A stretch of 64,000 nt of DNA from positions 27,723 through 91,722 of IMG/VR virus record IMGVR_UViG_3300005613_000025. The stretch is one strand, 5' to 3'. The notes under the pieces are model-generated. The model was given only the letters and a program-made list of their open reading frames with translations, was not told the origin of the DNA and did not search any database. Of this stretch, positions 1-64,000 are shown one piece after another. Source of the DNA: a virus. The position numbers and the translations under genes are program-made. Numbering within the stretch: position 1 is the stretch's first letter; each line of letters opens with the position of its first letter.

Positions 1-206
1 GTTGATTCGACCTGTTCATTGAATTGATCCATTTTTTGAACACTTGATATTGTGTAATGTATCACATAACCATTCTCATCAAGCATTTCATTTACCTTAT
101 ATGTGGCCTCACCTTCATTATCAGCATCGATCTCCATGGTGACATCTGCGCTCACAATATAATTCTGTTGTAAGTTGTTTTCTATCAGTTTAGTGAATTT
201 TCTCAT
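1..206 (-). CDS. Hypothetical protein, runs off the window edge (MRKFTKLIE...)
   Basis: Not in the ORF track. ATG at 206, frame open to position 1, TAATATATA motif immediately upstream. Confidence 0.7.
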   Translation of the reverse strand, partial: MRKFTKLIENNLQQNYIVSADVTMEIDADNEGEATYKVNEMLDENGYVIHYTISSVQKMDQFNEQVES

Positions 207-284
207 AACATATATATTATGTTTCATTTTTACAAAATTCACATTTTAAAAAATAATATATACATCAAAATAAATATCATTAAT

Positions 285-530
285 ATGCAATTCATTAAGA
301 AATTCACCAAATTCAAAGAGTCTGTTATGACTGAAGAGCCAGTTGTAAAACCAGACAGAACAAAAACAAAACCAAGTACAAGACCTCAAAGACCGACACC
401 CTTTCCGACCAAGAGGCCATCTGAACATGACCTACCAAGTCCAAAGGCAACTCAGGATGATGTTATCGATCGGTTCATACAACTTGCGATTGAGAACGAA
501 ATAGATATGAAAAAATATATTAAACAATAA
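285..530 (+). CDS. Small Pro-rich probable virion/internal protein
   Basis: Likely start is MQFIKKFTKFKES inside ORF 219..530, downstream of TAATATATA at 254-262. Confidence 0.65.
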   Translation: MQFIKKFTKFKESVMTEEPVVKPDRTKTKPSTRPQRPTPFPTKRPSEHDLPSPKATQDDVIDRFIQLAIENEIDMKKYIKQ

Positions 531-2110
531 TGAAGAATTATCAAGAATTCATAAAAGAAGCAGAACTTTCAAAGACAGAGGGTGTACCAGAGGATTGGAT
601 AAGAAAGACCGATGTGAAGGCGCAAAGAGAACTTGGTGTTAGAAAGGATGAGCCGACAGGGCGAGTGCCACACGGTCTACGACCACCACCTGGAATGCCA
701 CCACTACCTCCTGGAACGGAATTGCCTGGACCTCAAACAATGGCTCTTGTTCAGAAAATGAATAGAATGATGCAAAATGTCATGCCCATTTTCAGAAAAT
801 ATGATAAAGATGAGGTTTACCCGAAAATGACTGAAATTGCAATTGAAGCAGTAAAATCTGAATTTCCAAATGTATTGGATAATGTTACACTTGATGTCAA
901 AATGGTTGATATGTTCAAAGTTGCAGAGGAGATGCCAGATATCAAGGAGACTCCAAAGGATCCAAAATCTGAGGAGGAACAAAAAGAAAAAATAGAATCA
1001 GAGGAAGAATCTGAAAATGATGAGGGTTCTGATAATGATTCGAATGAAACCCCAATAGATGATTTTTTAAGATCACCTGAATTGAAAAAAGAGATCGACA
1101 AGGTAAAGTTGATGAATGCCATTTCACAGGGTGAAGGTTTGAACACTAAAATGATATTGCATAGTGATGTTGTAAAGGATGGTTTGAAAGAAATATTCGG
1201 TGATGATTGGCAGATCGTTTTCAATACATATGATGAGATGTCGAAGATACATCTTCAAATGAACTGGTCTCAGTCAATAGATTTCACTGCTAAGAACATG
1301 TCAGATAACTCAGAAGGAATTGCAGGAACAGTTCAAGTTGGTTGGGATGATAATAATGAAGAGGATGGTGATGAACAGACACAAAGTGCAGAGGATATAC
1401 TCAAATCAATTGAGCAAGGTGAATCTTTAAGTGATATGAGTGATGAGATAAGTGACCAACTTGAAGGTGGTAGAGGTAAAATAACCGTAAGAGCGGTTGA
1501 TCTTGCCATGTTGATACATGAAATTGTCAAGGGCATCTATCAATTGGTTGTTGTGAGTGGTATGCAAGTAATGAAAGATGAGAGAACTAAGATGGCTGCC
1601 AAGATGGCAACCGATAGTTTTGCCGATGAGGCAGAAGAGTTCCGATATGGTCCTTACATAGCTGCCGCATTGAGGGATGTTGTGAATAAATGTGACGGAT
1701 CAGATAAATATCCGAATGCAAGACTTTATGTTTTCGGGTTGATGGTTCAGATGGATGCACAGCCATTCTTGGATCTGATGCTTGAAATACTAAAGGAAAG
1801 TGATAGTGCAACTGAGATGGTGCAATCCCTTGTTGATCAGGTCAATGAGATGTTTGATGAATATCAACAAAAAGAAGTTGAATACGATCTTGATAGTGAC
1901 GGGGATGATGATCAGATGATTCCTTCACAATCGGATGAGAAAGAGTATAAGGATATGTCACAATCAGAATTGAAAGAGTTGATCGATATGTATCTTGATT
2001 CGGGAGACTTCGGCGAGATCGAGAAAATAAGACCTTACTTGAAAGAGTCGATCGACATGAGAATATATTTTGAAAGACAAGTGCAAAAAATAAAGGAATC
2101 AAAAAAATGA
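530..2110 (+). CDS. Acidic 526-aa probable internal head protein
   Basis: N-terminus MKNYQEFIKE resembles the T4 internal-protein capsid-targeting sequence MKTYQEFIAE. Confidence 0.6.
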   Translation: MKNYQEFIKEAELSKTEGVPEDWIRKTDVKAQRELGVRKDEPTGRVPHGLRPPPGMPPLPPGTELPGPQTMALVQKMNRMMQNVMPIFRKYDKDEVYPKMTEIAIEAVKSEFPNVLDNVTLDVKMVDMFKVAEEMPDIKETPKDPKSEEEQKEKIESEEESENDEGSDNDSNETPIDDFLRSPELKKEIDKVKLMNAISQGEGLNTKMILHSDVVKDGLKEIFGDDWQIVFNTYDEMSKIHLQMNWSQSIDFTAKNMSDNSEGIAGTVQVGWDDNNEEDGDEQTQSAEDILKSIEQGESLSDMSDEISDQLEGGRGKITVRAVDLAMLIHEIVKGIYQLVVVSGMQVMKDERTKMAAKMATDSFADEAEEFRYGPYIAAALRDVVNKCDGSDKYPNARLYVFGLMVQMDAQPFLDLMLEILKESDSATEMVQSLVDQVNEMFDEYQQKEVEYDLDSDGDDDQMIPSQSDEKEYKDMSQSELKELIDMYLDSGDFGEIEKIRPYLKESIDMRIYFERQVQKIKESKK

Positions 2111-4104
2111 AGTTATTCAGATTCAATAATTTTAAGAGTGAAAAATTGATAAATGAGAATGTTGCTCAGGCAAAGAAATTGGCCAAAGATACATATCAAC
2201 TTAACAAGGCTATTGTAAGTTTATCAGATGGTAAGTATAAGACCGATAAAGAAGGTCTTGTGATACTCGATACTGATGGATATCCTGTCGAGCCAAAGGA
2301 TATGGACCAAGAGATAGTTCAAAAAGCGAAAGATTCTGTTTCAGAGATAGAGGTCACTGAGGAAGAACTAAAAGCAGCTGAGAGGTCATCTGCCATGGGT
2401 GTCATTCGTGATATAGTTGGTAAAAAACAAGGATACACATATATGTTCCTTTATTTCAAGTTGGTTGAACAGGTTCCTGATGATATGCTCAAAACAATAA
2501 TGTCAAGGTTGAAACAGAATGGTGATCTTTTGAATCGACTGAGAAGGAATATTTCAAATTACATTGATCCTGAGGTGAAAAACAATTCTGAGCAATTGGT
2601 TGATGATCTTGATGATATTGAAAGATATAGAAAGGCAAAGAAGTTCATCAATGAGTTCACATCAGTGCTCAAAGAAGATTACGCACAAGCGCCACCATAT
2701 TTGAAGGATAAACTTGTTGATGTTGCATCAGCATTTGATGAACTTGGAAAAGATGATTCTGGTAAAATAGATAAGGTAGCGCAAAAAGCATCACAGAAAA
2801 TATTCTTCGATAAGATAAAGCGATATAACACAGTGAGAGAGATGTTGGTTGCTGCTGAGGCTCATCTAAAAGCTGAGGCAAATTCAGGATACACTAAATA
2901 TCTGAAATCAATAAAAGAAGTGAATCGTAAATTCGGAAAATTCGGTGCGGATGCTTTATTTGTTGAAAATGGAATTCTTGTGATGGAGCTCAAATCCTAC
3001 CAGGCAACCAAGAAACTGTGTGGTAACACTGCTTGGTGTATTAAGGATCTATACTATTGGAACAATTATGTTGGTGGAGATACTGTTTATAACAGACAAT
3101 ATGTTATTGTGAATTTCAATTTACCCACATCTGATAGGAAGAGTATGATAGGTGTCACAATAGGACCTAATCAGTCAATATATGCTGCACACTATAAGAA
3201 TGACAATGAGGCCAAACCGTATCTGAAACAAGATCTCAAAGAATTCGAAGATGAGTATGGTCTGCCAGAAGGATCATTGTGGTATTACTTACAACCAATG
3301 GATGAAAACGATATCGAAATGAAAAAGAGAAGGATCAGTGCAAATAGAAATGTCGTGAAAAAAGGAATATCGCTTGACCAATTGAAACAATATGTTGTTG
3401 AAGATGGTGCTGATGTGAATGCTGAAAACGGAGCTCCACTGGACAATGCAGTTGAGGAAGATGATTATGACAAAGTGGAATTTTTGTTGAACAGTGAGGC
3501 AAGTCCGAATTTGAGGACTGAGTTTTCAGCAACTGTGAACAAAGTGAAATCGTTCAAAATATTGAAACTTATGTTGAACAATGGTGCAGAGTTGACGAAA
3601 CACGCATTCAGGCCGATGATGGATGACCGTGATGCTATCAAGTTCTGTCTTGAGAATGGAATGGATCCTGACCTTGGTAAAGGACTTCCTATCCGACAGG
3701 CCATCAAGCGAGGTGATTTGGATCTCATCAAGGTGTTCATTGAGAATGGTGCTACTTGGGGTATGGATGACGGAAGAGCTCAGCGAACAGCATTCGAAAA
3801 AGACCAGATCGGAGTTGCAGAATATCTTGTCGAGAACGGATTCAATAAGCGATTTGATATTGTGATGGATTGGATCGGCATGATAAAATCAATGCACTCT
3901 CCTGACAAAAGATACGAACTTCTTAGTATCTGTCAGGACTGGATAGACCGTAAAAGAGTTGAAATGCAACAAAGTGGATACCGTGACAAGGATTCTGATG
4001 GAAAAACCATTGTCATTGACTATGATCGACTTGTTGAAAAGTATGGAAATTACATGAATTATGTCATAAGTAATGATCCATCTATGTCGAAATTTAAAAA
4101 ATGA
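2107..4104 (+). CDS. Ankyrin-repeat-containing protein
   Basis: C-terminal GADVNAENGAPLDNAV and GLPIRQAIKRGDLDLIKVFIENGA repeats. Confidence 0.75.
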   Translation: MKLFRFNNFKSEKLINENVAQAKKLAKDTYQLNKAIVSLSDGKYKTDKEGLVILDTDGYPVEPKDMDQEIVQKAKDSVSEIEVTEEELKAAERSSAMGVIRDIVGKKQGYTYMFLYFKLVEQVPDDMLKTIMSRLKQNGDLLNRLRRNISNYIDPEVKNNSEQLVDDLDDIERYRKAKKFINEFTSVLKEDYAQAPPYLKDKLVDVASAFDELGKDDSGKIDKVAQKASQKIFFDKIKRYNTVREMLVAAEAHLKAEANSGYTKYLKSIKEVNRKFGKFGADALFVENGILVMELKSYQATKKLCGNTAWCIKDLYYWNNYVGGDTVYNRQYVIVNFNLPTSDRKSMIGVTIGPNQSIYAAHYKNDNEAKPYLKQDLKEFEDEYGLPEGSLWYYLQPMDENDIEMKKRRISANRNVVKKGISLDQLKQYVVEDGADVNAENGAPLDNAVEEDDYDKVEFLLNSEASPNLRTEFSATVNKVKSFKILKLMLNNGAELTKHAFRPMMDDRDAIKFCLENGMDPDLGKGLPIRQAIKRGDLDLIKVFIENGATWGMDDGRAQRTAFEKDQIGVAEYLVENGFNKRFDIVMDWIGMIKSMHSPDKRYELLSICQDWIDRKRVEMQQSGYRDKDSDGKTIVIDYDRLVEKYGNYMNYVISNDPSMSKFKK

Positions 4105-4145
4105 GGAAGTGATAATAGAGATATATAAAATAAACATCTCTTTTT

Positions 4146-4859
4146 ATGAACATAATCAGTATAGACCCATCATTGATATCAACTGCAATGGTTGTGAATG
4201 GTAAGATATTCAATTATTGCAGGGAAACAGATGCCACGACCAAAAATGGACTATCTAAGTGGTTCAAGATGGCCGAACAATTATGTGAGTACAAATTCAT
4301 CAGTTATAGAAAATTCAATGGATATTCGGATGGTGAGATAATCAAGTTGATGGATTATGATAGTATAACTCAAATGATAGTTGATGATATCATTGAGAAC
4401 ATTGATGTGATGGAAGAAACCAAATGTGTTATAGAGGGTTATAATTTCGGAGCACAGGTTGGTGATCTACTTGATCTTGTTACCTTTTCCACACTATTGA
4501 GAAAAAAAATATTCGATCAGGTCACTCAAGATATAATAGTTTTCTCTCCAACTCAATTGAAATTGGAAAGCTGTAAACTGACATATCCACCATTTGAACA
4601 GATAGTTGGTGTTAGGAAAAAGAAGATAAAGACAAGTTATAGAAACAATCAAGGAATTGCCGGTGGCAAATTCACCAAAAGAGAAATGCTTTTTTCAATA
4701 TTGGAGAATAAAGAAATTGATACCGATTGGTTCAGTCATATAAAATCAATAAAACAGGATATCACTGAGAGAAAAACAATTCCAAAACCATATGAGGACA
4801 TCAATGATGCCATACTCATGTATCACATCATAGAAAAAAATATGAAAGATAATGTTTGA
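4146..4859 (+). CDS. RuvC-like Holliday junction resolvase
   Basis: ISIDPSL, VIEGY and DINDA acidic motifs of the RNase H/RuvC fold. Confidence 0.7.
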   Translation: MNIISIDPSLISTAMVVNGKIFNYCRETDATTKNGLSKWFKMAEQLCEYKFISYRKFNGYSDGEIIKLMDYDSITQMIVDDIIENIDVMEETKCVIEGYNFGAQVGDLLDLVTFSTLLRKKIFDQVTQDIIVFSPTQLKLESCKLTYPPFEQIVGVRKKKIKTSYRNNQGIAGGKFTKREMLFSILENKEIDTDWFSHIKSIKQDITERKTIPKPYEDINDAILMYHIIEKNMKDNV

Positions 4860-5148
4860 AGATGATATGCAAAATCTGCCTATGCAGGATCTCATTGAAA
4901 AATACAAATTGTATCCAGAAGTTGCTTTTGAAGAGGATGATCATGGAATTCTCATAAATGAAACATGGACATCCGATACGGACCAAGACATAATGCTTGA
5001 GAGATTCTATTATTTTGACATATATTTTGCTGAATTCCTTCCAACTGAAATTAAAAAAGAATGTTTCAGTGTGGTTTTGGATATTTATGTGGCTCGTGAG
5101 ATGTATGAGGAAGCTGCAATACTCAGGGATGAGATTCAGCTTTTATAG
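4852..5148 (+). CDS. Hypothetical protein with a UVR-like C-terminal helix
   Basis: EMYEEAAILRDEI. Confidence 0.55.
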   Translation: MFEDDMQNLPMQDLIEKYKLYPEVAFEEDDHGILINETWTSDTDQDIMLERFYYFDIYFAEFLPTEIKKECFSVVLDIYVAREMYEEAAILRDEIQLL

Positions 5149-5318
5149 CTACCACCTCTTTTCTTTCTCTTACAGAACTGTTTCTGTGAAAATCCCTTTG
5201 GATCATTACAGTTTATCGACTTTTTATACTTGACCGACCATCTTTTCTTCATTTTCTTTCGCGGTTGGTTGTACTCTTTCTTCTCGTTGAATTCGTAAAA
5301 GTCCTGTAAGTGTGTCAT
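5136..5318 (-). CDS. Small basic phage protein
   Basis: WSVKYKKSINCNDPKGFSQKQFC; N-terminal F..FNE motif. Confidence 0.7.
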   Translation of the reverse strand: MTHLQDFYEFNEKKEYNQPRKKMKKRWSVKYKKSINCNDPKGFSQKQFCKRKKRGGSYKS

Positions 5319-5656
5319 TTCTTTTCAACATTTATTATGATCCTGTTTCTATCTCTATCATAGTTTACTGATCCCATATCAAGACCTTTTAATTCAAGTT
5401 CAGATTTCAATTGCTCGATAACTTTCTTTTCTTCAAGTTCTTTCAATTCAAGTTCAAGGTCATTATTTGGCTTTTCGTCCAACTCTTTATCGAATATCTC
5501 TATTGTAAAGTTGTTCTCATCTTTTTTATTCATTTCGATATCGAGAAAAAGCCATTTATCAAATAATTCATCAAGTGTTGACTTTATATCATCTGCATTT
5601 ATGTTGAAATCATTATTGAGGTCAAAGAATTCATTTATAGGTTTCAAGTATTTCAT
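5315..5656 (-). CDS. Hypothetical protein (probable virion-internal)
   Basis: MKYLKPINEF start; TAATATATA upstream. Confidence 0.65.
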   Translation of the reverse strand: MKYLKPINEFFDLNNDFNINADDIKSTLDELFDKWLFLDIEMNKKDENNFTIEIFDKELDEKPNNDLELELKELEEKKVIEQLKSELELKGLDMGSVNYDRDRNRIIINVEKK

Positions 5657-5712
5657 AGGAAATTATTTATTTTTCAGTTTATATATTAAAAAATAATACT
5701 TATATTTGTGTT

Positions 5713-6126
5713 ATGAAATCGAACAAGCTTAATAGACACGAATCTCTAAAATTCATTTTCGGTGGTAATTCAACATTTACTTTTAAGAACAACATCACTG
5801 AGAACCGATTCACATATCGAGTGAGAAAACACAAGACAAACGACATTTACTTCGTAAGTGTTTTGACTCAGCCAGATACATACACATTCATCGGATCAAT
5901 TTTCAAAGAAGGAAATTACAGACATTCTGTGAAAAGTAAAATATCATCAAATGCGCAATCTGTGAAAGTTTTTGATTATGTTCTTAGAAAATTGCATACA
6001 GATTCACTGAGTGAGTCCATTGAAGTATGGCACGAGGGTAGATGTGGTCGATGTAACAGAAAATTGACCGTTCCTGAAAGTATCGAGTCAGGATTCGGAC
6101 CGGAATGTATAAGAAGGCAAAAATGA
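5713..6126 (+). CDS. DUF6011-like zinc-binding protein
   Basis: CGRCNRKLTVPESIESGFGPEC. Confidence 0.75.
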   Translation: MKSNKLNRHESLKFIFGGNSTFTFKNNITENRFTYRVRKHKTNDIYFVSVLTQPDTYTFIGSIFKEGNYRHSVKSKISSNAQSVKVFDYVLRKLHTDSLSESIEVWHEGRCGRCNRKLTVPESIESGFGPECIRRQK

Positions 6127-6692
6127 TATCATTACTTTTAATCACACTATTATCATATCATTTCATATTTCAATATCGATACCTTCGAGTATTGTCTGAA
6201 TTGAGGTCAATGTCGAGGTGTCATCATTGTTATGTTAAAAAAGATTCATATGATATAAGTTTCAATCAAAAAACTGGTGAGATCCATGCAAAACTCAATG
6301 GTAAATATTGCACATCTTGCCATGAAAAAATAACGAGAAAGAAAAAATTGAACTCACTTCTTTCTAAAAAATTCACATATTACAAAGAAAAGTTCGACCA
6401 ATCCCAATTTGAAAAAAAATTCGATAATATACTACTGTTGTATCTTATTTCAATTTTTATTTTGAGTTTGTTCACTCTAATTTTCATAAGTGATGAGTCA
6501 GGAATCATTTTAAATGTTTACAATTTCGGGAATTGTATATATTGGATCTTTTTAGTGAGAAGGAATTATTTCATAAAGAAAAAGGTCCAAGAACATGACC
6601 GTTCTCAGACCTTAGGGCCAACACTTTTTGCTGACATCCACCACTTTATTTTTAAAAGAATAAAGAAACTTAAAGATTATATTAAGAATTGA
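6105..6692 (+). CDS. Membrane protein with CxxC motifs
   Basis: Hydrophobic segments; CHHC and CTSC. Confidence 0.55.
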   Translation: MYKKAKMISLLLITLLSYHFIFQYRYLRVLSELRSMSRCHHCYVKKDSYDISFNQKTGEIHAKLNGKYCTSCHEKITRKKKLNSLLSKKFTYYKEKFDQSQFEKKFDNILLLYLISIFILSLFTLIFISDESGIILNVYNFGNCIYWIFLVRRNYFIKKKVQEHDRSQTLGPTLFADIHHFIFKRIKKLKDYIKN

Positions 6693-6713
6693 AAAAATGT
6701 TTATATTTGTGAT

Positions 6714-7832
6714 ATGAAAGAACAACTAATTCAACTTATTGAAGAAAAATCACCAGGTTCAATTCCTGTTTACCTCGTTATTCGTGGGTCACACGCATAC
6801 GGAACTAATATCGAAACATCTGATGTTGATTATTCAGGAGTCTTTGTACAAAGCCAAGATTCCATTTATGGGATGTCTTATAAAGAGCAGATCAATGACG
6901 ATACTAATGATATTGTTATTTACGAGATCCGTAGATTCCTTGAACTTCTTGAAAAAAACAATCCAACCATTTTGGAACTTCTCAACACACCTGAGGATTG
7001 TATCATCTATAAACATCCTATCTTTGATGAAATTCTTAAAAATAAAGAGAAATTCATTACTAAGCAATGTGCTAATTCATTTGGTGGTTACGCCAAACAA
7101 CAGATCAGTAAGGCTCGTGGTATGAACAAGAAACAAAACTGGGAGAAACAAAAAGTAACTCGTAAAACACCACTTGATTTTTGTTATATTCACAGAGGAG
7201 AAAAGTCGATGCCACTTTCTGATTTTCTAAAAGAAAAGGCAATGGATCAAAGATTCTGTGGACTTTCAAATGTTCCACATTCACGAGATACTTATGCTCT
7301 TTTCTATGATTTCAAAGAAGAAGAAACTGATGGTGAGATCAAAAACTTTGGATTCAAAGGAATTGCTTTTGAATCATCAAATCAATTGAGACTTTCATCT
7401 ATTCCTAAGAACCTGACACAGACTAGGAATTTCATCGGGTATGTTTCATATAATAAAGATGGATATACTAAACACTGTATTGATTATTCATCTTATCAGA
7501 AATGGCTTGAAGAAAGAAACGAGGCAAGATATGTTGATGTCAAAGGTCACGGACAAATGATCGATGGTAAGAACATGATGCACTGTCGTAGGCTGATGGA
7601 TATGGCAAGAGAAATTGCCGAAGGTAAAGGAATCATTGTAAGGAGACCAAACGCTGATCAACTACTTGATATCAGAAGAGGAAAGGTTGATCTGAAAACT
7701 CTTATTGATCATGTTGAAAGTGAGATCAAAGAGGTAGATAACCTGTTCAAAGAATCAACTTTACCACAATTGGTTGATACAAAATATGTAGAAGAGTTGT
7801 TGGTAAAAATCAGAAAAACTATATATAAATAA
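6714..7832 (+). CDS. Pol-beta-superfamily nucleotidyltransferase (RlaP/YcgL-like)
   Basis: GSHAYGTNIETSDVD, NPTILELL, KNMMHCRRL, LLDIRRG. Confidence 0.85.
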   Translation: MKEQLIQLIEEKSPGSIPVYLVIRGSHAYGTNIETSDVDYSGVFVQSQDSIYGMSYKEQINDDTNDIVIYEIRRFLELLEKNNPTILELLNTPEDCIIYKHPIFDEILKNKEKFITKQCANSFGGYAKQQISKARGMNKKQNWEKQKVTRKTPLDFCYIHRGEKSMPLSDFLKEKAMDQRFCGLSNVPHSRDTYALFYDFKEEETDGEIKNFGFKGIAFESSNQLRLSSIPKNLTQTRNFIGYVSYNKDGYTKHCIDYSSYQKWLEERNEARYVDVKGHGQMIDGKNMMHCRRLMDMAREIAEGKGIIVRRPNADQLLDIRRGKVDLKTLIDHVESEIKEVDNLFKESTLPQLVDTKYVEELLVKIRKTIYK

Positions 7833-7833
7833 A

Positions 7834-8412
7834 ATGATCGAATTCTTAATTTTCATATTTGGTGCCGTTGTAGGATATATTATGAATATACTATATCAAG
7901 AACTTGTTAAATATCTTGGTGTGAGAAAAAACAAGATATTGTTCGATAGTTTACTCACATCAGTTGAAGGAGGTGAAGGTAAATTTGTCAGTAGGCTCGG
8001 TGATTCGATCACCATATTCTTGAAGAAAGGCTCTCATGTTGGAAAATACATCATATATGATAAGACTTCTAGATATGTCAGTATTATTTCTGATAATAAA
8101 GAATTGACCAACTCAAAAAAGGTAAGATTATACTTTCCAAAAGAAACGGTAGTTGATGACCTTATTGATGAGATCGAATATAGATTCCATGAAAACATTG
8201 AAGATTATGTTGTTGTGAGTGGTATAAAAATAGACCGCGAATATCTTGATTCAATGATGAAAAAACAAATGGATAATTTAGATTCAATGTACAGTACATA
8301 CCAAAAAAAGGAAGAAAGTTTCAACATTGATGACATCTTGGATAAGATAAATCAAGTTGGGTTCGAAGGACTTACAGATAAAGAAAAAAACTATTTAAAA
8401 AATATAAAATAA
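7834..8412 (+). CDS. Membrane-anchored protein with DUF6576-like C-terminus
   Basis: N-terminal TM helix; IDDILDKINQVGFEGLTDKEKNYL. Confidence 0.65.
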   Translation: MIEFLIFIFGAVVGYIMNILYQELVKYLGVRKNKILFDSLLTSVEGGEGKFVSRLGDSITIFLKKGSHVGKYIIYDKTSRYVSIISDNKELTNSKKVRLYFPKETVVDDLIDEIEYRFHENIEDYVVVSGIKIDREYLDSMMKKQMDNLDSMYSTYQKKEESFNIDDILDKINQVGFEGLTDKEKNYLKNIK

Positions 8413-8413
8413 A

Positions 8414-8596
8414 ATGGACGAATTAAAGGAAATACTTGACGAGAAAACTTTTTATGAACTTGAATTGTTTTTTGCAAATACGAATTTGGACAGAAAAGGG
8501 CGAGAACAGTTGATTGATATCATAAAGAAGGTATCAAATCCAACACTTATTGACCAAGTTTTAAGTTTCAGTGAGGAAATCAAAAGCAATATCTAA
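8414..8596 (+). CDS. Hypothetical protein
   Basis: Operon-packed ORF. Confidence 0.55.
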   Translation: MDELKEILDEKTFYELELFFANTNLDRKGREQLIDIIKKVSNPTLIDQVLSFSEEIKSNI

Positions 8597-8820
8597 TGTC
8601 TTCATACGAAAAATTACAGAATATCTTCAAAGAGGACGAGAAAAAACTCAGCAGTTCTGGTAGAAAGAGACTCGATGCGATTCTTGGTAAGAAAGAGTCT
8701 GTTGTGAAATGGCAATCATTCAAAGATATTTTTCAAAAATTGAAATCACCTTTTTTAAAATTGGATAGTCTCATTTTCAAAGATCCGCCTAAATACACAA
8801 ATCAATTCAATAAGAGATGA
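8596..8820 (+). CDS. Hypothetical protein
   Basis: Start and stop overlap both neighbours. Confidence 0.55.
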   Translation: MSSYEKLQNIFKEDEKKLSSSGRKRLDAILGKKESVVKWQSFKDIFQKLKSPFLKLDSLIFKDPPKYTNQFNKR

Positions 8821-9296
8821 AAAAATTCAATAACAGACCAAATAGATTCGTAACATCTGATTCAGATTCTGGATGGATTAGCAGATCATGTGTTGTGGTT
8901 GCACTTATACATCACGATAATAAAATATTGTGTGTTAAAAGAGGTGATGATATGACACAAAGTGGTAAATGGTGCATGCCGTGTGGATACCTTGATTGGA
9001 ATGAAACCATAGAACAAGCTGTTCACAGAGAAGTGTATGAGGAATCCGGAATATATCTACCGGATATCGAACATGAGTTACATGGTCCTGTTCATATAAA
9101 CTCACATCCTATCGGTAAAAAACAGAACATCACATTTCATTATCATATTGAATTGGATAGTTTGGTCGATTTCAATATTAGTGTTGTTGATCCGGGAGAA
9201 GTTACCGATATTGCATGGGTCGAAAAAGATCACATAACTGAGTATGATTTTGCTTTTAACCATAATAATATAATCAATGAATACTTTAAAGGATAA
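8817..9296 (+). CDS. Nudix hydrolase
   Basis: GYLDWNETIEQAVHREVYEESG Nudix box. Confidence 0.92.
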   Translation: MKKFNNRPNRFVTSDSDSGWISRSCVVVALIHHDNKILCVKRGDDMTQSGKWCMPCGYLDWNETIEQAVHREVYEESGIYLPDIEHELHGPVHINSHPIGKKQNITFHYHIELDSLVDFNISVVDPGEVTDIAWVEKDHITEYDFAFNHNNIINEYFKG

Positions 9297-10122
9297 AAAA
9301 GGATTTCTTAAACTTTTTGACATCAAGATACCAAGAGAGTGTGATTTTGACTATTATATAGATCAATTGTCAAATCTATCAAGATACTCCAATATCAAGG
9401 AACTGGTGGATATATATCACGAGGATGAGTTGAAATATGGTGACCTTTTCGAACTTAGAATGATTCTTTCGAATGAGATCATCAATGAATTGAAAAACAC
9501 ACATGCTTATAATGAAATGTTGATCGATCAACTATCAGGACTTCCTACGAATAAAAGTTATTCATATGACAATGGTATTTATGTTTCGATCGACCTTAGG
9601 TCTGCTAATTTCCAATCTCTGAAAAAGTATGACCAAAGAGGTGAAATTCCAACCAGTTATAGTGAGTTGTTAAGTAATTTCAATTCACCAGAGATATTCA
9701 AGCATTCAAAATATCTCAGACAGGTGATTTTTGGTAATCTGAATCCTAAAAGACAACAACTTGTTCAACGACATATAGTTCAAGAACTTGTAAGAAAATT
9801 GGATTCAGAGAATATTCAAGCAGTGAGAAATGATGAGATAATCATAAAGTTGGAAAGTTATGATGAATATGAATCCAATATAGAACCATATGTTGATTTT
9901 GAAAAGTATCGTGTGAAAATCTTTCAAAATTCAAACTATGATGGATTCAGGATCGAGCGTGAGATAGATAGTGATGGCCGACTTATTTCAAAGGATTTTT
10001 ATGGATTGAACAGGAACATGTTATTTTGGAAGATCAAGGAACTTATAACATTCGAAGAAATAGAAGATCGAGATCTTTATTTCATATCCGAAGGAAAACT
10101 TGCAAAATGGGTCATTGAGTGA
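9277..10122 (+). CDS. Hypothetical protein
   Basis: 281-aa ORF; SIDLRSANFQ and RNDE motifs. Confidence 0.65.
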   Translation: MNTLKDKKGFLKLFDIKIPRECDFDYYIDQLSNLSRYSNIKELVDIYHEDELKYGDLFELRMILSNEIINELKNTHAYNEMLIDQLSGLPTNKSYSYDNGIYVSIDLRSANFQSLKKYDQRGEIPTSYSELLSNFNSPEIFKHSKYLRQVIFGNLNPKRQQLVQRHIVQELVRKLDSENIQAVRNDEIIIKLESYDEYESNIEPYVDFEKYRVKIFQNSNYDGFRIEREIDSDGRLISKDFYGLNRNMLFWKIKELITFEEIEDRDLYFISEGKLAKWVIE

Positions 10123-10465
10123 CTTTTATTTGTAATTTTCCATCCATACTGCTGAAATTTTTATGCTGTTTTGTTTCTAAAAGATAATAGCTAACTTCGA
10201 ATCCAATATCATTTAACCTTTTAAAGAATACATCACATTCTTTGTATATCTCTTGCATTTCATTTTGATTTTCATAGATATTCATTGGAACATGTCCTTT
10301 TATTTCATATTTGAATTCCACCAAGTATAAACTCTGCTGTTTCCATCTATTGTGAAGTTTTGCAGTGAACTCATCGACCTCATCTATCAGTTCATATGCA
10401 GCATCATATATCTTGCTGATGTTATCATCTGTTTCATTTTCAAATATGTGTCTGATATGCTTCAT
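10112..10465 (-). CDS. Hypothetical protein (probable virion-internal)
   Basis: MKHIRHIFENE start. Confidence 0.65.
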   Translation of the reverse strand: MKHIRHIFENETDDNISKIYDAAYELIDEVDEFTAKLHNRWKQQSLYLVEFKYEIKGHVPMNIYENQNEMQEIYKECDVFFKRLNDIGFEVSYYLLETKQHKNFSSMDGKLQIKVTQ

Positions 10466-10520
10466 TTTTATTTCTATTTCTATTTTTGTATATAACCAGC
10501 TAGCTGTTTATACAGTAGTT

Positions 10521-10736
10521 CTATTTTTTTCTGTAATGATCTATGATATCACGACCATTTACTAACTCATCTGGTGCATTCTTTATTTTTGAATCTTCGC
10601 AATTGTGAGATACCTTATATTTTCTTTTCACCTTTTCAATGATCTTCACTGGTGTTATCATATTATTGTACCAATATTCTATCAATACAACATCACCTTC
10701 ATTGAAATAACTTTTATATTCGAGTAAATGTCTCAT
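10521..10736 (-). CDS. Small SH3/Tudor-like protein
   Basis: FNEGDVVLIEY..PVKIIEK..YKVSH beta-barrel pattern. Confidence 0.5.
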   Translation of the reverse strand: MRHLLEYKSYFNEGDVVLIEYWYNNMITPVKIIEKVKRKYKVSHNCEDSKIKNAPDELVNGRDIIDHYRKK

Positions 10737-11622
10737 AATTCTGTAAATTTTTAAGAACCTGTTCTCGGTTGTTCATTATATATCTGATGACATCAGGTCT
10801 TATTTTATTTCCCACATATCCGAAGACTTCGGTCGAAAATTTGGTTTCCTCTGGATTCTTGGCCAATTTTCTGAGTTCTTCTGTCGAAACTTTTGGAAGT
10901 ATCACTCTTGAAATATTATGAACTTGTTTATCAGTGTATGTGGAATTTATTGCAAGCTGATACTGTTTTATCCAACCACCTTTACCAGCTACCGTATTGC
11001 CTGTAAGTACGAAATTACCCATTTGTTCTTTTGTGAAATAATGCATTATTATCTCGGTCTCGTCAGAGTTGGGATGTGCGATCAACCAACCATTAACATC
11101 TTTTGATATGATATCCCATATTTCTTTTTTCAATTGATAATCATCTGAATGAAATACCTTACCAAGCGATTCATATCCACCTATTTCATCTTTGTAATCA
11201 GAAAGTATTGATTCATATGATCCTAATTGTACTCTTTCGTTTTCATCTCTGTAAAATTTGACTGAAATATTCTCACCATTAACGGTGATATCGTATTTAC
11301 TACCCCTTTTGGTCAATGTGCCACCATAAACACCACATAAGAACCCCTCAAAATTATGTCCTCTGATATCCTGGTGTTTTATAAGTGAGTCAAAATAATC
11401 TGCAAATCTCACCTTATCGTGTGTTTCTTGATAATCTAGATCTATATTTTCCCCAAGTTTAAAGAATTCACCCTTTGTTTTCATTATGATCCTTTTTATA
11501 ACTTGTGATGATTTTTCCTTAGGTAATGGAATCGAACCATATAAGTGTAATAATTTACCCATAAGATCGTCATACTCACTATCATGTGATTCAAACAATT
11601 GAAAACTCACTAAATTCTTCAT
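10714..11622 (-). CDS. Hypothetical protein, possible PD-(D/E)xK nuclease fold
   Basis: GHNFEG..YDI..ISVK; N-terminal F.LFE motif. Confidence 0.5.
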   Translation of the reverse strand: MKNLVSFQLFESHDSEYDDLMGKLLHLYGSIPLPKEKSSQVIKRIIMKTKGEFFKLGENIDLDYQETHDKVRFADYFDSLIKHQDIRGHNFEGFLCGVYGGTLTKRGSKYDITVNGENISVKFYRDENERVQLGSYESILSDYKDEIGGYESLGKVFHSDDYQLKKEIWDIISKDVNGWLIAHPNSDETEIIMHYFTKEQMGNFVLTGNTVAGKGGWIKQYQLAINSTYTDKQVHNISRVILPKVSTEELRKLAKNPEETKFSTEVFGYVGNKIRPDVIRYIMNNREQVLKNLQNYETFTRI

Positions 11623-11662
11623 ATTATCTATATATTAAATTAAATTTTCATATATTTGTATT

Positions 11663-12052
11663 ATGAAGGATTATCCTCTTTTTATTACTTTGGTCAGATA
11701 TTATCGAGATAAAACAACATCTCATAATTTCAAACAAGGCAAGCTGTCGATAGCTGAACTTGTTCTCACCGAAGATGGCCAATTATATTTACATCAATCT
11801 GATAATAATGTGATAACCATGAATTCCCCAGAAAAACTTGCTGAATCAAGATGCATCATATATTACTCATGGGTAAATTTAGATCAAATTAAATATGTTC
11901 ATGATTATTGTGAAATGTTGTCAGATGAAAAAGAATGGTTGGTCGGTCACACATACACAAAGGAGTTCATGGCATCTGTGATCAAAGATTTCAGAAAATA
12001 TAAATTGAAACTCATCACCGGTGATCTTGATATCGAAAAGATAAAGTTTTAA
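11663..12052 (+). CDS. Hypothetical protein
   Basis: ORF behind TATATTTG; RKYKLKLI motif. Confidence 0.6.
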   Translation: MKDYPLFITLVRYYRDKTTSHNFKQGKLSIAELVLTEDGQLYLHQSDNNVITMNSPEKLAESRCIIYYSWVNLDQIKYVHDYCEMLSDEKEWLVGHTYTKEFMASVIKDFRKYKLKLITGDLDIEKIKF

Positions 12053-12846
12053 ACTTTGTATCTTTTCATTATATCGATCAAAAATGGATCCCGCACAATG
12101 TCATCTTCTGTGAATTCAACTATTCCGACACCATCCATCTCTTTGAATCTTTCTATGGCATCAACGAGTCCATTTTTTTCATTTTTATTTAATTTGATAT
12201 CACATTGTTCTGGATCACCACATATTACCATTTTTGAGTTTTCACCTAATCTTGAAATGAAAGTTTTCATTTCAGAAACAGTAAGGTTCTGTGCTTCATC
12301 CAATAAACAATAAGTGCCGATAGGCTCATTGTTCTCATCGTATTTTCCAAAAGTTGTTCCTCTCATGAAATTAACAACCTTATCATTGACAACATTACTT
12401 CCCTTTAAGAATTTTCTAACTTTGCTTCCGACCATCTTATCCAAGTTATCATAGAAATGGTCAAAATAATTGGTTATCTTATCTTGAAGGTCGCCAGGCA
12501 ATGCACCCAATGATTTTGGAGAAACTTCAATTATAGGAGTGGTCAACATCATATCTCCAATTCTAAAATCATCTGACTTCAATAATTCCAATCCTGTTTT
12601 CAAGGCAATGAAAGTTTTTCCTGATCCTGGACTTCCAGTTACGAATGTTATTCTATTTTCTTTTATCGTATTGGCCAATTGTTTTTGCTTTTGGTTCTTG
12701 AACTTACAATTGATCTTGAAATTCAGATTCATCAATTGTCTCATTTCATCAGCTCTGATATCTTCCATTTCGTTCAAAGCATCTTGTAATTCTTGTTTCT
12801 TGGTTCTTCGTCTAGCCATGTAATTGATTTTTTTAATAGTTGTCAA
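12049..12846 (-). CDS. phoH: PhoH-family ATPase
   Basis: GSPGSGKT, LGALPGD, FMRGTT, LDEAQN, SRLG, GDPEQCD, DIVR. Confidence 0.95.
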   Translation of the reverse strand: MTTIKKINYMARRRTKKQELQDALNEMEDIRADEMRQLMNLNFKINCKFKNQKQKQLANTIKENRITFVTGSPGSGKTFIALKTGLELLKSDDFRIGDMMLTTPIIEVSPKSLGALPGDLQDKITNYFDHFYDNLDKMVGSKVRKFLKGSNVVNDKVVNFMRGTTFGKYDENNEPIGTYCLLDEAQNLTVSEMKTFISRLGENSKMVICGDPEQCDIKLNKNEKNGLVDAIERFKEMDGVGIVEFTEDDIVRDPFLIDIMKRYKV

Positions 12847-13288
12847 ACAGAAAATCTCTCAATTTACTGCCTTTCAATTCGATACCATAATATGATTTTC
12901 TTAATATTGTCGTTTCAATTATCTCACCATCATATGGGAAGTATATCCATGAATGCTGTCGCCATACACTATCATCAATACCTAAGGCCCATCCTGTCAT
13001 CAATGAAATTTCATCTGGTGAATTGTTCTGATCCATCCAATTCTCATAGAATGTTGCAGAATTTCTATGACATTTTGATGGATCCATCTCATACAATATG
13101 ACTGAATAATCATCTGAATCGTAAAAATCACCTGATCCGATCAATTGTTCGATGTCTTCTTCAAAAACTTGATTCACTTGATCACCATCGTGCTCCAATA
13201 ATATTGATTCAAGCTCTTTGAATCTATTGAATGATTCGTATTTTTTTATTGTTTTATCATCTTTCATAGAATCCAGCAAATAATTCAT
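12833..13288 (-). CDS. Hypothetical protein
   Basis: ORF with CHRNS..GWAL..WRQHSW. Confidence 0.6.
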   Translation of the reverse strand: MNYLLDSMKDDKTIKKYESFNRFKELESILLEHDGDQVNQVFEEDIEQLIGSGDFYDSDDYSVILYEMDPSKCHRNSATFYENWMDQNNSPDEISLMTGWALGIDDSVWRQHSWIYFPYDGEIIETTILRKSYYGIELKGSKLRDFLFDNY

Positions 13289-14312
13289 GTTGTGTCAGAT
13301 AATTGTAATGATCATCTTTCATATATTTTGGATTTATCAAAAATCCTTTCAAGTATATATCAAGTGGCTCAATTGACCCTCCTGATTTTTCTCTTTCATT
13401 TAAAAATTTTCTTCCTTTCAGTGAATGTTTTATTACTTTTGTTATAAGAAATTCTTCACGCTCTCGTTTCATATTCATTCCCTGTTCATATCCTCTACCT
13501 ATTGAATATCCCCAGTTATATGGTACTATTTTATATTTCTGTTTCAATTTGTCTTGATCGAATATGAAAACAACTGATTGCCATTTTTTTGCATATTCAA
13601 CATCTCTTGTAAGTGATATTCCTCTCATCCACCAAGAATCATCATATCCTGGCATGTCATCTTTCAGTCTTTTACCACCTGGCCAAGTTCTTTGAAATCC
13701 ATAGCAGTCCAATCTGTTCAATTCAAGTGCATTGATAGCATACTTTGCTTCAAGTGCGTGATAAAGGTCAGCTCTTGACACTTCTTCTGTGATATATTCA
13801 GAGAATCTTATCACCTTTGGATTCATTTTGAAATCAAGTAAGTAATCTTCGTTGAATTTACCACCACCACACTTTGAACATGATAATTTGTTCTTTGGCT
13901 TTATGTTCTTATAGAACTTTTTATGACATGTTCTGCACTCAGCTATCCATTTTGCAACATTGTCCATATTCACACTTGAAAGTGGTGTGCATTCTTTTGC
14001 ATTGCAACCTATTTCTTTTGCAATTCGTTGCCACTTACTATCATGGTTTGATTTCTTACCTCTATTATTGAAGTCAATTGCGTGTGCTATCTCATGCAAT
14101 ATCGTGTTCTTTATTCTATCAAGTGATGTTTCATTCTTGGTCAATTTTCTTGATAGTATGATTTGTTTATATCGATAGTTACATCTTGCAAAATAAAATT
14201 TCTGATTGTCTTTCATTTCACGATCGTTACCGAATTTGAATGTCCAATCACTCAGTCCATGTTGTCTTAGCATGGAATCTCCCATTTTTTTTATTTTGTT
14301 CAGGTCCATCAT
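13257..14312 (-). CDS. SprT-like metalloprotease fused to an unknown C-terminal domain
   Basis: TILHEIAHA, HDSKWQ, two CxxC pairs. Confidence 0.85.
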   Translation of the reverse strand: MMDLNKIKKMGDSMLRQHGLSDWTFKFGNDREMKDNQKFYFARCNYRYKQIILSRKLTKNETSLDRIKNTILHEIAHAIDFNNRGKKSNHDSKWQRIAKEIGCNAKECTPLSSVNMDNVAKWIAECRTCHKKFYKNIKPKNKLSCSKCGGGKFNEDYLLDFKMNPKVIRFSEYITEEVSRADLYHALEAKYAINALELNRLDCYGFQRTWPGGKRLKDDMPGYDDSWWMRGISLTRDVEYAKKWQSVVFIFDQDKLKQKYKIVPYNWGYSIGRGYEQGMNMKREREEFLITKVIKHSLKGRKFLNEREKSGGSIEPLDIYLKGFLINPKYMKDDHYNYLTQHELFAGFYER

Positions 14313-14322
14313 ATTATTTCAA

Positions 14323-15048
14323 TCATATTATTTCAACATCAATTGCGCTAGTCAGTTCGATAACTATTGATGACAAGTCATTTGTTCTGAATATGCCGAT
14401 GAATACCCGATTTCTGATCCTGCTAGTGAACACTGGAAAGGTTTCTCCTGGGTTTCGGACCCATGTTATATCTTTTAATTCTTCCCATAGTTTATTCATC
14501 ATACTTTTTTTGATTTTATCTGATGTTATAACTAAATGATTTCTATCCAGATTCTTAGTGTGATTGATAGACATATCCTTCAAATTGAATTCTTTTTCAA
14601 GATATTCTGTAAATAACTTTTTATTGAGTGTCAAAGTGTTGTCTTTAATAGAGAATGAATTCGATGCTTTATCCCACCATTTTTCGAAAATGAACAGGAT
14701 AGCGATCTTATTCATGTTTTCGAAATTTACCCATACCTTATCGAAATTATCTTCGATCTTGCCTATACTTTCTTTTATGAGTTCGACTATTTTCAGGCTG
14801 TTACTCATTTGATTTATAACTCTATCAACATCACTGACAGATTTTGCGAACATGTTCGATTCACCTATCTGTTTATCAAGTGTCACTAAAATGAGATGCT
14901 CTTGATTTTCGTATTTTATCTCATAATCGGTCAATTCATCCTCGACATCCAACATAGCTTCATTTACGAGTGTACGCAACTTTCTTTTCATTTCTACCTT
15001 ATCTTTAAGGTCACTGGATTCATTGAACTGACTGAATTTGTGTATCAT
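14323..15048 (-). CDS. Hypothetical protein (probable virion-internal)
   Basis: MIHKFSQFNES start; TAATATATA upstream. Confidence 0.65.
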   Translation of the reverse strand: MIHKFSQFNESSDLKDKVEMKRKLRTLVNEAMLDVEDELTDYEIKYENQEHLILVTLDKQIGESNMFAKSVSDVDRVINQMSNSLKIVELIKESIGKIEDNFDKVWVNFENMNKIAILFIFEKWWDKASNSFSIKDNTLTLNKKLFTEYLEKEFNLKDMSINHTKNLDRNHLVITSDKIKKSMMNKLWEELKDITWVRNPGETFPVFTSRIRNRVFIGIFRTNDLSSIVIELTSAIDVEII

Positions 15049-15112
15049 TTATCAATTTTATTTTGTTACTCTATATATTAAAACCAAACTACAATAACCA
15101 ACTATAATTCAC

Positions 15113-16783
15113 ATGTCAATAAGGAGAGATGTAAATAAATATAAGCCAAGAAAAGAGCAACAAGAGTGTTTGGATTTCATTGATTCAAATTATAAGAAAA
15201 ATCCACAGGATAAGATATATCTTTTGGATCTTCCAGTAGGTGTGGGAAAGTCACATCTTGCTATGATGATATCACAATGGTATTTTGATAATGTTAACAG
15301 GATGGCAAGAGTTGATGTCATCACGAATTCAAAGATATTGCAGGATCAATATTCATCGACCTATAATTCAATTCAAGACCTGAAAGGAAAGGATAACTAT
15401 GAATGTAAAGAATATGGATGTTCCTGTGCGCAAGGTGCAGAGTTCAATAAATTGAATAAGACGAAATGTGATGATTGTCCTTATCAGTATGCAAGAGAGT
15501 CATTCATAAATGGTAAAATTTCATTGACCAACTTTTATCTTTATGTACTTTATGCACTTTACATACCAAAGGTGTTGGAAAATAGAGCAGCATCTGTTCT
15601 TATAGTCGATGAGGCTCATTCATTTGATGAGGTCATGAGTAATTTCATATCAGTAAAGATAACTGAGAAAACCATTAAAAAGATGAAACTCACCGATGAG
15701 AGGAAAATGCTAAGTGAGTTGAAGTCGGTCAAGACGATATCAGAATATATCAAATTCTTGAAGAAGCTTGAAAAAACAATTTCAAATTCAATGAATGACA
15801 TTACACGATCAATGATGGGCAGATCACGAAGCATCACAAAAGATAAAAGAAGTGTTAAATTATCAGTGATACTGGAAAAAGGTCCGAACAGTGATGTGAA
15901 AATGATGAATCTCATATCTGACCTTGATCAGTTGAGATCAAAGATCGAGATATTTTTAAAAGAGTATGAGAATGATCCTGACAATTGGATATTGGAATCA
16001 AATTGGAATGAAAAGACCAAGAAGGTTGAACTTTCACTTGAGCCGATATGGGCCTATGAATATCTTGATAAATATGTTTTCTCAAAATACGATATGGTCT
16101 TTCTCATGTCAGGAACAATATTGAACAAATCTCTTTTCTGTGAAATAAATGGCCTCGATGTTGATCGGTCAGTATATTACTCGATCAATTCACCATTTGA
16201 AGTAAGTAAAAGACCTATATTTTATATGCCGCTTGGTAAAATGTCATATAAACAAAAAGAAACAACATTCAAGAATTACATACCATATATACATAAGATA
16301 CTGAAAAAGTACAATGATAAGAAGGGGATCATCCACACAAATTCCTTTGAATTGTCAAAATGGATCGAGGATTCAGTCAAGGATGATAGATTGATGTTCC
16401 ATGATTCATCAAATAAAGATCAGGTCCTGAACGAACATTATGACTCTACTAAGCCGTCAGTGATTGTCTCACCATCAATGGATACCGGTGTAAGCTTCGA
16501 TGATGATAAGGCAAGATTTCAGATCATTGCAAAGGTTCCATATCCTACACTCGCATCTAAAAAGAACAAGATGCGTCAAAAAATGAAACCTGATTGGTAC
16601 ATATGGAGAACCGTGTCCGGCTTGATACAAATGACCGGAAGAGCTGTAAGATCAGTGGATGATCATGCCGATACAATTATAATAGATGGAGGATTCGGTG
16701 ATGTAATGAGATTCAGTTCACATTTTTTACCGAAATGGTTTCAAAATGCAATAAGATCGGTCAATATCAAAACAAAAGTTTGA
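15113..16783 (+). CDS. DinG/XPD-family helicase
   Basis: Q motif, PVGVGKS, Cys cluster, DEAH, MSGT, QMTGRAVRS..D. Confidence 0.92.
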   Translation: MSIRRDVNKYKPRKEQQECLDFIDSNYKKNPQDKIYLLDLPVGVGKSHLAMMISQWYFDNVNRMARVDVITNSKILQDQYSSTYNSIQDLKGKDNYECKEYGCSCAQGAEFNKLNKTKCDDCPYQYARESFINGKISLTNFYLYVLYALYIPKVLENRAASVLIVDEAHSFDEVMSNFISVKITEKTIKKMKLTDERKMLSELKSVKTISEYIKFLKKLEKTISNSMNDITRSMMGRSRSITKDKRSVKLSVILEKGPNSDVKMMNLISDLDQLRSKIEIFLKEYENDPDNWILESNWNEKTKKVELSLEPIWAYEYLDKYVFSKYDMVFLMSGTILNKSLFCEINGLDVDRSVYYSINSPFEVSKRPIFYMPLGKMSYKQKETTFKNYIPYIHKILKKYNDKKGIIHTNSFELSKWIEDSVKDDRLMFHDSSNKDQVLNEHYDSTKPSVIVSPSMDTGVSFDDDKARFQIIAKVPYPTLASKKNKMRQKMKPDWYIWRTVSGLIQMTGRAVRSVDDHADTIIIDGGFGDVMRFSSHFLPKWFQNAIRSVNIKTKV

Positions 16784-17188
16784 TCATTTGAAGCTATCGA
16801 ATCGAACTATACTGGATTCATTCTTCTTCTTTTTCTCAATTGCCTTTCTCAATCCTTCTGGAAGCTTCTTTTGTTTTGCAGTTAATCCTTTTGATTTTCC
16901 TTCTTCTTTATCTTCCATTGAATCTTCGATCGCTTTTCCTCTTGATTTCTCATACTTAGAGATTTTCTTGTTCTTATCGAGGTCAGCTTTTTTTGGATTT
17001 TTCAATCCTGATTTTTCGTACGATACTTCGTTCTTTTTCTTTTCATCAACCTCGACAACTTCTGATGCCTCAGACTCACAGGTATCACAACCTTCTTCTT
17101 CAAGTTCGGATATTTCATCCTCTTCTTCGTATTCGTCTTCAAATTCTGGTTCTACATAGAATTTTTCAAATTTAGTGAGGTGTTTCAT
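16784..17188 (-). CDS. Charged low-complexity probable virion protein
   Basis: MKHLTKFEKF; KADLDKNKKISKYE; LTAKQKKLP. Confidence 0.65.
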   Translation of the reverse strand: MKHLTKFEKFYVEPEFEDEYEEEDEISELEEEGCDTCESEASEVVEVDEKKKNEVSYEKSGLKNPKKADLDKNKKISKYEKSRGKAIEDSMEDKEEGKSKGLTAKQKKLPEGLRKAIEKKKKNESSIVRFDSFK

Positions 17189-17257
17189 AATAAAAGATTT
17201 AATTTTAATGTATATATATTATTCTAAAAATAGAAAATGTGATTTTATATATATTTC

Positions 17258-18490
17258 ATGAAAAAAATTTTCGATTATTACCAGTTCATAAATGAGTCGA
17301 AATATGTGAAGGTTCCATTTGTTTTCTCAATAGATTTCGGAAAAACAATAAGAAAAATAGATGAGTTGATCGGAACAGATGTTGCCAATAAATTACTTGA
17401 TAGAACAATCGATTTCAGGTCGGATATTTCTTTGATCGACCTATCAGATGATCCGAACATGGTTGAATTCACAACTGCAGATAAAATATCACAAAAGTTC
17501 AATACAACTGATTTTGTCCTATTAGGTCTTAATATATCACCTTTGGTCTATTCTGGATCTAAAATTTACAATGAACAAAGATCCAAGATGAGGATAGGAA
17601 AATTCCTTAAAAAAATATTAGGTGCTGATATCAATGACCAAGAAGTTGAAAAGTTCTCAAAGGCATATGAATCACAGAATCGAGAAGATTCAAAATATTT
17701 CGAGATATATCGAGGAGTTGATATCAAAATAGGTTATGATACTGAAAATTTTGTTGAAGCGGGATCAAGTGAGTTGCACAATTCATGCATGAATGATCGA
17801 TTTTATGAATTGGAATTCTTTCTTGGGTGTCCTGTCATGTTACTTACTTTGAAACAGAATGAAAAGATATGTGCAAGAGCGCTTATTTGGGAAGTTGAGG
17901 TTATTGATAGGTCAGGAACTTTATCCGGCAAATCCAAAAAATACAATTTCATGGATCGTGTGTATTACATTGATACAAAAGACCTATACAGGTTTCAGAG
18001 ATGGTCCAAGGAAAATAAAGTGTTGTACAAGAGCGATAATAAAACAGGCCCATTCGAAAAAATAACAATGCCTGATGGAACACAAACATTTCTGAATATG
18101 AAATGTGAGATAAAAATCGATCTTGATGAGTGGCTTGATATAGATAATCCTTATATGGTTCCTTACATTGACACTCTCTGCCATGGTCAGAAAAATCAAC
18201 TTAGTAATTTCATACCATCAGATGGAAAATATTATGTGTTTCAAGAAACAGATGGTACCGTATTGGTGCAATCGAATATGAAAGATGTAAATGGTGAAAG
18301 AATACCGGAATCAGAATCACACAATTATGTGATGTCGAATTATCAGCAAGGACTTGTTCATGTAGATGATGTCGAATATGTTGAATATGAAGCTGATGGA
18401 AAAATTATGAAAGATCCGATTGATATAGAAGTTCTTAAACAGTCTGATGATTTTAAACAAATAGATAATAAATGGATAAAAGTCAAGTAA
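17258..18490 (+). CDS. Hypothetical conserved phage protein
   Basis: NSCM, ARALIW, FMDRVY, PYIDT motifs; N-terminal Y.QFINE. Confidence 0.65.
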   Translation: MKKIFDYYQFINESKYVKVPFVFSIDFGKTIRKIDELIGTDVANKLLDRTIDFRSDISLIDLSDDPNMVEFTTADKISQKFNTTDFVLLGLNISPLVYSGSKIYNEQRSKMRIGKFLKKILGADINDQEVEKFSKAYESQNREDSKYFEIYRGVDIKIGYDTENFVEAGSSELHNSCMNDRFYELEFFLGCPVMLLTLKQNEKICARALIWEVEVIDRSGTLSGKSKKYNFMDRVYYIDTKDLYRFQRWSKENKVLYKSDNKTGPFEKITMPDGTQTFLNMKCEIKIDLDEWLDIDNPYMVPYIDTLCHGQKNQLSNFIPSDGKYYVFQETDGTVLVQSNMKDVNGERIPESESHNYVMSNYQQGLVHVDDVEYVEYEADGKIMKDPIDIEVLKQSDDFKQIDNKWIKVK

Positions 18491-18499
18491 AATGTTAGA

Positions 18500-19132
18500 A
18501 TGATGCTTGATAAAATAAAAGAAAATTTCAAATACAGTGAATCAATTCACGGATCATTTTATTATTTGAATGAATCAAAAATCAATAAACACATTTTTGA
18601 TGTAAATGTTCTGAGCTTTAAAAACTTCTACGCCAACCTCATACTTTATGTGAATGATAACATATTCGAACTGGGCGACGAATCTATTGAAGAATTGAGA
18701 AGCTTAATGGATCAAAATGACATAGACAGTAAGTATTACAGGAACTCTTTTTTTGGAAAAAAACTGATGAACAAATATCACAGTATCAATAGAGAGGATC
18801 AAAGAGGAATGAAAATGGGAAACATGGTCATACAGATCGGACGGGAGATAATGGAATCAGTGAGACATAACTATCATGATGTTACATGTATTGATACAGA
18901 CATGATAATCTCTGAGTCAACAATAGAAATTGACATAGAATTACCAATTGAGAAGGAAAAATACGAATGTATCAGGTTTATAAATGCAAAAAGGTATGTC
19001 TTTAAGGAGTATGGAGAATCAGAGATCAAAGTAAGAGGGTACACCAGAAGAGACCTTCAGAAAACCTTGGGTTACCAACAAGAAATGATGAAATTATTAA
19101 GAAAGCAAAAGCTTAAAAAAATCTTAGAATGA
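18500..19132 (+). CDS. Compact, degenerate family-B polymerase palm-like protein
   Basis: FKNFYANL, NSFFGK, IDTD, AKRY, VRG occur in PolB motif order. Confidence 0.5.
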   Translation: MMLDKIKENFKYSESIHGSFYYLNESKINKHIFDVNVLSFKNFYANLILYVNDNIFELGDESIEELRSLMDQNDIDSKYYRNSFFGKKLMNKYHSINREDQRGMKMGNMVIQIGREIMESVRHNYHDVTCIDTDMIISESTIEIDIELPIEKEKYECIRFINAKRYVFKEYGESEIKVRGYTRRDLQKTLGYQQEMMKLLRKQKLKKILE

Positions 19133-19323
19133 AAAAAAGATGTGAAACATGTGCTCATTTTAGAGAATACTTCCATATGGATACAATATATTCGGACGAG
19201 TATATATGTAAATTACATGGGGACTCTGCACTCATAACACATCCTGATACACAATGTTGTGAGAAGCATATAAGTGATTTAGGTCACAAACGAAAAGAAA
19301 AATTAAAAAAACTTCTTGATTGA
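19129..19323 (+). CDS. Small Cys-rich protein
   Basis: CETCAHF..CKLH..CC. Confidence 0.6.
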   Translation: MKKRCETCAHFREYFHMDTIYSDEYICKLHGDSALITHPDTQCCEKHISDLGHKRKEKLKKLLD

Positions 19324-19354
19324 TTTCTATTATAATAGAAAAATATAAATTAAA

Positions 19355-19675
19355 ATGGCAGAATCAGTAACAGATAATAACTTCTCAGAATTCATCCAGA
19401 ATAAAGTAGTTCTGGTGGATGTATTCACAACTTGGTGTGGACCATGTAAGATGCTAGGACCTATCATAGAAGATGTTTCAAATCACTACGAGAATGATGA
19501 AAAAGTGAGTATAGGAAAGATGAATGGTGAGGAAAACAGAGAAACTATCACACAACTACAAGTGAGAAATGTTCCTACGATCATATTTTATAAGGATGGT
19601 CAAGAAGTTGAGAGAAAAGTGGGTGTTGTTCAAAAAAGTGAATTGATCAATATCATTGATAATCTTAAAGATTAG
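19355..19675 (+). CDS. trxA: Thioredoxin
   Basis: WCGPC active site, VPT. Confidence 0.95.
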   Translation: MAESVTDNNFSEFIQNKVVLVDVFTTWCGPCKMLGPIIEDVSNHYENDEKVSIGKMNGEENRETITQLQVRNVPTIIFYKDGQEVERKVGVVQKSELINIIDNLKD

Positions 19676-19680
19676 TCTAA

Positions 19681-20235
19681 ATGGATGAGTTCTTAGAGAT
19701 ATTGAACGACCATTCGATAATAACGATGAGTTATAATTCATCATATGAAATAAAGGTCAACAGCTTTATCAAGTATTTTTACAATGATCCTACATTTTTC
19801 TCGGATATGGATATCGATGAGATATTTGAGAAACTGAATGAAAAAAAGTTCAATCGATCTATTGTGATATCATCGATAGTTGGTAATGAGAAAACAATAG
19901 TCATAGATCTACCATCATTGCATCTACCAGATGGTTTGCCTCTTAATTCGAGAAATCAACATAAAACTCTGATGCACCGATTATCTGAACTTATTTTCAT
20001 TAATGATGAAATAAAATGGAGGTTCATAATTCTCTCACATAAATATACATCTTTTGGCAAGCATAATATTTTAGGTGGTGAGCAGCTTTTATATCACTCA
20101 CATCATGTGCTCGATATTGATGAAGATATCAACATAATCAAATCCAGAAATTTCTCACCGAAATATCTTGAAAAATCAGATAAATTACTTAGAAAGATCA
20201 AATTGAATGACATACTCAATGAAACTGAAAAATAA
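19681..20235 (+). CDS. Hypothetical protein
   Basis: ORF with C-terminal RKIKLNDIL. Confidence 0.6.
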   Translation: MDEFLEILNDHSIITMSYNSSYEIKVNSFIKYFYNDPTFFSDMDIDEIFEKLNEKKFNRSIVISSIVGNEKTIVIDLPSLHLPDGLPLNSRNQHKTLMHRLSELIFINDEIKWRFIILSHKYTSFGKHNILGGEQLLYHSHHVLDIDEDINIIKSRNFSPKYLEKSDKLLRKIKLNDILNETEK

Positions 20236-20656
20236 AAAAGCATATTTTGACTTTGATATAGAACAAGAATATGTTTGTGGTATCAAACTTGTTGGATCCG
20301 AGGTCAAATCCGTTAGAATGAAGATGATATCATTCTCAGACTCATATGTTCTGATAGATAATGAGAATCAGGTGATCCTTAGAAATCTCAGTATTGCAAA
20401 ATATGAGAATGCATCATTTGACAATCACGATGAGAAGCGGGATAGGATACTTCTTTTGAATAAAAAGGAGATTGAAAAGATATCTCACTCACAGATGGCA
20501 AAGAACCTTTCTATCATTCCTCTTGAAATATTCACAAAAGGAACACTTATAAAAGTGAAGATAGGTCTTGGCCGTGGTAAAAAGAAGTATGATAAGAGGA
20601 ATTCAATTAAGGAAAAGGACATAGAAAGAGAAGTAAAAAGAAATGAGAAAAATTGA
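20207..20656 (+). CDS. smpB: SsrA-binding protein
   Basis: NKKAYFDF, GIKLVGSEVKSVR, RILLLNKKEI, GKKKYDKR. Confidence 0.96.
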   Translation: MTYSMKLKNKKAYFDFDIEQEYVCGIKLVGSEVKSVRMKMISFSDSYVLIDNENQVILRNLSIAKYENASFDNHDEKRDRILLLNKKEIEKISHSQMAKNLSIIPLEIFTKGTLIKVKIGLGRGKKKYDKRNSIKEKDIEREVKRNEKN

Positions 20657-21017
20657 TATTGAATTTGGTGATGTAACATCTGAGTTCTTGGACAGAAGTA
20701 GTATAATGGCTCGAAGTCTTATAAAACAACTTATACGAGAAGGTATAAACAAAGATTTCTCATCAGTTCTACTATCACCTGGTGTCATATTAGAGGTCGA
20801 TTTTCCAAGATACAGTTTGATACCATCCGAAAATCAATCAACCGGTCAAATAATGATGATAGGTATGTGTGATGGTTTTTTCATATTCAAGGATATGGTT
20901 GGATTTTTAGACCATTCACATCAAGCATGTTTATTTGACACATATGATATTCAAGTAGTATCAAGTATGATATTGAAAGATATCAGAATGAAAAAAATGA
21001 AAGATATACTTAATTAA
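20643..21017 (+). CDS. Hypothetical protein
   Basis: ORF with C-terminal RMKKMKDILN. Confidence 0.55.
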   Translation: MRKIDIEFGDVTSEFLDRSSIMARSLIKQLIREGINKDFSSVLLSPGVILEVDFPRYSLIPSENQSTGQIMMIGMCDGFFIFKDMVGFLDHSHQACLFDTYDIQVVSSMILKDIRMKKMKDILN

Positions 21018-21209
21018 GATTCCTCGGATTGTTCATTTTTACCTTCTTCCTTTGTCTTATCAAAGTTTTCAGAGCTTATCACAACCAATTTATTTATTTC
21101 AACATCTGAACCGTTCTCGGTTTTCACTTATATATAAAAAAATAAAAATAAAATTTTGGTGGTAAACTTTTAATATATATATTTGTATAACAATTGAGAG
21201 TCAATTAAT

Positions 21210-21345
21210 AGACACTTGGAATTCTCACACTGAGATAGGCCGTCGCATTAAAACGGGGTTGTTTTATAAAATAAAACTATACGTGATGTAACCCGTGGCT
21301 GAATCCCTTTCTTGGATGTGGGTGAAAATCCCACCGAAAGTGTCT
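21210..21345 (+). ncRNA. Candidate structured, partly tRNA-like ncRNA
   Basis: Closing stem AGACACTT/AAGTGTCT, internal hairpins, T-arm-like GTGGG-TGAAAAT-CCCAC; promoter motifs at 21171-21186. Confidence 0.55.
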
Positions 21346-21586
21346 TTAAAGAACTTGGTTAATAATTTTTATCTCTTTTATAAACCCTGGTTTGAGATTA
21401 CTTTCAATTATAATATTATAATATAGATATAATAAAAAAATAAAGAGGTCTTTTGTGTTAGTATATGGTAAGTGTAACTTTCACAGATGATATATGATTT
21501 AGATAAAATATATAATTGAATTATATATGAATAGCTTACCTTGATGTGTCTATGATGGTATGACACATCAATAAGATGAAACCATT

Positions 21587-21764
21587 ATGGAGAGTTGAAT
21601 ACGGCAAAACGGGACATTGCCAAACCAAGGGACATTAGAGTAGCTCATATTCTTTTGTCTTTTAAGATAAAGTCCAAGTGGTCAGACCACAAAAGTTAAA
21701 CGAACATCAAGTTCAAGGTTTTAGGCTTTAGACCTAGTTTAACAGAAGTTCCACAACTCTCCAT
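21587..21764 (+). ncRNA. Candidate multibranched ncRNA (~178 nt)
   Basis: Perfect 11-bp closing stem ATGGAGAGTTG/CAACTCTCCAT with several nested hairpins. Strand inferred from context. Confidence 0.6.
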
Positions 21765-21796
21765 TTATTTTGCAACAATTTTAAAATCAATATAAA

Positions 21797-22195
21797 ATGA
21801 CACTTAAAGAACAGATCAAAAAAGATTTCATGGCAGCTTTCAAAGCAAAGCAAACTCTGAAAAAACAATTGCTATCAACCATCAAAGGTGAGATTGAAAC
21901 ACAGGAGAAATCAGGTGTTGAGATGACAGATGACCAGGTTGAGAAGATCCTACAGAAATTCAAAAAGAATCTTGAGCAATCATTGAGTGTGAGAGATGAT
22001 GAATCAACCAGAGAGGAATTGAACATTGTATCTAAATATCTTCCTGAGGAATTGTCAGAGGAGGCCATTCGTGAAAAGGTGTCACAACTCATTTCCAGTG
22101 GAGTTGGACACATTGGACAGATCATGAAAGAATTTTCAAATGTTCCTTGTGATAAAAAGGTTGTATCACAGGTTGCAAGAGAGATGCTTCAGTGA
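21797..22195 (+). CDS. GatB/YqeY domain protein
   Basis: LKEQIKKDFMAAFKAK, YLPEELSEE, IGQIMK. Confidence 0.9.
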   Translation: MTLKEQIKKDFMAAFKAKQTLKKQLLSTIKGEIETQEKSGVEMTDDQVEKILQKFKKNLEQSLSVRDDESTREELNIVSKYLPEELSEEAIREKVSQLISSGVGHIGQIMKEFSNVPCDKKVVSQVAREMLQ

Positions 22196-22219
22196 TATCG
22201 ATTTTTTTTGAGATGAGAG

Positions 22220-22248
22220 ACCGGATTGAAAATCAATCCGGTTTTTTT
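22220..22248 (+). terminator. Intrinsic terminator
   Basis: ACCGGATTGA-AAA-TCAATCCGGT followed by a T-run. Confidence 0.85.
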
Positions 22249-22259
22249 ATATATATGAC

Positions 22260-23336
22260 ATGGCAAAAGAGTTCAAAACAATAGATGAGTTTGTAAGTTA
22301 CCTCAGGTCAAGGAATAGAGAATCCAATATCAATGTCCGCAAAGGAGAAATATATTCAATCGGTGATGTTAGAATGTATAATGATGATATCGATAAAGTG
22401 CCTTTTAAGTTTGAATTTGTAGATGGGTATATTGATGTATCAAATAATGATCTAATGAGTTTTGAATTTCTTCCTGAAGATGCAAAATCCTATGATATAT
22501 CAGGCAATCCAGGAGTTACCGGTATCTTAAAAGAGATAACTGATAAATGTTCACACTGGACATTCAAAAAAATATACAACCAACTCATACAGAATTGTCT
22601 TATCAATGATGTCTGGGTGGATGGTGTAACAAATCTTGAGATCATCGAAGAAATTTGGAAAGAAACAAAAAATGACATTTATTTGGAGGATAAAAATGGA
22701 TTCATGTCAAGATACTACAAATTACTTGACTCGAATGACATCGATCTTCTGGCGGATTATTATGATGTCACAGGTGACATATGGTCAAGTGATGATATAT
22801 TGAAAAAGATATTTGACAAATTCGCTTCAGATAAATCAAATGAAAGAATTTTGAATTTCAGAATCTTATCAGTTCTCATGTCAAATGATGAGGATAGCAA
22901 GATCAAAGACCTTATAGTGAAAAGTGGTTATGAGAAAGTATTGCCTTATATTTCATTATCTGAAAGACAAGATGAAGAAAAGAACATTCAAAAGGTGATA
23001 TACCTGTTAGGTAAAAAAGTAACTCGTGGTGAGAAAACAATACAACGCGATGAGGAAAATGAGTGTCTTGTTTTCAATGCATCATACGAGTTCATAGAAA
23101 ATGATCAAGGTCTGTTCAAGAAGCAATTGAATATTGAAAGATTGATGAAGGTGGACATATACGATGCATCTGACCTTCAGATCATTAACATGATGAAGAT
23201 GAGATCAAGATTCCAACAGGATGTTGAAACATATTTCATATGGGTTCCAAAAGGATCATTCGATGAATACATAGAAACGAATGATATTCCCGATTATATC
23301 CTTGATCTCATAGATAAAAAGAAAACAAGAACATGA
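22260..23336 (+). CDS. Hypothetical protein with a short LRR-like N-terminal segment
   Basis: GYIDVSNNDLMSFEFLP..YDISGNP. Confidence 0.55.
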   Translation: MAKEFKTIDEFVSYLRSRNRESNINVRKGEIYSIGDVRMYNDDIDKVPFKFEFVDGYIDVSNNDLMSFEFLPEDAKSYDISGNPGVTGILKEITDKCSHWTFKKIYNQLIQNCLINDVWVDGVTNLEIIEEIWKETKNDIYLEDKNGFMSRYYKLLDSNDIDLLADYYDVTGDIWSSDDILKKIFDKFASDKSNERILNFRILSVLMSNDEDSKIKDLIVKSGYEKVLPYISLSERQDEEKNIQKVIYLLGKKVTRGEKTIQRDEENECLVFNASYEFIENDQGLFKKQLNIERLMKVDIYDASDLQIINMMKMRSRFQQDVETYFIWVPKGSFDEYIETNDIPDYILDLIDKKKTRT

Positions 23337-23980
23337 AATCATTTAAACAATTCAATGAATCGAATCAGGAATCTCTTCCATACCTTAATATCAAGGATGG
23401 GAAGTATAAATATGATTATTCTAAGATGTCAGTTGATGACCTTAATAGACAATTTGACTTTCATAGAGAAAAACATATTGAAATGGAAGATTCAGATCCT
23501 GAATTATCAAAACATCATCTTAATATGATGAGACAAATACACACTAAATTGATAAATTCGCAAAAGAAGCAAAGAGCTAAGAAAAGACAAGATGATATTG
23601 CTCAACATAAAGAAAGGATAACTGATATCTTTCAAGATATGATAGACGAGGATCTTACTGATTTCAGTATTAAAACCTTCAGTCATACCGGTGAGTTCGG
23701 AGTAATTCGTGACGAATCGATTTACAGAACGATACTTGTTGGAATGACGATGGAAATAATGAACAGTTCAGATAGTGCATTCATTGAGACTGAGCATTTC
23801 AGCGGATTTACGAATTTCGATGGTATGTATGAAAAGCTTGGATTTTTAAAGAAATTCGATCAGATACAAAAAGTGTTGAAGGATGCAGGGTATGATTTTA
23901 CTTTCACATGCGAAGTTGATATAAATGAAGATGAAACTTCTAAAATTCATGTGAAAGGTTTCTGTGCATTGAAAAAATAG
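23333..23980 (+). CDS. Hypothetical protein (probable virion-internal)
   Basis: MKSFKQFNES start. Confidence 0.65.
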   Translation: MKSFKQFNESNQESLPYLNIKDGKYKYDYSKMSVDDLNRQFDFHREKHIEMEDSDPELSKHHLNMMRQIHTKLINSQKKQRAKKRQDDIAQHKERITDIFQDMIDEDLTDFSIKTFSHTGEFGVIRDESIYRTILVGMTMEIMNSSDSAFIETEHFSGFTNFDGMYEKLGFLKKFDQIQKVLKDAGYDFTFTCEVDINEDETSKIHVKGFCALKK

Positions 23981-24004
23981 TTATATTTGTAAAAAATAAA
24001 TTAA

Positions 24005-24394
24005 ATGCACTCAATACAAGTTTATCTATTGGACAAAAAAGAAATAAGAGGTGAAAAGATCAGATCCGTAACAGAAGGTGAAAGTTCGGATATAAAATTC
24101 ACCAAAATGGGTGAAGGTATCTTAGCAACTACTCACATTCCAAAATTCAAAGAATTCAGAAAAGGAAAGACAATAGCCAAGATCGAAACAGATTATTTTG
24201 GAGGATCTGGTGAGCAATCTGCCAAACTTTATGTTGATGGAGTCAAGAAGTATGATGAATCAGATGTTTTTGATTATTCAAAAACTCCTATCAATGATGT
24301 TCTCAAAATGATGGGTGTTGTTAAAAAAACAGGTATGGATGAATTTGATACTATCGGACTTGGGAAATTTAGAACAAATCAAGATTTCGAATGA
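24005..24394 (+). CDS. Hypothetical protein
   Basis: ETDYFGGSGEQSA and DEFDTIGLGKFR motifs; TATATTTG upstream. Confidence 0.65.
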   Translation: MHSIQVYLLDKKEIRGEKIRSVTEGESSDIKFTKMGEGILATTHIPKFKEFRKGKTIAKIETDYFGGSGEQSAKLYVDGVKKYDESDVFDYSKTPINDVLKMMGVVKKTGMDEFDTIGLGKFRTNQDFE

Positions 24395-24867
24395 AAGATA
24401 AGGTATTGAAAATTGTAAATGACGAAGAATTCCAAAAACATTTCAATAAGTGGAACTTTTTTGATTATGAGGGAACCTTAGAAAATGAATTAGGACATTT
24501 GCCATATTCCAAGGATCTTTCATTGAGAAAACCTGGTCAGATATTCTTATTTGAGAATTTTCAAGATAGTGATTATCAAATAATACATTATCCAACATTA
24601 GCAGTTTTCTTAGACTATATTCCGTGTGATCAAACCGTTGAAATTGAGTATTCACCTATCAAAAGAAATCATCAATTAAAGAAAAACGAATATCTCGAAG
24701 CAGAGATAAGAAGAGATGCACAATGGCATAATTATCATTTGATATATGGTGTTTGGAATTCTTATCCAACTTGGAAAGAATTAAGAAGAGCATATGAAAG
24801 AACATGGTGGTTCCATAAAACAAAAAAACAAAAAAGAAATATAAAGATCAATCAAATTTTTAAATGA
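24391..24867 (+). CDS. Hypothetical protein
   Basis: ORF with C-terminal RNIKINQIF. Confidence 0.6.
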   Translation: MKDKVLKIVNDEEFQKHFNKWNFFDYEGTLENELGHLPYSKDLSLRKPGQIFLFENFQDSDYQIIHYPTLAVFLDYIPCDQTVEIEYSPIKRNHQLKKNEYLEAEIRRDAQWHNYHLIYGVWNSYPTWKELRRAYERTWWFHKTKKQKRNIKINQIFK

Positions 24868-25373
24868 GAAAAAACACAGAGCACAAACTCAATAATCAAG
24901 TAAGATTTCCAAAAGTAAGAGTTATCGGTGATGGTGACGGTGAGATAATGTCATCTTATGATGCATTTCAACTTGCAAAATCACAGGACAAAGACCTTAT
25001 ACTCATATCAGAAAAGGCAGATCCGCCTGTTGTGAAAATAGAAGAGTATAGCAAATTCATCTATGATCAGAAACAGCGTGAGAAAAAGATGAAAAAGAAC
25101 CAAAAGCGGGTCGAGATGAAAGAATTGAAACTGAGTGTGAATATTGCAGAACATGACCTCATGGTAAAGGCAAAAAAAGGTGAAGAGTTTCTCAAAAAGG
25201 GAAATAAGATCAAATGCACTTTGATGATGAAGGGCCGACAGAACCAGAACAAACAACAAGGAGAGGTTGTCATGTTGAAATTCGCAGATATTCTTTCTGA
25301 CATCGGTGTTCCTGAGTATCTTCCAAAATTACAGGGAAATAAATGGCAAATGACTCTGAAGCCAAAGCAATGA
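24864..25373 (+). CDS. infC: Translation initiation factor IF-3
   Basis: N..VRFPKVRVI, PPVVKI..YSKF.Y, KELKL..IAEHDL..K..FLKKG.K.K. Confidence 0.95.
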   Translation: MRKNTEHKLNNQVRFPKVRVIGDGDGEIMSSYDAFQLAKSQDKDLILISEKADPPVVKIEEYSKFIYDQKQREKKMKKNQKRVEMKELKLSVNIAEHDLMVKAKKGEEFLKKGNKIKCTLMMKGRQNQNKQQGEVVMLKFADILSDIGVPEYLPKLQGNKWQMTLKPKQ

Positions 25374-25684
25374 ACTTAAATGAACCTTTTTTCATTCTTT
25401 ATTTGAATGTTGATGGAATGAGTCAGCAATTTATCGATGAATATACTTCACAGTGTTCAAAGACCTTATCACATCAAGGTATAGTATCATTTGTTATTCC
25501 TGTAAGAAATCAGGAAACAAAATTCGAATGTGTTTGGAAAGGTTCAAAAGAAGATCCGCAGAATTTCGATTTTATGGTCGAAAAAATGAACAAATTATTT
25601 AAAATGATGAGTGATGGTATTGATAATGATACCATTACAAGGAAAGTAAGACAATTCACACTTGAAAATATTCTAAATGAGTGA
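25343..25684 (+). CDS. Hypothetical protein (start possibly 25370)
   Basis: Operon-packed ORF. Confidence 0.55.
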   Translation: MANDSEAKAMNLNEPFFILYLNVDGMSQQFIDEYTSQCSKTLSHQGIVSFVIPVRNQETKFECVWKGSKEDPQNFDFMVEKMNKLFKMMSDGIDNDTITRKVRQFTLENILNE

Positions 25685-26072
25685 CATTTCAGAAAAAGTA
25701 AAAAATGAAGGTGACCACCATGAATTCAATTATAGAGGATTCAGATGCTCTATGATCAGAAATGCTTTTTCCACATGGTGTGGTTATATTGATATACCAT
25801 CAGATTATGATGGAGATATCAACCATATACATGTTCATGGTGGTATCACCTATGATCAAGTGGATGGTGATATAAGAACAATTGGGTTTGATTGTGCTCA
25901 TGCAGGAGATCGTGTGCCTTTTTATGATCATATCGGATTATATGATAGTGGAATTTACCGAGATAAACAATTCGTGATAGGTGAACTAAGATCAGTTGTT
26001 GATCAATTGATGAATATCGACTTTTTCATCAGATATTCAAGAAATAAGACATTGAAGTTTTTAAAGGAATGA
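25677..26072 (+). CDS. Conserved phage hypothetical protein
   Basis: WCGY, VHGGITY, GFDCAHAGD. Confidence 0.75.
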   Translation: MSDISEKVKNEGDHHEFNYRGFRCSMIRNAFSTWCGYIDIPSDYDGDINHIHVHGGITYDQVDGDIRTIGFDCAHAGDRVPFYDHIGLYDSGIYRDKQFVIGELRSVVDQLMNIDFFIRYSRNKTLKFLKE

Positions 26073-26223
26073 TTATATTTGAAAAAAAAGAAAATGGAAT
26101 ATAACTATATTGAAGAATTGAAAGAATCGGTATCTGAATCAAAATATTTTGATATCTGTGTAATGGAAGAAGAGTATTTTCAACAACTTGAAATAGAAAA
26201 TATCATAGAAAAAGAAAAAAGCG

Positions 26224-26526
26224 ATGAAAGTTACATTTGATAATATAGAAAGTATAATTGAAAATCTACCCTTGGATCAGAACACAAAAGATAAAATGGT
26301 TGAAAACTCAAGAATAATAACGAGCTTCAGAGATCATTTGTGTGATTGTGACGGTCTAACAAAAGAGGAGGCCGAGAAAATGATACAGAATGTTACTACA
26401 TCTTCATTTGATGGATCAGTAGAATCCATAAATGAATCACTCGTTAAATTTGCAAGAGAAAAGAATTTCAAAGATGTTGATAAGATTGAAAAATCATTGA
26501 ATTATTTTAAAAATGTCAAGCGATAA
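26224..26526 (+). CDS. Hypothetical protein
   Basis: Operon-packed ORF. Confidence 0.55.
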   Translation: MKVTFDNIESIIENLPLDQNTKDKMVENSRIITSFRDHLCDCDGLTKEEAEKMIQNVTTSSFDGSVESINESLVKFAREKNFKDVDKIEKSLNYFKNVKR

Positions 26527-27028
26527 ATTCATATCCAAACTTAGAAAGCTAAAGATGAAGGTTGTCTTTGGTGAGGTTGAGTTCAATATATCGCGTGATA
26601 AATTAAAAGAATTCAAAAAAAGCAAAGAGTTCAAAATATACAAAAAACATTATCAAGGCGAGGTTATAACAGGATCAACTGTCCTTTTGGTATATGATAT
26701 GTTGTTAAGATATCCAGTCGATATCGACATTCTTGATACGCTATCAAGAGATACCGACATTGTTAGAGGTGAATATCCATCGGATTTTCCTGATGGATAC
26801 CGTGGTTCAGTGAAACACCAATTCGGTAAAATATTCAAAGATTTTATTTATGTTGATCTCTTTGAACCTAAAACTGATGGTCATACTGAGATCGATGGTA
26901 TAAAATTTGACAATGTTCTAAATGTATTGAAATCCAAGATACGTCTTATCGAAAGGTCATCATCGATGACACAAAGAAACAAACACATAAATGATATTTC
27001 ACATATTTTCACTAAATTTGATATATGA
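26513..27028 (+). CDS. Putative nucleotidyltransferase-fold protein
   Basis: ITGS..L..R..DIDI and a terminal KH..D. Confidence 0.55.
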   Translation: MSSDKFISKLRKLKMKVVFGEVEFNISRDKLKEFKKSKEFKIYKKHYQGEVITGSTVLLVYDMLLRYPVDIDILDTLSRDTDIVRGEYPSDFPDGYRGSVKHQFGKIFKDFIYVDLFEPKTDGHTEIDGIKFDNVLNVLKSKIRLIERSSSMTQRNKHINDISHIFTKFDI

Positions 27029-27657
27029 AATATGAAAATTACAGATATCTTTATCCACCAAGGCCAAAGAATGCCATACCTCCATCTGAGCTGAAAGGAT
27101 ATGATAATAATATACTATTTGCACAGCCAAAACTCAATGGGTCAAATTGTGTGATATTCACCAACGGCACTGAGTGTCATATGATGAATAGACATTATCA
27201 GAGAATGTCAAATTTTAAAATATCGAAAAATGAGATAATCAGCACATTCAAACCCAATGGAAAGTGGATCGTTCTCAATGGTGAGTATATGAACAAGTCA
27301 AAGCGTGATGAAAGGAATGAGTTGTTCAATCACAAGTTTGTTCTATTTGATTGTCTTGTCATTGATAATAAATATCTAGTTGGTAAAACATTCAAACAAC
27401 GAGTTGATATCATTGAGAAATTCAATGATATTGGTTCAAATATCGAACATCTTGATAGATTGTCTGAAAACATATATAGAGTGAGAACATATAATGAACA
27501 CTTTACTGAACTATTTGAGAAGTTGATAGAAGTTGATATGATGGAAGGTCTTGTTCTGAAAAGAAAACGAGCAAGACTTGAGACCGGATACAATGAATTG
27601 AATAACACAAAAACTCAGTTAAAGTGTAGAAAGCCTACAAAAAATTATCACTTTTGA
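27025..27657 (+). CDS. Minimal ATP-dependent ligase (adenylation domain only)
   Basis: QPKLNG, LNGE, LFDC, EGLVLK, LKCR motifs. Confidence 0.8.
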   Translation: MKYENYRYLYPPRPKNAIPPSELKGYDNNILFAQPKLNGSNCVIFTNGTECHMMNRHYQRMSNFKISKNEIISTFKPNGKWIVLNGEYMNKSKRDERNELFNHKFVLFDCLVIDNKYLVGKTFKQRVDIIEKFNDIGSNIEHLDRLSENIYRVRTYNEHFTELFEKLIEVDMMEGLVLKRKRARLETGYNELNNTKTQLKCRKPTKNYHF

Positions 27658-28053
27658 ATGAAAATATATTTAGATTTTGATGGAACTGTTGTTGAACACA
27701 TGTATCCTGAAATTGGAAAAATAAATCCAGGATCTTTGGATGTAATACAAAAATTACACGATGCTGGTCACGAAATAATAATAAACACGATGCGTGCTGA
27801 TATGAGAAACGGTACACTACAACAGGCACTGTACTTCCTCAACTCAATACCTTACTGTAATATCAAGTTTGAAAAGTTCTGTGCATCAAAAGTTGATCCT
27901 GATGAATGGGTAACCCCAAATAAAGAAATGGAAAAGATATACATTGATGACATTGCACACGGAATCCCACTCAGAGACGGATTCCATGTAGGTTCAAAAA
28001 TGGTTGATTGGCAAGAACTGAATAGACAATTTACAGATAATAATATTTATTGA
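27658..28053 (+). CDS. HAD-superfamily hydrolase
   Basis: YLDFDGTVV, IYIDD. Confidence 0.85.
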   Translation: MKIYLDFDGTVVEHMYPEIGKINPGSLDVIQKLHDAGHEIIINTMRADMRNGTLQQALYFLNSIPYCNIKFEKFCASKVDPDEWVTPNKEMEKIYIDDIAHGIPLRDGFHVGSKMVDWQELNRQFTDNNIY

Positions 28054-28538
28054 TGAAGAAGGAATTAAGAAAACTCAAATTATTTGAACTTGGTATAGGA
28101 GAATGGCCATATACTACCTCCTACGAATCGATGAAAGATGTGGTTGATCGAAATCTTGATGGGTGTGTTATCAAGACAAGTGATGATTGCCCAGATTCTT
28201 ATGTTTTCATTCAAGGGGGAAAGTATATTATGGAGCAGGATAAAAAAAATGACGCTTTATGGGTCAGATGGGATGGTCTTTGGTCCATTTTTTCAAATGA
28301 CTTTTCTTTGGAACATAGTGACATTCAAGCAATTATAAAGTTCCTGGTGGAACAACATCTCAAATCAAAGGTAGGAACACCAAAATACGACTATCCGAAT
28401 TCAACATCTGAGGTGGAACAACATCTCAAATCAAAGGTAGGAACACCTGGTCTTCATATCAATTACACCATTGAAGGGGTGGAAAAACATCTCAAATCAA
28501 AGGTAGGAACACCCCAGGAATCTACTTGGTACAACTGA
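28050..28538 (+). CDS. Array-associated small protein A (C-terminus reads through the repeats)
   Basis: Paralog of 37339..37725; VEQHLKSKVGTP repeats at a 22-aa period. Confidence 0.75.
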   Translation: MMKKELRKLKLFELGIGEWPYTTSYESMKDVVDRNLDGCVIKTSDDCPDSYVFIQGGKYIMEQDKKNDALWVRWDGLWSIFSNDFSLEHSDIQAIIKFLVEQHLKSKVGTPKYDYPNSTSEVEQHLKSKVGTPGLHINYTIEGVEKHLKSKVGTPQESTWYN

Positions 28539-28579
28539 ACACCGGTGGAACAACATCTCAAATCAAAGGTAGGAACATC
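28346..28579. CRISPR. CRISPR-like mini-array 1: four 36-bp repeats, three 30-bp spacers, no cas gene in the window
   Basis: GGTGGAACAACATCTCAAATCAAAGGTAGGAACACC at 28346, 28412, 28478 (one mismatch) and 28544 (one mismatch); spacers unique. Confidence 0.75.
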
Positions 28580-28725
28580 CGATTGGGTCACGCGGATCCT
28601 GAGTTGAAAAAATTAGTGGATAATTGAACTCGTGAAAGACTATCAATAGTATCAACATCTGAAAGCCCAAACAACTTTGACAGATATTTTCAATAGAATT
28701 TAAAACTGTTAAAAATATAAAAAAA

Positions 28726-29451
28726 ATGGATTTAGGAAAAGATTTTAGAAAATTTGCCAATTCTGAAGGAATTGCATCAACAACATTGGACTCAATAGAA
28801 GCGTCACTTACACCTTATATTCTTGAAGAACGAGAAATGAGAGCAACTCAGATCGATATATTTTCAAGATTGATGAGAGATAGAATTCTTTGGGTAAGTG
28901 GTGTGGTTGATCAAAGAATGTCTGATGTTGTTCAGGCACAACTTCTATACTTGGACCAAGCAGAAAAGAAAGATATCAATATGTATATCAATTCACCAGG
29001 TGGTTCTGTTATGAACGGTCTTGGTATTTATGATGTTATGAATTATATCTCATGTGATGTTGCAACTATGAACTTGGGTATGTGTGCAAGTATGGGATCG
29101 GTTCTTCTGTCAAGTGGTGCCAAAGGTAAACGATCATCTTTGATATACTCAAGAGTTATGACACACCAAGTAAGTAGTGGAAATCAAGGCGTGATTGAAG
29201 ATACTAGAATATCACAAATAGAAAGTGAAAAGTATAATTACATACTATTCAGAATATTGGCAAAGAATTGTGGTAAAACATTTGATGAGATGTTAGATTC
29301 GTCAAGAAGAGATAAGTGGTTTAATTCACAGGAGGCTCTTAATTTTGGACTAATTGATGAGGTAATAGGAATTGAAAAAAACAATGGAATTGAGAACTTA
29401 TTGGAGGGATTTGATTCATATTATAAAAAAGAGGTTTTAGGAAAATTTTAA
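28726..29451 (+). CDS. clpP: Clp protease proteolytic subunit
   Basis: DIFSRLMRDRI, YINSPGGSV, ASMG, MTHQ, RD.WF..EALNFGLID. Confidence 0.95.
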   Translation: MDLGKDFRKFANSEGIASTTLDSIEASLTPYILEEREMRATQIDIFSRLMRDRILWVSGVVDQRMSDVVQAQLLYLDQAEKKDINMYINSPGGSVMNGLGIYDVMNYISCDVATMNLGMCASMGSVLLSSGAKGKRSSLIYSRVMTHQVSSGNQGVIEDTRISQIESEKYNYILFRILAKNCGKTFDEMLDSSRRDKWFNSQEALNFGLIDEVIGIEKNNGIENLLEGFDSYYKKEVLGKF

Positions 29452-30572
29452 TCATTTCCAAGCCAATCATACCAATTTGTCCATTCTTCTTTGTAAACAT
29501 AATCTGGGGCGGATGGTAAACGAATGAACTCTTCTGGTTTATTTTTACACCATTCTCTCCATTCTTTATTTGTGTTGATATTCAAACTTCTTGAAATTTT
29601 TCTAGCTTCATTAAAATTCATGTAAAATTCTTTACTTTTACTTCTCTGATTGCTGAATAGATATTCCGACCATTTGAAGTTTTCATAGTATCTCTCTGGT
29701 TTTTTCGGTAAAAAATCAGATAATGTGTTTTCTTTCGATTTCTTTCTATACTCAGCGACGGTAATCTTACCGTAATTTTCTTTTATCCATATTTTAGCCG
29801 ATTCAAAATCAAGATAATCATTACCTTTCCTTATTTTAGATTCATATCCTATAAAATCCTCCCACTCAAACAATTCTTTATAGATATTTTTAGGATTCTT
29901 CGGTATAAATAAAGGAATTTCTTTACACCTTCTAAAATCCATAGAATTTTTAAAATCAAAGTTCTCTTTCAGATATTTTTTAGCTTCTTCGTAACTCAAA
30001 TAAATATCTTTTCTATTATGTGCATGTATATTTCCTGTTCCTAGATAATCTCCCCAGTATGTCCAATCTGGAAAAACTTTATTAGGAGCCTTTGGGAGAA
30101 AATCGGGAAATTTTTTCATTTTTGACCATTTTTTGTAGTCAATCATTCTTGTTACCCATTCAGGTTTATTTAATTTCAGCCAAGTTTTACACTCATCAAA
30201 TGACTTATTATATTTGTTAAACATTTTACCATCACCACCGTCTGTAAGATTTACAAGATTGCATTTTTCTCTGTATTCCTTAATTGTCTCGGTTTCAACT
30301 TTTTTCCATAATTCTTGACTTGACACTTTCAAAACCTTAATACCAACATCACTACCTTTGGAAACAACACTTTTTATCCAAGATGATTTATAGCTTGTTC
30401 TTCTTTTATCATTTTTGTGATCTCTTATTCTCTTTTTTGGATTATCGGTTTTACCAATGTATCTTATTTCATCCTCTTTACCTATTTCATAGAGTCCATA
30501 TATGTATGTAATTTTGCAACTGTTCATTAAACTAATGTATATTTTTTCATATACTATATATAAAAAAACCAC
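29448..30572 (-). CDS. GIY-YIG-type homing endonuclease with C-terminal repeats
   Basis: YIYGL..IRYIGKT..R..H, NLTDGGDG; repeated LP..P..Y..W..W.DWLG units. Confidence 0.8.
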   Translation of the reverse strand: MVFLYIVYEKIYISLMNSCKITYIYGLYEIGKEDEIRYIGKTDNPKKRIRDHKNDKRRTSYKSSWIKSVVSKGSDVGIKVLKVSSQELWKKVETETIKEYREKCNLVNLTDGGDGKMFNKYNKSFDECKTWLKLNKPEWVTRMIDYKKWSKMKKFPDFLPKAPNKVFPDWTYWGDYLGTGNIHAHNRKDIYLSYEEAKKYLKENFDFKNSMDFRRCKEIPLFIPKNPKNIYKELFEWEDFIGYESKIRKGNDYLDFESAKIWIKENYGKITVAEYRKKSKENTLSDFLPKKPERYYENFKWSEYLFSNQRSKSKEFYMNFNEARKISRSLNINTNKEWREWCKNKPEEFIRLPSAPDYVYKEEWTNWYDWLGND

Positions 30573-30580
30573 TTCCCTAT

Positions 30581-30760
30581 ATGGAAATAAATGAGAATAT
30601 CAAGAAATCAAAAAGAAAATATGGTGATAGATACAATAAAGAGAATGTAAATGTTCAATTGAATCGAGAATTGATAAATAAATTGAAAGAGAAATTGAAT
30701 AAAGAGAAAAGCATCAAATCTCATATTGAGGAATTGATAGAAAAAGATATCTTAAAATGA
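30581..30760 (+). CDS. 59-aa basic protein, possibly ribbon-helix-helix
   Basis: Read manually: MEINEN..VNVQLNRELINKLKE..SIKSHIEELIEKDILK; stop overlaps the next ATG. Confidence 0.55.
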   Translation: MEINENIKKSKRKYGDRYNKENVNVQLNRELINKLKEKLNKEKSIKSHIEELIEKDILK

Positions 30761-31491
30761 TAGAATTGAATAGAATATTCAACGAAGATTGTCGTGAAAC
30801 CATGTCAAGGATGGGTGATGATTCGATCGATCTTGTATTGACCTCACCACCATATAATATGATGACACAGGTCAAATATAACAAGTATATACGAAGGGTA
30901 TCACCAAAACACAGATCCAACAAATATCTTGATTTCAATGATGGATTGAAACCTGATGAATTTTATCGGACACACTCAGAGATACTTAAAGAACTTTTAA
31001 GGGTCTCTAAGTGTGTTCTTTATAATTTTCAGATTGTGAGTGGTTCAAAAGAAGCTTTCTTCAAGATAATAGGAGAATTCAATACTTATATCAAGGATAT
31101 AATAATATGGGATAAATGTAGGTCTCTTCCTGCAAGTAGAGAAAAAATATTGAACGCAGGATATGAGATGATACTTGTCATGGAGAACGACCAACATTTA
31201 GGTAGAACAATTCAAAATGCTCAATTTGCAAGATGTGAATTGGATAACATCCTAAGAATTGAAAGAAAAAAAGTTGTCATCGATGGTGAAAAACACAACG
31301 CTGTCTATCCAGAAGAACTTTGTCGTATCTTGATAGATGCGTTCTCCAAAGAGAACGATATTGTTTATGATCCGTTCAGTGGTACAGGAACCACATTGAA
31401 AATAGCAAAGGAAAGAAATAGGAATTTTATTGGAAGTGAAGTTTCAAGTGAATATTGTAAATTGATTGAAAAAAGGATAAGTCTGATTTAA
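30757..31491 (+). CDS. DNA methyltransferase (beta class, N4-C/N6-A)
   Basis: LTSPPY, H.AVYP, DPFSGTGTT. Confidence 0.93.
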   Translation: MIELNRIFNEDCRETMSRMGDDSIDLVLTSPPYNMMTQVKYNKYIRRVSPKHRSNKYLDFNDGLKPDEFYRTHSEILKELLRVSKCVLYNFQIVSGSKEAFFKIIGEFNTYIKDIIIWDKCRSLPASREKILNAGYEMILVMENDQHLGRTIQNAQFARCELDNILRIERKKVVIDGEKHNAVYPEELCRILIDAFSKENDIVYDPFSGTGTTLKIAKERNRNFIGSEVSSEYCKLIEKRISLI

Positions 31492-31517
31492 TATATAATG
31501 AAATCATACTTATCAAT

Positions 31518-32087
31518 ATGCAAAGATTTTCAAAGCTAAAACCAAAAACAGAATTCGAACCAAAAAAGGATGATGTTGTCTTCAAGACAGATCATATGTC
31601 ATTGATCGAGTATGAAGGATGGTCAATAGTAGATGAGCCTGATATGGTTGTTTGTATCATATACCTTATTCAAGAAAATCTTTTCATACTCAGACATGAG
31701 TATATACCAACATTCAAATATTGTGAAGGCCAGGAGTATCACATGACCGTATTGAGTGGTACAATGGAAAGAGGGGAAGATCCAAAGGTAACTTTATTGA
31801 GAGAAATTGAAGAAGAGGCCGGTATAGTAATATCTCCCGATATAGAGATAGAATTTGAAAAGCCTCTTTTTGTGTCGAAAGGCAATACTGCTAAATACCA
31901 CCCTGCAATAATAACATTGACCGAAAGTGATTATCACGAGATAATTCCACCAACTGATGGATCGAATGCAGAGAAGAAAAGTAAAACCGTAAAACTTGAA
32001 ACGAGATACTTGAATTCAATAAACTCATCAGATCTGATAACTGAATACATGCTCGATAAGTTCAAAAAATTCATAAATTTCCAATGA
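31518..32087 (+). CDS. Nudix hydrolase
   Basis: GTMERGEDPKVTLLREIEEEAG. Confidence 0.88.
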   Translation: MQRFSKLKPKTEFEPKKDDVVFKTDHMSLIEYEGWSIVDEPDMVVCIIYLIQENLFILRHEYIPTFKYCEGQEYHMTVLSGTMERGEDPKVTLLREIEEEAGIVISPDIEIEFEKPLFVSKGNTAKYHPAIITLTESDYHEIIPPTDGSNAEKKSKTVKLETRYLNSINSSDLITEYMLDKFKKFINFQ

Positions 32088-32143
32088 AACATTTAAATCG
32101 GAAATTATGTTTGATTTTTTAATATATAATAAAAATTGATGTA

Positions 32144-33031
32144 ATGATAATGAAAAAATTGAAATATTTTGGTGAATTTGTAAATGAAAATTATAACCAA
32201 TCATTAAATGAGGGTTTATTTGGTAAATTATTTGATTGGGCTGGTGGCATTTTAAAACTTGGAAAAGTTAAGAAAGCATTAGAGACATATGAAAAAGAGT
32301 TAATAGGCAACATTCAAGTTGATATGACTGATGAAAATGAAGACAAAATGGGCATCTTTGCAAAGATATTAAAGAAAGAATTCGAAATTGAGATAGCAAA
32401 GAAAAATAAACAAAATACAGAAGAATTTAAAAAACAATTAAATTTATTGAAAGAGGAAGAAAAAAATATAAAAGAATTTTTAGATAATGAAATTTCACAA
32501 GCAATAAAAAAGAAACCAAATATTAAATATAAAGCTACTAAACTTAAACTTGAAATGAATAAGAAAGGTATAGAAGCTAAAAGAAAGATATTGGAAAAAT
32601 TTCAAAAAGATGAAAAATACAAAGGAATATCATCGATAAGTGCTAAGCTAAAAGATATTAAAAATATTGAAAACAAAATGAATTCAGAATTGGCTAAAAT
32701 CGATAATATATCTAAAGGATATCAACCAGGTGATGTGGTTAAATATAAGTCTAAGGATGGTGGTGAAAATATAATATTAATAACAAAAGTCGAAAACGAT
32801 GATAGGGGTGAAATCAAAGATATAATGGCAAAAACATTAAAAGAAGGTGATGGAGAATTAAGAACTGAAAAAGAAATGCAAGAAAAAGATTCTTTTACAC
32901 CTATTAGAAATAATATTGGCGAAAAGATAACAGATGAAAAGGAATTATCAGATTTATTTGGTGGTGAAGAAGGTAGTTTAGATAAATATAAAGAATATAA
33001 AGAAAAAAATATAATAAAGTCTAAAGATTAA
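32144..33031 (+). CDS. Lys/Glu-rich probable virion-internal protein
   Basis: KLKYFGEFVNE..LNEG N-terminus; TAATATATA upstream. Confidence 0.6.
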   Translation: MIMKKLKYFGEFVNENYNQSLNEGLFGKLFDWAGGILKLGKVKKALETYEKELIGNIQVDMTDENEDKMGIFAKILKKEFEIEIAKKNKQNTEEFKKQLNLLKEEEKNIKEFLDNEISQAIKKKPNIKYKATKLKLEMNKKGIEAKRKILEKFQKDEKYKGISSISAKLKDIKNIENKMNSELAKIDNISKGYQPGDVVKYKSKDGGENIILITKVENDDRGEIKDIMAKTLKEGDGELRTEKEMQEKDSFTPIRNNIGEKITDEKELSDLFGGEEGSLDKYKEYKEKNIIKSKD

Positions 33032-33033
33032 TT

Positions 33034-33279
33034 ATGAAACATTTAAAAAGATTCAATGAAAGTATCAAGAATGAAATAATATCACACCTATCAGAAAAAG
33101 AAGGAGATATTGATTCAGAGGAGATACAAAATGTTTTTGATATACTCAATGAGTATGATGATGATCTGACCGGATTGACATCAATTGACAGTAAATTGAT
33201 ATCAAGATTATTGGATGATAAACGAATCATTTCAAGGATCGAGGCTGATGATTCTTTTAGTGATCCATTTGAATTTTAA
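33034..33279 (+). CDS. Small acidic protein
   Basis: MKHLKRFNES start. Confidence 0.65.
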   Translation: MKHLKRFNESIKNEIISHLSEKEGDIDSEEIQNVFDILNEYDDDLTGLTSIDSKLISRLLDDKRIISRIEADDSFSDPFEF

Positions 33280-33329
33280 ACTTTTTGTAAATAACATATA
33301 TAATCATTCAAATTATTAATATTACTGAA

Positions 33330-33800
33330 ATGAAAAATTATGTTACAAAAAAGGGATATGACCAACTACAATCTCAACTTGATAAACTTGTTCGTGTAGA
33401 TGCACGAGAGGCAATTGAAATGATAGCAGATGCCAAGGACAAAGGTGATCTTTCTGAGAATGCTGAGTATGAAGCTGCAAAAGCTTATCAAGAATCGGTT
33501 CAAATAAAAATACACCAACTTTCTGAAAAATTGAGAAACAGTGAGATAATTTCGACTCCGAAAGATGTCACATCTGTTGGTATGTTGACACAAGTTGAAT
33601 TGAAAAATCACACGAACGGTCAGAACATGATCTGGTCATTGGTTCCAGAGAATGAAATAGATATTAAAAATGGTAAGATATCATTCAATTCTCCGATAGC
33701 TGCCGGACTGATAGGAAGAAAGGTGGGTGAGATGGTTGATGTGAAAGTTCCTGTTGGTGAGATGCGATTTGAAATACTCGCCATCAAACCACACCTTTGA
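33330..33800 (+). CDS. greA: Transcription elongation factor GreA
   Basis: GDLSENAEYEAAK, ISFNSPIAAGLIG. Confidence 0.96.
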   Translation: MKNYVTKKGYDQLQSQLDKLVRVDAREAIEMIADAKDKGDLSENAEYEAAKAYQESVQIKIHQLSEKLRNSEIISTPKDVTSVGMLTQVELKNHTNGQNMIWSLVPENEIDIKNGKISFNSPIAAGLIGRKVGEMVDVKVPVGEMRFEILAIKPHL

Positions 33801-33836
33801 TTTTTTTAATTCAAAAAAAATTCATATATTAGTGGT

Positions 33837-34274
33837 ATGAAAAAATTCAGTTTTGACATACATGGAGTGATTGATGCGACCCCTGATATGTTTTCATTCC
33901 TGACATCAATATTGGTTGATTCTGGTTGTGAGGTACATATTCTTACTGGTGGATCTTGGAACGAACAACTTGAATCACAATTACGAGAAATGAACATAAA
34001 ATGGACACATAGTTTCTCTGTGTATGACCATCTCATAGAAAATAACACACCAACAAAAGGACATGTTGAATTTCCTGATGGGACGGTTCAAAAAAAATTT
34101 ATTGATGGATATTGGGATAAAGTGAAGGGTGAATATTGTAAGAAACATAATATTGACCTTCATATTGATGATACTCTGATATATAATGATTTCTTTTCTA
34201 CGCCATTCGCAAGGTTCTGGTCACATAATAACAAACCAAAGGCAAAACATAAAGATGTGAGATTATTGAAATGA
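33837..34274 (+). CDS. HAD-like protein
   Basis: FDIHGVID, LTG, K..IDLHIDD. Confidence 0.7.
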   Translation: MKKFSFDIHGVIDATPDMFSFLTSILVDSGCEVHILTGGSWNEQLESQLREMNIKWTHSFSVYDHLIENNTPTKGHVEFPDGTVQKKFIDGYWDKVKGEYCKKHNIDLHIDDTLIYNDFFSTPFARFWSHNNKPKAKHKDVRLLK

Positions 34275-34277
34275 ATA

Positions 34278-34559
34278 TCAATTTCCACTGAAAGAGTCAG
34301 AAAATTTTCCACCTTCTACCCACTTTCCCTTTTTATCATCCCAGTTCACATAATTGACATCTGGGTTTTTTCTTATGAATTCGACATATTTTTCTGCCTT
34401 TTCATCTTCACTCTTTTTTAAAAGATCGTTATAAATTTTTCTTTTTGCCGGGTGTTTATCTATGATACCCAAAGCTTCTTCTCGAGATTTCTTACCGAAT
34501 CCTAAGAAACCTTCATTTGTTGGATTTTCAAAAGATTCAAATGTTGTCAAATGCTTCAT
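34278..34559 (-). CDS. Small probable virion-internal protein
   Basis: MKHLTTFESFE..NEG start. Confidence 0.65.
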   Translation of the reverse strand: MKHLTTFESFENPTNEGFLGFGKKSREEALGIIDKHPAKRKIYNDLLKKSEDEKAEKYVEFIRKNPDVNYVNWDDKKGKWVEGGKFSDSFSGN

Positions 34560-34610
34560 TTCAAAATAATATATTTTTAATTATATATTAAGTTAAAAAT
34601 ACCTTTATTT

Positions 34611-35012
34611 TCAAATTTCAGATAAAACTTGCCTATCATATTCTGATAGGCTTTCTATTCCATGTAAATTTATTTTATCCAATACTATATCAACCGTCAA
34701 ATTAGAATTTATATAATCTTGTTTTATGAGATCGAATTCAGTATCATCAAAGTCAATATTGTCAGTGATGACATCGAATGTTACATCGTTGAACTCAAAT
34801 TTGATCTCATTGTCAAAAAATACATTGATGAAGAAATCCAGATCGGTTTCGTTAATATACACATAAGATATTAAATGGTCAGTAGATACCCATTTATCCA
34901 ATGTGTCGCCTGGCATATTATGAAGTTTTTCTAAAATTGTAATAGGCAAATTATTTTCGATGAAAGAAATCCTTTTTTTGGTTTCAAATATGTCGAACCT
35001 ATAGAACCTCAT
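34611..35012 (-). CDS. Hypothetical protein with DUF6576-like C-terminus
   Basis: VDIVLDKINLHGIESLSEYDRQVL. Confidence 0.6.
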   Translation of the reverse strand: MRFYRFDIFETKKRISFIENNLPITILEKLHNMPGDTLDKWVSTDHLISYVYINETDLDFFINVFFDNEIKFEFNDVTFDVITDNIDFDDTEFDLIKQDYINSNLTVDIVLDKINLHGIESLSEYDRQVLSEI

Positions 35013-35641
35013 CTTAATTGAGCGAAATTTTGCACGAACTTAATGTTTTGGCAATTATCAACCTGAACGACAGCGACAATATTCCATTTTTCATTGAAAA
35101 TGTTTTTTCTGTGACCTTTGTTATCATTGTTGCTATCAATTATGAATTGTAACATCGTATCGATAACTTCATCACTTGTGGAGATATTCTCACCCCATGA
35201 TAAATGATCGGTTTGTGAGTTATCGATGTGCTTGATCGAATCATTTTTTTCATTTTGTTTGAAGTTATGATTCTTCATTGTATTATACATCGTGGTGTCG
35301 AATTTGAGAGGAGATACTGGTGAAACGGTATCTAGAAAAGAAATGGTCTCATCAATATCTCGAATTATGTTTCGTTTTTCAAATTTTTCAGATTGTGATG
35401 TTTTAAAAGATACCATGATATTTTCTGATATCTTTTTCTTCAATTCATCGACCAAACTCATCGTATTGTTTTGGTTCTCATACTCAAGTTCTTTATTTTT
35501 AAGTGAGTCGAGCATTGGTATGAATGATCTAGGTGATGTTCTGATTTGATTTATAAGGTTCAACATTTTAACTTCTTCGATTGTCTGTGTGAAAGAAACA
35601 AATGGAAGTATGATCAAAAGAAGTGTCAGTGATTTTTTCAT
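35009..35641 (-). CDS. Secreted CAP-domain protein
   Basis: Signal peptide; LINQIR, GENI, GHRKNI, VQNF. Confidence 0.85.
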   Translation of the reverse strand: MKKSLTLLLIILPFVSFTQTIEEVKMLNLINQIRTSPRSFIPMLDSLKNKELEYENQNNTMSLVDELKKKISENIMVSFKTSQSEKFEKRNIIRDIDETISFLDTVSPVSPLKFDTTMYNTMKNHNFKQNEKNDSIKHIDNSQTDHLSWGENISTSDEVIDTMLQFIIDSNNDNKGHRKNIFNEKWNIVAVVQVDNCQNIKFVQNFAQLR

Positions 35642-35683
35642 ACTTTAAATATATGAAATATTTTTAACATATCCAAAAAGATG

Positions 35684-36808
35684 TCATCTGCGTTTAACTC
35701 GTTTTTTCTTGAAATCTTCACAACCACCAGCCTTGCATGTCGAAAAAATTGTCGTTACAGGATTATTATTTATTGAATTTTTGCTCTTTTTCGTTTTTTT
35801 GGATTTTTTCTTTTTACCATATACTTTTGTCATCATCAGGTCATATAATATAACGGAGCTTTTATCATTATCAATATCAAACACTGGATCCTTTGCCTCT
35901 ATATCTTCATCAAAATCCGTGAAATATATTTTGATATTTACATATCTGGCTTCAGGATCTTGCTCTTGTGATGAACCTAATTCACCTTTACCCTGTTCAT
36001 ATAATATGTTTTGGTCAATCATTGGCAATCCTTTCTCTGGAACACCTTTTCCCTTTAAAAATTCTACTATTTCAGATCTTACTTTGTTATTTCTTACAGT
36101 CGATAATCCTTTATTATCACCAGAAACTCCTAAATTCATTAACTTTTTTGATAAATTTTCAGAAACTCTTTGTTTATCTGTTGATGATTCTATTTCAATT
36201 TTCAATATGGTACCACCAGATGAATTTAACAATTCTAAAGTCCTGTGTATATTTTCCTTGAATTTTTCTGTAATATCAAATGAACCGATCTCGAAAGCTT
36301 CTTTTGATTTTACATCTATGTCCAATGAATCAAACGCAATTTGAATATCTTTTTCCAATTTTTTTTCTTTATATAAGTTATCAATATCTTTATTCAAGGT
36401 ATCTATATCTATCGATGAAATGGCCCAACCATTTCTCAATTTTTCTCTGATCTCGTTCAGATCAGAAACTTTTTGAGTTCTGAATCTTTCTCCTTTTTTG
36501 AAATTATCAAGTCTTAATATGACCTCATCTGCATTTTTTTCAATTTTTTTAGCAGCATCTTCCATACCATGTTTCTCCAATTCAGATATAATTGATTTTT
36601 TCTTTTGCTCATCTTTTAAAATGTTTTCAATTTGAGCAGCATTATCTCTTAATTTTTCTTTGTTCTGTGCAATACTATAATCGGAAAGAACACCGGTCAG
36701 AAGTCCAATGCTCAAAAGTATCTCTTTCAAGCCTTCATTCAATGATTCGGACTTTGTTATTTTTGATTCGATAATGAACTGATTATATCTCTTAACTCTC
36801 ATAAACAT
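35684..36808 (-). CDS. Hypothetical protein, possible degenerate OmpA-like domain
   Basis: IEIESSTD..NKGLSTVR..ARYVNI pattern; N-terminal Y.QFIIE. Confidence 0.5.
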   Translation of the reverse strand: MFMRVKRYNQFIIESKITKSESLNEGLKEILLSIGLLTGVLSDYSIAQNKEKLRDNAAQIENILKDEQKKKSIISELEKHGMEDAAKKIEKNADEVILRLDNFKKGERFRTQKVSDLNEIREKLRNGWAISSIDIDTLNKDIDNLYKEKKLEKDIQIAFDSLDIDVKSKEAFEIGSFDITEKFKENIHRTLELLNSSGGTILKIEIESSTDKQRVSENLSKKLMNLGVSGDNKGLSTVRNNKVRSEIVEFLKGKGVPEKGLPMIDQNILYEQGKGELGSSQEQDPEARYVNIKIYFTDFDEDIEAKDPVFDIDNDKSSVILYDLMMTKVYGKKKKSKKTKKSKNSINNNPVTTIFSTCKAGGCEDFKKKRVKRR

Positions 36809-36856
36809 ATATATTAAATTTCAGATCACTTAATTTTTTTTTATTATATTTGTTTT

Positions 36857-37342
36857 ATGAAAATGACATCAAAACAACTATTGGATAGACACGATGAGAT
36901 AAAGGACCGTATCTCAAAAAAGTATGGATTTTTTCTTTATTTTCTTTTACAGAACATTTTCAACATCTCGAAACTTGAAGAACTTGTCGAGTCAAAAGGA
37001 TTCAGTGTGAAAAGAAAAAAAGTTGGATATGATATATTATCTGAAATATATGATGGTGAGAAACATATCGGTCTTATACAATCAACTGCCGGTTGGCCAA
37101 CCATTGAACTTTTAAAGTTCAAAGGAAACAAAAAAATTGCAAGATCACTTGCCGAGTCTGATATTATCATAGAACCGGTTGAAGGATATCATAGGATCCT
37201 TGATTGGCACGATGTGTGTGGTAAATTACATATATTGGCCGGTGGTCAGATAATACTGAATTCTCTGCCCCATGAACTTAAAGATCAACATGTTTCAAAA
37301 TTCATAAATGATAATAATTTAACATCTTTAATAGGGAAATGA
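36857..37342 (+). CDS. Hypothetical protein
   Basis: ORF behind TATATTTG, translationally coupled to 37339. Confidence 0.6.
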   Translation: MKMTSKQLLDRHDEIKDRISKKYGFFLYFLLQNIFNISKLEELVESKGFSVKRKKVGYDILSEIYDGEKHIGLIQSTAGWPTIELLKFKGNKKIARSLAESDIIIEPVEGYHRILDWHDVCGKLHILAGGQIILNSLPHELKDQHVSKFINDNNLTSLIGK

Positions 37343-37725
37343 AACAACAACTCAGAAAACTAAAGCTTTATGAATTGGGTATTGCTGAATGGCCTTATGC
37401 GACCTCCTATGAAGAGATGAAAGAAGTGGTCGAGCGTAACTTGGAAGGATGTGTTATCAAGACATCCGATGAGTATCCAGGTTCTTATTTTTTCACGCAA
37501 GGAAAAAAGGTTATCATGGAACAAAATCAAAAAAATGATGTTCTATGGGTGAGGTATGATGGGTTTTGGTCCATTTTTTCAAACGACTTTTCCTTGGAAA
37601 GGACTGACATTCAAGCAATTATAAAGTTCCTGGTGGAACAACACCTCAAATCAAAGATAGGAACACCGGCTAGCACCTTCACTCATTTCAGTAAGCGGTG
37701 GAACAACACCTCAAATCAAAGATAG
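37339..37725 (+). CDS. Array-associated small protein B
   Basis: Paralog of 28050..28538, clearly similar up to VEQHLKSKIGTP. Confidence 0.75.
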   Translation: MKQQLRKLKLYELGIAEWPYATSYEEMKEVVERNLEGCVIKTSDEYPGSYFFTQGKKVIMEQNQKNDVLWVRYDGFWSIFSNDFSLERTDIQAIIKFLVEQHLKSKIGTPASTFTHFSKRWNNTSNQR

Positions 37726-37856
37726 GAACACCCCGCATTCATCTCGTTGGCGAAGTAGTTGTGGTGGAACAACACCTCAAATCAAAGATAGGAACACCAT
37801 GGCTTAGGTCACAAAGAGTTAACGGGCAGGTGGAACAACATCTCAGATAAAGGTAA
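37632..37856. CRISPR. CRISPR-like mini-array 2: three full repeats plus one degenerate; spacers 29/30/30 bp
   Basis: GGTGGAACAACACCTCAAATCAAAGATAGGAACACC at 37632, 37697 and 37763; degenerate copy from 37829. Confidence 0.75.
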
Positions 37857-37867
37857 TATAAGGATTC

Positions 37868-38227
37868 TTATCCTCTCGGAATCTTCATATCAGATACAAT
37901 ATCAACTTTGAAAGCAAATCCACTATCGTCCTGTGAATAACTTGTGTTTGAATCATAATCACCACCGAATGTTGCAGGTCTTGGTGCATTCATTTTTCTG
38001 ATCTTTTCCTGTCTTTCTCTTTCAATTCGTTGATCTTCCAACCTACAAAGTTCCGCGTATGACATATCACCTTTCGGATCATTCGGTGCATGTTGTGTCT
38101 GTGTGTATGTATCTGATTGTGGTTTATAACCATACTTCCTTAATAGTTGTTCTTTCTCCCACTCCTGTATATCAGCAGGTCTTACTTCATCAGTTTGTTG
38201 GTCAATAATTCTAACTTGCGCTCTCAT
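37868..38227 (-). CDS. Hypothetical protein
   Basis: ORF with TAATATATA just upstream. Confidence 0.6.
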   Translation of the reverse strand: MRAQVRIIDQQTDEVRPADIQEWEKEQLLRKYGYKPQSDTYTQTQHAPNDPKGDMSYAELCRLEDQRIERERQEKIRKMNAPRPATFGGDYDSNTSYSQDDSGFAFKVDIVSDMKIPRG

Positions 38228-38275
38228 AATATGTATATATTAAAAACCAGAATCGAAATTTAATATATACACATT

Positions 38276-39553
38276 ATGGAAAAGAAATTGTTACCATACC
38301 TGGTTGTCATATCAGGTCTTTCAGTTACATTATCAGCAGCGTTCTATTCGATAACAGGTCTTGGTAAAATGTTTGCCGGTGCTTCGATGCAAGTAATGAT
38401 AATGGTCGGATCTCTTGAAATTGCAAAACTGGTACTTGCCTCATTGATATATCAATATTGGAAAGATATTTCCAATTGGTTGAGATTCTATTATATTATT
38501 GCTGTTTTCGTTCTGATGGCAATCACATCAGGAGGTATTTATGGATACTTATCTGCAGCTTATTCAGAAACAAAGAATAAAATGACAAACATTGATAAAC
38601 GAATTGAAGTTCTTGATACTAAAAGAAGCATGTTCTCAGAGAAATTGGCATCATATCAGGTAGAAAAAGATATGAATAACGAACGGATAAACCAACTCAC
38701 AGAAGGTCTTTCAAATAACAAGATACAATACAAGGACCGTGAAACTGGACAGATAATAACAACAACATCATCATCTAACAGAAAGGCATTTGAAAAGCAA
38801 CTTGAGTCTGCACAACAAAGAAGGGATGTAATAAATGAGAATATCACCGCAATGACAGATTCGATATCAAATATAGATATCAAAAAGCTTGAGATCGAGA
38901 CGAATTCAGATATAGCATCTGAGATAGGTCCGTTGAAGTACATAGCCGAACTTACGGGTAGGACAATTGATCAGGTTGTCAATTGGTTCATACTTGCATT
39001 GATGTTTGTTTTCGACCCATTGGCAGTTTCACTTATAATAGGAGCAAATATGATATTTTCAAAGATATCAAGTGAAAAGGAAAAAGAGAAGATCGCTGAG
39101 AACATTGATGAGAAAATTGCAGAATTCAAGAAAAAGGAAGATGAGTTCAAAGAGTTTGAGAAGAATTACAGTGATAAGTTGAATGATATCGAGAACCGTG
39201 AAAAAGAGATTGAAAAGATCAAGCAGGAAATTGAATCCAAGAAATCACAACTTGATGAATCAAATACTGAAATGTCCGAGTCGATAAAAAATGAAAGAAG
39301 ACGGCTGCAGAACATTGAGTACGATCTCACAGAGGAAAGAGCAAAGTTCAAAGAAGAAAGGGACAAATACAAACATATTGTAGAAAATCTCGAGAGTGAA
39401 AAACAGAAAATAGAAGAAGAAAAAAAGAAACTTGAATTTCAAAAACAAGATCTGAAAAGACTTGATGATGAGATCAAAAAGTGGGAATCAACACATTGGA
39501 AAATGAGAAGAGGTAAATATCCAGAATCTGCCATTGTGAATGAAAAGAAATGA
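38276..39553 (+). CDS. Multi-pass membrane protein with long coiled coils
   Basis: Three N-terminal TM segments, EIGPLKY, FVFDPLAV, heptad-rich tail. Confidence 0.75.
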   Translation: MEKKLLPYLVVISGLSVTLSAAFYSITGLGKMFAGASMQVMIMVGSLEIAKLVLASLIYQYWKDISNWLRFYYIIAVFVLMAITSGGIYGYLSAAYSETKNKMTNIDKRIEVLDTKRSMFSEKLASYQVEKDMNNERINQLTEGLSNNKIQYKDRETGQIITTTSSSNRKAFEKQLESAQQRRDVINENITAMTDSISNIDIKKLEIETNSDIASEIGPLKYIAELTGRTIDQVVNWFILALMFVFDPLAVSLIIGANMIFSKISSEKEKEKIAENIDEKIAEFKKKEDEFKEFEKNYSDKLNDIENREKEIEKIKQEIESKKSQLDESNTEMSESIKNERRRLQNIEYDLTEERAKFKEERDKYKHIVENLESEKQKIEEEKKKLEFQKQDLKRLDDEIKKWESTHWKMRRGKYPESAIVNEKK

Positions 39554-40324
39554 TCAAGAATCAACAGAAGCTCCTTTTGACATATAATCTTCATAATCGA
39601 ACATTACATGCTTGACCATATTCTTATCAATTCTTCCTTTATTGGTCTGTTTATTAAAATATGCAACTACATGCATCTCATCATATTGTGGCATGAAAAT
39701 GGTCATGTATATGTGTGTGATATCTGGATCATCAGCCTCTGGACTTACTTCGAGATATTTATTGAAGAATTCTTTATCCATTCCTTTTTCGATATAAAAC
39801 TCTCTCAATTCTTCTATGAATTTTTTCAATTCGGTCGGATTATTTGAAAATTCCTGATAAAATTTAGCAACATCAGGATTGTTATGTTTTCTTTTTATGT
39901 GAAGTAACAACTTTAAAACGCCAGACTTACCATATTTGACCTGTGTTCCAGGATATCTACTGAGTTCAACATTTTGGAATTCATAATCAGTACCATCAAG
40001 GAATATTTTCAATCGATCATCAAAAAGTTGAATGTCAGAATTTATTTCCGATATGAATTTTTTCAGTTCATCGAATGAAAAATTCTCTTTATAATCATAG
40101 GTCTTTGAGAAAAAAATCTTTGAATGAACATATTCCCCGTCAATATAATTCCAATTTGTAGATATCGAGAAAAGTTCATCTATGAGTTCATCAAAATAAT
40201 CTTCAATGAGTTCTTTTTTTATAGCCTCCTTTTTGACCAGATCTTGATACTCTTGGGTATCTTCAAATCTGGCAGCGTATTGCCATTTTTTATTCTCAGT
40301 GATGAATCTTATATAACTTTTCAT
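39554..40324 (-). CDS. Hypothetical protein (probable virion-internal)
   Basis: MKSYIRFITEN start. Confidence 0.6.
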   Translation of the reverse strand: MKSYIRFITENKKWQYAARFEDTQEYQDLVKKEAIKKELIEDYFDELIDELFSISTNWNYIDGEYVHSKIFFSKTYDYKENFSFDELKKFISEINSDIQLFDDRLKIFLDGTDYEFQNVELSRYPGTQVKYGKSGVLKLLLHIKRKHNNPDVAKFYQEFSNNPTELKKFIEELREFYIEKGMDKEFFNKYLEVSPEADDPDITHIYMTIFMPQYDEMHVVAYFNKQTNKGRIDKNMVKHVMFDYEDYMSKGASVDS

Positions 40325-40341
40325 ATATGTATATATTAATT

Positions 40342-41121
40342 CTAAACAAAGATTTTTTTCAGATCGATCTTGGATGTTATTTCGATCACAGATTCATCTT
40401 TTTTCAAAGAATATTCACTCATATGTTTGAATATCGATATTATATCTTTGATACGATTCTTTTCGTCCTTACTGATGTCATTGGTGAAAACTTCTAAGAG
40501 ATTGTCTATTTCTGAATAGGAGAGTTTATTCTTATGTCCAAGAAAATAAACGAAATCATAGTTCATTGACTCGTATTTTTTTACCATGTTCTGATCTGAC
40601 ATACTCAGTAGAAATTCTGTGAGTGAGTTCTCAGCACCTATTGATGGCACAGAATACCGAAATCCATCTATTATGAATTCTTTTGTTGTTTCATTATAAT
40701 ATTTCATAATGTTATTGTCCAATGGCATGTAATTGAAATTTTCAGGACCGAATTCAACTTCACATCGTTGCCCATATTCATCTTTATACTCGATCATTAT
40801 TGGTCTTTTATTCGTGAATTTTGCAATTTCCAAGAAAATAAAAACAATATCAGCACTTTTAATGTCATCAAATGTGTAACCGTCACTCAATATGGCGCAT
40901 TTTTCAACAACCCTTTTCAATTTTTCGATGACCATTGATACTGAATCCAATGTAAAATCATATTCGTATTCAATGATATCTTCCATATCGGCCTTTCTTA
41001 TTGATATCTCAAAATCGTCTTTGTAAAAAACTCCTCTGGTCGGGAGATTTCGAGTGTTTATCACTTTTCTTTTATTTATTACCTGTAATAGTATATTTGA
41101 GAGATTCATAAAGTAATTCAT
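40342..41121 (-). CDS. Baseplate hub protein-like (paralog of 51354..52292)
   Basis: LPTRGVFY..IRKA..EY, D..FIFLEI, PSIG, shared with 51354. Confidence 0.55.
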   Translation of the reverse strand: MNYFMNLSNILLQVINKRKVINTRNLPTRGVFYKDDFEISIRKADMEDIIEYEYDFTLDSVSMVIEKLKRVVEKCAILSDGYTFDDIKSADIVFIFLEIAKFTNKRPIMIEYKDEYGQRCEVEFGPENFNYMPLDNNIMKYYNETTKEFIIDGFRYSVPSIGAENSLTEFLLSMSDQNMVKKYESMNYDFVYFLGHKNKLSYSEIDNLLEVFTNDISKDEKNRIKDIISIFKHMSEYSLKKDESVIEITSKIDLKKIFV

Positions 41122-41833
41122 TGTTTTTTATCGTATCATATATCTTATCATATATATCTTTAACATCATCATTCATGTCACATTTTACTGAAACACGACC
41201 ATCATTGAAACTTATATCAATATCAATTGTACCATCTGAGAACATGTGCAGTTCATTTGGAAACGACCATTCCAGTGATGCAATATCAACATGCTCATAC
41301 TCTATATTACTTATCAATTTGGTGAATTCAAGATCAGTCATTCGGTAACGACTCACGACATCATTTACAATTTGAATTTTATCACTGAATATATCATTCA
41401 TTATTTTTTCAGTATGGTCCATTATGACCTCGAATATCGAATCTAGCAATCTGAGCTTTAAAAATGTATCCTCATCTGTTATCATTATGTACTGGTCATT
41501 TGATAGTTGTTGCATGAACTCTGCAACTTTATAAACACCATCAGCTTGTTTATCTATTATTATCTGAATGTCATCCAGGTCACTTTGGTTCAGAAATTCA
41601 GTTTTTTCATAATCACGGTGATCCATTTTGAAAATGATACCATTCGGTGATTTACCATCCTCATATTGTGTGTAAATGTCCCAATATAGATTCACCTTTT
41701 CTGTTTCGGGAATTGCAAAATCCAACCTCACTGAGAGAAAGTCTTCAACTATTTCACTTAATTGATCCAAGTAATTGAACATCGACTCGGAAATAAACTC
41801 TGAATATTTTAATAATTTCTTGTTAGGGGCCAT
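41072..41833 (-). CDS. Acidic hypothetical protein
   Basis: KLLKYSEFISE N-terminal motif. Confidence 0.6.
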   Translation of the reverse strand: MAPNKKLLKYSEFISESMFNYLDQLSEIVEDFLSVRLDFAIPETEKVNLYWDIYTQYEDGKSPNGIIFKMDHRDYEKTEFLNQSDLDDIQIIIDKQADGVYKVAEFMQQLSNDQYIMITDEDTFLKLRLLDSIFEVIMDHTEKIMNDIFSDKIQIVNDVVSRYRMTDLEFTKLISNIEYEHVDIASLEWSFPNELHMFSDGTIDIDISFNDGRVSVKCDMNDDVKDIYDKIYDTIKNNELLYESLKYTITGNK

Positions 41834-41854
41834 TATAACGGTATATATAAAAAT

Positions 41855-42580
41855 ATGAACGGTGAAATTATTCTTGGTGACGCATTTGATGTTATAAAAA
41901 ACATTGAAAATAGATCAGTTGACCTCATACTCACAGACCCACCATATAATATTTCAAAGCAATCATGTTTTAATAAGAGTGATTATCATTTCAAGTTCAG
42001 TCAGATGAGCCACGATTTTGGTGAATGGGATCATAACGAGATAGATATTTATGCATTGTTCAAAGAATTTTACAGAGTGCTGAGAAAGGGAGGTACAGTA
42101 ATAATGTTCTATGATATTTGGAAAGCAGATCTTGTCAAGGCGGCGGCAGAAAAGGCAAATTTCAAACAGCCAAGAATAGGTCAATGGTTGAAGAACAATC
42201 CAGTGCCAATAAATTCAAAGAGAAATTATCTGTCGAATGCGTCTGAATATTTTTTCATGTTCGTAAAATCTGGAAAACCAACCTTCAAATCTGAATATGA
42301 TAATGCCATATACCGACATGCTCTGTGTCACGGACATGAGAGAACGAAACATACTACACAGAAGCCACTTAATCTGTTCAAAGAACTCATTGAAAAACAC
42401 AGCAATGTCGATGATCTTGTACTTGACACTTTCTCAGGATCCGGTACAACGGCAGTTGCCTGTGAACATCTCAATAGAAGATACATATGTGTTGAGAAAA
42501 ATAAGGAATATTTTGATATTTCAAATACAAGATTAAACAATATGATCACTGATACATATAAAGAAAAAAATAACAATTAG
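41855..42580 (+). CDS. DNA methyltransferase (beta class, N6-A/N4-C)
   Basis: LTDPPY, HTTQKP, DTFSGSGTT. Confidence 0.94.
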   Translation: MNGEIILGDAFDVIKNIENRSVDLILTDPPYNISKQSCFNKSDYHFKFSQMSHDFGEWDHNEIDIYALFKEFYRVLRKGGTVIMFYDIWKADLVKAAAEKANFKQPRIGQWLKNNPVPINSKRNYLSNASEYFFMFVKSGKPTFKSEYDNAIYRHALCHGHERTKHTTQKPLNLFKELIEKHSNVDDLVLDTFSGSGTTAVACEHLNRRYICVEKNKEYFDISNTRLNNMITDTYKEKNNN

Positions 42581-42582
42581 AT

Positions 42583-42993
42583 ATGTCATTCAAAGTAAAA
42601 AATTCACAATTATCGAATGAGGCACTTGGTGTTCTCAATTCATTGATCGAAATGAATATCAATGCAACTTCTGCTTTCAAGCTTGCAAGGATAGTAAAGC
42701 ACCTTTCATCCATTGTTGAGGATAAGATCAACGCTGAAAAAAGAATATACCAAAAGTATGTTGAGCGTGATGAATCGGGAAATCCAATCGTACCAAAGGA
42801 CAATGATGGTAATCCAATTGAAGGATCAGTCGCTATCAGTGACATGAATGCCTTTTCAAATGAGATGAACCAGCTTTTGGCAATTGAGAGTGAGGTTCCG
42901 TTTGAAAAGATAAATTTTCAGGATCTCGATCTGAAAACAGCAAAGGTTAAGGATATGTTGAAAATAGAATTTCTTTTTTCAGACCTTTCTTAA
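42583..42993 (+). CDS. Hypothetical helical phage protein
   Basis: 136-aa ORF with normal codon usage. Confidence 0.65.
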   Translation: MSFKVKNSQLSNEALGVLNSLIEMNINATSAFKLARIVKHLSSIVEDKINAEKRIYQKYVERDESGNPIVPKDNDGNPIEGSVAISDMNAFSNEMNQLLAIESEVPFEKINFQDLDLKTAKVKDMLKIEFLFSDLS

Positions 42994-43305
42994 TATCAAC
43001 ATGTTATTTGTTCTTATGACCTGCCAACCGGCAGGTTTTTTTCTTTCAAATATATCATAACAGATATTCATCCATTTTCTTGCATCATAGAATTCTGTGT
43101 TGGTTGCATAAGCGGTCATTATCTGTGTGATATTACTATTTCGATTAAGAAATCGGTCAACTTTTTTTTGAAAAATATTGAAAAGTGAGAAAAGATTTAT
43201 CTTATTTTTCGAATTATCCAATCGGATTATCTCCAAACAGATAGTGGTTTTATTGATTTCTTTGATATCAAGTGAAAAATTAACATTATCGATATTTTCT
43301 ATCAT
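42979..43305 (-). CDS. Hypothetical protein
   Basis: ORF fills the gap between genes. Confidence 0.5.
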   Translation of the reverse strand: MIENIDNVNFSLDIKEINKTTICLEIIRLDNSKNKINLFSLFNIFQKKVDRFLNRNSNITQIMTAYATNTEFYDARKWMNICYDIFERKKPAGWQVIRTNNMLILRKV

Positions 43306-43352
43306 CTTAAAGGATCAATTTTTTTATATATAAGAAAACTTAATATCCGATA

Positions 43353-44801
43353 ATGTCTGCAACTTACTCGATCAATATTGGCAACACAACAGAGGCCGTG
43401 TCATTCAACAATATCTCTGCCATGTTGAATGGTTTGCCCAACAATACAAACCGACAAATCACCCCAAGAGATGTTAGAAATGCTGTTTTCTCGAACTGGG
43501 AAATGACAATTTTCAAATACACCACGGCAGGAACAAATGAATATATCGGTATTGACAGAGATGATATCAAAGATAAGATATTCATCGGTAAAAAGAAACT
43601 GAATACAACAAACATAATTTCAAATACATTGGCATCATCTGATGTTGATATTTTCTTTTATAACACGAAAAGTGATACTGCACCCTCACAGACAACTAAA
43701 ATTCAATTTTTAGGAGGTGATGATACATCAATACATCAGTATGCTCCATATCTATCGGTTCAAAAGGTTGCAGGTCTGACACCATCACTTTCATTGACAC
43801 TTGCACACACCAATCCGTTCGGTGGTGACTTTAACTTTCAAGCTGGGAATGATGGAAGAATATCTTTGAACAACTTGGTATTCCCATCAGTGAATGAGTT
43901 ATCCTTGATGGGTAGCAATCAAGTGATATCAACCGATAGGTTCTTAGTGAGAACACAAGCAGGATTCGTAGAGTTGAAAACTGCAAGTTTCTCATCAGCA
44001 ACACTTCCAACATTCACAGATTCAATGCCAACACCAGTGGATTTTGGAGGAATTCCGGCTGGTTCAACATTTTCGAATGTTCCACTTGAAGAAATGATAA
44101 GACAGATGCTTTATCCATATCTTGGCCCACTTGCATCAATTCTTATAACAAATTCTGTAAGAGAGAGAAATCATGTTGCATCTGATATAGTAAATTATGA
44201 ATATACACTCACAAAGCGAACTGCTCCTGTGACATCTCAGATAACATTTGATGGTGCAACACCGCCGATCGCACCGGTAGTTGGTCCATCGATCGGTGGA
44301 TCATCATTTGTGACAAATACATATACTGCATCACAGACATTGACGAATGCTCAGATACAGAACTCTACATCAGGAACCTTTACATTCTCTGTTATTGTAA
44401 CAGATGGAACACAGTCAAGCACAGCATCACAACAGGTCAATTATGTTTATCCTTATTATTATGGATTCTCTCCAACAACCAGTTCACCAGCAGCTCAGAT
44501 CGCATCTGGAACATTCAGTAAACTGATAGATGTTTATGCAAGTCAATCAGTTGCACTTGCTGGAACAGGATACTTACACTTTTGTTATCCTGAAACATAT
44601 GGAGATATCAATGAGATATATGATAGTAATGGATTCTTATTATATCAAGGAGGATCTGCGTCCACCTCATGGACATATTCAACCGTTGGTGGTGTGAGTT
44701 CAGAACTTGGTCTTTGGTCAGGTGTTACATATAGGATATACAGAACAACCTCACAGGTTACAATACCATTACCATCAGAACTTTATGAATTCAATTTTTA
44801 A
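43353..44801 (+). CDS. Probable virion structural protein (tail/fibre-associated)
   Basis: Thr/Ser/Gly-rich beta composition; ITPRDVR, GGIPAGSTF..MLYPY. Confidence 0.6.
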   Translation: MSATYSINIGNTTEAVSFNNISAMLNGLPNNTNRQITPRDVRNAVFSNWEMTIFKYTTAGTNEYIGIDRDDIKDKIFIGKKKLNTTNIISNTLASSDVDIFFYNTKSDTAPSQTTKIQFLGGDDTSIHQYAPYLSVQKVAGLTPSLSLTLAHTNPFGGDFNFQAGNDGRISLNNLVFPSVNELSLMGSNQVISTDRFLVRTQAGFVELKTASFSSATLPTFTDSMPTPVDFGGIPAGSTFSNVPLEEMIRQMLYPYLGPLASILITNSVRERNHVASDIVNYEYTLTKRTAPVTSQITFDGATPPIAPVVGPSIGGSSFVTNTYTASQTLTNAQIQNSTSGTFTFSVIVTDGTQSSTASQQVNYVYPYYYGFSPTTSSPAAQIASGTFSKLIDVYASQSVALAGTGYLHFCYPETYGDINEIYDSNGFLLYQGGSASTSWTYSTVGGVSSELGLWSGVTYRIYRTTSQVTIPLPSELYEFNF

Positions 44802-44817
44802 AAAATAAACAAATGAT

Positions 44818-46296
44818 ATGCCAAACATAATAGAAGGATTTTTTCTTGGAAATGCAACACCGATCGACACAAGAATAGTTGCACAAAATGCAACAGAGAG
44901 ACTGAATATTCAATATAAATACGATGGTCTGAAAGTATTTCAGACCGATACAAGAGAATCTTGGGTGTGGAATCAATCGATACCTGATTGGGAATTGGAA
45001 GGATCAGGAACATTGACCGGTTTGGGTGATCCAAATTATGTTGCAAAATGGGCATCAACAGGATCACTTACAGCATCCAACATATATATAGATCCTTCAA
45101 ATAACAATATCGGTGTGGGAACAACCTCTCCACAATCAATTCTACAATTGAACTCATCAACAACTCAGCCTTTCAATATCAATAATTCATCGGATGGAAT
45201 TGGTATATCTTATAACTGGCGGTATCAATCAGGAAATAATGTTCACAATGCTGCTCAAGGATCCGTAAAGGTTGAGATGATGTCACAAGGATCAAGTTTT
45301 CTTGTATCAACAAGACAGAGTGGTGATCCAGGATCAGATTTTCATGATCTTTTTTGGATCAACCGAGAATCAGGTAGTGAGGGATGGAATATTTTGAAAT
45401 CACCACAGAGTGGTAACTTCATAAATGGTAAAACAATATTTGATAATCAATTCTTCCAAACAGGAGATCCAGTTATTACATATTCAAAACCACAACATGT
45501 TTATGTTGATCAATCATTCAGAACCAATTCTGCCGAACACGAGTCTGTTACGAAATTGACCTTTGAGGTCAGTGGTTTTATTAACATAATAACAAGACAA
45601 TTTGGTGCAACAAGACTTAACAATACACTACCGGTTGCTACAACACAACAAGGCGTTTCGACAACATATACACTTAATGCAACAGATAGGAATATAATAC
45701 TTGACTTAAAAACTGCAACACCGATGATAATAAACTTGGGTGATATCAATACAAATAATACAGATAATGTTGGTCGTGTGTTGGATGTTTCTGTTCATAG
45801 CTCAAATTCAAGTAATGGTCAAGTAAGTTTTACAGCAACACAGGATATAGTTGATATCAACGGAAATTCAACTGACCTTACTTTGAGACCAGGGGAATCT
45901 ACAAAATTGATAGCAAGTGTTCAATCCGGTGTTGTGAAATGGCAAATATTACACAGAGTTAATCGAAAACCATATAAATCATATGTTGCAAAATTATCAC
46001 AATCTGGAACTTCTGCACCAACTGCTACTGTAATGGAGAATACATTTACAACGAATCCGACATTTACGAGAATACCTACCGGTAGATACAATTTAGAAAT
46101 AACAGGTGCTTTCCCTTTGGACAAAACATTTGTAATGATAAAATCGATCAGTGGTGGTCTAACAACCAATGTTTACACATTCGAAGCTTTAAGACAGGAT
46201 GTTGATAAAATACTTATACTTTCAAGAAATGAATCAAACTTACTTGCCGATAGTTTATTAAATGATACTGAAATAGAAATAAGGGTATATTATTGA
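44818..46296 (+). CDS. Probable tail fibre/appendage protein
   Basis: NIGVGTTSPQSILQL fibre motif; C-terminal YVAKLSQSGTSAP..IEIRVY domain. Confidence 0.65.
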   Translation: MPNIIEGFFLGNATPIDTRIVAQNATERLNIQYKYDGLKVFQTDTRESWVWNQSIPDWELEGSGTLTGLGDPNYVAKWASTGSLTASNIYIDPSNNNIGVGTTSPQSILQLNSSTTQPFNINNSSDGIGISYNWRYQSGNNVHNAAQGSVKVEMMSQGSSFLVSTRQSGDPGSDFHDLFWINRESGSEGWNILKSPQSGNFINGKTIFDNQFFQTGDPVITYSKPQHVYVDQSFRTNSAEHESVTKLTFEVSGFINIITRQFGATRLNNTLPVATTQQGVSTTYTLNATDRNIILDLKTATPMIINLGDINTNNTDNVGRVLDVSVHSSNSSNGQVSFTATQDIVDINGNSTDLTLRPGESTKLIASVQSGVVKWQILHRVNRKPYKSYVAKLSQSGTSAPTATVMENTFTTNPTFTRIPTGRYNLEITGAFPLDKTFVMIKSISGGLTTNVYTFEALRQDVDKILILSRNESNLLADSLLNDTEIEIRVYY

Positions 46297-46967
46297 TCCA
46301 ATTTCTCGAACCACCAATTGAAATAGATGAAATTCTCATTCCTCAGAACATATTGATCGCCTTCATATGAAATATGTATCCTATCATTATATGATTTCAG
46401 AACTTCAACTTCAGCACCTTGTTTTATTTTCATCATTTTACCATCCAATGAAGAATAACAAATAACATGGTCTCTCATCAATTTGAACTTACCTGTCTGT
46501 GGTTTTAAAAATGTCTGTATCGTCTTTATTAAGAATCCTTTCAACCTTTTGACCCATATATGTGTCTGAATAAGAGAAGTGTCAGTGAACACCTCTGAAA
46601 TAACTTGTGCATTACCCAATATATCTTTTATCACACCCCAATATTCTTCTTCATCAATATTGAAACTTATATAAACATCATATGTGAAATTTGCATTTCT
46701 TGTTATTCTGATTATCTTAAGAGATTGAACATTCTGGTCATCAAGTGATAATCTTGATTTCAGATTCTTGTATGCAGCAGATCCACCAAGTGATTTATGT
46801 ATGTCTCCGATACGGGAAAGAGCCTGCCTTATCATATCCTGATGTTTATCAAATGCATCGATCGAAAGTTCAGGGTTCTGAACCCACATGGCAGGCTGGA
46901 CAGCATCAGGATTGAACCGTTGCAAGTTGAATTCAGTGAATTCTCTGATGAGTTTTGGTCTTTTCAT
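46290..46967 (-). CDS. Hypothetical protein
   Basis: KLIREFTEFN N-terminal motif. Confidence 0.6.
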   Translation of the reverse strand: MKRPKLIREFTEFNLQRFNPDAVQPAMWVQNPELSIDAFDKHQDMIRQALSRIGDIHKSLGGSAAYKNLKSRLSLDDQNVQSLKIIRITRNANFTYDVYISFNIDEEEYWGVIKDILGNAQVISEVFTDTSLIQTHIWVKRLKGFLIKTIQTFLKPQTGKFKLMRDHVICYSSLDGKMMKIKQGAEVEVLKSYNDRIHISYEGDQYVLRNENFIYFNWWFEKLDQ

Positions 46968-46968
46968 T

Positions 46969-46982
46969 TTAATATATATTAA
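46969..46982. promoter_or_regulatory. Palindromic TTAATATATATTAA, candidate bidirectional phage promoter
   Basis: Carries TAATATATA on both strands, between divergent genes starting at 46967 and 47000. Confidence 0.55.
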
Positions 46983-46999
46983 AAATCAATTTTGCTAAA

Positions 47000-47302
47000 A
47001 TGAGAATTCTTAAATTCAACGAACAAGTGGAAAACATGTCATCAGAGAGAATAGATGAAATAACCGAAGAGTTAACTTTGATGTCAGAATATATCAATGA
47101 GAAAAAAGAATTCTTTGATCAGGTATTGAACGAACTTGATCAGTTCAAAAGTGACAATTCGAACAAGATAGACCAGATCGATGAAACTATCAAGAACATG
47201 CAATTGATAAACAGTACATTTGATGACCTATCTGATAAGTTGGATAATTGCATGGTTGAATTGAAAAGTTACAAAGACGAAGGAAGGCAATATTTGTACT
47301 AA
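47000..47302 (+). CDS. Small coiled-coil protein
   Basis: MRILKFNEQ start. Confidence 0.65.
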   Translation: MRILKFNEQVENMSSERIDEITEELTLMSEYINEKKEFFDQVLNELDQFKSDNSNKIDQIDETIKNMQLINSTFDDLSDKLDNCMVELKSYKDEGRQYLY

Positions 47303-47326
47303 ACATTTGACATTCAATTCATTATA

Positions 47327-48841
47327 ATGTCTATGTTAATAGACACAGAATACTTAAGCCGCTCACAGAAACTGGTATGTTCATATATTGACTCTGCCGG
47401 TGAGATCAAATTGAAATACTTTGATTTCACAACACCTATGAAATATGTGACATGTGATGATACAGACCCACAGAAACACCCAACATACAGATCTTGGGAT
47501 GATAAGGCAGTGAAGCAGGTCATGACAAATAGACCTGATAGATACGCCATATATGAATTCTTGGATCAACAGGATGAAAAAACAAAAGATGAGATATTCG
47601 GATTTCACACACCGAACATATATTTTGTCGATATCGAGACCGAGATAGATCCTGCAACTGGTGCATACTCACAACCTGATGATCCGAATGGTAGGATCAT
47701 ATCTGTTTCGGTTGTTTATGATGAAAAGATAATTCTGATGGGATTGAAAGATATGCCAGATGACATGCAAAAAAGAATTGAAAAGAATACGAATGAATAT
47801 TTCAATGATGGTGTTGAATATAAGCTCAAATATGTCAAATTCCAAGATGAATTTGATATGTTGTGGACCTTCTTCAACAAAATGACCGTAAAGATGCCAC
47901 TCATCACTGGTTGGAACTTCCTCAACTTCGACTGGAGATATCTTGTGAACAGAGCAAGAAAGCTCACAAAGACGGTCAATAATCAAACAATGATAATTGA
48001 TCCTAAGATAAGTTCACATACAAGAAGACTCAGAACATTGTTCGGAACAGATTATGAGGTTCCTATGCATAGGATGGTATTTGATTACATGCAACTTTAT
48101 GAAGTTGCAGATACATCTATCAAAGTGAAAGAATCATCCTCACTTGACTTTGTTTCTTCGAAATTGGTCGGTGTTGAAAAGATCAAATATAATGGGTCAC
48201 TTCAAAAATTATATGAAGATGATTTTGAAACTTTCATGTATTATAACGCAGTTGACTCGGCATTGGTTCAAAAGATACACCAATCAAAGAATTACATATC
48301 GATCATATTTGCAATTTCATCATTGTCACAGATAAAAGTAACAGATGTTGTATCTCAGATGAACAATGCACTTGCATCACTTGCCATCACCGAAGGTGTT
48401 CTCAGAGGCAGATTCAGAGAAATGCAGAATGTGGTTCTTTTCAAAGATGAGAATTTCTCATCACAATCTGCGAAAGGAATTGCAGGTGGATATGTGATGG
48501 ATCCAGTTCAAGGTATGAACCTTTGGGTTGCCTGTTATGACTTTGCAAGTCTTTATCCCACGACCATGGATCAATTCTTCATTGCACCTGAAACATTCGT
48601 TGGTGTTCAGGGAGAAGATAAAGCATATTGTTTCAACGGTAATAAGAGAACAAAGATAGATAAGACGATACATGTGGTCTGCAACAATGGATGTGTTTTC
48701 AAAAAAGAACTTACTCCAACTCTTAAGATGATCAAAGATGTTTATGCCGACAGAAAAAAGAACAAAAAGATAATGATGCAGAAAAAAGAAGAACTTAACA
48801 AAGTTCTTCACGAAATCCAAAAATTGGAAGCCACTATTTGA
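47327..48841 (+). CDS. Family-B DNA polymerase, N-terminal part (3'-5' exonuclease plus motif A)
   Basis: DIET, GWNFLNFD, YNAVD, GGYV, YDFASLYP; ends in the fingers region without motifs B and C. Confidence 0.88.
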   Translation: MSMLIDTEYLSRSQKLVCSYIDSAGEIKLKYFDFTTPMKYVTCDDTDPQKHPTYRSWDDKAVKQVMTNRPDRYAIYEFLDQQDEKTKDEIFGFHTPNIYFVDIETEIDPATGAYSQPDDPNGRIISVSVVYDEKIILMGLKDMPDDMQKRIEKNTNEYFNDGVEYKLKYVKFQDEFDMLWTFFNKMTVKMPLITGWNFLNFDWRYLVNRARKLTKTVNNQTMIIDPKISSHTRRLRTLFGTDYEVPMHRMVFDYMQLYEVADTSIKVKESSSLDFVSSKLVGVEKIKYNGSLQKLYEDDFETFMYYNAVDSALVQKIHQSKNYISIIFAISSLSQIKVTDVVSQMNNALASLAITEGVLRGRFREMQNVVLFKDENFSSQSAKGIAGGYVMDPVQGMNLWVACYDFASLYPTTMDQFFIAPETFVGVQGEDKAYCFNGNKRTKIDKTIHVVCNNGCVFKKELTPTLKMIKDVYADRKKNKKIMMQKKEELNKVLHEIQKLEATI

Positions 48842-48866
48842 ATGTTTTTGAAAAAAATTGAAATAT

Positions 48867-49868
48867 TCAATTGAACATTTTCTTGTAAAGATCAGGAGCA
48901 GTTTCAATATCAAGAACTTTGGCCTTTATTGTTTCAATGTTGTTGTTTATTGCCTTTTGTAATCTGTGATGACCATCAAGTATCATTCCCCAACTACCAT
49001 CTTGTTTCTTAACTATTATTATCGGATAGTCTAAAATGGCTCTTTGAACACGGTCTAATGTTGCCTTATCTTTCTTGTCTTTATGAATTGACAGATCAGC
49101 TATTTCACTGACAGGTATCTCGGTGATATCAACATCTTTAAGATGATCTTCAACATCATGTATTGTTATTGTTTCTGACCTGCCATCAATATCCATTGTC
49201 CAACTAGTCGATCGGTAATTGTCATTTTCATTTTTCAATATCTTATTGAGTGTGTATGGTGATGGAAAATATCCGATCTCTTTAGTTGTTTTTTTCACAT
49301 TATTATAAAGATTCGTATAAAACCTATCATAACTTTTGAATATGTGATTTCTGTCACTATCAACATAATCGATCACTCTTCTGGATTCGATGAAATCAAG
49401 TATATCTCTCACATTGAATCTAGAACAGGCACCTCCGATAACTGCATTTTTCGGAAATACACCGAATCCTTTCTCACCTTCTGAAAATTCAACATCTTTG
49501 AAAATGTTCAATTCTGGATTCAATTTCAATAGTTCATTGAATATGATATCTGTTATCTCCTCATCATTTATGAAAATACCTGATAGATTCTCAATATGTT
49601 CTTCATCCATATTGAACGGCATTTTCCATTTATTTGACAATCCAGACACACCTGATGTTTTTTCAAGCTCTTCTGCCGGAAAGTGTGTTTTAAAATAAAT
49701 ATCCTCCTGTGGATCATCTTTAGAATTCCTTCTCAGATTGTCAAGTAATGCAATGACCCTATCAAGATCGCCTTGTTTCATTGATTGTTCCAGCTTTTCA
49801 ATGTCATCGTGAAATTTGTGTGGAATTATTTCTTTTTGAAACTTTTCGAATAACTTTAAATATCTCAT
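48867..49868 (-). CDS. Protein with C-terminal ParB/Srx-like domain
   Basis: YPIII..ILDGHHRLQKA; MRYLKLFEKF start. Confidence 0.75.
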   Translation of the reverse strand: MRYLKLFEKFQKEIIPHKFHDDIEKLEQSMKQGDLDRVIALLDNLRRNSKDDPQEDIYFKTHFPAEELEKTSGVSGLSNKWKMPFNMDEEHIENLSGIFINDEEITDIIFNELLKLNPELNIFKDVEFSEGEKGFGVFPKNAVIGGACSRFNVRDILDFIESRRVIDYVDSDRNHIFKSYDRFYTNLYNNVKKTTKEIGYFPSPYTLNKILKNENDNYRSTSWTMDIDGRSETITIHDVEDHLKDVDITEIPVSEIADLSIHKDKKDKATLDRVQRAILDYPIIIVKKQDGSWGMILDGHHRLQKAINNNIETIKAKVLDIETAPDLYKKMFN

Positions 49869-49886
49869 AAAATATAAATTTTAATT

Positions 49887-51164
49887 TTAAACATATAAAT
49901 AACTTTGATGATTTATATAACCCACCAAAGACTTACCTGTTTTAAATTTACTGAAAACAACTCCTGTTGAAACCCGGTATCTCATTCCCAGATTTTTTAT
50001 AAAACTAAATAATTCTTTCCAAGTCTTAAAATCATCCAAATTAAATTTGTCCTTCCATTGGCTCTTTAATTCTTCTTTTAATTTTAATTCTGGGTAGAAT
50101 TGTTTAGTTTTTTTAATTATACATTCAAATCCTCTACGCCCAATTTCTAAACTTGCGTTTACTGGATCATCGAAATTCCATTGAAGATTTCCAATGAAAC
50201 TTGAATAAGCTGGATTAACTCGATAGAGTTTTTGTCCATTCATGGAACATCTTTTTTCTAAATTATTAATTAATATTTCTCTTTTCCATAAATTTTTGTT
50301 CTTTCTATTATATCTTGTATTTCCTTTAAAACTTAGATCTTCTATAAATATAAATTTACACCCAAATTTCTTTGAAATTTCACTTATATCCTTAGATATT
50401 TCGAGGATTTCGTGGTTTAATTTATTATTTAGTGATTTAAATTTTGGATTAGAACTTGAAACTCCTAAACCAATTATTTTATCAGTTAATTTTCTAACTG
50501 AGTAAAGTTTTGTATGGATGATTTTATCATCTTCTTTAATGGAAATTCCAATATATTCTGGATTTAAATCGATTCCTAAATATCTATTTTCGTTTAAATT
50601 TATAGTTTCTTTGGTTTCTTCAAAACTTATAAGTAAGTGTTTATCAGTTAGTTTGACTGAATAAGTTATTGGAGTTTCCATTAAATTATAGAATTCTTTA
50701 TATGATCCTCTTAATTTAGGAATTTGGAGTTCAAAATGTTCTTTTCTTGAATGTTTATAGATTATTTTATCATTAAATAAATCCAGTTTAAATTTTCTAT
50801 TACCACCATTAGCCTTTTCACCAAAGATATTCAGTGGTAATAATTTATTCTCCTTATAAACTTCCTTACTAATTAAACCTTTTAGATATCTAACCATATT
50901 TAACTTCCCACCAAAGATAACTTTATTTTCTCCATTTCTTTTTAAGATTTGTTTAGCTTCGTTGATAGAACACTGACGTGTCCAAGCATCCAAGTTATCT
51001 ATGTTATTTAATTCTTTATGTAGAACTCTTATGTCTTTTTCGGGTGTTCCTTCTTTTAATCTGTTATATGAATACCTAACCAAACTTGAGTATTCTCGTC
51101 TTAAATCATTCAAGAATAATTTAAATTCATCACTGGATTTATAAGGAATTTTAAGAGTTAGCAT
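49887..51164 (-). mobile_element. tnpB: IS200/IS605-family TnpB-like RuvC protein, no tnpA adjacent
   Basis: LGIDLNP, FIEDL, VNPAYSS, DPVNASLEIGRRG; more AT-rich than the flanks. Confidence 0.8.
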
Positions 51165-51353
51165 ATATCTATATATTAAAATCTTAAACTCACTTTTAGT
51201 TATTATTAAAACTTAAATAATTTAAATGACATAAGTTATTATTGTTATTTATAAATAACAACATTATATATTACATTTTAAAAATTATTTTTCAAACTAA
51301 GCAAGAGAAATGCAATATAAACATATATATTGCTAAAAAATAATCATTAATAT

Positions 51354-52292
51354 ATGACGCAATCACAAATGTCTCAAGAAGAATACCTTAGACAACACCT
51401 TTCAGGTATTCCAAACAACACACAGAATAAAATGGACGATTTTGTAAAGAATGTAAATTCTGAAAAGAAATCCGGATCAAGAACTGAAGATCTTCAATAC
51501 CTGAGTTTTGATATAAAACAACTACCATGTGGTGACTTTTATCCAGAGGGAACTGTTCTAATGGTCAGAGCTGCTCAGGTAAGAGAAATACAATCATATT
51601 CAATGGTCGATGATAATAACTTTTATGATGTTGTAGATAAAATGAATGACATGTTGGCAGCTTGTGTACGGTTGAAAAATCCAGATGGGTCAATTGCAAC
51701 ATACCTTAACATAAAAGACCAAGATAGATTGTATCTTATCTTTTTGATAAGAGAACTTACATTCCAAAAAGGAAATTCACTCACAGTGAAATCAGAATGT
51801 GCATGTGGTAAATTGGTCGAGGTTGAGCTTAAGCGTGAGAACTTTATTTTCCATCAGATAGATGAAAAGTTGGATCAATACTATGATAAAAGAAATGCAT
51901 CATTCTTCTTTGAAACTGTGAATGGTAAAGAATATAGAATGACACCACCTACAATAGGACTTCAAAAATCATTTGCAGACTATATCGTGAAGGAGAATAA
52001 TGAGAAAAGAAAGCCGAATCTAGCATTTCTGAAGATAATTCCTTTTCTGATAGGTGAAAGAAATAATATCACATATGATGGCATCAGATCAAAATTGACA
52101 GAATTTGAGAAAATAGACGATATCAGTTTTCAATTTTTGAATGCGGCAGTTGGTAAAATGACCTTCGGTATCAAAGAACTCAGAAAAACATGTGAGTGTG
52201 GTTTGGAGGTCCACACTGAAATGGCCTTTCCCAACGGAGCGTCAGGTCTTTTCGTTATTCATGATGCCTTTGAAACCCTTATTAAAAAATAA
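51354..52292 (+). CDS. Baseplate hub protein (T4 gp26-like)
   Basis: LPCG.FY, DRLYLIFLIRELT, CxCG twice, PPTIG; tail gene context. Confidence 0.65.
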   Translation: MTQSQMSQEEYLRQHLSGIPNNTQNKMDDFVKNVNSEKKSGSRTEDLQYLSFDIKQLPCGDFYPEGTVLMVRAAQVREIQSYSMVDDNNFYDVVDKMNDMLAACVRLKNPDGSIATYLNIKDQDRLYLIFLIRELTFQKGNSLTVKSECACGKLVEVELKRENFIFHQIDEKLDQYYDKRNASFFFETVNGKEYRMTPPTIGLQKSFADYIVKENNEKRKPNLAFLKIIPFLIGERNNITYDGIRSKLTEFEKIDDISFQFLNAAVGKMTFGIKELRKTCECGLEVHTEMAFPNGASGLFVIHDAFETLIKK

Positions 52293-52512
52293 ACTTCAAA
52301 TACTCAAACATTATTCTGGATTGAATGAACAGGCCATTGATCGATGGCCTTTCTGGCAATACGAAGAGAATATAACAATCATCAATGAGTTGGTAGATGA
52401 GGAAGAGCAAGCGCAGAAGAAACAGCAAGAAGAGCAAGGTCAGTCTATGCCTAATTTCAACCCCTCTTCGTATATGAATCAAATGAACAGTATGGCGAGC
52501 AAGTTCAAGTGA
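52261..52512 (+). CDS. Baseplate hub assembly protein (gp51-like); likely start 52261 or 52264
   Basis: IDRWPFWQYE..INELVDEEEQAQ; overlaps the end of the hub gene. Confidence 0.55.
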   Translation: MMPLKPLLKNKLQILKHYSGLNEQAIDRWPFWQYEENITIINELVDEEEQAQKKQQEEQGQSMPNFNPSSYMNQMNSMASKFK

Positions 52513-52551
52513 TGTCTTTGAGAGGCCTGTTAAATAATAATACATACATGT

Positions 52552-54201
52552 ATGATACTTGATGAAGCGGTTGATATATCTACTAAGAATAATAAAAAGT
52601 TGAAACATTACAAGAATCTCGGATATGATGTTTCAATGGATATTATTTGTGTGAATGTAGAAGATCTACCACGATCGATTTCGATATCTGTAAAGGTCAA
52701 GTGTGATTATTGTGATAAAGTTCATGATAGAAAATTAGTTGACTATAACAGAATAGTTGATAAAAGTGGAAGTGGTAAATATGCATGTTCTCGTAAATGC
52801 GGTGTTTTAAAATTCAAAGAAACAATTGCTGATATTGAAAAGAAACCACATGTGAACAAGGGTAAGAAAATACCACCTGAAAAGCTTGATAAGATAAATG
52901 AAAAACGAAAAAAAACAAATTTAAAAAAGTATGGCACTGAGCATGTATTACAAAATGAAAGTGTCAAAGAAAAGTTTAAAAGAACAAATATCGATAGGTA
53001 TGGTGTTGATAATTATTCAAAAACTCAAGAATTTTTAGAAAAACAACAACAGACCTGTATAGAGAAATATAATGAAAAACACATATCACAAATAGAAAGT
53101 GTCAAAGAGAAAATAAAGAAAACCAATCTCAGTAGATATGGTGTGACGACTACATTACAAACTAAAGAATCGATCGAAAGTAGAAACAGAAAATTCAGAG
53201 ATGAAGAATTCAGAAAGAACTTTGATATAAGTAATGATGAAAATTATATCAAGTATATCGGTGATTCTGTATCATTATTTCTTTGTGATATGAACAAAGG
53301 ACATGAATTTGAGATAAAATATGATAATTATCGAAGTAGAAAGAAGTTCAATATACCGTTATGCACGACATGTTACCCTATTTCAGAGCTCATATCAATA
53401 AAAGAAAGGCAACTAAGTGAATTCATATCAAGTATATATGACGGAGAGATAATATCAAATTATAGGGATAAATTTGAAATAGATATATTTTTACCTGATA
53501 TGAATTTAGGATTTGAGTTCAATGGTTTATATTGGCATTCTGACTCATATAGGCCAAAATCATATCATTTAGATAAGAAAAATCATTTTTTAGACAGAGG
53601 TATTACGATATTCAATATTTGGGAGGATGATTGGACCTATAATAATGAAATTATTCGATCACAGATACAGAATTTACTTAAAAAAAGCAAAAGAATATTT
53701 GCAAGGAAATGTCATGTTCGAAAAATAGACATAAACATCTCAAAAAAATTCTTGAACGAGAATCATATACAAGGATTCAACAGATCGAAAATAAAAGTTG
53801 GTCTTTTCTTTAATAATGAGTTAGTTTCAATTATGACATTTGATAAGTTCGAAGGAAGAAAGAAAATGAAGGATGGTGAGTGGAACTTATCTAGATTCTG
53901 TAACAAGTTAGGTGTTTCTGTTGTAGGTGGTGCATCCAAATTACTGAATTTTTTCATCAATGAATTCGAACCCAAAAGGATCATTTCATATGCTGATAAG
54001 GATTGGTCGAGTGGAAATCTTTATGAAAAGCTTGGATTTGAGAAGGTATATGAAACCAAACCTGACTATAAGTATCTTGTAGGTGATAAAAGAAAACATA
54101 AATCAAATTTTAAAAATTCTTTGACAGGCACAAAAGAGTCACTACTTGATATACCAAAAGTATATGATTGTGGTAAAATGAAATTCGAACTTATCATTTG
54201 A
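52552..54201 (+). CDS. Homing-endonuclease-like protein (Vsr/PD-(D/E)xK-type core with KYG repeats)
   Basis: TNLKKYG repeats, EIDIF..FEFNGLYWHS, IWEDDW, LSRFC. Confidence 0.75.
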   Translation: MILDEAVDISTKNNKKLKHYKNLGYDVSMDIICVNVEDLPRSISISVKVKCDYCDKVHDRKLVDYNRIVDKSGSGKYACSRKCGVLKFKETIADIEKKPHVNKGKKIPPEKLDKINEKRKKTNLKKYGTEHVLQNESVKEKFKRTNIDRYGVDNYSKTQEFLEKQQQTCIEKYNEKHISQIESVKEKIKKTNLSRYGVTTTLQTKESIESRNRKFRDEEFRKNFDISNDENYIKYIGDSVSLFLCDMNKGHEFEIKYDNYRSRKKFNIPLCTTCYPISELISIKERQLSEFISSIYDGEIISNYRDKFEIDIFLPDMNLGFEFNGLYWHSDSYRPKSYHLDKKNHFLDRGITIFNIWEDDWTYNNEIIRSQIQNLLKKSKRIFARKCHVRKIDINISKKFLNENHIQGFNRSKIKVGLFFNNELVSIMTFDKFEGRKKMKDGEWNLSRFCNKLGVSVVGGASKLLNFFINEFEPKRIISYADKDWSSGNLYEKLGFEKVYETKPDYKYLVGDKRKHKSNFKNSLTGTKESLLDIPKVYDCGKMKFELII

Positions 54202-54232
54202 ACATCATTATTGGATAAAATTGAGTTTTTAT

Positions 54233-55072
54233 TTATAATATGGATTCATTTGTTAAGTTTAAATCCTCTAAGATATTTTCGATATTTTCATACTCATAAA
54301 ATGGTATCCTTATTAATTTAATTTTCTTTGATTGACAATATTTGTTTTTAATTCTATCATTTTCTCTCATATATTCTAAGTTTCCCTCCCCAAAATATTC
54401 ATTTTCCACAAAGTGATGTTCACCATCATACTCAATGCACATATTTAATTCCGGTAAATAAAAATCAAATCTCAATTTTTTAACTCTCTTACAATCTTCA
54501 AATTCATAATTTCTTTTGAATGTAATATTCAGATTTTCCAAAAAAAATTTAATTCTATCTTCGCCTCTTGATGTAGAATTACACTGTGAACATCCATGTC
54601 CATATTCATGAAAATAAAGATATTGAGTAAAATCACCGTGATTTGGACAAACTATATTGATAAAACCTTTTGTAACTGATAAATCTTTATACTCGTATTT
54701 ATTATTATGTATCTTTTTGAGATTCTCTAATCTTTCTGAACTTAGTTGAATTAGTTTGTGTTTTTCTCTGGCACATGCATCACATCCTTGTTTCATGTGT
54801 ATATGATTGGTGGCTCTTATTAATATCTCACCGTGATTTGGACAAATTATAATTATTTTACTTCTTACATTTTTGAATTCAGTTTTTGAATAATCGAATT
54901 TATTCCCATGTATTTCTATGCAGTTATTAATGAATTCTTTTTGTTTTAGCCTTTTCATCTTTAATTTTTTGTCTTTTTCTATAAGTCTGTTCCATTCTTT
55001 TACAAGATCCATTACAATATTTTTTGTCTGTTCTTCCACTAAGAATTGAATTATTACAATTTCTATATTCAC
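54233..55072 (-). CDS. Homing-endonuclease-like protein (zinc-finger repeats plus Vsr-like domain)
   Basis: ICPNHG..GC..C twice, RFDFYLP..IEYDGEHH..D..KN. Confidence 0.8.
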   Translation of the reverse strand: MNIEIVIIQFLVEEQTKNIVMDLVKEWNRLIEKDKKLKMKRLKQKEFINNCIEIHGNKFDYSKTEFKNVRSKIIIICPNHGEILIRATNHIHMKQGCDACAREKHKLIQLSSERLENLKKIHNNKYEYKDLSVTKGFINIVCPNHGDFTQYLYFHEYGHGCSQCNSTSRGEDRIKFFLENLNITFKRNYEFEDCKRVKKLRFDFYLPELNMCIEYDGEHHFVENEYFGEGNLEYMRENDRIKNKYCQSKKIKLIRIPFYEYENIENILEDLNLTNESIL

Positions 55073-55216
55073 ATACTTTCATATAATATATATTAGATTG
55101 TATGTCTCCTTTTTGAAAAAAGTCATTTTTTTTATAGAATATATAATAGAGACATATATAAAAAAGATATATAAATTATAACTATTAAATAGTTAAAAAA
55201 AATTATAAAAAAAAGA

Positions 55217-55843
55217 ATGTGCCCATTACCACACTTTACTCAACTTCAGATGACCGGTAGTCCTGGTGGACCAGGTACTAATCCGCAAGAACCAATATAC
55301 CAGAATTTATTTGAGATAACATTCATCTTACCGACCATATTACAAGCACAAGGTCGAGATCCTGTTCTTTTATTACAACAGGCAACTAAAATTGACCTTG
55401 AAAAGACAAATAAGGATATAGGTGTGAAGGACCAAAGATTCAAGTACACCACAAGAGCATTCTTGGAAGCAGGTCCTGCTGAAACACACATTTCCGACCT
55501 TTCAATAAGTTTCAATGTGAACCAGAACCAACAAGGATCAATGGAAGTTTGGAATACACTGAGAGCTTGGTATGACCTTGCTTGGAACTCACAGAACGGT
55601 TTCATCAGTTATAAGGCATCAACAATCGGAACTATTATTGTGAACCAACATGATAAACAAGGACTTGTTCTTAGAAGAGTAACATTTAAGAACTGTCAGT
55701 TGAAATCTGTTACATCTCCAAGTATGGATTGGGGATCGAAGGATATATTCAGTGCTGATGCTACATTCGTGGCTGATTACTGGATTGACGAGTATATTGA
55801 TAACAACTTTACAGTTTCTCCACCATTTATTGCTGGATACTAA
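55217..55843 (+). CDS. Tail tube protein (T4 gp19-like)
   Basis: EPIYQNLFEITF, W.TLRAWYD, terminal FVADYW; located next to baseplate genes. Confidence 0.7.
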   Translation: MCPLPHFTQLQMTGSPGGPGTNPQEPIYQNLFEITFILPTILQAQGRDPVLLLQQATKIDLEKTNKDIGVKDQRFKYTTRAFLEAGPAETHISDLSISFNVNQNQQGSMEVWNTLRAWYDLAWNSQNGFISYKASTIGTIIVNQHDKQGLVLRRVTFKNCQLKSVTSPSMDWGSKDIFSADATFVADYWIDEYIDNNFTVSPPFIAGY

Positions 55844-55873
55844 TCCTCATATAATTTTTCTCATATAAATTAA

Positions 55874-57409
55874 ATGATGGATTTCAATAAGATGACAAAG
55901 GAAGAAATATTTCTTTTTTGTAAGAAAAGAAATTTCAAAATACCTGATACTGATATTCATGATATCATAGATAAAAAATATGATTTTGACATTTCTTGGA
56001 AAGCAAAGTTATATCTTTATGTTAATGATAATGACTCACCAAATAAATGTTATTGTGGTAAATTCACAAAGTTCATATCAACAACAAAGGGATTTCGCGA
56101 ATTCTGCTCGCCTAAATGTGCCAGAAATTCAAAAAAGGTAAAGGATAAAATAAATGATACAGTGAAAAGGAAATATGGTGTCGATAATGTGATGATGTCT
56201 GATACCATTAAAGAAAATTATAAGAATGCAATTCTTTCAAAATATGGTGTTGATAACATTTCAAAGATAAGATCTGTAAAGCAAAAAAAACAGGAAAAAA
56301 TGTTATCTAAGTATGGAGTTAAATATAATTCACAGAGACCAGATGTTAAGAAGTCACTTTCAAACAAAATGTCTGAGTATAATAATAACAGTAATACACA
56401 TAGACATATTGACCATTGGGTTTCAAAGTTGAATAATTTAGGACTCACATTCTCATCAAAAGAAGTTGGATCGATAATTGAAATTGAGTGTCCAGCAAAA
56501 AAACACCTATTTAAAATTCACAAAACCACATTCAATGATAGGATTTTGAATGGAACACCGATATGCACGGTCTGTAATCCAGTAAACGACTTCAAATCGC
56601 ACAAAGAAATTGAGGTTTATAATTTTATCAGTGATGTATATAACGGTGAAATAATTCAATCATATAGAGATGGTTTGGAAGTTGATATCTACATACCAGA
56701 GTTAAAATTAGGATTTGAATTCAATGGATTATATTGGCATTCAGAAATATACAAGGATAAAAATTACCATAAGAACAAATCAGAGTATTTTAAGGAGAAA
56801 GGAATACGAATAATTCACATATGGGAGGATGATTGGATATATAGTAGAAATATAATAGAAAATCAAATAAAAAACTTAATTGGACTCTCAGATAAAATAT
56901 ATGCGAGAAAATGCCAAGTAAAAAAATTAAGTGAGGTTAATGTTGTTAGAGAATTTTTAAACAAAAATCACATACAAGGTTTTGTAGCTTCTAAAGTGAA
57001 GATAGGACTATATCATGGTGATTGCTTAGTATCAGTAATGACATTTGATAAATTCGAGGGCAGGAAGAAAATGATGGATGGTGAGTGGAATCTATCTAGG
57101 TTTTGTAATTTGAGTGGTTATTCTGTGGTCGGTGGATTTTCTAAGTTACTGAAATTTTTCATTGATAATGAAAATGTCAACAGAGTAATATCCTATTCTG
57201 ATTCATCATGGAGTTATGGCCATGTTTACCGGAAAAATAGATTTTCAATACAAAGTTTGATCAGACCTGATTATAAGTATATAGTTGACAATAAGAGACT
57301 CAATAAGTCATCATTTCGGAAATCCATGACCGGTATATCAGAGAATAAACTTGATTTCAATAAAATATGGGATTGTGGTAAAATAAAGTGGTGTTTAGAC
57401 TTAAAGTAA
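55874..57409 (+). CDS. Homing-endonuclease-like protein, paralog of 52552..54201
   Basis: KYGVDN repeats, FEFNGLYWHS, IWEDDW, WNLSRFC, WDCGK. Confidence 0.75.
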   Translation: MMDFNKMTKEEIFLFCKKRNFKIPDTDIHDIIDKKYDFDISWKAKLYLYVNDNDSPNKCYCGKFTKFISTTKGFREFCSPKCARNSKKVKDKINDTVKRKYGVDNVMMSDTIKENYKNAILSKYGVDNISKIRSVKQKKQEKMLSKYGVKYNSQRPDVKKSLSNKMSEYNNNSNTHRHIDHWVSKLNNLGLTFSSKEVGSIIEIECPAKKHLFKIHKTTFNDRILNGTPICTVCNPVNDFKSHKEIEVYNFISDVYNGEIIQSYRDGLEVDIYIPELKLGFEFNGLYWHSEIYKDKNYHKNKSEYFKEKGIRIIHIWEDDWIYSRNIIENQIKNLIGLSDKIYARKCQVKKLSEVNVVREFLNKNHIQGFVASKVKIGLYHGDCLVSVMTFDKFEGRKKMMDGEWNLSRFCNLSGYSVVGGFSKLLKFFIDNENVNRVISYSDSSWSYGHVYRKNRFSIQSLIRPDYKYIVDNKRLNKSSFRKSMTGISENKLDFNKIWDCGKIKWCLDLK

Positions 57410-57434
57410 AAAGACCTCATACGAGGTCTTTTTT
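57408..57434. terminator. Bidirectional intrinsic terminator
   Basis: AAAAAGACCTC-ATAC-GAGGTCTTTTT between convergent genes. Confidence 0.75.
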
Positions 57435-58298
57435 CATTTCAACATCTTTTCCGAAAACGACCACATCAACCTTATTTTCAATCTTCATCAAAGGTGGTAG
57501 ATCAACTGAATCAACAACCCATCTTTCGATCATCAGATCGGGATCCTTTCTTGCGATGTGTTTCTTTGGCAATTTTTCCAACTCATCAGTAGTGAATTTT
57601 CTCAGAATTCGTTTTCTTTGAACATATGTGCCTCTTTTGAAAAATGCGGGATAATCATTCCAATTCACACCCTTTTCAAACAACATTTCCTGTTTTTCAC
57701 TACCATTCTTCTTGTCGAGTTGTTTGTGTGAATAAAATGAAGATGCTGCCATTGTGATCGAGTTCTTAGTAGCATCTTTTTCTCTCCACAAAAATGTGTT
57801 AACAGCTTCATCCAAAGTTGGAACATTGAAAACCCTGCAATCAAATCTTGGCCATTTGTCAGACTTCTCAGGTAGATATTCTACCAACTTCTTATTGAAG
57901 AAAACTGAAGCCATTGCAGAAAGATCAGAAACCATCTTGAAATATCTACCATCAAAGTAAATAGATGATTTTGGATCATCAACATACCACATAAGAGTGA
58001 TCTCATCACTTTGTGTGTAACCACAATTTGCGTTTGTTTCTTTCACAAGGTACTTTGTGAGTTCGATCATCAACATGGACAATCTTTCATCATAAGGTCT
58101 TTTCAATCCTTTTGTGAATTTTGAGAATCCTTTACCATCTAATCTGGCAATTACTGGAATTCGTGGAAGTAATTTGATTCCACAAGTTTGGTTCTCGTAA
58201 AACTTCATACGGTCCCCGAAGAGGTCTTTTTCTTTTTTCATATCTTTTTTCTTTTTTTTCTCAAATCTCTTTGAAATTTTTTCACCACCTTTTGACAA
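57417..58298 (-). CDS. tRNA(His) guanylyltransferase Thg1-like protein
   Basis: RMKFYE, RLDGKGFSKFT, YTQSDEI, FDCR, WREKDATKNS, KRG. Confidence 0.93.
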   Translation of the reverse strand: MSKGGEKISKRFEKKKKKDMKKEKDLFGDRMKFYENQTCGIKLLPRIPVIARLDGKGFSKFTKGLKRPYDERLSMLMIELTKYLVKETNANCGYTQSDEITLMWYVDDPKSSIYFDGRYFKMVSDLSAMASVFFNKKLVEYLPEKSDKWPRFDCRVFNVPTLDEAVNTFLWREKDATKNSITMAASSFYSHKQLDKKNGSEKQEMLFEKGVNWNDYPAFFKRGTYVQRKRILRKFTTDELEKLPKKHIARKDPDLMIERWVVDSVDLPPLMKIENKVDVVVFGKDVEMKKDLV

Positions 58299-58446
58299 AG
58301 AAAAATGATATGTTTATTAAATTATTTTATCGTTACAAATATAAGAAGTTTTTTTGAATTATGAAAATTATTGATAAATTCTTTCCTCTATCATTTTCAA
58401 AAACTTTGAATCTTGATTAATGCTCATTGAATTTAAGTAACATTGA

Positions 58447-58812
58447 CTATATATTAAATTTAATTCTATATTTCCATATAAGATTATTGAACTCTGTTTC
58501 AATCGATTCTGGTAAGACAATACCATATTCTTTGAATGTTTCATATATCTCATATTTTGTGAATGTTCCTTCCCCGATTCCTTGACACCACATATCACAC
58601 CAAAGACCCCATCCTTTTTTACCCATCATGACACCATAAAGTAGATTAGGATGACAAGTTTTAGGAATTCCAGTTTTCTTGAAAAGTCCATTTTCATATT
58701 CTTTGAAAGCAACTTTACCATCTGATGAGTTTGGATCATACTCTATCTTTATTTCAGAACCACAAAATGTGATAAGTCCTGATCGATAAAGCTTCAGATA
58801 AAATGAAAACAT
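58447..58812 (-). CDS. Hypothetical protein
   Basis: ORF downstream of the tRNA cluster; start uncertain. Confidence 0.5.
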   Translation of the reverse strand: MFSFYLKLYRSGLITFCGSEIKIEYDPNSSDGKVAFKEYENGLFKKTGIPKTCHPNLLYGVMMGKKGWGLWCDMWCQGIGEGTFTKYEIYETFKEYGIVLPESIETEFNNLIWKYRIKFNI

Positions 58813-58941
58813 CTTATTGAATTTTTCCTTGTGATTACTTCTTTTGCGTTGTTTTCTTGATCCAACACGCTTTTTTGTTTGTTCTATTCTTTTTAGCTTA
58901 TCGCCCCCAAGTCTTCCATGATTTCTTTGATTTTACTTTTG

Positions 58942-59017
58942 TGGAGGTTATGGAATTCGAATCCATCTGATTTCCGCTTTGCAAAAGCGGTGACCACTCC
59001 AAGCAGTCCCAACCCCC
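58942..59017 (-). tRNA. tRNA-Ala(UGC)
   Basis: Acceptor GGGGGTT/AACCTCC with G3:U70; anticodon arm CCGCT-TTTGCAA-AGCGG; TTCGAAT T-loop. Confidence 0.92.
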
Positions 59018-59022
59018 TTATT

Positions 59023-59097
59023 TGGAGCAAAATGTGGGATTCGAACCCCGTCCCCGCATTGGAAGTGCGGTGCTTTGCCAGTTAAGCTACATCTTGC
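59023..59097 (-). tRNA. tRNA-Gly(UCC), encoded CCA
   Basis: CCGCA-CTTCCAA-TGCGG; U73 discriminator; 8-9 bp acceptor with a short T-stem. Confidence 0.9.
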
Positions 59098-59107
59098 TTA
59101 TTATCAG

Positions 59108-59188
59108 TAGGCGAGGTGGGATTTGAACCCACGTTTCCAACGTACCACTACGAATATCCAAGGTATAAGCTTGGCTCGGTACTCGCCC
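59108..59188 (-). tRNA. Non-canonical D-armless tRNA-Ile(UAU)-like RNA
   Basis: GGGCGAG/CTCGCCT acceptor, CCAAG-CTTATAC-CTTGG arm, GTGGG-TTCAAAT-CCCAC T-arm; only 7 nt where the D-arm should be. Confidence 0.7.
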
Positions 59189-59190
59189 AT

Positions 59191-59224
59191 AAAAAAACCC
59201 AGTCAAACTAAGTCTGACTGGGTT
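59191..59224 (-). terminator. Intrinsic terminator/attenuator immediately upstream of the Ile-Gly-Ala tRNAs
   Basis: AACCCAGTCAGAC-TTA-GTTTGACTGGGTT plus T-run on the minus strand. Confidence 0.85.
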
Positions 59225-59251
59225 ACATTAATTCTTTAACTTTGAATTACT

Positions 59252-59323
59252 TTACATAACACAGCCATTGACTGACGCTCCCGCGCCGCCTCCGATTATC
59301 GCTATGTTAGTTATTGTTTTCAT
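59252..59323 (-). CDS. Leader peptide MKTITNIAIIGGGAGASVNGCVM (Ile/Gly/Ala-sensing)
   Basis: Read manually; 3 ATA, 2 GGA and 3 GCG codons; lies between promoter motifs and the terminator. Confidence 0.8.
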   Translation of the reverse strand: MKTITNIAIIGGGAGASVNGCVM

Positions 59324-59398
59324 TGTTAATTATATTATCTATATATTAAAAAGTTTTTCTCTCTTTTTTCTTTCTTTTACAAAAGTAAGGATTATTTT

Positions 59399-59653
59399 TT
59401 AAACTGCCAATTTTAGTTTTGTGATCAATTCATTTTTCATTTTTTCAATATCACTTTCATTCTCAATTTCTACATATGAACATCGTCTTGATACTTTAAA
59501 GGCTGATACTTTTACTTTATCGTCTTCCAAAGAAACATAAACTGAGTTTCCTTTTTTATTTTGAAATCCAATGTAAACTGGATTTAAACCAGGTGTGTTT
59601 TGAAATCCAAGATTAATAACTTCGAGTACTGTAAGTGCAAATAGATTTTTCAT
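59399..59653 (-). CDS. Hypothetical protein
   Basis: ORF behind TATATTTG at 59670-59677. Confidence 0.6.
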   Translation of the reverse strand: MKNLFALTVLEVINLGFQNTPGLNPVYIGFQNKKGNSVYVSLEDDKVKVSAFKVSRRCSYVEIENESDIEKMKNELITKLKLAV

Positions 59654-59784
59654 GTTTGTTTTATTTCAACAAATATAAGGATAACTTTTCAATTAACCAA
59701 TTATTTCCGAGGAACCATCTATTCTGATAAACAAGGTCGTTTATTTCTATTGTAACTATTTACATTTCTTTAATTGTTTTTGTT

Positions 59785-60096
59785 TTATGGTCTTCCGCTA
59801 TGATTTGTGTGAAAATCGTTCTTTTCATATTTGAATTCTAGCCAACTTCCTTCTCTTTGATCATGTTTCATTTCAACAGAAGTCCACCCAGCTTGTAGAT
59901 AACTATCTCTGATGAAATTAAAGTGAGAGCCATTCATACCACTTAAACCACTCAAACCACTCAAAGAAATAACACAATGAATTCCATTAGATCTGTATAT
60001 TCCTTTTTTGGTTCTGATTATCCTATCAATAACCTCTTCATATTTCTTAGCCTCTTCTCTAAGTTCTTCATTTAATTCTTCGGGTCTTACTGCCAT
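59785..60096 (-). CDS. Hypothetical protein
   Basis: ORF behind TATATTTG at 60112-60119. Confidence 0.65.
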   Translation of the reverse strand: MAVRPEELNEELREEAKKYEEVIDRIIRTKKGIYRSNGIHCVISLSGLSGLSGMNGSHFNFIRDSYLQAGWTSVEMKHDQREGSWLEFKYEKNDFHTNHSGRP

Positions 60097-60122
60097 TTTC
60101 TCTAATTTTTACAAATATAATC

Positions 60123-60326
60123 TTATTTAATTATTAACCAAAAAATAAAAGTTAAAATAGTATAGGATATGAATCCAGTTATCACTTTTGATATCCTACT
60201 GTCATTTTTGGAAGTGTTTATCCTTTCACCAAATGGCGTAAATATTTTATCATTATCTAATCCAAATGATAGAAAATATGATAACACCAAACCAACAATT
60301 GTCCATATAATAAATCCAATTAACAT
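60123..60326 (-). CDS. Small two-TM membrane protein
   Basis: Two hydrophobic helices. Confidence 0.6.
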   Translation of the reverse strand: MLIGFIIWTIVGLVLSYFLSFGLDNDKIFTPFGERINTSKNDSRISKVITGFISYTILTFIFWLIIK

Positions 60327-60338
60327 TTTTCTAAATTT

Positions 60339-61076
60339 TTAACATTGATAACTTTTTCTTAATTCATTTGAAACAATCTCAAAATATCTTGATCTCAATA
60401 ATTTCAAATAAGTTTCATTATCCATTCCATAGTTTCCAATAGCCCACATGTCATTATATTCAATAACAACATTTTCACCACTTTCTAAAATACCTACATC
60501 AATTGTATATGCTGTTGGAAACTTATCTTCATTCTTATAAACAACCTCTAAAAGTTCGATTTCGTCCGGAAAAGTAAAAATATTACCGGAATAGTTTCGT
60601 ATGTCAATTACTTTATCTCGATAAATATAACACCTCCATTCAGATTCAATAGGTGAATAAAATGGTTTATATGCCATAACCTTTGTATCATCAGGTATAT
60701 TGGAAATCGAAGTATAAATAGATTCATCAATCACAAACCCTGTGAATAATTTGATATCAAATGGTTTGATAAATAGTTTTTCACCTGATTTGGATCTATC
60801 TTTGGCTTGTTTTAGAGTTATGGTTTCAAATTTTCTGTTTGAATTTTCCGGCAACCGAACATCACTCAATCCAATTCTTGAAAAGACCATGTTCATGAAC
60901 TCAACCGAACCAACAAATAGATTATTTCTTATTAGATTGTCAAATCTACCACTTTCAACTTCTTCAAATGTTACGAATTTATAACTTTGAGCAGTATCTA
61001 TTGCTCCATACATTGCACAAGCAACATCAAAATGATGTGGTAGTTTCTTATCTGAATCTGATTGTAAGTATATCAT
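60339..61076 (-). CDS. ATP-grasp domain protein (R2K/DUF4343-like)
   Basis: FIKP..KLFTG, EWRCYI, YTIDVG..VIEYND..GNYG. Confidence 0.85.
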   Translation of the reverse strand: MIYLQSDSDKKLPHHFDVACAMYGAIDTAQSYKFVTFEEVESGRFDNLIRNNLFVGSVEFMNMVFSRIGLSDVRLPENSNRKFETITLKQAKDRSKSGEKLFIKPFDIKLFTGFVIDESIYTSISNIPDDTKVMAYKPFYSPIESEWRCYIYRDKVIDIRNYSGNIFTFPDEIELLEVVYKNEDKFPTAYTIDVGILESGENVVIEYNDMWAIGNYGMDNETYLKLLRSRYFEIVSNELRKSYQC

Positions 61077-61288
61077 TATTGAACTCTATATCTTGTGCTA
61101 GGGTAAACAGGTCTTATGTAAAAAGATATATTGCCGAACTTTTCTCTATACTTTTTCTTTACCTCTTCTATGAAGTCAGAACTATTACTACCAAATGGTC
61201 TTGGTTCTGACCAGAACTCCCAATCAAGTCCTAAAAATCTAACACCAATTATAATGTGGGTGAAACTTTGTTTCCAAATACTTTCCAT
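61076..61288 (-). CDS. Hypothetical protein
   Basis: Operon-packed ORF. Confidence 0.5.
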   Translation of the reverse strand: MESIWKQSFTHIIIGVRFLGLDWEFWSEPRPFGSNSSDFIEEVKKKYREKFGNISFYIRPVYPSTRYRVQ

Positions 61289-61296
61289 TTTTTTTT

Positions 61297-61587
61297 TCAG
61301 TTTAAAATCTTATTTAATTTATTTGATCTATCATATTTCGGATGAATCTGATTCAGATGTTTTTCCATTGCCACAAAGTCAATATCTCCAGTGATGAAAT
61401 ATTCTTTATGAATGTCAATTGCAATTTTCAAAACTCCAATTTTGAAAAGAGTATCTTTATCAGGATAAGTTCCTGGATATTCTTCCTCTTCTTTTACCTG
61501 TCCATAAAGGTCAGATATAAGCAATTTATTTGAATTTCCATACAAATTCATAAGTATATCCCGTGCTCCTTTTAACTTCTTTTTCAT
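61297..61587 (-). CDS. Hypothetical protein
   Basis: C-terminal RSNKLNKILN. Confidence 0.6.
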   Translation of the reverse strand: MKKKLKGARDILMNLYGNSNKLLISDLYGQVKEEEEYPGTYPDKDTLFKIGVLKIAIDIHKEYFITGDIDFVAMEKHLNQIHPKYDRSNKLNKILN

Positions 61588-61829
61588 TTTAATATACTTT
61601 TAAGTTTCAGCTCTCTTAATTTATCTTTATCAATCGTAATATCGTCCTCATCAATAAATTCACCACAAAATATACCTGTATGATATTCAACAATAAGGTA
61701 TTTACCCATATCTTTTACATGATGTATCAAAGCTTTTTCTCCAAACTTTTCACGAATATATGGACCTAAGATAGGATCCAAAGATTTCCTGAATTCAGAT
61801 TCTTTCTTTATTGATTTTATAAAATCCAT
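61584..61829 (-). CDS. Hypothetical protein
   Basis: C-terminal RELKLKSILK. Confidence 0.6.
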   Translation of the reverse strand: MDFIKSIKKESEFRKSLDPILGPYIREKFGEKALIHHVKDMGKYLIVEYHTGIFCGEFIDEDDITIDKDKLRELKLKSILK

Positions 61830-61832
61830 TTT

Positions 61833-62087
61833 TTAATATTTAAAATATTGAAATAAATCAACAGCCTCATTCTCGGTATATTCAGTGTTGAATAAAATAT
61901 GATCGATGAATTTATTGTCTGTTTCTTTGGCGAAATATGTAGGATATTTATCTTCTAACTGTGTGTAAAAATACATTGACTCTCTTAGAGAGATTTTATT
62001 GCTGAACAGTTTGTCTAAAATATCAACAATTTCTTTGTCAGCCATAACTGAACCAGTCTCCCAAAACTCTTCTTTGTAATTTATCAT
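61833..62087 (-). CDS. Hypothetical protein
   Basis: ORF behind TATCTTTG. Confidence 0.55.
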   Translation of the reverse strand: MINYKEEFWETGSVMADKEIVDILDKLFSNKISLRESMYFYTQLEDKYPTYFAKETDNKFIDHILFNTEYTENEAVDLFQYFKY

Positions 62088-62160
62088 CTTGACAAAGATA
62101 AGGAAAAATTATTAAATATTAGTTTTTTAGTATATATAAACTTTACAAAATGACTTTTTG

Positions 62161-62236
62161 TACTCGGTATGGGTGACGATCCCATCTTTTTCCCGTGAAA
62201 GGGGAATGTCCTCAAACCAACATAGACGAACCGAGC
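62161..62236 (-). tRNA. tRNA-Glu(UUC), atypical T-loop
   Basis: TTCCC-CTTTCAC-GGGAA; T-arm ATGGG-ATCGTCA-CCCAT. Confidence 0.85.
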
Positions 62237-62244
62237 ATATTAGG

Positions 62245-62326
62245 TTGGTAGGGAGGGATTCGAACCCCCGAACTCAGAGAGAGATGTTTTACAGACATCC
62301 TGCTTTAGCCACTTGCATACCTACCA
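62245..62326 (-). tRNA. tRNA-Tyr(GUA)
   Basis: GATGT-CTGTAAA-ACATC, variable arm, TTCGAAT T-loop. Confidence 0.9.
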
Positions 62327-62334
62327 ATATTTTG

Positions 62335-62408
62335 TAGTCCGTACGGGATTCGAACCCGTGATCTTTTGGTTGAAAACCAAACGTGTTAGGCCACTACACT
62401 AACGGACC
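62335..62408 (-). tRNA. tRNA-Glu(UUC)
   Basis: GGTCCGT/ACGGACT acceptor; TTTGG-TTTTCAA-CCAAA. Confidence 0.88.
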
Positions 62409-62416
62409 ATTTTCAG

Positions 62417-62510
62417 TGGGAAACGAAGGAATTGAACCTCTAAACTCCATACCAGTCACTATTTTGTTAACGGAGAAGGGTTTTACAGACCCTTTGTGAC
62501 AACGCTTCCC
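62417..62510 (-). tRNA. Non-canonical D-armless tRNA-Tyr(GUA)-like RNA
   Basis: GGGAAGCG/CGTTTCCC acceptor, AAGGGT-CTGTAAA-ACCCTT arm, GAGG-TTCAATT-CCTT T-arm, ~35-nt variable region. Confidence 0.7.
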
Positions 62511-62517
62511 ATATTTT

Positions 62518-62718
62518 TCAAATTTCAATCCAACGAATCAAAAGTTTTGCATCCATTTCTGGTAGAAAATCTGCTTCACCCATATCATCTGTTGGTATTA
62601 CAAAATTGACATCACCTAAGCTTGTCTCAGTTTTGTAATAAGCAGAACCCATTCGGATCATTTGAAAATTTGCGATTGGTTTCTCTTTATAAAGTACTTT
62701 TTTTATTTCATTTTTCAT
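62518..62718 (-). CDS. Hypothetical protein inside the attenuated tRNA operon
   Basis: 66-aa ORF between the terminator and the tRNAs. Confidence 0.7.
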   Translation of the reverse strand: MKNEIKKVLYKEKPIANFQMIRMGSAYYKTETSLGDVNFVIPTDDMGEADFLPEMDAKLLIRWIEI

Positions 62719-62744
62719 TTTATTTTTATTAATTTTTTAACAAC

Positions 62745-62777
62745 AAAAAAACCCATCAACTTTTTAGTTGATGGGTT
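62745..62777 (-). terminator. Intrinsic terminator/attenuator upstream of the Tyr-Glu tRNA operon
   Basis: AACCCATCAACT-AAAA-AGTTGATGGGTT plus T-run on the minus strand. Confidence 0.88.
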
Positions 62778-62801
62778 CTCAGTTACTTTATGTTTTTATA
62801 C

Positions 62802-62900
62802 TTAACTAAAGCACATAGTCTCATCAACTACAAGGTTTCCCTCATATTCATACTCATAAGCCTCATAAGACAATACTGATATGTTGTTGATGTTAGACAT
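62802..62900 (-). CDS. Leader peptide MSNINNISVLSYEAYEYEYEGNLVVDETMCFS (Tyr/Glu-sensing)
   Basis: Read manually; TAT GAG GCT TAT GAG TAT GAA TAT GAG run followed by a segment complementary to the terminator. Confidence 0.85.
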   Translation of the reverse strand: MSNINNISVLSYEAYEYEYEGNLVVDETMCFS

Positions 62901-62936
62901 TTTACTTTTTATTTTCTTTTGTTTTTAATTCTTTTA

Positions 62937-62968
62937 CAAATATAAGGTAGATTTTTTAATCTACCAAA
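62937..62968 (-). promoter_or_regulatory. Bacteroidota-type housekeeping promoter (-33 TTTG, 20-nt spacer, -7 TATATTTG)
   Basis: TTTG-GTAGATTAAAAAATCTACCT-TATATTTG upstream of the leader peptide. Confidence 0.75.
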
Positions 62969-62985
62969 TTTATTTTATTTTTTTG

Positions 62986-63061
62986 TAGCGGGGACAGGAT
63001 TCGAACCTGTGACCTCCGGGTTATGAGCCCGGCTAGCTGACCTGACTGCTAACACCCCGCA
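62986..63061 (-). tRNA. Initiator tRNA-fMet(CAU)
   Basis: CCGGG-CTCATAA-CCCGG with three G-C pairs; unpaired position 1:72. Confidence 0.9.
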
Positions 63062-63106
63062 ATGTTTATTTTATATTCTCTATATATTAAAAAGTTTTCT
63101 TCCCTT

Positions 63107-63292
63107 TTAAAAAAGTGAAGAAAAAAATCCGACACTGAATGCAACACCTAAAATTGATAGTGTTTGAACAATAATGAAAATTACAAATATCAAATTAGGA
63201 ACTTCCATCATTCTTTTTTTCTCAACCAATTTATCAAAATTATTGATACCGATGATCGGCATCAGAATATTCCAATGTTTAAAATTTTTCAT
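63107..63292 (-). CDS. Small membrane protein
   Basis: C-terminal TM helix; TATATTTG upstream. Confidence 0.55.
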   Translation of the reverse strand: MKNFKHWNILMPIIGINNFDKLVEKKRMMEVPNLIFVIFIIVQTLSILGVAFSVGFFSSLF

Positions 63293-63315
63293 AACACAAA
63301 TATAGGAAAAATCAT

Positions 63316-64000
63316 TTAAAAATCAAATTCATCATAGGATTCATCATCGACATCCTGTTTGAATGCTCCAACGGTGTAACTATCTATTTCTGTTTCCTGT
63401 GGTGCGTTCTGTACAGAAGAGCTATCACCGGTCCATTGGTTGATCCATGTTATAGGGTTTTTAACTTTATCGAATATTGGTTTCAGGCCGATTATTTTCA
63501 TTCTGTTGTTTGTAAGCCATTGCATATATTGTGTGAGTATCTCAGCGTTCAATCCGATCATTGATCCATCTTTGAAAAGGTAGTTTGCCCATTCCATTTC
63601 TTCTTTTGCAGCATCTTCATACATTTTAATAACAATATCTTCACAATCTTCTGCAATTTTTTGAAATCCTTCCTCCCATTCATTTTTAAGTGTTTTCAAA
63701 AGGAATGAAGTGAATCCCATATGAAGGTTCTCATCTCGATTGATCAATGAAATGATCTTGGCGTTCCCTTCCATTTTCTTGTTCTGTGCAAAACAATATG
63801 AACAAGCAAAACTTACATAGAATCTTATACCTTCGAGAATATTGATCGAGACCAATGTCAGATAAAGTTTCTTTTTCTTATCGTATTCAGTTTCATTGGG
63901 TATATCATTTATAAGTTGATCATAGTAATATGTCACGGACGATGCTCTTTTGAGTATCTCCTCATCTTTCATTATTGAATCAAATACTTCAGATGGATCT
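63316..64000 (-). CDS. nrdB: Ribonucleotide reductase class Ia beta subunit (5' part outside the window)
   Basis: LEGIRFYVSF, RDENLH, APQETEIDSY. Confidence 0.96.
   Translation of the reverse strand, partial: DPSEVFDSIMKDEEILKRASSVTYYYDQLINDIPNETEYDKKKKLYLTLVSINILEGIRFYVSFACSYCFAQNKKMEGNAKIISLINRDENLHMGFTSFLLKTLKNEWEEGFQKIAEDCEDIVIKMYEDAAKEEMEWANYLFKDGSMIGLNAEILTQYMQWLTNNRMKIIGLKPIFDKVKNPITWINQWTGDSSSVQNAPQETEIDSYTVGAFKQDVDDESYDEFDF

Follow-up and report, generated by a model that had tools for sequence, protein, structure and literature searches.

A putative CRISPR-type array with Cas13b-class repeats that begins inside a small phage gene

Mini-CRISPR arrays without cas genes are known from viruses (Medvedeva et al. 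2019, PMC6858448; see PMC11656645 for a review), and huge phages carry compact, Cas-poor arrays with a median of six repeats, which sometimes target host genes (Al-Shayeb et al. 2020, PMC7162821). Racrs, by comparison, are solitary phage repeat units which imitate the repeats of the host and tie up its Cas proteins (PMC10651486). Surveys of viral repeat units and of plasmid CRISPR systems have recovered every type except type VI (PMC10651486, PMC11656645). In the literature searched, the descriptions of viral mini-arrays and huge-phage arrays mention neither a start within a gene nor a link to a particular gene family, and we found there no array whose leader and first repeat form the coding 3' end of a gene.

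In this paper we describe an array with this layout from a 64,000-nucleotide stretch (hereafter the window) of a 91.7-kb IMG/VR record from a giant aquatic phage, the hosts of which are probably Flavobacteriales. The array resembles viral mini-arrays in being short and in lacking adaptation and interference genes, the use of host Cas proteins being presumed in such cases. The repeats of known mini-arrays are, however, identical to those of the host, whereas the exact phage repeat is absent from 185,579 species genomes, so that a host array sharing it is not known; in IMG/VR it likewise had no match outside the window's own record. Moreover, the spacers of known mini-arrays mostly target related viruses, while the one clear spacer source in the phage family is a host housekeeping gene. 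As with Racrs, the phage encodes copies of a class of CRISPR repeats while cas genes are lacking, and a decoy role of the phage repeat RNAs is possible. Racrs, however, are non-coding and spacerless, whereas the phage elements are true arrays with spacer turnover inside an ORF. The features of the first copy (module 1) are as follows; model R1 is described further below.

28053-28382, + strand: small gene of module 1, conserved, 110 codons, own stop codon absent
28053-28538, + strand: ORF as read, comprising the domain, spacer 1, repeat 2, spacer 2, repeat 3 and part of spacer 3, ending with TGA
28263-28345, + strand: leader-like stretch, codons 71-98, synonymous sites unusually conserved
28340-28353, strand not assigned: palindrome GTTCC-TGGT-GGAAC, spanning the leader-repeat junction
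28346-28381, + strand: repeat 1, 36 nt, encoding VEQHLKSKVGTP (model R1: 18.0 bits, register 1-36)
28382-28411, + strand: spacer 1, 30 nt, GC 0.33, nearest to the gene
28412-28447, + strand: repeat 2, identical to repeat 1
28448-28477, + strand: spacer 2, 30 nt
28478-28513, + strand: repeat 3, one mismatch (C to A; R1: 18.3 bits)
28514-28543, + strand: spacer 3, 30 nt, with the in-frame TGA
28544-28579, + strand: repeat 4, terminal copy, one mismatch, degenerate 3' end (CACC to CATC; R1: 16.0 bits)

A first-pass annotation, made from the letters of the window alone, had reported four 36-nt repeats with complementary ends (GGTG...CACC) and three unique 30-nt spacers. Both statements hold for the interval 28346-28579, where the repeats start at distances of 66/66/66 and the three spacers are mutually unrelated; in the whole window, seven repeat matches were observed, compared with 0 after shuffling. 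The same annotation had placed repeat 1 in frame inside the ORF and the end of the frame at a TGA in spacer 3. This is confirmed: repeat 1 encodes the last 12 residues of the 110-codon gene, and the frame stays open up to the TGA at 28536-28538. The start codon requires revision, however, as the gene likely begins not at the TTG at 28050 (162 aa) but at the ATG at 28053 (161 aa), which overlaps the stop codon (TGATG) of the HAD-like gene directly upstream.

The small gene is by its substitution pattern under purifying selection, with dN/dS of 0.15-0.35 at dS of 0.4-1.1. Synonymous change is unevenly distributed, mean dS amounting to 0.36 in codons 71-98 as opposed to 1.09 in codons 36-70, and the last 30 nt ahead of the repeat show 97% nucleotide identity among five gene copies; the leader-repeat junction sequence itself is identical in five gene copies. 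The palindrome at this junction involves, among the array repeats, repeat 1 only. Scans of the + strand near both arrays of the window for promoters and terminators yielded nothing above shuffled sequences. An AF2 model of the small protein (pLDDT 95.4) has the element order aa-bbbb-aa, and repeat 1 codes for the end of the predicted last helix and for the tail of the domain. Here a CRISPR repeat would be constrained at once as DNA signal, as RNA and as protein.

A paralogous module is located at 37339-37864 of the window, and its protein is 78% identical to that of module 1 at the amino acid level:

37339-37668, + strand: paralogous small gene of module 2, start overlapping the upstream stop (ATGA)
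37626-37639: palindrome identical to that of module 1
37632-37667, 37697-37732 and 37763-37798, + strand: three repeats of array 2 (R1: 12.9 bits each)
37799-37828, + strand: third spacer of array 2, followed from 37829 (to 37864) by a decayed terminal repeat

The three repeats of array 2 differ from those of array 1 by two substitutions common to all three, and its spacers measure 29/30/30 nt, the 29-nt spacer breaking the reading frame.

Several hundred sequence clusters from giant aquatic phages form a family defined by this layout, which is still turning over. We found 324 distant relatives of the small gene (>300 clusters in the family), and relatives with a protein identity of 29-33% have 36-nt repeats, 29-31-nt spacers and decaying distal repeats in their DNA. 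The repeats have diverged along with their genes, the arrays are short (2-5 spacers), and several copies occur per genome. Whether homologues of the small gene abut such arrays with variable spacers had been raised as a check in the first-pass annotation, and this is what is seen: the layout recurs across the family, in the majority of the members examined, and at loci L008, L009/L011 and L012 it is kept while the spacers differ. The tails also differ among 15 close homologues of the small protein. Among the contigs that encode distant members are some of 148 kb, 245 kb and 551 kb. None of the three complete phage genomes of ~635 kb with DNA in common with the window carries the family; a tblastn search of the family against phage records returned nothing, and searches of IMG/VR with P0036, P0021 and P0017 gave no match.

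Comparison of loci with the same protein sequence allows the position of change to be located. L008 and L010 differ by gene-proximal units only, as do P0008 and P0013, and between L009a and P0004 the difference amounts to three gene-proximal units; in any single case of this kind, a deletion between repeats could mimic the pattern. Contigs from other metagenomes, i.e. assembled contigs from four runs that cover the array in part, have a different sequence straight after repeat 1, and one contig from an RNA library runs from the gene end through repeat 1 into a different spacer, an observation at the level of the contig and not of RNA ends. At the opposite side, terminal repeats are degenerate in arrays 1 and 2 and in relatives. 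By these alignments, turnover is polarised towards the leader-proximal end and accompanied by distal decay, the pattern by which CRISPR arrays are recognised.

A repetitive 3' end that is translated could also be mistaken for CRISPR while being an ordinary tandem repeat of a protein or a multi-core precursor resembling those of RiPPs. In multi-core precursors of the cyanobactin PatE type a conserved domain is followed by constant short segments flanking hypervariable cores, and these cassettes are in frame and maintained as protein. The phage tails resemble them in having variable segments of about 10 residues between constant ones; a recurring 12-mer was found in 62 of 162 family proteins examined, 57 of these 62 having a period of 22 aa, frame 0 of the repeat is open, and array 1 remains in frame through two spacers. 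Unlike in PatE-type precursors, however, the frame is interrupted by 29- and 31-nt spacers in array 2, L009, L012, L049 and L053, stops occur, and identical repeats persist untranslated, in full length, beyond stops and frameshifts. It is because of these spacer lengths, broken frames, stops and perfect out-of-frame repeats that we do not regard the array as an ordinary protein repeat. The repeats are, furthermore, nucleotide-identical while the spacers have nothing in common, one spacer in the family copies a host housekeeping gene, and the repeat fits a Cas13b repeat model (both below). Spacers alignable as protein among homologues, which according to the first-pass annotation would have indicated an ordinary repeat, were looked for and are not what the homologues have. 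Taken together, we consider such a misreading highly improbable.

A different proposal accepts the array and makes protein-tail diversification its selected function, with ever-new C-terminal cassettes of 10 residues and RNA guides being irrelevant. Family-wide, the small gene is without its own stop codon and always runs into the array, the repeat codes for part of a confidently predicted last helix, the first spacer is read through in 121 of 160 family representatives, and P0017 has five modules and eight spacers in one frame of 760 aa. The remaining 39 representatives, however, terminate within spacer 1, and the choice of cluster representatives may be skewed in favour of long tails. Stops are not depleted in the coding frame either: they occur in 7 of 26 spacers in frame 0, against a mean of 9.8 of 26 in the other five frames, one of which has stops in only 4. 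Together with the frame-breaking spacers and the perfect repeats past stops and out of frame, this makes a selected function of the tails unlikely. The first-pass annotation had listed diversification of the C-terminus among three options; what stands of it is the consequence, which is real because the tails change with every spacer, while a sign of selected function is lacking. Tail rewriting is regarded here as a by-product.

The origin of spacers bears on the same question. Their mean GC content is 0.44, compared with 0.33 for the phage. Spacer 1 of array b of the relative L009 agrees in 26-27 of 29 positions with a PGI-like SIS gene of four aligned Flavobacteriales genomes, and further genomes match this stretch at lower identity. 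The differences lie mostly three bases apart, as with third codon positions, and the similarity stops at the spacer edges; judged by this alignment, the spacer was copied from a conserved chromosomal gene of Flavobacteriales. Spacer 3 of array 1 has a 25/30 sense match to the end of the coding region for a T9SS C-terminal domain in a Flavobacteriales gene, which is not significant alone and is taken as suggestive only. Searching the spacers for their sources, as envisaged in the first-pass annotation, has led to a source for a relative's spacer and, this 25/30 match aside, to none for the window's own spacers. The two protospacers have opposite orientations relative to mRNA. A BLAST comparison of the arrays with 50,697 phage records gave chance-level matches only, and an exact search of one spacer in IMG/VR had no match. 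Microhomology of the repeat with the flanks of host protospacers was considered and rejected (empirical p 0.03-0.9).

The repeat itself can be assigned to a class. The first-pass annotation had likened it to Cas13b-type repeats, and this likeness is borne out by a covariance model (R1) built from seven host repeats adjoining Cas13b and from no phage repeats. In the window (128 kb searched), the top seven matches of R1 are the seven phage repeats, with 12.9-18.3 bits, all on the + strand and in register 1-36, although the E-values per repeat are marginal (0.02-0.8). R1 also detects arrays in distant members of the family, as well as L008 and L012 (E about 0.015). The seven host repeats have 12 invariant columns, of which the phage repeat fits 11, the similarity being concentrated in the ends and a GGTA block, and AAAGGTAGG is common to the phage repeat and the Cas13b-adjacent repeat of locus L040. 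No match to the phage repeats was found with 65-odd other Rfam CRISPR-DR models. By its fit to R1 the phage repeat is best placed in the type VI-B repeat class. Two other comparisons were discarded: orientation-blind repeat identity is uninformative (15-21/36 in either orientation), and the similarity to Bergeyella zoohelcum retrieved with an end-motif pattern is not counted because the pattern forced 16 positions, repeats found via the Cas13b protein being used instead.

The organisation of host type VI-B loci provides a second comparison. The type VI-B arrays of Bacteroidota (B. zoohelcum ATCC 43767, Capnocytophaga) have, like the phage array, a 36-nt repeat and 30-nt spacers. The 36+30 geometry invoked by the first-pass annotation is thus indeed found in host arrays adjoining Cas13b, although it is not exclusive to VI-B, as it is common to the type II-C arrays of some species. 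Host and phage arrays both lie directly downstream of the preceding gene and co-oriented with it, cas1 and cas2 are absent from the locus in both cases, and spacers from the host chromosome are known from the VI-B array of Flavobacterium columnare (PMC8092290) as well as from the phage family. In those host loci in which the array follows cas13b, however, its first repeat begins 43-808 nt past the ORF end (43-62 nt in four loci), whereas in the phage the preceding gene is an unrelated one of ~110 codons and the first repeat lies inside its coding sequence. The phage arrays are also very short and present in several copies per genome, unlike host VI-B arrays. Finally, host repeats have a strong inner stem, whereas the phage repeat combines a terminal 4-bp GGUG/CACC stem with an inner hairpin of only 4 weak pairs (folding z -0.4 to -1.2), and its positions 2/35 are G/C, those of the aligned host repeats being U or C and A or G, respectively.

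No cas gene was found in the window, as was stated in the first-pass annotation, and this extends to the whole 91.7-kb record. The record contains no ORF of at least 800 aa, and Pfam and PADLOC scans of its large ORFs detected nothing Cas-like except a DinG-type helicase. Cas1 (PF01867) was not found in the record or in a 108.5-kb relative (G001), which represent 16-18% of their genomes, and PADLOC did not find Cas13b in these two or in three further relatives (G775-777); altogether, the Cas searches covered about 290 kb of phage fragments, i.e. 3-26% of their genomes. A search of two fragments for a tracrRNA-like anti-repeat gave nothing beyond the shuffled level: outside the arrays, the best complementarity to the repeat reaches 26/36 (G-U allowed), compared with 24-27 for shuffled repeats. 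On the host side, Cas1 occurs in 85 of 391 sampled Flavobacteriales (about one in five species), and Cas13b in 7 of 401 sampled Flavobacteriales and 3 of 401 Bacteroidota. Cas13b is therefore rare in the likely hosts, whereas the gene-array family is large and its repeats are diverse.

The explanation that we favour, with a probability of roughly 0.58, is that of a real CRISPR-type array of the VI-B (Cas13b) repeat class without nearby cas genes, whose leader and first repeat lie inside a phage gene and which is filled in trans. In F. columnare, type II-C machinery fills a VI-B array that lacks cas1, often with DNA of the host genome, and transcription runs from the leader into the array (PMC8092290); the proposed filling in trans has its parallel there. 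New spacers would enter at the junction of leader and repeat through a Cas1-Cas2 integrase from outside the locus, supplied either by the host or by another part of the roughly 570-kb phage genome, and every insertion would also rewrite the C-terminal tail of the protein. The array would be co-transcribed with the small gene, since the start of that gene is translationally coupled to the gene upstream, and its repeat-spacer RNAs may interact with an effector of the Cas13b type, serving it as guides or sequestering it as decoys. The designation "CRISPR-like" of the first-pass annotation is thus upheld by the 29-31-nt spacers, the proximal variants, the terminal decay and the host-copied spacer, while its three options fare differently. 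A phage mini-array served by Cas proteins in trans fits best, although the scarcity of Cas13b among Flavobacteriales (7/401), the likely host order, counts against it.

The remaining option, the ~110-aa protein as effector, leads to the idea that the module is a self-contained new system, in which a protein of about 100 residues recognises repeat DNA or RNA and, independently of Cas proteins, promotes insertion or uses the RNA. Gene and array are strictly linked and co-diverge over >300 clusters, whole modules have been duplicated within genomes, few candidate hosts possess Cas13b, and the fold of the small protein matches nothing solved (Z below 5). On the other hand, the protein is small, and no informative match was obtained with it in Pfam, PHROGs, PADLOC, a PDB sequence search, VIA-align or the ESM Atlas, Foldseek returning uncharacterised phage proteins only. 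A PD-(D/E)xK nuclease identity is rejected, for the residues of the PD...DxK-like motif lack conservation: position 48 is occupied by D in 68 members but by N in 47 (N in 30%), position 63 by D in 108 of 161 and position 65 by K in 114 of 152. Homology to the C-terminus of Cas13b is likewise rejected (hhalign probability 0.2). Moreover, the 36/30 geometry, the spread of 29-31 nt and the exactly duplicated repeats are the hallmark of Cas1-Cas2, and the repeat resembles the existing Cas13b repeat class. The effector role had been offered in the first-pass annotation; strict linkage is all that speaks for it, with neither a nuclease nor a nucleic-acid-binding fold recognised, and a self-contained system appears quite doubtful.

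A related idea, which we hold to be improbable though worth stating, treats the gene and its embedded array as one device. In one version (a) the small protein would be a new array-associated factor by which a phage maintains and extends an array in the absence of a cas operon of its own; in the other (b) the layout would serve as a sensor. In the sensor version, a Cas13b-type cut at repeat 1 would sever the mRNA ahead of any stop codon, and the amount or fate of the protein would report the activity of the host effector, the repeat RNAs at the same time sequestering this effector.

If the arrays are filled and used by way of host enzymes, these phages record host DNA and may steer or jam RNA-targeting defence; if host enzymes are not involved, a hidden adaptation or effector function would reside in the phages. 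Spacers on the phage side offer a direct way of assigning uncultured giant phages to hosts. Spacer 1 of L009 array a, finally, has a 23/30 match to positions 10318-10347 of the window, within an ORF for which no homologues were found.

The small gene of ~110 codons and the repeats at its end occur twice in the window, as module 1 (28053-28579) and module 2 (37339-37864), with the following parts:

start ATG 28053, + strand: module 1 gene, its start overlapping the stop of an upstream HAD-like gene
28346, 28412, 28478 and 28544 (repeat starts), + strand: array 1, four 36-nt repeat copies and three unrelated 30-nt spacers
37339-37668, + strand: module 2 gene, a paralogue 9 kb from module 1
within 37339-37864: array 2, three full repeats with two substitutions common to all; spacers of 29, 30 and 30 nt; fourth repeat decayed

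The 36-bp repeats and 30-bp spacers that the first-pass annotation had reported for the first locus are present (shuffled sequence gives 0 chance matches), as is the open frame it had traced through the array: repeat 1 is in frame with the module 1 ORF and encodes VEQHLKSKVGTP, and the frame reads across two spacers and ends at a TGA in spacer 3. In array 2 the 29-nt spacer breaks the reading frame, yet two perfect repeats come after it. Both small genes start inside the upstream stop codon (TGATG, 28050-28056; ATGA, 37339-37342), and the modules thus represent translationally coupled inserts in operons. Their neighbours are unrelated: one module lies by a HAD-like phosphatase and ClpP, the other by unknown ORFs.

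The same gene-plus-array is found in an IMG/VR relative (L008) and in four metagenome contigs (L009-L012), with repeats differing by 1-3 bases and spacers unlike those of the window; L010 and L008 have three spacers in common, and L011 duplicates L009, both carrying two modules in tandem. Genes for identical proteins differ by whole gene-proximal units: L008 equals L010 plus one unit, the homologue P0008 equals P0013 plus one, and L009a, one of the tandem modules, equals P0004 plus three at the same protein sequence. Agreement with the window stops after repeat 1 in contigs of two other metagenomes and in one contig of a metatranscriptome library: the gene end and the repeat match, but the sequence beyond is different. 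The GC content of the spacers is 0.44 as against 0.33 for the phage, and no spacer matches the phage itself. In-frame stops occur in 7 of 26 spacers in the reading frame, compared with 9.8 on average across the five alternative frames; they are therefore not depleted, and no selection for translatable spacers is seen in this small sample of 26. In all these respects the locus behaves like a CRISPR array and unlike a protein repeat.

All 15 close homologues run as far as the repeat and are divergent beyond it, and an exhaustive phmmer search recovered 324 family representatives at E <= 0.001. In distant members (30-45% identity), whose repeat sequences differ, a C-terminal 12-residue unit recurs after 10 variable residues; this recurrence was found in 62 of the 162 family proteins examined, with a period of exactly 22 residues in 57 of the 62, and many of the remaining proteins read the repeat in a shifted frame (e.g. 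...RWNNISNQR). At the DNA level, relatives at 29-33% protein identity possess 36-nt repeats GTTGGAAGAG...ACACC with spacers of 29-31 nt, and repeat decay increases away from the gene. The homologue P0017 (760 aa, 148.5-kb JGI contig) comprises five domain-plus-array modules in one unbroken frame with eight in-frame spacers, each following domain starting, as known from the protein sequence, immediately past a decayed repeat.

The small gene is genuine, and a double constraint acts on the stretch ahead of its repeat. The two window paralogues show 78% protein identity, and dN/dS is 0.15-0.35 at dS 0.4-1.1 (five gene copies, three phages). The AlphaFold2 model (40-sequence alignment, pLDDT 95.4) predicts two helices, a four-stranded sheet and two further helices, the end of the last being encoded by the repeat. 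No solved structure resembled this model (Z below 5), its BFVD matches were uncharacterised phage proteins only, and a candidate relationship to Cas13b was rejected, the two being unrelated. Synonymous divergence is 1.09 over codons 36-70 but drops to 0.36 over codons 71-98 and to 0.27 across the repeat, nucleotide identity over the 30 nt preceding the repeat reaches 97%, and a small palindrome (GTTCC-TGGT-GGAAC) spans the gene-repeat junction in both modules, so that the 3' coding part behaves like a CRISPR leader. Gene conversion between the modules could contribute to this constraint.

To class the repeat we compared it with seven distinct host repeats adjacent to Cas13b, six oriented by gene direction and that of the host locus L045, whose array lies upstream of the gene, by its 3' motif. 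The phage repeat agrees with 11 of their 12 invariant columns. A covariance model built from the host repeats alone and run unfiltered over the whole window returned the seven phage repeats as its top seven hits, each on the expected strand and aligned in register 1-36, which upholds the likeness to Cas13b repeats that the first-pass annotation had proposed. Single E-values are modest (0.02-0.8); the weight rests on the agreement of the hits with units that had been defined independently. Repeats of L008, L012 and distant family members are picked up by the model as well. None of Rfam's other CRISPR-repeat families match the phage repeats. The phage repeat has a weak inner hairpin. Host arrays downstream of cas13b run in the same direction as the gene, their first repeat lying 43-808 nt past the ORF end (43-62 nt in four); by comparison, the phage layout looks like the same arrangement pushed into the upstream gene. 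A short array in a Bacteroidaceae MAG (JAFTEV010000081.1, 404-570, reverse) has 29-30-nt spacers and a repeat starting GGTGGAA as in the phage, matching it at 22 of 36 positions; Cas13b was not found in that genome.

PADLOC and Pfam searches over about 290 kb of phage fragments, 3-26% of their genomes, yielded no Cas1, Cas13b or other Cas, bearing out the absence of cas genes first noted in the window, and no anti-repeat was found in these fragments. Cas1 is present in 85 of 391 sampled Flavobacteriales. The closest documented behaviour is that of the VI-B array of Flavobacterium columnare, which has no cas1/cas2, takes up spacers, many of them from the bacterial genome, in trans through the II-C machinery despite differing leaders and repeats, and shows transcription running from the leader into the array (PMC8092290). 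We conclude that a phage gene here holds an embedded, Cas-less array of the VI-B class that is probably filled in trans. Its RNAs would derive from the 3' portion of an operon transcript and might guide a Cas13b-type effector or act as its decoy; a changing tail and participation of the small protein are further candidate roles. For a simple host-hijack model the main difficulty is the rarity of Cas13b in candidate hosts: a protein search found its genes in 3/401 Bacteroidota and 7/401 Flavobacteriales genomes. The exact phage repeat is absent from 185,579 species genomes. Cas-less arrays of huge phages (PMC7162821), viral mini-arrays (PMC6858448) and viral solitary repeats (PMC10651486) have already been described, and type VI is the sole type absent on viruses or plasmids in surveys (PMC10651486, PMC11656645); in the literature searched, no array is described as having its start within a gene.

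A clear source was identified for spacer 1 of L009 array b: in four aligned Flavobacteriales genomes, 26-27 of its 29 positions agree with a PGI-like SIS-domain gene (PF10432), and the same stretch is matched, at lower identity, in many further sampled genomes. Mismatches are mostly three bases apart, like third codon positions, similarity stops at the spacer edges, and the spacer, read in array sense, runs antisense to the mRNA. Spacer 3 of array 1 agrees at 25/30 positions, in sense orientation, with the end of a Flavobacteriales gene that codes for a T9SS sorting domain, a match that alone is not significant. A likeness of protospacer flanks to the repeat failed the empirical control. The gene-proximal spacer of L009 array a matches 10318-10347 of the window (ORF 10112-10465, - strand) at 23/30, a score reached by 0/60 shuffled spacers; this site, in sense orientation, could represent a diverged protospacer from a related phage.

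The source is an IMG/VR virus record of 91.7 kb (window, its bases 27723-91722), which at 16% completeness (CheckV) would be a piece of a roughly half-megabase phage. The window (GC 0.33) encodes a T4-type major capsid protein, a split family-B polymerase, ClpP and DNA ligase, and shows weak DNA similarity to uncultured 635-642-kb phages and Lak phages. The PADLOC model 'typeIV_DinG (CAS-IV-A associated)' matches a 556-aa DinG/Rad3-type helicase (15113-16783, + strand) from end to end (E 2e-60); no other type IV components were seen, and the protein is probably an ordinary phage helicase. Several large proteins contain DUF7487 (L013:366-1505 and L013:5726-7759, upstream part of the record; L025:2679-4649), one of them fused to an MTES_1575/Vsr-like endonuclease domain; these genes flank capsid genes and may be mobile nuclease genes. 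In three related viral contigs, the conserved domain of small-gene family members contains 2-3 in-frame TAG codons (G775:C1:63791-64135 and 65122-65499 in L051; likewise these genes in L050 and L052), an indication that TAG is a sense codon in these phages, as in Lak-type megaphages.

What the first reader, a model, noticed from the sequence alone, without database searches (positions are those of the whole stretch)
37339..37856. Paralogous gene-plus-array module 9 kb away with its own repeat variant and new spacers (locus 2)
Seen: same protein family and the same junction (AAGTTCCT then repeat 1). The three full repeats share two substitutions relative to locus 1, all spacers differ, and the last repeat is degenerate. 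Spacer 1 is 29 bp and breaks the reading frame, so the downstream units are not held in frame. Homogeneity within each array and a degenerate distal repeat suggest polarised, repeat-duplicating growth from the gene-proximal end, with the coding sequence acting as leader (inference). Caveat: both repeat substitutions are protein-neutral (His synonymous, Val to Ile), so the first repeat may be under dual constraint.
Basis: partly seen in the sequence, partly recalled or inferred. Interest (0 to 1): 0.8.

Follow-up and report, generated by a model that had tools for sequence, protein, structure and literature searches.

The report
Phage gene ending in CRISPR-like array
A small conserved gene of a huge phage ends in a short CRISPR-type array that grows at the gene end and is read in the gene's reading frame; hundreds of related phage genes do the same, with no cas genes found.

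Summary
At 37339-37856 a ~98-codon gene runs into three identical 36-bp repeats and a decayed fourth, separated by unique 29/30/30-bp spacers. Repeat 1 is the gene's last 12 codons. Locus 1 (28053-28579) is a paralogue.

Polarised growth from the gene end is supported. Three strain pairs with identical genes differ only by units next to the gene and share the distal spacers. The decayed distal repeat keeps the ancestral bases. The last ~90 nt of the gene are conserved at synonymous sites, like a leader. Spacers are unrelated to each other and richer in G+C than the phage.

New here:
- The module belongs to a large unannotated family (779 protein clusters) and reaches nine gene copies in one phage.
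- The 66-nt period is kept across the family, while the repeat changes with each gene's own 3' end.
- Stop codons are depleted in the gene's frame only, so the arrays are translated.

No cas gene, host array, known repeat family or spacer target was found. The phage is a fragment of a ~0.6-Mb relative of the Mahaphage clade.

Best reading: a CRISPR-type array that uses a gene as leader. A rival reading, that the insertions diversify the protein's tail, stays open. The first-stage scan also noted locus 1 of this genome.

The parts
36857..37342 (+). Upstream ORF (161 aa, no family hit). Its stop overlaps the start of the module gene, so the module has no promoter region of its own.
37339..37667 (+). 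Module gene of locus 2 (109 codons to the end of repeat 1). The ORF formally runs to 37725 because of read-through into spacer 1 and repeat 2.
   Evidence: ORF. dN/dS 0.12-0.34 with dS about 1 against its paralogue and orthologues. AlphaFold2 model pLDDT 94.
37549..37631 (+). Leader-like 3' part of the gene, conserved at synonymous sites across five copies from three phages.
   Evidence: Fisher P = 2e-4
37632..37667 (+). Repeat 1, which is codons 98-109 of the gene (VEQHLKSKIGTP).
37668..37696 (+). Spacer 1 (29 nt, shifts the frame).
37697..37732 (+). Repeat 2, identical to repeat 1.
37733..37762 (+). Spacer 2 (30 nt).
37763..37798 (+). Repeat 3, identical to repeat 1.
37799..37828 (+). Spacer 3 (30 nt).
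37829..37856 (+). Decayed terminal repeat. It keeps the ancestral bases T13 and G26.
37868..38227 (-). Convergent ORF (119 aa, no family hit) that bounds the array.
28053..28381 (+). Paralogous module gene of locus 1 (78% amino-acid identity).
28346..28579 (+). Locus 1 array: four repeats and three 30-nt spacers. It is in frame until a TGA in spacer 3.

Best explanation
Locus 2 is one copy of a phage 'gene-plus-array' module. A conserved small gene (about 98 codons, unknown fold) ends in 12 codons that also form the first 36-bp repeat of a CRISPR-type array.

Shown here: new units enter next to the gene. Each is a unique ~30-bp segment plus a fresh copy of the gene's terminal 36 bp. Older units are pushed distally and decay. 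The gene's last ~110 nt therefore serve as leader plus first repeat, and the protein keeps its C-terminus after every insertion. The only enzyme known to make this pattern is a Cas1-Cas2-type integrase (established knowledge; the enzyme itself is inferred, not found).

Also shown: the module has no promoter region of its own and starts on the stop codon of the upstream gene. Ribosomes read from the gene into the array until the first stop or frameshift, and selection keeps spacers open in that frame.

Inferred: the transcript yields spacer-repeat guide RNAs for Cas proteins encoded elsewhere. These could lie in the unsampled ~85% of this ~0.6-Mb genome or in the host, which is likely Bacteroidota judging from relatives. 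Translation through the array would keep the long non-genic RNA coupled to ribosomes, protecting it and the downstream genes from premature termination.
For: Array anatomy and its excess over chance.

Turnover next to the gene: three strain pairs with identical genes and shared distal spacers. Under random deletions, all three being proximal has a chance of about 1/24.

Orthologous loci carry wholly different spacers: L018 vs L008, whose flanks are 90-97% identical.

A gradient of ancestral or decayed distal repeats.

Nucleotide-level constraint: the 36-bp repeat differs at 0-3 positions between copies whose gene bodies have dS about 1. Leader-like conservation at synonymous sites upstream.

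Spacers look inserted rather than diverged. They are all unique, with pairwise similarity equal to shuffled controls. Their G+C is 43.5% against 32.8% for the phage, and 35% against 24.7% in the G002 phage (0 of 20000 resamples in each case).

The 66-nt period is kept across the family: 66 of 70 proteins with a second in-frame copy have it at 22 aa. Yet repeat sequences differ and match each gene's own 3' end.

Translation: frame-specific depletion of stops, in-frame length variants of 27, 33 and 36 nt, and start/stop overlap with the upstream gene.

Context: the major capsid protein is 61% identical to 635-642-kb uncultured phage genomes. Compact arrays without cas1/2/4 are documented in huge phages, and genomes of that size class are predicted to infect Bacteroidetes (PMC7162821).
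Against: - No Cas1 or Cas2 signature in the 92-kb and 108-kb phage records, and no Cas1 in the MAG holding the nine-copy phage.
- The large unassigned ORFs hit no defence or NCBIfam model.
- No array with this repeat in one genome for each of 185,579 species, using a pattern that allows six variable positions. All four metagenome stretches that matched the repeat pattern carry arrays of this kind; the gene was seen next to the array wherever its upstream DNA was read.
- No Rfam family matched the locus 2 region.
- No anti-repeat above background.
- No spacer target in GenBank phages, in IMG/VR (three spacers tried), in the phage's own fragments or in four related complete huge phages.
- The repeat sequence follows the protein's C-terminus across a family with ~30% identity. 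This is hard to reconcile with mimicry of host repeats.
- Stop depletion, and codon-position composition in the G002 spacers, fit a function of the encoded peptide equally well.
Confidence: 0.45

Rival explanations
1. The protein is the product. The same insertion process diversifies the C-terminal tail of a multi-copy phage protein family. Each unit adds a constant 12-residue helix-and-turn motif plus about 10 hypervariable residues, giving a repertoire of variable tails. Conceivable roles include binding or decoy functions, or peptide precursors. The nucleic-acid pattern would be only the mechanism of diversification.
For: - Frame-0 stop depletion in both lineages: 22 of 22 and 20 of 24 spacers open, with the other frames at chance.
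- Spacer lengths of 27, 33 and 36 nt, and low G at third codon positions (0.10), in G002 spacers.
- ORFs that end just after the last decayed repeat: the L047-L053 phage, identical in seven samples, with repeats diverging by amino-acid changes.
- Single ORFs of 346-760 aa that fuse 3-5 modules (P0017, P0018, P0020).
- Repeat 1 encodes the end of the last helix of a confidently modelled domain.
- No Cas partner or target was found.
Against: - 5 of 24 spacers in the window lineage break the frame, including the newest spacer of locus 2 and of L015_B. Perfect repeats nevertheless persist downstream of the break.
- The number of in-frame copies falls off roughly geometrically: 79, 51, 17, 3, 1.
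- Window-lineage spacers show no codon-position bias, and their Cys/Trp content looks like random sequence.
- Synonymous sites of the repeat and of the upstream ~90 nt are constrained, which a peptide function does not explain.
- No maturation enzyme or conserved partner gene flanks the modules, and their genomic contexts differ.
Confidence: 0.3
2. Counter-defence decoy. The repeats imitate those of the host's CRISPR system, either to soak up Cas proteins (RNA anti-CRISPR style) or to divert the host's integrase away from the host array. Spacers would then be by-products.
For: - Repeat-mimicking RNAs and mini-arrays in phages are documented (PMC10651486).
- High copy number per genome (nine in G002).
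- Spacer G+C is closer to a typical host than to the phage.
- No targets were found.
Against: - No host array with a similar repeat was found.
- The repeats follow the phage protein's sequence across the family rather than any known repeat class.
- The ordered turnover and the frame constraint are not expected for by-products.
Confidence: 0.1
3. An ordinary tandem repeat made by duplication and divergence or by slippage, or a chance pattern.
For: The period is a multiple of three, and some arrays evolve like coding repeats.
Against: - The constant parts are about 100% identical, whereas the variable parts are at random-level similarity: maximum 17 matches against 18 in shuffles, mean 10.6 against 10.4.
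- Variable parts have a fixed length of 30 nt.
- 0 of 100 shuffles give any match to the repeat.
- Strain differences are confined to the proximal end.
Confidence: 0.03

Closest known systems
Compact Cas-less CRISPR arrays of huge phages (Al-Shayeb et al. 2020, PMC7162821)
   Same: Huge phage related to the 635-735-kb genomes of that study (capsid protein 50-62% identical). Short arrays. No cas1, cas2 or cas4 nearby.
   Different: - There the arrays are treated as ordinary arrays, some with host-like repeats and identified targets.
- Here repeat 1 is the end of a conserved gene, and the arrays are translated.
- Modules are multi-copy, and the repeats match no host array or known repeat family.
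- The four complete relatives searched lack this gene family.
Virus-borne mini-CRISPR arrays of Sulfolobales viruses (Medvedeva et al. 2019, PMC6858448)
   Same: Cas-less arrays in viral genomes. Same position in related viruses but different spacers, implying turnover.
   Different: - Those arrays sit in intergenic regions behind promoter-bearing leaders like the host's.
- They carry 1-2 spacers, which target sister viruses.
- Here the leader is coding sequence without its own promoter, no host-like leader or repeat is known, and no targets were found.
36-bp-repeat / 30-bp-spacer arrays of Bacteroidota type II-C and VI-B systems (PMC8092290, PMC5006608)
   Same: The 36+30 geometry, short complementary repeat ends, and a likely Bacteroidota host. 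VI-B arrays lack their own cas1/cas2 and borrow adaptation in trans.
   Different: - Those repeats end in GTTG...CAAC; here the ends are GGTG...CACC, and other ends occur in other family members.
- Any resemblance to individual Cas13b repeats rests on my memory only and was not tested.
- No cas9 or cas13b gene was seen.
RNA anti-CRISPRs / solitary repeat units (Camara-Wilpert et al. 2023, PMC10651486)
   Same: Phage-encoded CRISPR repeats without cas genes.
   Different: Those mimic host repeats and need no spacers. Here there are ordered, growing arrays fused to an ORF.

Membership tests
CRISPR array (generic) | Near-identical direct repeats of 23-47 bp separated by unique spacers of similar length | tested here: met
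   36-bp repeats. Spacers are 29-31 bp (19 of 24 are 30) and all unique.
CRISPR array (generic) | Polarised spacer turnover at one end, with decayed repeats at the other | tested here: met
   Three strain pairs differ only at the gene-proximal end. Distal repeats are decayed or ancestral.
CRISPR array (generic) | Non-coding, AT-rich leader with a promoter next to the first repeat | tested here: not met
   The sequence upstream of repeat 1 is a gene under purifying selection. The module start overlaps the upstream gene's stop, and no distinct promoter was found.
CRISPR array (generic) | cas genes in the same genome | tested here: inconclusive
   No Cas1 or Cas2 in the 92-kb and 108-kb records, and no Cas1 in G002. 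No defence-model hits for the large ORFs. The records are only 16-18% complete.
CRISPR array (generic) | Spacers match foreign protospacers | tested here: inconclusive
   No match in GenBank phages, in IMG/VR (three spacers), in the phage's own fragments or in four related huge phages. The composition is foreign.
CRISPR array (generic) | Repeat belongs to a described repeat family | tested here: not met
   No Rfam family matched 37560-37900 at E up to 10, apart from a chance snoRNA hit.
Virus-borne mini-arrays that use host Cas | Repeat, and leader where present, similar to arrays of the host | tested here: inconclusive
   The degenerate repeat pattern found nothing in one genome per 185,579 species. 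In the metagenome collection it found only arrays of this kind. The host is unknown, and more diverged repeats were not searched.
Type II-C / VI-B style arrays of Bacteroidota | 36-bp repeats with GTTG...CAAC termini and ~30-bp spacers | tested here: inconclusive
   The geometry is met. The termini here are GGTG...CACC, against GTTG...(C)CAAC in PMC5006608 and PMC8092290. No effector was seen.
Protein tandem repeat by duplication and divergence | Graded similarity between all parts of neighbouring units | tested here: not met
   Constant parts are about 100% identical, while the variable parts are indistinguishable from shuffled sequence.
Multi-core peptide precursor (RiPP-like) | Variable cores kept in frame between constant recognition motifs, with maturation enzymes nearby | tested here: inconclusive
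   An in-frame bias is present, but 9 of 24 units in the window lineage break the frame. Neighbouring genes differ between loci, and the neighbours scanned here gave no maturation-enzyme hit.

The most novel reading that the evidence does not exclude
This would be a previously unrecognised, self-contained phage system. In it, CRISPR-style insertion (a new 30-bp segment plus duplication of a 36-bp site) acts on the 3' end of a protein-coding gene, and the product is translated. That would make it a cassette-insertion mechanism for diversifying protein tails. It would run either on an unknown integrase or on a borrowed Cas1-Cas2, and it is spread over hundreds of gene clusters and up to nine copies per genome.
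Probability: 0.3. Interest if true: 0.95.

Novelty: new variant of a known kind. Interest (0 to 1): 0.85.

Why it matters
CRISPR arrays are thought of as non-coding loci behind non-coding leaders. Here a conserved gene supplies both the leader and the first repeat. The array is translated, and the arrangement is the rule in a large, unannotated family of phage genes rather than a one-off.

Under the guide-RNA reading, this shows a new way for a virus to carry and express immune memory. It also raises the question of which integrase recognises a coding leader.

Under the rival reading, it would be the first case of CRISPR-type insertion used to diversify a protein.

Either way it gives concrete, testable material: clear strain polymorphisms, a confidently modelled small protein with no recognisable fold, and many paralogues.

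Tried and rejected
- **Contig lookups.** DNA for most family members could therefore not be fetched, and the frame test rests on two lineages plus one further array (L047-L053).
- **Family assignment of the protein.** Pfam, PHROGs, PADLOC and NCBIfam gave no family. A profile search of PDB sequences and the ESM Atlas gave nothing.
- **Structure.** The 102-sequence model is good (pLDDT 94), but Foldseek found nothing better than E = 0.1 and VIA-align nothing above Z = 4.5. The weak MHC-like and homeodomain rows were treated as noise.
- **Nuclease idea.** I considered a PD-(D/E)xK nuclease reading of the YP(D)S and EQDxK motifs. I dropped it because the acidic residues are not invariant and no fold match supports it.
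- **Back-translated motif scan.** It found nothing in IMG/VR and one true contig among eight hits in the genome collection.
- **Host and target searches.** All were negative: the repeat pattern in genomes, spacers in GenBank phages, IMG/VR and related huge phages, an anti-repeat scan, and 301 Cyclobacteriaceae genomes searched for the gene family.
- **Literature.** No description of gene-embedded arrays turned up in the searches made.
- **RNA fold of the repeat.** It is not better than shuffled sequence, so no structural claim is made.

Full report
**1. What is there**

The window is part of a 91.7-kb IMG/VR virus record rated 16% complete, with ~32% G+C. It encodes a T4-type major capsid protein, family B DNA polymerase, ClpP-like protease and a ligase. 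The capsid protein is 61% identical to uncultured phage genomes of 635 and 642 kb, and 50% identical to ones of 636 and 735 kb. The paper that described phage genomes of this size reports that all five of its genomes above 634 kb fall in the Mahaphage clade and are predicted to infect Bacteroidetes (PMC7162821). I infer that the matched records are those genomes. The window is therefore a fragment of a ~0.6-Mb phage.

At 37339 an ORF starts on the stop codon of the upstream ORF. After 97 codons it runs into a 36-bp repeat (37632-37667). That repeat recurs identically at 37697 and 37763 and in decayed form at 37829. The spacers between are 29, 30 and 30 nt.

Locus 1 (28053-28579) has a paralogous gene (78% amino-acid identity), the same junction, four repeats and three 30-nt spacers. 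The 36-mer occurs seven times in the window and never in 100 shuffles.

**2. The gene is real and doubly constrained at its end**

Five copies from three phages give dN/dS of 0.12-0.34 with dS about 1 for the gene body. The 36-bp repeat, by contrast, differs at only 0-3 positions between the same copies. Third codon positions are invariant in 20 of the 30 codons before the repeat, against 18 of 70 further upstream (P = 2e-4). The last ~110 nt are therefore conserved as nucleic acid as well as protein, as a CRISPR leader-repeat junction would be.

With a 102-sequence alignment, AlphaFold2 gives a confident model (pLDDT 94.1). It has two helices, a four-stranded sheet and two more helices. The repeat-encoded residues close the last helix. 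No solved structure or sequence family matches.

**3. The array grows at the gene end**

- L008 and L016 are the same locus in close strains, with downstream flanks 99.9% identical. They share four spacers in order, and L008 has one extra unit directly after repeat 1.
- The L015_A array has five spacers. Protein P0003 has an identical 98-residue body followed only by the two distal ones.
- P0011 and P0013 differ in the same way by one unit.
- L018 is orthologous to L008 by its flanks but shares no spacer.
- Distal repeats are decayed everywhere. In locus 2 the decayed copy keeps the ancestral T13 and G26, while the three proximal copies share the derived bases. L018 and a G002 array show the same gradient.
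- Spacers are no more similar to each other than shuffled sequences, so duplication with divergence is excluded.
- Spacers are compositionally foreign: 43.5% against 32.8% G+C here, and 35% against 24.7% in G002.

This is the pattern made by insertion of a new segment with duplication of the first repeat. Cas1-Cas2 integration is the only known process that produces it.

**4. It is a large family**

Close homologues (69-100% identical) all end in the same motif followed by variable tails. A profile search of 1.84 billion representative proteins finds 779 clusters at E <= 1e-3. Members at ~30% identity end in their own 12-residue motif, about 10 variable residues, then the same motif again. Of 70 proteins with a second in-frame copy, 66 have it exactly 22 residues on.

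One AT-rich phage, mis-binned in a 'Cellvibrionaceae' MAG (G002), has nine gene copies and eight arrays. Its repeat differs from the window's but is again the last 36 nt of each gene. The repeat therefore co-evolves with the gene's 3' end while the 36+30 geometry stays fixed.

The family was not found in:
- GenBank phages;
- the four complete relatives of 635-735 kb;
- 301 Cyclobacteriaceae genomes.

**5. The arrays are translated**

In G002, none of 244 spacer codons in the gene's frame is a stop, against 16 and 22 stops in the other two frames. Spacer lengths are 27, 29, 33 and 36 nt once each and 30 nt eighteen times. G is depleted at third codon positions.

In the window lineage, 20 of 24 spacers are open in the gene's frame, against 13.0 +/- 2.4 expected (P = 0.0018). 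The other frames are at chance.

A further phage, seen identically in seven samples, has four diverged repeats, all in frame, with the stop just after the last one. Some relatives fuse 3-5 modules in one ORF.

Against a strict coding requirement:
- 5 of 24 spacers are 29 or 31 nt, and locus 2 and L015_B are broken at their newest spacer;
- perfect repeats persist beyond such breaks;
- in-frame copy numbers fall off roughly geometrically.

**6. What was not found**

- No Cas1 or Cas2 in the phage records or the G002 MAG, and no defence-model hit for the large ORFs.
- No array with this repeat in one genome for each of 185,579 species.
- No Rfam family match and no anti-repeat.
- No protospacer.
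- The records cover under a fifth of the genome, so absence of cas genes is not shown.

**7. Reading**

The growth mechanism is well supported. The output is not settled.

I favour (0.45) a CRISPR-type array that uses a gene as leader and is expressed as the translated tail of that gene's mRNA, feeding guides to Cas proteins encoded elsewhere. Translation would serve to keep the transcript from premature termination. That step is inference.

The main rival (0.30) is that the peptide tail itself is the product, which would make this a new kind of protein diversification. A decoy role (0.10) and ordinary tandem duplication (0.03) are less likely.

Compared with known virus-borne arrays (PMC6858448, PMC7162821, PMC10651486), five features are new: the coding leader, the dual-use first repeat, the frame constraint, the multi-copy modular spread, and the lack of any host-like repeat.

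Noticed in passing
L015:1000-1873 (minus strand) and L017: Two complete gene-plus-array modules lie head to tail. After them comes the first ~30 nt of a third gene copy, broken by a stop. The modules therefore duplicate in tandem as units.
   Followed up: partly
G002 contigs C5 (L037-L041) and C10 (L042): Two contigs of a MAG labelled Cellvibrionaceae have 24.7-27% G+C and carry nine copies of the phage module. They are almost certainly phage DNA binned by mistake.
   Followed up: partly
L039:13483-13772 (G002 C5 53483-53772): A separate in-frame coding tandem repeat of ~66-69 nt (SSYSGD...DGK-type units). It is unrelated to the module and was picked up by the same period filter.
   Followed up: no
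window 59027-63058, minus strand: Five tRNA genes reach the Rfam gathering score, in two clusters.
   Followed up: no
window 47327-48841: A 504-aa ORF holds the family B polymerase exonuclease domain and only the first third of the polymerase domain. The polymerase therefore appears split or interrupted.
   Followed up: no
L025:5726-7759, window 52552-54201, L020:1679-3649: Several large proteins in both related phages carry one to three DUF7487 stretches. This is another expanded family of unknown function.
   Followed up: no
window 2107-4104: A 665-aa phage protein has ankyrin repeats near its C-terminus.
   Followed up: no
window 37626-37639 and 28340-28353: A perfect 5-bp inverted repeat (GTTCC-TGGT-GGAAC) straddles the gene/repeat-1 junction at both loci. 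The terminator scan reported it on the minus strand. It exists only at the first repeat, because its left arm is gene sequence.
   Followed up: no

Follow-up and report, generated by a model that had tools for sequence, protein, structure and literature searches.

The locus raises the question of how a block of phage tRNA genes is controlled when an intrinsic terminator stands immediately ahead of it and a very short open reading frame (ORF), rich in the codons of those same tRNAs, stands ahead of the terminator. We favor, with a probability of roughly 70%, a ribosome-mediated (leader-peptide) transcription attenuator that would gate the tRNA operon, such that the Ile, Gly and Ala tRNAs are probably made only when ribosomes decode those codons slowly. 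The window, by which we mean the whole 64,000-nt stretch analyzed, is the terminal part of a 91.7-kb viral record (CheckV completeness 16%) and has a GC content of about 32%. Among phage records, the nearest to it are uncultured genomes of 635–642 kb; because Al-Shayeb et al. 2020 predicted Bacteroidetes hosts for their genomes above 634 kb (PMC7162821), we infer a Bacteroidetes-type host for this phage.

Every feature of the Ile/Gly/Ala unit lies on the minus strand, in the order of two promoter-like motifs, a 23-codon ORF, a 13-bp terminator, a tRNA-like RNA with a UAU anticodon (UAU RNA), tRNA-Gly and tRNA-Ala, and the parts described in the first-pass annotation were all recovered. The upstream motif, TTACTTTTG (59388–59380, with TACTTTTG at 59387–59380), sits directly past the stop of an 84-aa ORF (stop at 59399, minus strand) and would function as a promoter of the TAnnTTTG type, which we take to be that of the Bacteroidetes −7 box. 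The 17-nt extended form of this motif has 11 matches in the window at three or fewer mismatches, versus 1.8 expected, and several of these sit immediately upstream of ORFs. The second motif is an 18-nt sequence confined to the tRNA region (59356–59339, containing TAATATATA at 59348–59340) that ends 15 nt before the leader ATG and is possibly the operon promoter. Exactly two identical copies of it occur in the window, the other (63097–63080) lying directly ahead of a tRNA-Met(CAU) that has neither leader nor terminator (motif and tRNA-Met within 63097–62987, minus strand), a context that points to a promoter role of the 18-nt motif at tRNA units and to a tRNA-Met that is ungated. Past the tRNA-Met come a small hairpin and then the next promoter motif, an arrangement shared by a 635-kb relative (L001). 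Motifs nearly identical to the 18-nt sequence precede both a matching leader and the tRNA-Met in L001, and a matching leader in L076.

The leader ORF (59323–59252) has an ATG start and 23 codons followed by TAA. Within it, ORF nucleotides 13–23 (59311–59301; region 1 by fold prediction) overlap the conserved N-terminal motif as well as the first codons of the regulatory run, and the last codons up to the stop (59273–59254; region 2) can pair either with region 1 or with the 5′ arm of the terminator. A 27-nt spacer separates the ORF from the hairpin. Regions 3 and 4 (59229–59196) comprise the intrinsic terminator, with its 5′ arm at 59224–59212, a loop and its 3′ arm at 59208–59196, together with 5 upstream nucleotides that would extend the antiterminator; the T-run reaches 59191 and the first tRNA-like RNA begins at 59188. 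A separate promoter past the terminator, which the first-pass annotation had named as the arrangement that would speak against attenuation, has no room in this 2-nt gap, and the gap is at most 17 nt in about half of the relatives.

Three RNA genes follow the terminator. The tRNA-Gly(UCC) (59097–59023) was predicted by ARAGORN and scored 50.5 bits with Rfam, and the tRNA-Ala(UGC) (59017–58941) was predicted by ARAGORN only, with no Rfam match over it. The UAU RNA (59188–59108), whose anticodon reads ATA, is atypical: ARAGORN made no call on it, and it scored 38.8 bits with the Rfam tRNA model (RF00005; cut-off 29). Its acceptor, anticodon and T arms are good, 4 nt replace the D arm, and its variable region is long. 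Conserved copies occur in four relatives (L013, ~362–450, minus strand; L015, ~5806–5890; L072, ~6558–6650; L056, ~90–170); the acceptor stem and the anticodon stem both show compensatory changes, and a D-loop-like segment is retained within the long variable region. Because of these compensatory changes and the kept segment, it looks like a putative functional RNA rather than a decayed gene. At the same position, L076 and L001 carry an ordinary tRNA-Ile(UAU).

The regulatory run of the leader, codons 7–16 (59305–59276; ATA GCG ATA ATC GGA GGC GGC GCG GGA GCG), holds Ile, Gly and Ala codons only. These three amino acids account for 12 of the 22 leader residues, versus 16.4% in the long ORFs of the window (binomial tail 4.9e-5), and the chance of a 10-residue run of them is about 2e-7, so that a chance origin of the composition is unlikely. 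Homologous ATG ORFs occupy the same position in 10 relatives of the Ile/Gly/Ala type. Among these leaders the GC-rich Gly/Ala run (59276–59293, minus strand; alignment A1, columns 37–55) is nearly invariant in nucleotides, and it folds as a small hairpin within the minimum-energy structure; because of this conservation and this hairpin, a constraint at the RNA level overlaps the codon signal. The run may also have a second role as a polymerase pause signal.

A terminator-type scan of viral contigs yielded 97 loci, from which scripted ARAGORN predictions led to 35 non-redundant leaders, all from huge-phage contigs. In every one of the 35, the ORF opens with ATG, contains the matching codons as an in-frame run and stops at or shortly past region 2, and the head motif M-x-T/N-I/L-T/N-N-I-A/S is common to all. 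The fraction of leader residues with an amino-acid-matching tRNA gene within 1 kb downstream was 0.316, versus 0.171±0.016 when the tRNA sets were permuted (0 of 20,000 permutations reached the observed value), and seven cluster representatives still gave p=2e-4, although these statistics overstate independence since the family members share descent. Clustering by peptide identity lumped most leaders into one group on account of the shared head motif, and for this reason we describe the leader classes by their tRNA sets.

Across at least 11 such classes, leader composition tracks the identity of the downstream tRNAs. A run of five Gln codons precedes three tRNA-Gln; a Pro/Gln/Lys/Tyr/Thr/Gly leader precedes tRNAs of the same set; a Lys/Tyr leader precedes tRNAs Lys, Lys, Tyr and Lys; and a Phe/His/Lys/Trp leader stands ahead of exactly the Phe, His, Lys and Trp tRNAs. 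Further types carry Asn/Asp/Tyr/Glu/Cys, Leu/Asn/Thr/Cys/Arg/Val or Tyr/Glu codons, and in one fused case (L067) the Tyr, Glu, Ile, Gly and Ala tRNAs form a single cluster behind a leader that mixes all five. As a held-out test, all tRNA clusters of two relatives (476 and 436 kb, 95–97% complete) were located with Rfam and the sequence upstream of each was inspected. A matching leader was found ahead of most major tRNA blocks, including a Ser/Arg leader ahead of Arg(ACG) and three tRNA-Ser and a Gln/Asp/Pro leader ahead of exactly those three tRNAs, and the nine leaders scored 0.378 versus 0.185±0.038 (p=5e-5). For some tRNA genes of the relative G001 (L102 1459–2103, L103 1337–1508, L104 1172–1244) no leader was detected upstream, namely a Leu(UAA)-Arg(UCU) pair, a Cys and a Met gene that each stand alone, and a block in which 4 or 5 tRNA-Asp are joined by Pro; these sets either have leaders of another form or are ungated genes.

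The window itself holds a second unit of this kind, for Tyr and Glu (62968–62743 and 62510–62160, minus strand), with a TAnnTTTG motif, a 32-codon leader bearing a Tyr/Glu run, a terminator (62780–62747, minus strand) and then a 66-aa ORF that had no Pfam match. These are followed by another unusual tRNA-like RNA, whose anticodon is GUA (62510–62418, minus strand; weak Rfam tRNA-Sec match of 25.6 bits), and by tRNA-Glu, Tyr and Glu. The layout recurs in L001, where one leader stands before a Glu/Tyr cluster and the other before Ile(UAU)-Gly(UCC)-Met-Gly, and the first eight codons of the L001 Glu/Tyr leader equal those of the Ile/Gly/Ala leader in the window at 22 of 24 bases. Given this match and the shared N-terminal motif and terminator type, the two window leaders are paralogues, contrary to the first-pass annotation, which had called them unrelated and argued from their independence that chance was unlikely. 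That argument falls with the paralogy and is replaced by the family-wide test. The accompanying suggestion of a general design is supported by the tracking of tRNAs over the leader classes and by an antiterminator that changes along with the terminator arm (below). As judged from their sequences, the cassettes are modular: the head is conserved, the codon run can be exchanged, and the tail fits the terminator.

These comparisons also bear on a reading without any regulation, in which the ORF would be a chance micro-ORF or the remnant of a dinucleotide-binding (GxGxxG-like) gene and the hairpin a processing signal or simply the upstream gene's terminator, with leaky read-through supplying the tRNAs. 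The Ile/Gly/Ala run may resemble the N-terminus of a Rossmann fold, and terminators of this sequence type are also found in unrelated phage contexts. Of 134 matches to the terminator pattern, 32 were followed within 1.5 kb by tRNAs on the same strand, and almost every one of the 32 had a short ORF, whereas among the 102 without tRNAs any short ORF at that distance was present in 13 and a leader-like one in none. A short ORF thus accompanies this terminator type almost exclusively where tRNAs come next, which, together with a chance of about 5e-5 for the composition, makes the absence of regulation highly improbable. We rejected the gene-remnant version because in the paralogues both ends of the ORF are retained while the run between them is exchanged to match the amino acids of their own tRNAs.

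The folds available to the leader are consistent with an attenuator. The terminator stem has 13 pairs, 6 of them G-C, followed by the T-run, and this terminator is the consensus structure across 10 relatives. The minimum-energy fold of the whole leader in the window copy (−44.5 kcal/mol, z −5.1) pairs region 1 with nt 59–70 of the ORF, in region 2, and then forms the terminator. When region 1 and the 3′ arm of the terminator are omitted, region 2 pairs instead with the 5′ arm and the 5 bases before it (−18.3 kcal/mol, z −3.1), so that the alternative pairings of the leader's 3′ part with the terminator arms, noted earlier, are indeed present. In the window copy alone, the 2:3 duplex was no better than mononucleotide shuffles of the GC-rich segment (z −0.7, not significant), and the antiterminator claim rests on the family-level test. 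There, the 3′ part of the ORF paired with its own terminator 5′ arm at −10.3 kcal/mol versus −7.3 kcal/mol for foreign arms (Wilcoxon 5e-5), and among nine loci with divergent arms the own arm ranked first against 32–34 foreign arms in five; where the terminator arm has diverged, the ORF segment is altered along with it. In an alignment of 10 Ile/Gly/Ala leaders, 91% of the 2:3 helix is paired, versus 22–47% in slid controls, with one compensatory pair.

For the 1:2 helix, RNAalifold on the ORF part alone found no column-consistent consensus helix, and per-sequence folds were used because the register of this pairing varies among relatives. In these minimum-energy folds, region 2 is paired with ORF nt 2–59, mostly nt 15–45, in 27 of 35 leaders. 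The early codons of the ORF, its 3′ part and the two terminator arms are accordingly modeled as the classical 1:2, 2:3 and 3:4 layout. The unit as a whole combines an upstream ATG ORF on the same strand, a cluster of matching codons (with partial support at the level of the codon), a terminator with no later promoter, and both 2:3 and 1:2 pairing.

So strongly structured a leader, at z −5.1, could also belong to a translation-independent RNA element that binds tRNAs or a protein, in the manner of a T-box or of protein-mediated antitermination, with the ORF being incidental. The nucleotide conservation of the GC-rich run fits such an element, as does that of region 2, whose RNA sequence is conserved across relatives despite an indel that places it in two different reading frames. 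We consider this improbable, since all 35 leaders keep the ATG, the in-frame matching run and the stop at or just past region 2, and since the match to the tRNAs is one of in-frame amino-acid identity over many codons per leader rather than one specifier codon. In addition, neither the T-box covariance model nor any other riboswitch model in Rfam matched the unit at E up to 10.

Returning to a translated leader, the fit of its codons to the downstream anticodons can be followed in part to the level of the codon. As the first-pass annotation stated, ATA, GGA and GCG are readable by the UAU, UCC and UGC anticodons; three of the ten run codons, GGC (twice) and ATC, have no match to UCC or UAU under strict wobble, and relatives carry a tRNA-Gly(GCC) in the same block. 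Over the family, the downstream anticodons can read 83 of the 117 informative leader codons under strict wobble, versus 59.8 expected (z 4.5, with members that are not independent). Ala, Thr, Ile and Arg show a clear codon-level match, and no family-wide excess under strict wobble was found for Gly, Leu or Pro. Leaders prefer codons that are rare in the phage, such as GCG and GGC: in these leaders GCG makes up 22 of 30 Ala codons versus 7% in the background, and GGC 38% of Gly codons versus 5%. ATA makes up 67% of Ile codons versus 46%. The TCA/TCG and CGC/CGA codons of the Ser/Arg leader L099 match Ser(UGA) and Arg(ACG).

The sequence and its comparison with relatives establish which parts are present and in what order, that they can pair in alternative ways, and that leaders match tRNAs throughout the family; from this we infer translation of the ORF, stalling on scarce cognate charged tRNAs, the resulting read-through and the purpose of the circuit. 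In the proposed mechanism, transcription would begin upstream of the 23-codon ORF. If the ORF is untranslated, or read fast to its stop, region 2 would be sequestered by region 1 or lie under the ribosome; with region 2 unavailable, the 3:4 terminator would form and the transcript would stop 2 nt short of the first tRNA. A ribosome lingering on run codons 7–16 (held on codons 7–13) would instead mask region 1 and leave region 2 free to pair with the 5′ arm of the terminator, and polymerase would continue into the UAU RNA, tRNA-Gly(UCC) and tRNA-Ala(UGC). Because those tRNAs decode most of the run codons, the circuit would be a negative feedback that supplies tRNAs on demand. Its physiological trigger could be a mismatch in codon usage, the loss or cleavage of host tRNAs, or timing.

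The same attenuator hardware might serve another signal, such as general translation stress or amino-acid starvation, making the operon a stress or timing module with no feedback on itself. Stalling at a codon depends on charged tRNA, and a shortage of amino acids would open this switch too, as is established for the trp and his attenuators; the GGC and ATC codons of the run are read by tRNAs outside the operon, and a tRNA-repair gene encoding a Thg1-like protein lies downstream on the same strand. A stress sensor would not need to mirror its own tRNA block, which the leaders do class by class and partly down to codon choice, and extra tRNA would not relieve amino-acid starvation. We regard this reading as rather unlikely, though the most plausible of the three alternatives, and continue to prefer on-demand attenuation by the cognate tRNAs.

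The neighborhood of the unit offers several further observations. The Thg1-like gene (tRNA-His guanylyltransferase family, Pfam E 7e-28; 58298–57417, minus strand) lies ~640 nt downstream of tRNA-Ala, with a 121-aa ORF of no assigned family in between, and may be co-transcribed with the gated tRNAs. An R2K-clade ATP-grasp protein is encoded at 61076–60339 (minus strand), and a gene for the ribonucleotide reductase small chain (63972–63316, minus strand) runs to the end of the window.

A wider form of the proposal, to which we would give even odds, is that this clade of huge phages practices "tRNA on demand" across the genome: most major tRNA blocks would lie behind a leader written in their own codons and be transcribed only when ribosomes slow at those codons, for example when host tRNAs are depleted or cleaved, with the products then shutting the block off. 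Huge phages carry up to 67 tRNA genes (PMC7162821). If the attenuation reading is true, it would give a simple and testable answer to why phages carry tRNA genes and how these are timed and dosed, with the phage topping up only those tRNAs that run short, be it from host shut-off, from defences that cleave tRNAs or from a mismatch in codon usage. The circuit would also be the first in which leader-peptide attenuation acts on tRNA genes, and it would directly sense how well the infected cell can decode, extending classical attenuation from amino-acid supply to tRNA supply. The modular cassettes amount to natural swap experiments and are possible parts for synthetic sensors of tRNA pools.

Among known systems, the trn operon of Anabaena sp. 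PCC 7120 is an accessory tRNA array whose default state is silent and which is turned on when translation is impaired (PMC8421152). Unlike the phage leader, it is regulated at its promoter, where the repressor TrcR binds direct repeats (PMC8421152, PMC10272220), and the words leader, attenuation and terminator are absent from the text of PMC8421152. Our literature search found no published leader-peptide control of tRNA genes. T-box elements resemble the phage unit in sensing the state of a specific tRNA through a terminator/antiterminator switch; they bind uncharged tRNA directly at one specifier codon and without translation, whereas the phage unit has an in-frame ORF of many codons.

Nearer in mechanism is the attenuation of E. 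coli pheST, in which phenylalanyl-tRNA synthetase is under the control of the pheM leader peptide, rich in matching codons. Both systems would place a component of the translation apparatus under such a leader, in the one case a cellular synthetase serving a single amino acid, in the other the tRNA genes of a phage for several amino acids. With Rfam at E up to 10, the region 58900–59400 matched no leader family (His_leader, Trp_leader, Leu_leader, Thr_leader) and gave only tRNA and chance-level matches; the Tyr/Glu paralogue (62893–62743) had a sub-threshold His_leader match (25.3 bits, E 0.6, cut-off 49). Enterobacterial attenuators consist of a short translated ORF with regulatory codons, mutually exclusive pairings and an intrinsic terminator. 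The phage unit shares with thrL (Thr/Ile), the ilvGMEDA leader (Ile/Leu/Val), trpL, hisL, leuL and pheL a short ORF, a regulatory codon run, exclusive 1:2, 2:3 and 3:4 pairings and an intrinsic terminator, and, like the multivalent thrL and ilvGMEDA leaders, it addresses several amino acids at once. It differs in being phage-borne, in its repetition as paralogous cassettes, one per tRNA block, and in its target, which is tRNAs where the enterobacterial attenuators regulate biosynthetic enzymes. We think it likely that leader-peptide attenuation, a known mechanism, has tRNA genes as its target here, and since the tRNA products would act directly on the sensor codons, the feedback loop would be shorter than that of the enterobacterial attenuators.

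What the first reader, a model, noticed from the sequence alone, without database searches (positions are those of the whole stretch)
59108..59188. D-armless tRNA-like RNA with a UAU anticodon and an enlarged variable region
Seen: acceptor, anticodon and T arms are well formed, but only TACCGAG lies between the acceptor and anticodon stems. The ~25-nt variable region contains CGTA-GTGG-TACG, which is D-loop-like (GTGGTA), and its GGTAC can alternatively pair with the upstream GTACC. Established: most bacteria read AUA with lysidine-modified tRNA-Ile(CAU); UAU anticodons are rare, and D-armless tRNAs are known mainly from mitochondria. Inference: a topologically rewired tRNA or a nuclease decoy. 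The ATA codons in its own leader peptide argue that it is functional.
Basis: partly seen in the sequence, partly recalled or inferred. Interest (0 to 1): 0.82.

Follow-up and report, generated by a model that had tools for sequence, protein, structure and literature searches.

The report
Phage isoleucine tRNA with rewired D-arm
This 81-base gene of a giant AT-rich phage is very probably a working isoleucine tRNA for the codon AUA. Its D-arm is not lost but split, with one half before and one half after the anticodon arm, a layout shared by over a hundred phage tRNAs that I found in no paper.

Summary
On the minus strand (59188 to 59108) lies an 81-nt tRNA-like gene with a 7-bp acceptor stem, a 5-bp anticodon stem, a CUUAUAC loop (anticodon UAU), a 5-bp T stem, A73 and no D hairpin.

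It is not a one-off or a decayed gene. I collected 105 distinct relatives from 73 viral contigs. All have Ile (UAU, GAU) or Arg (UCU, UCG, ACG) anticodons, apart from one CAU.

Covariation supports four helices. One is a new 3-bp helix (nt 11-13 with 36-38) that encloses the anticodon arm. It is followed by an invariant UAGYGG that reads like D-loop A14-R15-Y16-G18-G19. The R15-like base covaries with the base before the T stem (G-C 75, A-U 29), as the Levitt pair does. All 25 Arg-type members keep an A20-like A.

In a related 635-kb phage an ordinary tRNA-Ile(UAU) sits in the same leader-ORF and terminator cassette. ATA makes up 49% of the window's Ile codons.

Expression, charging and the 3D fold are untested. 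This scan had already reached the same reading on other phage DNA, and I reproduced it independently. I found no paper describing the layout.

The parts
59182..59188 (-). Acceptor stem, 5' strand (RNA nt 1-7, GGGCGAG)
   Evidence: Pairs with 59109-59115. All 7 pairs covary in the family.
59179..59181 (-). U8, A9, C10. U8 and A9 are invariant; C10 is C in 59 of 60. Read as U8, an A21-like A, and position 22.
   Evidence: U8 and A9 invariant and C10 59/60 in the 60 sequences of A1. 'TA' follows the acceptor stem in all 105 of A3. The equivalence to canonical positions is inference.
59176..59178 (-). New long-range helix, 5' strand (nt 11-13, CGA), equivalent to D-stem positions 23-25
   Evidence: Pairs with 59151-59153. 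In A1, pair 12:37 is GC 31 / AU 29 and pair 13:36 is GC 30, AU 13, UA 10, GU 3, CG 1, other 3. RNAalifold predicts it de novo.
59158..59174 (-). Anticodon arm (nt 15-31): stem CCAAG/CUUGG, loop CUUAUAC, anticodon UAU at 59165-59167
   Evidence: All 5 stem pairs covary and 100% of cells are paired. C32, U33, A35, U36 and A37 are invariant.
59154..59157 (-). 4-nt bulge AUAU (nt 32-35). The first A is invariant (A44-like).
   Evidence: A invariant in A1. The equivalence is inference.
59151..59153 (-). New long-range helix, 3' strand (nt 36-38, UCG), equivalent to D-stem positions 10-12
59145..59150 (-). D-loop-like UAGUGG (nt 39-44), read as 13, A14, R15, Y16, G18, G19
   Evidence: U, A, G and GG are invariant in A1. 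The R15-like base covaries with the base before the T stem: GC 75, AU 29, other 1.
59134..59144 (-). Conserved single-stranded joiner UACGUUGGAAA (family consensus ..GUUGAAAA)
   Evidence: Highly conserved, with no covarying partner found. Its role is unknown.
59133..59133 (-). C56, the Y48-like partner of G41
59116..59132 (-). T arm (nt 57-73): GUGGG UUCAAAU CCCAC
   Evidence: 4 of 5 pairs covary. The GGUUC.A..CC core is conserved.
59108..59115 (-). Acceptor stem 3' strand (CUCGCCU) and discriminator A73 (59108). No CCA is encoded.
   Evidence: A73 is present in all Ile-type members.
59196..59224 (-). Terminator-like hairpin (13-bp stem, then U7) ending 2 nt before the tRNA
   Evidence: Conserved before the tRNA in L011, L012, L026, L031 and L002.
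59252..59323 (-). 23-codon leader ORF MKTITNIAIIGGGAGASVNGCVM (3 ATA, 3 GCG codons)
   Evidence: Homologous small ORFs occur in L011, L012, L031 and L002.
58941..59097 (-). Downstream canonical tRNA-Gly(UCC) and tRNA-Ala(UGC), on the same strand

Best explanation
It is a functional elongator tRNA-Ile(UAU) that reads the phage's abundant AUA codons, built on a non-cloverleaf secondary structure. The nucleotides that normally form the D-arm are all present but in a different order. After U8 comes an A (A21-like) and then the strand that corresponds to D-stem positions 22-25. That strand runs straight into position 26 and the anticodon arm. After the anticodon arm and a 4-nt bulge comes the strand that corresponds to positions 10-13, which pairs back across the anticodon arm. 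Next comes A14-R15-Y16-G18-G19, and then an 11-nt joiner leading to Y48 and the T arm. The result is a three-way junction in which the D-stem equivalent still stacks on the anticodon stem. U8-A14, R15-Y48 and G18G19/T-loop contacts can still form, so the molecule can adopt the L shape that RNase P, the CCA-adding enzyme, IleRS, EF-Tu and the ribosome need. Shown here: the four helices, the R15:Y48-type covariation, the family, its anticodons and its genomic context. Inferred: the one-to-one mapping onto canonical positions, the 3D fold, processing, charging by host IleRS and decoding. Why the topology is kept is unknown. My leading guess is that it escapes a nuclease or modification enzyme that reads the D hairpin.
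For: (1) Family: three pattern scans of IMG/VR gave over 100 loci. Model R1 separates 105 distinct members in 73 loci (42-103 bits) from ordinary tRNAs (about 31 bits or less).
(2) Structure: 98.7% of cells are paired and the covariation score is 0.767, against 0.19 in shuffles and 0.13 or less in slid controls. 18 of 20 pairs have double changes, including 2 of 3 pairs of the new helix. RNAalifold finds the same structure unaided.
(3) Tertiary signature: the R15-like and Y48-like bases are GC 75, AU 29, other 1. U8, A14-like A and GG are invariant.
(4) Identity elements: anticodons are only UAU 53, GAU 26, UCU 12, UCG 10, ACG 3 and CAU 1. A73 is present in all Ile-type members. An A follows GG (A20-like, the ArgRS determinant by established knowledge) in 25 of 25 Arg-type members, against mostly U or G in Ile-type members.
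(5) Context: 100 of 105 members have a canonical tRNA within 1 kb, and 479 of 479 such neighbours are on the same strand.
(6) Synteny: the same promoter-like box, leader ORF and terminator precede the rewired tRNA here and in L011, L012 and L031, with a partial view in L026. In LR745206 they precede a canonical tRNA-Ile(UAU), followed there too by tRNA-Gly(UCC).
(7) Demand: ATA is 49% of Ile codons, 41.9 per 1000 codons, in a window of 32% GC.
(8) In the same loci canonical Ile(GAU) is common but canonical Ile(UAU) is rare (4 loci), so the rewired gene is usually the only UAU isoacceptor seen.
(9) No dedicated synthetase is needed. LR756502 (complete) and a 95%-complete 436-kb record carry the tRNA but no class Ia tRNA-synt_1 gene, and none of the five records has an ArgRS gene.
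Against: The new helix is only 3 bp, and its C11-G38 pair is invariant among the Ile-type seed sequences. Single-sequence folding rarely predicts the helix (7 of 60). For the window's copy the consensus fold is -22.3 kcal/mol against an MFE of -25.4 that uses GUACC/GGUAC. The 13-22 equivalent is a U.C mismatch. A1 was selected with acceptor and T-stem pairing filters, and A3 was fitted to the model, so those counts lean towards the structure; the new helix and the anticodon stem were not selected for. C38 instead of A38 breaks the 36-UAA-38 determinant reported for bacterial t6A37 synthesis (PMC13276492 abstract).
Confidence: 0.8

Rival explanations
1. tRNA mimic or decoy. The RNA folds like a tRNA-Ile and soaks up a host anticodon nuclease, toxin or tRNA-modifying enzyme, but does not itself deliver isoleucine on the ribosome.
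For: The unusual D region could impair translation factors while keeping an exact anticodon loop. T4 Rnl1-like RNA ligase and PNK/CPD-like genes lie near the arrays in 5-6 of 73 loci, which points to conflict over tRNA cleavage in these phages.
Against: The 7/5 acceptor/T branch, A73, the A20-like base in Arg-type members and the Levitt-type pair are all conserved. A decoy for an anticodon nuclease would not need aminoacylation determinants. It also occupies the slot of a canonical tRNA-Ile(UAU) in a conserved cassette, and is usually the only UAU isoacceptor in loci from genomes rich in ATA.
Confidence: 0.08
2. Decaying pseudogene: an ordinary tRNA-Ile that recently lost its D-arm and gained junk in the variable region.
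For: ARAGORN does not call it. A close relative has an ordinary tRNA at the same place.
Against: It is 81 nt, longer than the canonical 75-nt gene. The same layout occurs in 105 distinct sequences with compensatory changes in every helix and invariant loop positions. Both facts are incompatible with neutral decay.
Confidence: 0.02
3. tRNA-like regulatory or processing element of the tRNA operon, for example a structure that guides RNase P/Z processing or takes part in attenuation with the upstream leader and terminator, rather than a decoder.
For: It starts 2 nt after a strong terminator-like hairpin that follows a conserved leader ORF.
Against: Most family members sit inside tRNA arrays without this cassette. 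The anticodon is restricted to Ile and Arg triplets, with matching identity elements.
Confidence: 0.05

Closest known systems
Canonical bacterial or phage elongator tRNA-Ile(UAU) (Rfam RF00005), e.g. the syntenic gene L002:1709-1783 in LR745206; by my own knowledge also Mycoplasma mobile tRNA-Ile(UAU)
   Same: 7-bp acceptor stem, A73, 5-bp anticodon stem, C32-U33-UAU-A37 loop, 5-bp T stem with a GGUUC.A..CC T arm, the same operon position, and the same presumed job (AUA decoding without lysidine).
   Different: There is no D hairpin between nt 9 and 26. The D-stem strands flank the anticodon arm and the D-loop-like segment follows it. The junction is three-way instead of four-way. An 11-nt conserved joiner replaces the variable loop.
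Metazoan mitochondrial D-armless tRNAs (e.g. mt tRNA-Ser(AGY); PMC9427863, PMC7609411)
   Same: No D hairpin, and only a short connector between the acceptor and anticodon stems.
   Different: Mitochondrial forms have truly lost the D-arm and the D/T-loop contacts, are shortened, and use adapted partner proteins. Here the full set of core nucleotides (U8, A14, R15:Y48, G18G19, canonical T loop) is kept, the length is 81 nt, and the host is bacterial.
Engineered 'mini HisT' lacking the D-arm, usable by E. coli translation (PMC11551756)
   Same: It shows that bacterial aaRS, EF-Tu and ribosomes can accept a tRNA without a D hairpin.
   Different: It is artificial, with the D-arm simply deleted. 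That paper's abstract states that all known bacterial tRNAs are canonical cloverleaves.
Circularly permuted tRNA genes of Cyanidioschyzon merolae (own knowledge)
   Same: Standard tRNA segments occur in a non-standard order in the gene.
   Different: There the gene is permuted, and processing through a circular intermediate yields a canonical mature tRNA. Here both acceptor strands are at the gene ends, so the mature RNA itself would be rewired.
allo-tRNAs with an 8/4 or 9/3 acceptor/T branch (PMC5389517, PMC7609411)
   Same: Non-canonical tRNAs found in metagenomes and phages, with UAU among their common anticodons.
   Different: allo-tRNAs keep a D-arm and have a long variable arm and a shifted 8/4 or 9/3 branch. 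This family has a 7/5 branch and no D hairpin.

Membership tests
Canonical cloverleaf tRNA (Rfam RF00005) | Score at or above the curated gathering threshold (29 bits) | tested here: met
   38.8 bits. The relative in L001 was not reported at E<=0.01.
Canonical cloverleaf tRNA (Rfam RF00005) | 7-bp acceptor stem with discriminator, 5-bp T stem with a 7-nt T loop, and 5-bp anticodon stem with a 7-nt loop carrying U33 and purine 37 | tested here: met
Canonical cloverleaf tRNA (Rfam RF00005) | D-arm hairpin (stem 10-13/22-25 closing the D loop) between nt 9 and nt 26 | tested here: not met
   Only 7 nt lie between the stems. cmscan deletes 15 model positions. The covarying partner of nt 11-13 lies after the anticodon arm.
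Canonical cloverleaf tRNA (Rfam RF00005) | Tertiary core: U8-A14, R15-Y48 and G18G19 with the T loop | tested here: inconclusive
   Sequence equivalents are invariant, and the R15:Y48-like pair covaries GC 75 / AU 29. Physical contacts were not tested.
Canonical cloverleaf tRNA (Rfam RF00005) | Processed, CCA-ended, aminoacylated and used in translation | not testable with these tools
   96.6 bits to R1. This is row 1 of A1.
Mitochondrial-type D-armless tRNA | Loss of the D-loop/T-loop interaction nucleotides and reduced size | tested here: not met
   GG and a canonical UUCAAAU T loop are conserved, and the length is 81 nt.
allo-tRNA | 8/4 or 9/3 acceptor/T branch with a D-arm and a long V-arm | tested here: not met
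   7/5 branch and no D hairpin.
Circularly permuted tRNA gene | 3' half encoded upstream of the 5' half, so the acceptor strands are internal to the gene | tested here: not met
   The acceptor strands are the two ends of the gene.

The most novel reading that the evidence does not exclude
The rewired D-arm is an adaptation, not an accident. By removing the D hairpin while keeping the L shape, phages make their rare-codon tRNAs (Ile-AUA, Arg-AGA/CGA) invisible to a nuclease, toxin or modification enzyme that reads the D-arm, whether that enzyme is a host defence or a phage weapon against host tRNAs. Phage translation would then continue when canonical tRNAs are disabled. In this megaphage clade the gene may in addition be under codon-sensing leader-peptide attenuation.
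Probability: 0.25. Interest if true: 0.95.

Novelty: new variant of a known kind. Interest (0 to 1): 0.85.

Why it matters
Outside organelles, tRNAs are taken to be universally cloverleaf-shaped; a 2024 NAR paper says so for bacteria (PMC11551756). This family would be a natural, widespread exception with two unusual properties:
- It shows that the tRNA core can be wired in another strand order and still satisfy bacterial processing, charging and decoding machinery.
- It concerns the rare-codon tRNAs that AT-rich phages depend on.

It matters for annotation, because ARAGORN called only 11 of 105 members, all with extended boundaries and one without an amino-acid assignment, so phage tRNA repertoires and codon-usage analyses are incomplete. 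It matters for RNA structural biology as a natural permutation of the most studied RNA fold. It matters for synthetic biology as a candidate orthogonal tRNA scaffold. It may also matter for phage-host conflict over tRNAs.

Tried and rejected
- GUACC/GGUAC, which is the MFE fold of the window's copy: no covariation. It is broken without compensation in 11-13 of 60 sequences and is impossible in several Arg-type members.
- A mini-hairpin inside the GUUGAAAAC joiner, and a second 'anticodon loop' UUGGAAA: considered by eye on A1 and A2 and rejected, because the loop triplet and the middle pair are not conserved.
- Weak Rfam hits to mascRNA, YrlA and Y RNA (18-20 bits, far below their cut-offs): chance.
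- L003: a chance coding match. L008 and L034 are other RNAs that have a D arm.
- Genome-contig scan: 9 of 10 hits, all in Bacteroidota genomes, are not this RNA.
- BLAST of two family members against 50,697 GenBank phage records found only the uncultured LR756502, so no cultured carrier is known.
- A search for a co-occurring dedicated IleRS or ArgRS found none that is consistent across records.
- Neighbour-gene clustering gave mostly homing-endonuclease-like ORFs.
- Seven literature searches and three papers read gave no description of this layout.

Full report
**What is there**

The finding lies on the minus strand. Read from 59188 down to 59108, it is an 81-nt RNA with these parts:
- a 7-bp acceptor stem (GGGCGAG/CUCGCCU, with a G1.U72 wobble) and discriminator A;
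- a 5-bp anticodon stem (CCAAG/CUUGG) with loop C-U-UAU-A-C;
- a 5-bp T stem (GUGGG/CCCAC) with loop UUCAAAU.

Only UACCGAG separates the acceptor and anticodon stems, and 25 nt separate the anticodon and T stems. Rfam's tRNA model matches at 38.8 bits (cut-off 29), but only by deleting the D arm and inserting 22 nt. ARAGORN calls the neighbouring tRNA-Gly(UCC) and tRNA-Ala(UGC) but not this gene.

The window is part of a 91.7-kb IMG/VR viral fragment estimated at 16% complete, which points to a genome of about 570 kb. Its GC content is 32%.

**It belongs to a large conserved family**

BLAST against GenBank phages found one relative of the RNA, in the 642-kb uncultured phage LR756502. That copy has the same layout, the same UAU anticodon, and a fully compensated anticodon stem (GCAUC/GAUGC).

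Five pattern scans of IMG/VR brought in over 100 loci. Sixty distinct Ile-type sequences were aligned as A1. A covariance model built from A1 (R1) scores family members at 42-103 bits and ordinary tRNAs at about 31 bits or less. With it I collected 105 distinct members from 73 loci as A3.

Each of four huge-phage records searched whole holds 2-4 copies, and the window's own record holds only this one. A scan of 185,579 prokaryotic species genomes with the strict Ile-type pattern gave one true member. It lies on a 19-kb tRNA-array contig binned with a Methanosarcinales MAG, probably a phage contig. No cultured phage in GenBank matched by BLAST.

**Secondary structure**

On A1, four helices are supported:

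| Helix | Window nt | Evidence |
|---|---|---|
| Acceptor | 1-7 / 74-80 | All 7 pairs covary |
| Anticodon stem | 15-19 / 27-31 | All 5 pairs covary; 100% of cells paired |
| T stem | 57-61 / 69-73 | 4 of 5 pairs covary |
| New helix | 11-13 / 36-38 | 12:37 is GC 31 / AU 29; 13:36 is GC 30, AU 13, UA 10, GU 3, CG 1, other 3; C11-G38 invariant |

Overall, 98.7% of cells pair. The covariation score is 0.767, against 0.19 for shuffles and 0.13 or less for slid registers. RNAalifold predicts exactly this structure without guidance. On the wider A3 the first pair of the new helix also varies (CG 100, UA 5).

Their 78-82% pairing comes only from invariant letters. GUACC/GGUAC also cannot form in several Arg-type members.

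One caveat applies. Nearest-neighbour folding of single sequences seldom finds the 3-bp helix (7 of 60). The window's own MFE fold uses GUACC/GGUAC at -25.4 kcal/mol, against -22.3 for the consensus. The support for the new helix is comparative, not thermodynamic.

**Reading the layout as a permuted D-arm**

Directly after the 3' strand of the new helix comes the invariant U-A-G-Y-G-G. This is the order 13, A14, R15, Y16, G18, G19 of a normal D loop. U8 and the A after it are invariant, and the base just before the T stem is C.

In A3 the R15-like base and that pre-T-stem base covary as G-C (75) or A-U (29), with one exception. That is the behaviour of the R15:Y48 Levitt pair (established knowledge).

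The simplest mapping, which is inference, is as follows:

| Window nt | Canonical equivalent |
|---|---|
| 8 | U8 |
| 9 | A21 |
| 10-13 | 22-25 |
| 14 | 26 |
| 15-31 | anticodon arm |
| 32-35 | 44-47 |
| 36-39 | 10-13 |
| 40-44 | 14-19 |
| 45-55 | conserved joiner |
| 56 | Y48 |

The D-stem equivalent is then continuous with the anticodon stem on the same strand as in a normal tRNA (25-26-27). The L-shaped core could form from a three-way junction.

**Evidence that it works as a tRNA**

- Anticodons in the 105 members are only UAU (53), GAU (26), UCU (12), UCG (10), ACG (3) and CAU (1), that is Ile and Arg apart from the one CAU.
- All Ile-type members have A73.
- All 25 Arg-type members have an A right after GG, equivalent to A20, the major ArgRS determinant. 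Ile-type members mostly have U or G there.
- The 12-bp acceptor/T branch is 7/5.
- 100 of 105 members have a canonical tRNA within 1 kb, and all 479 such neighbours are on the same strand.
- In those loci canonical tRNA-Ile(GAU) is common but canonical Ile(UAU) is rare (4 loci), so the rewired gene is usually the UAU isoacceptor.
- ATA is the commonest Ile codon in the window's genes (646 of 1321 Ile codons; 41.9 per 1000 codons), and AGA is the commonest Arg codon.
- LR756502 and a 95%-complete 436-kb record carry rewired tRNA-Ile but no class Ia tRNA-synt_1 gene. No ArgRS gene is found in any of five records, so host synthetases would have to charge these tRNAs.

**Synteny**

Upstream of the gene lie a promoter-like AAAACUUUUUAAUAUAUA box, a 23-codon ORF (59323-59252) and a 13-bp terminator-like hairpin with a U7 tail that ends 2 nt before G1. 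The same cassette precedes the rewired tRNA in L011, L012 and L031, and partly in L026.

In the 635-kb phage LR745206 the same cassette precedes an ordinary 75-nt cloverleaf tRNA-Ile(UAU), followed as here by tRNA-Gly(UCC). Rewired and canonical genes are thus interchangeable at one regulated slot. The rewired gene is the longer of the two, which rules out a simple D-arm deletion.

Three ATA among four Ile codons matches the 49% background. The conserved AAC-AUA codon pair and three GCG codons, when GCG is only 5% of Ala codons, are more striking. That belongs to a separate note of this scan (e1-5988152).

**What is not shown**

- No 3D model is available.
- There is no charging or decoding test.
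- Why the topology is maintained is unknown.
- T4 Rnl1-like ligase and PNK/CPD-like genes near a few arrays hint at conflict over tRNA cleavage, but this is circumstantial.
- C38 in place of A38 departs from the 36-UAA-38 determinant for bacterial t6A37 (PMC13276492). However, the canonical phage Ile(UAU) genes in L001 and L002 also have U38.

**Comparison with what is known**

It works like, and is probably descended from, ordinary tRNA-Ile, but it fails the defining D-hairpin feature of the cloverleaf.
- It is not a mitochondrial-type D-armless tRNA, because the core nucleotides and the length are kept.
- It is not an allo-tRNA, because the branch is 7/5 and there is no D hairpin.
- It is not a permuted gene of the Cyanidioschyzon type, because the acceptor strands are at the gene's two ends.

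Seven full-text searches and three papers read found no description of it. PMC11551756 states that all known bacterial tRNAs are canonical cloverleaves.

This scan's own earlier follow-ups on other phage DNA reached the same reading. I arrived at it before seeing them. New here are the Levitt-pair and A20 statistics, the syntenic swap with a canonical gene, the absence of a dedicated synthetase, and the codon-demand figures.

**Verdict**

This is a real, conserved and apparently undescribed variant of tRNA architecture. The window's copy is a typical member. I put the confidence that it is a functional tRNA-Ile(UAU) at 0.8.

Noticed in passing
window 59196-59387 (minus strand): A promoter-like box, a 23-codon ORF (59323-59252) and a strong terminator-like hairpin (59224-59196) sit directly before the tRNA. 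The cassette is conserved in L011, L012, L031, L026 (partly) and L002. The ORF uses GCG for 3 of 3 Ala codons although GCG is 5% of Ala codons in the window, and it keeps a conserved AAC-AUA. The downstream tRNAs are Ile(UAU), Gly(UCC) and Ala(UGC). There is no room for a promoter after the terminator, so tRNA synthesis seems to need read-through.
   Followed up: partly
window 62417-62510 (minus strand): A second non-cloverleaf tRNA-like gene with anticodon GUA (Tyr). GUCAC before the anticodon arm is complementary to GUGAC after it, and UGGUA follows, all inside a CUCC../..GGAG long arm. This is the same rewiring idea in a class II tRNA. Model R1 does not match it.
   Followed up: partly
L002:1709-1783 (LR745206): The syntenic canonical tRNA-Ile(UAU) has an odd T loop, AUCGUUA, instead of UUCRAAU.
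   Followed up: no
L002:1005-1128: A 124-nt match to Rfam tRNA (40.9 bits) that ARAGORN did not call, just upstream of tRNA-Tyr. It may be another non-standard tRNA with a long insertion.
   Followed up: no
A3 alignment (105 family members): Position 38 is a pyrimidine in 50 of 53 UAU-type members but A in most GAU-type and UCU-type members. The UAU type thus lacks the 36-UAA-38 motif reported as required for bacterial t6A37.
   Followed up: partly
A1 columns 35 and 54 (window nt 34 and 51): The third base of the post-anticodon bulge and the fourth base of the joiner change together (A with G in 46 sequences, G with U in 14). This is either one clade's history or a tertiary contact.
   Followed up: no
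A1 columns 1 and 83: The first acceptor pair is G.U in 31 of 60 members, including the window's copy. This is unusual for elongator tRNAs.
   Followed up: no
L092:7146-8294, L035:9234-10172 and homologues in 5-6 loci: T4 Rnl1-type RNA ligase and AAA_33 plus CPD (PNK-like) genes lie next to the tRNA arrays. These are the classic tRNA-repair pair used against anticodon nucleases.
   Followed up: partly
L124-L132 (Flavobacteriia, Marinifilum and Prevotellaceae genomes): Nine Bacteroidota genomes match the 20-base degenerate pattern but hold neither this RNA nor any tRNA nearby. The match is probably a conserved coding segment. Unexplained.
   Followed up: no
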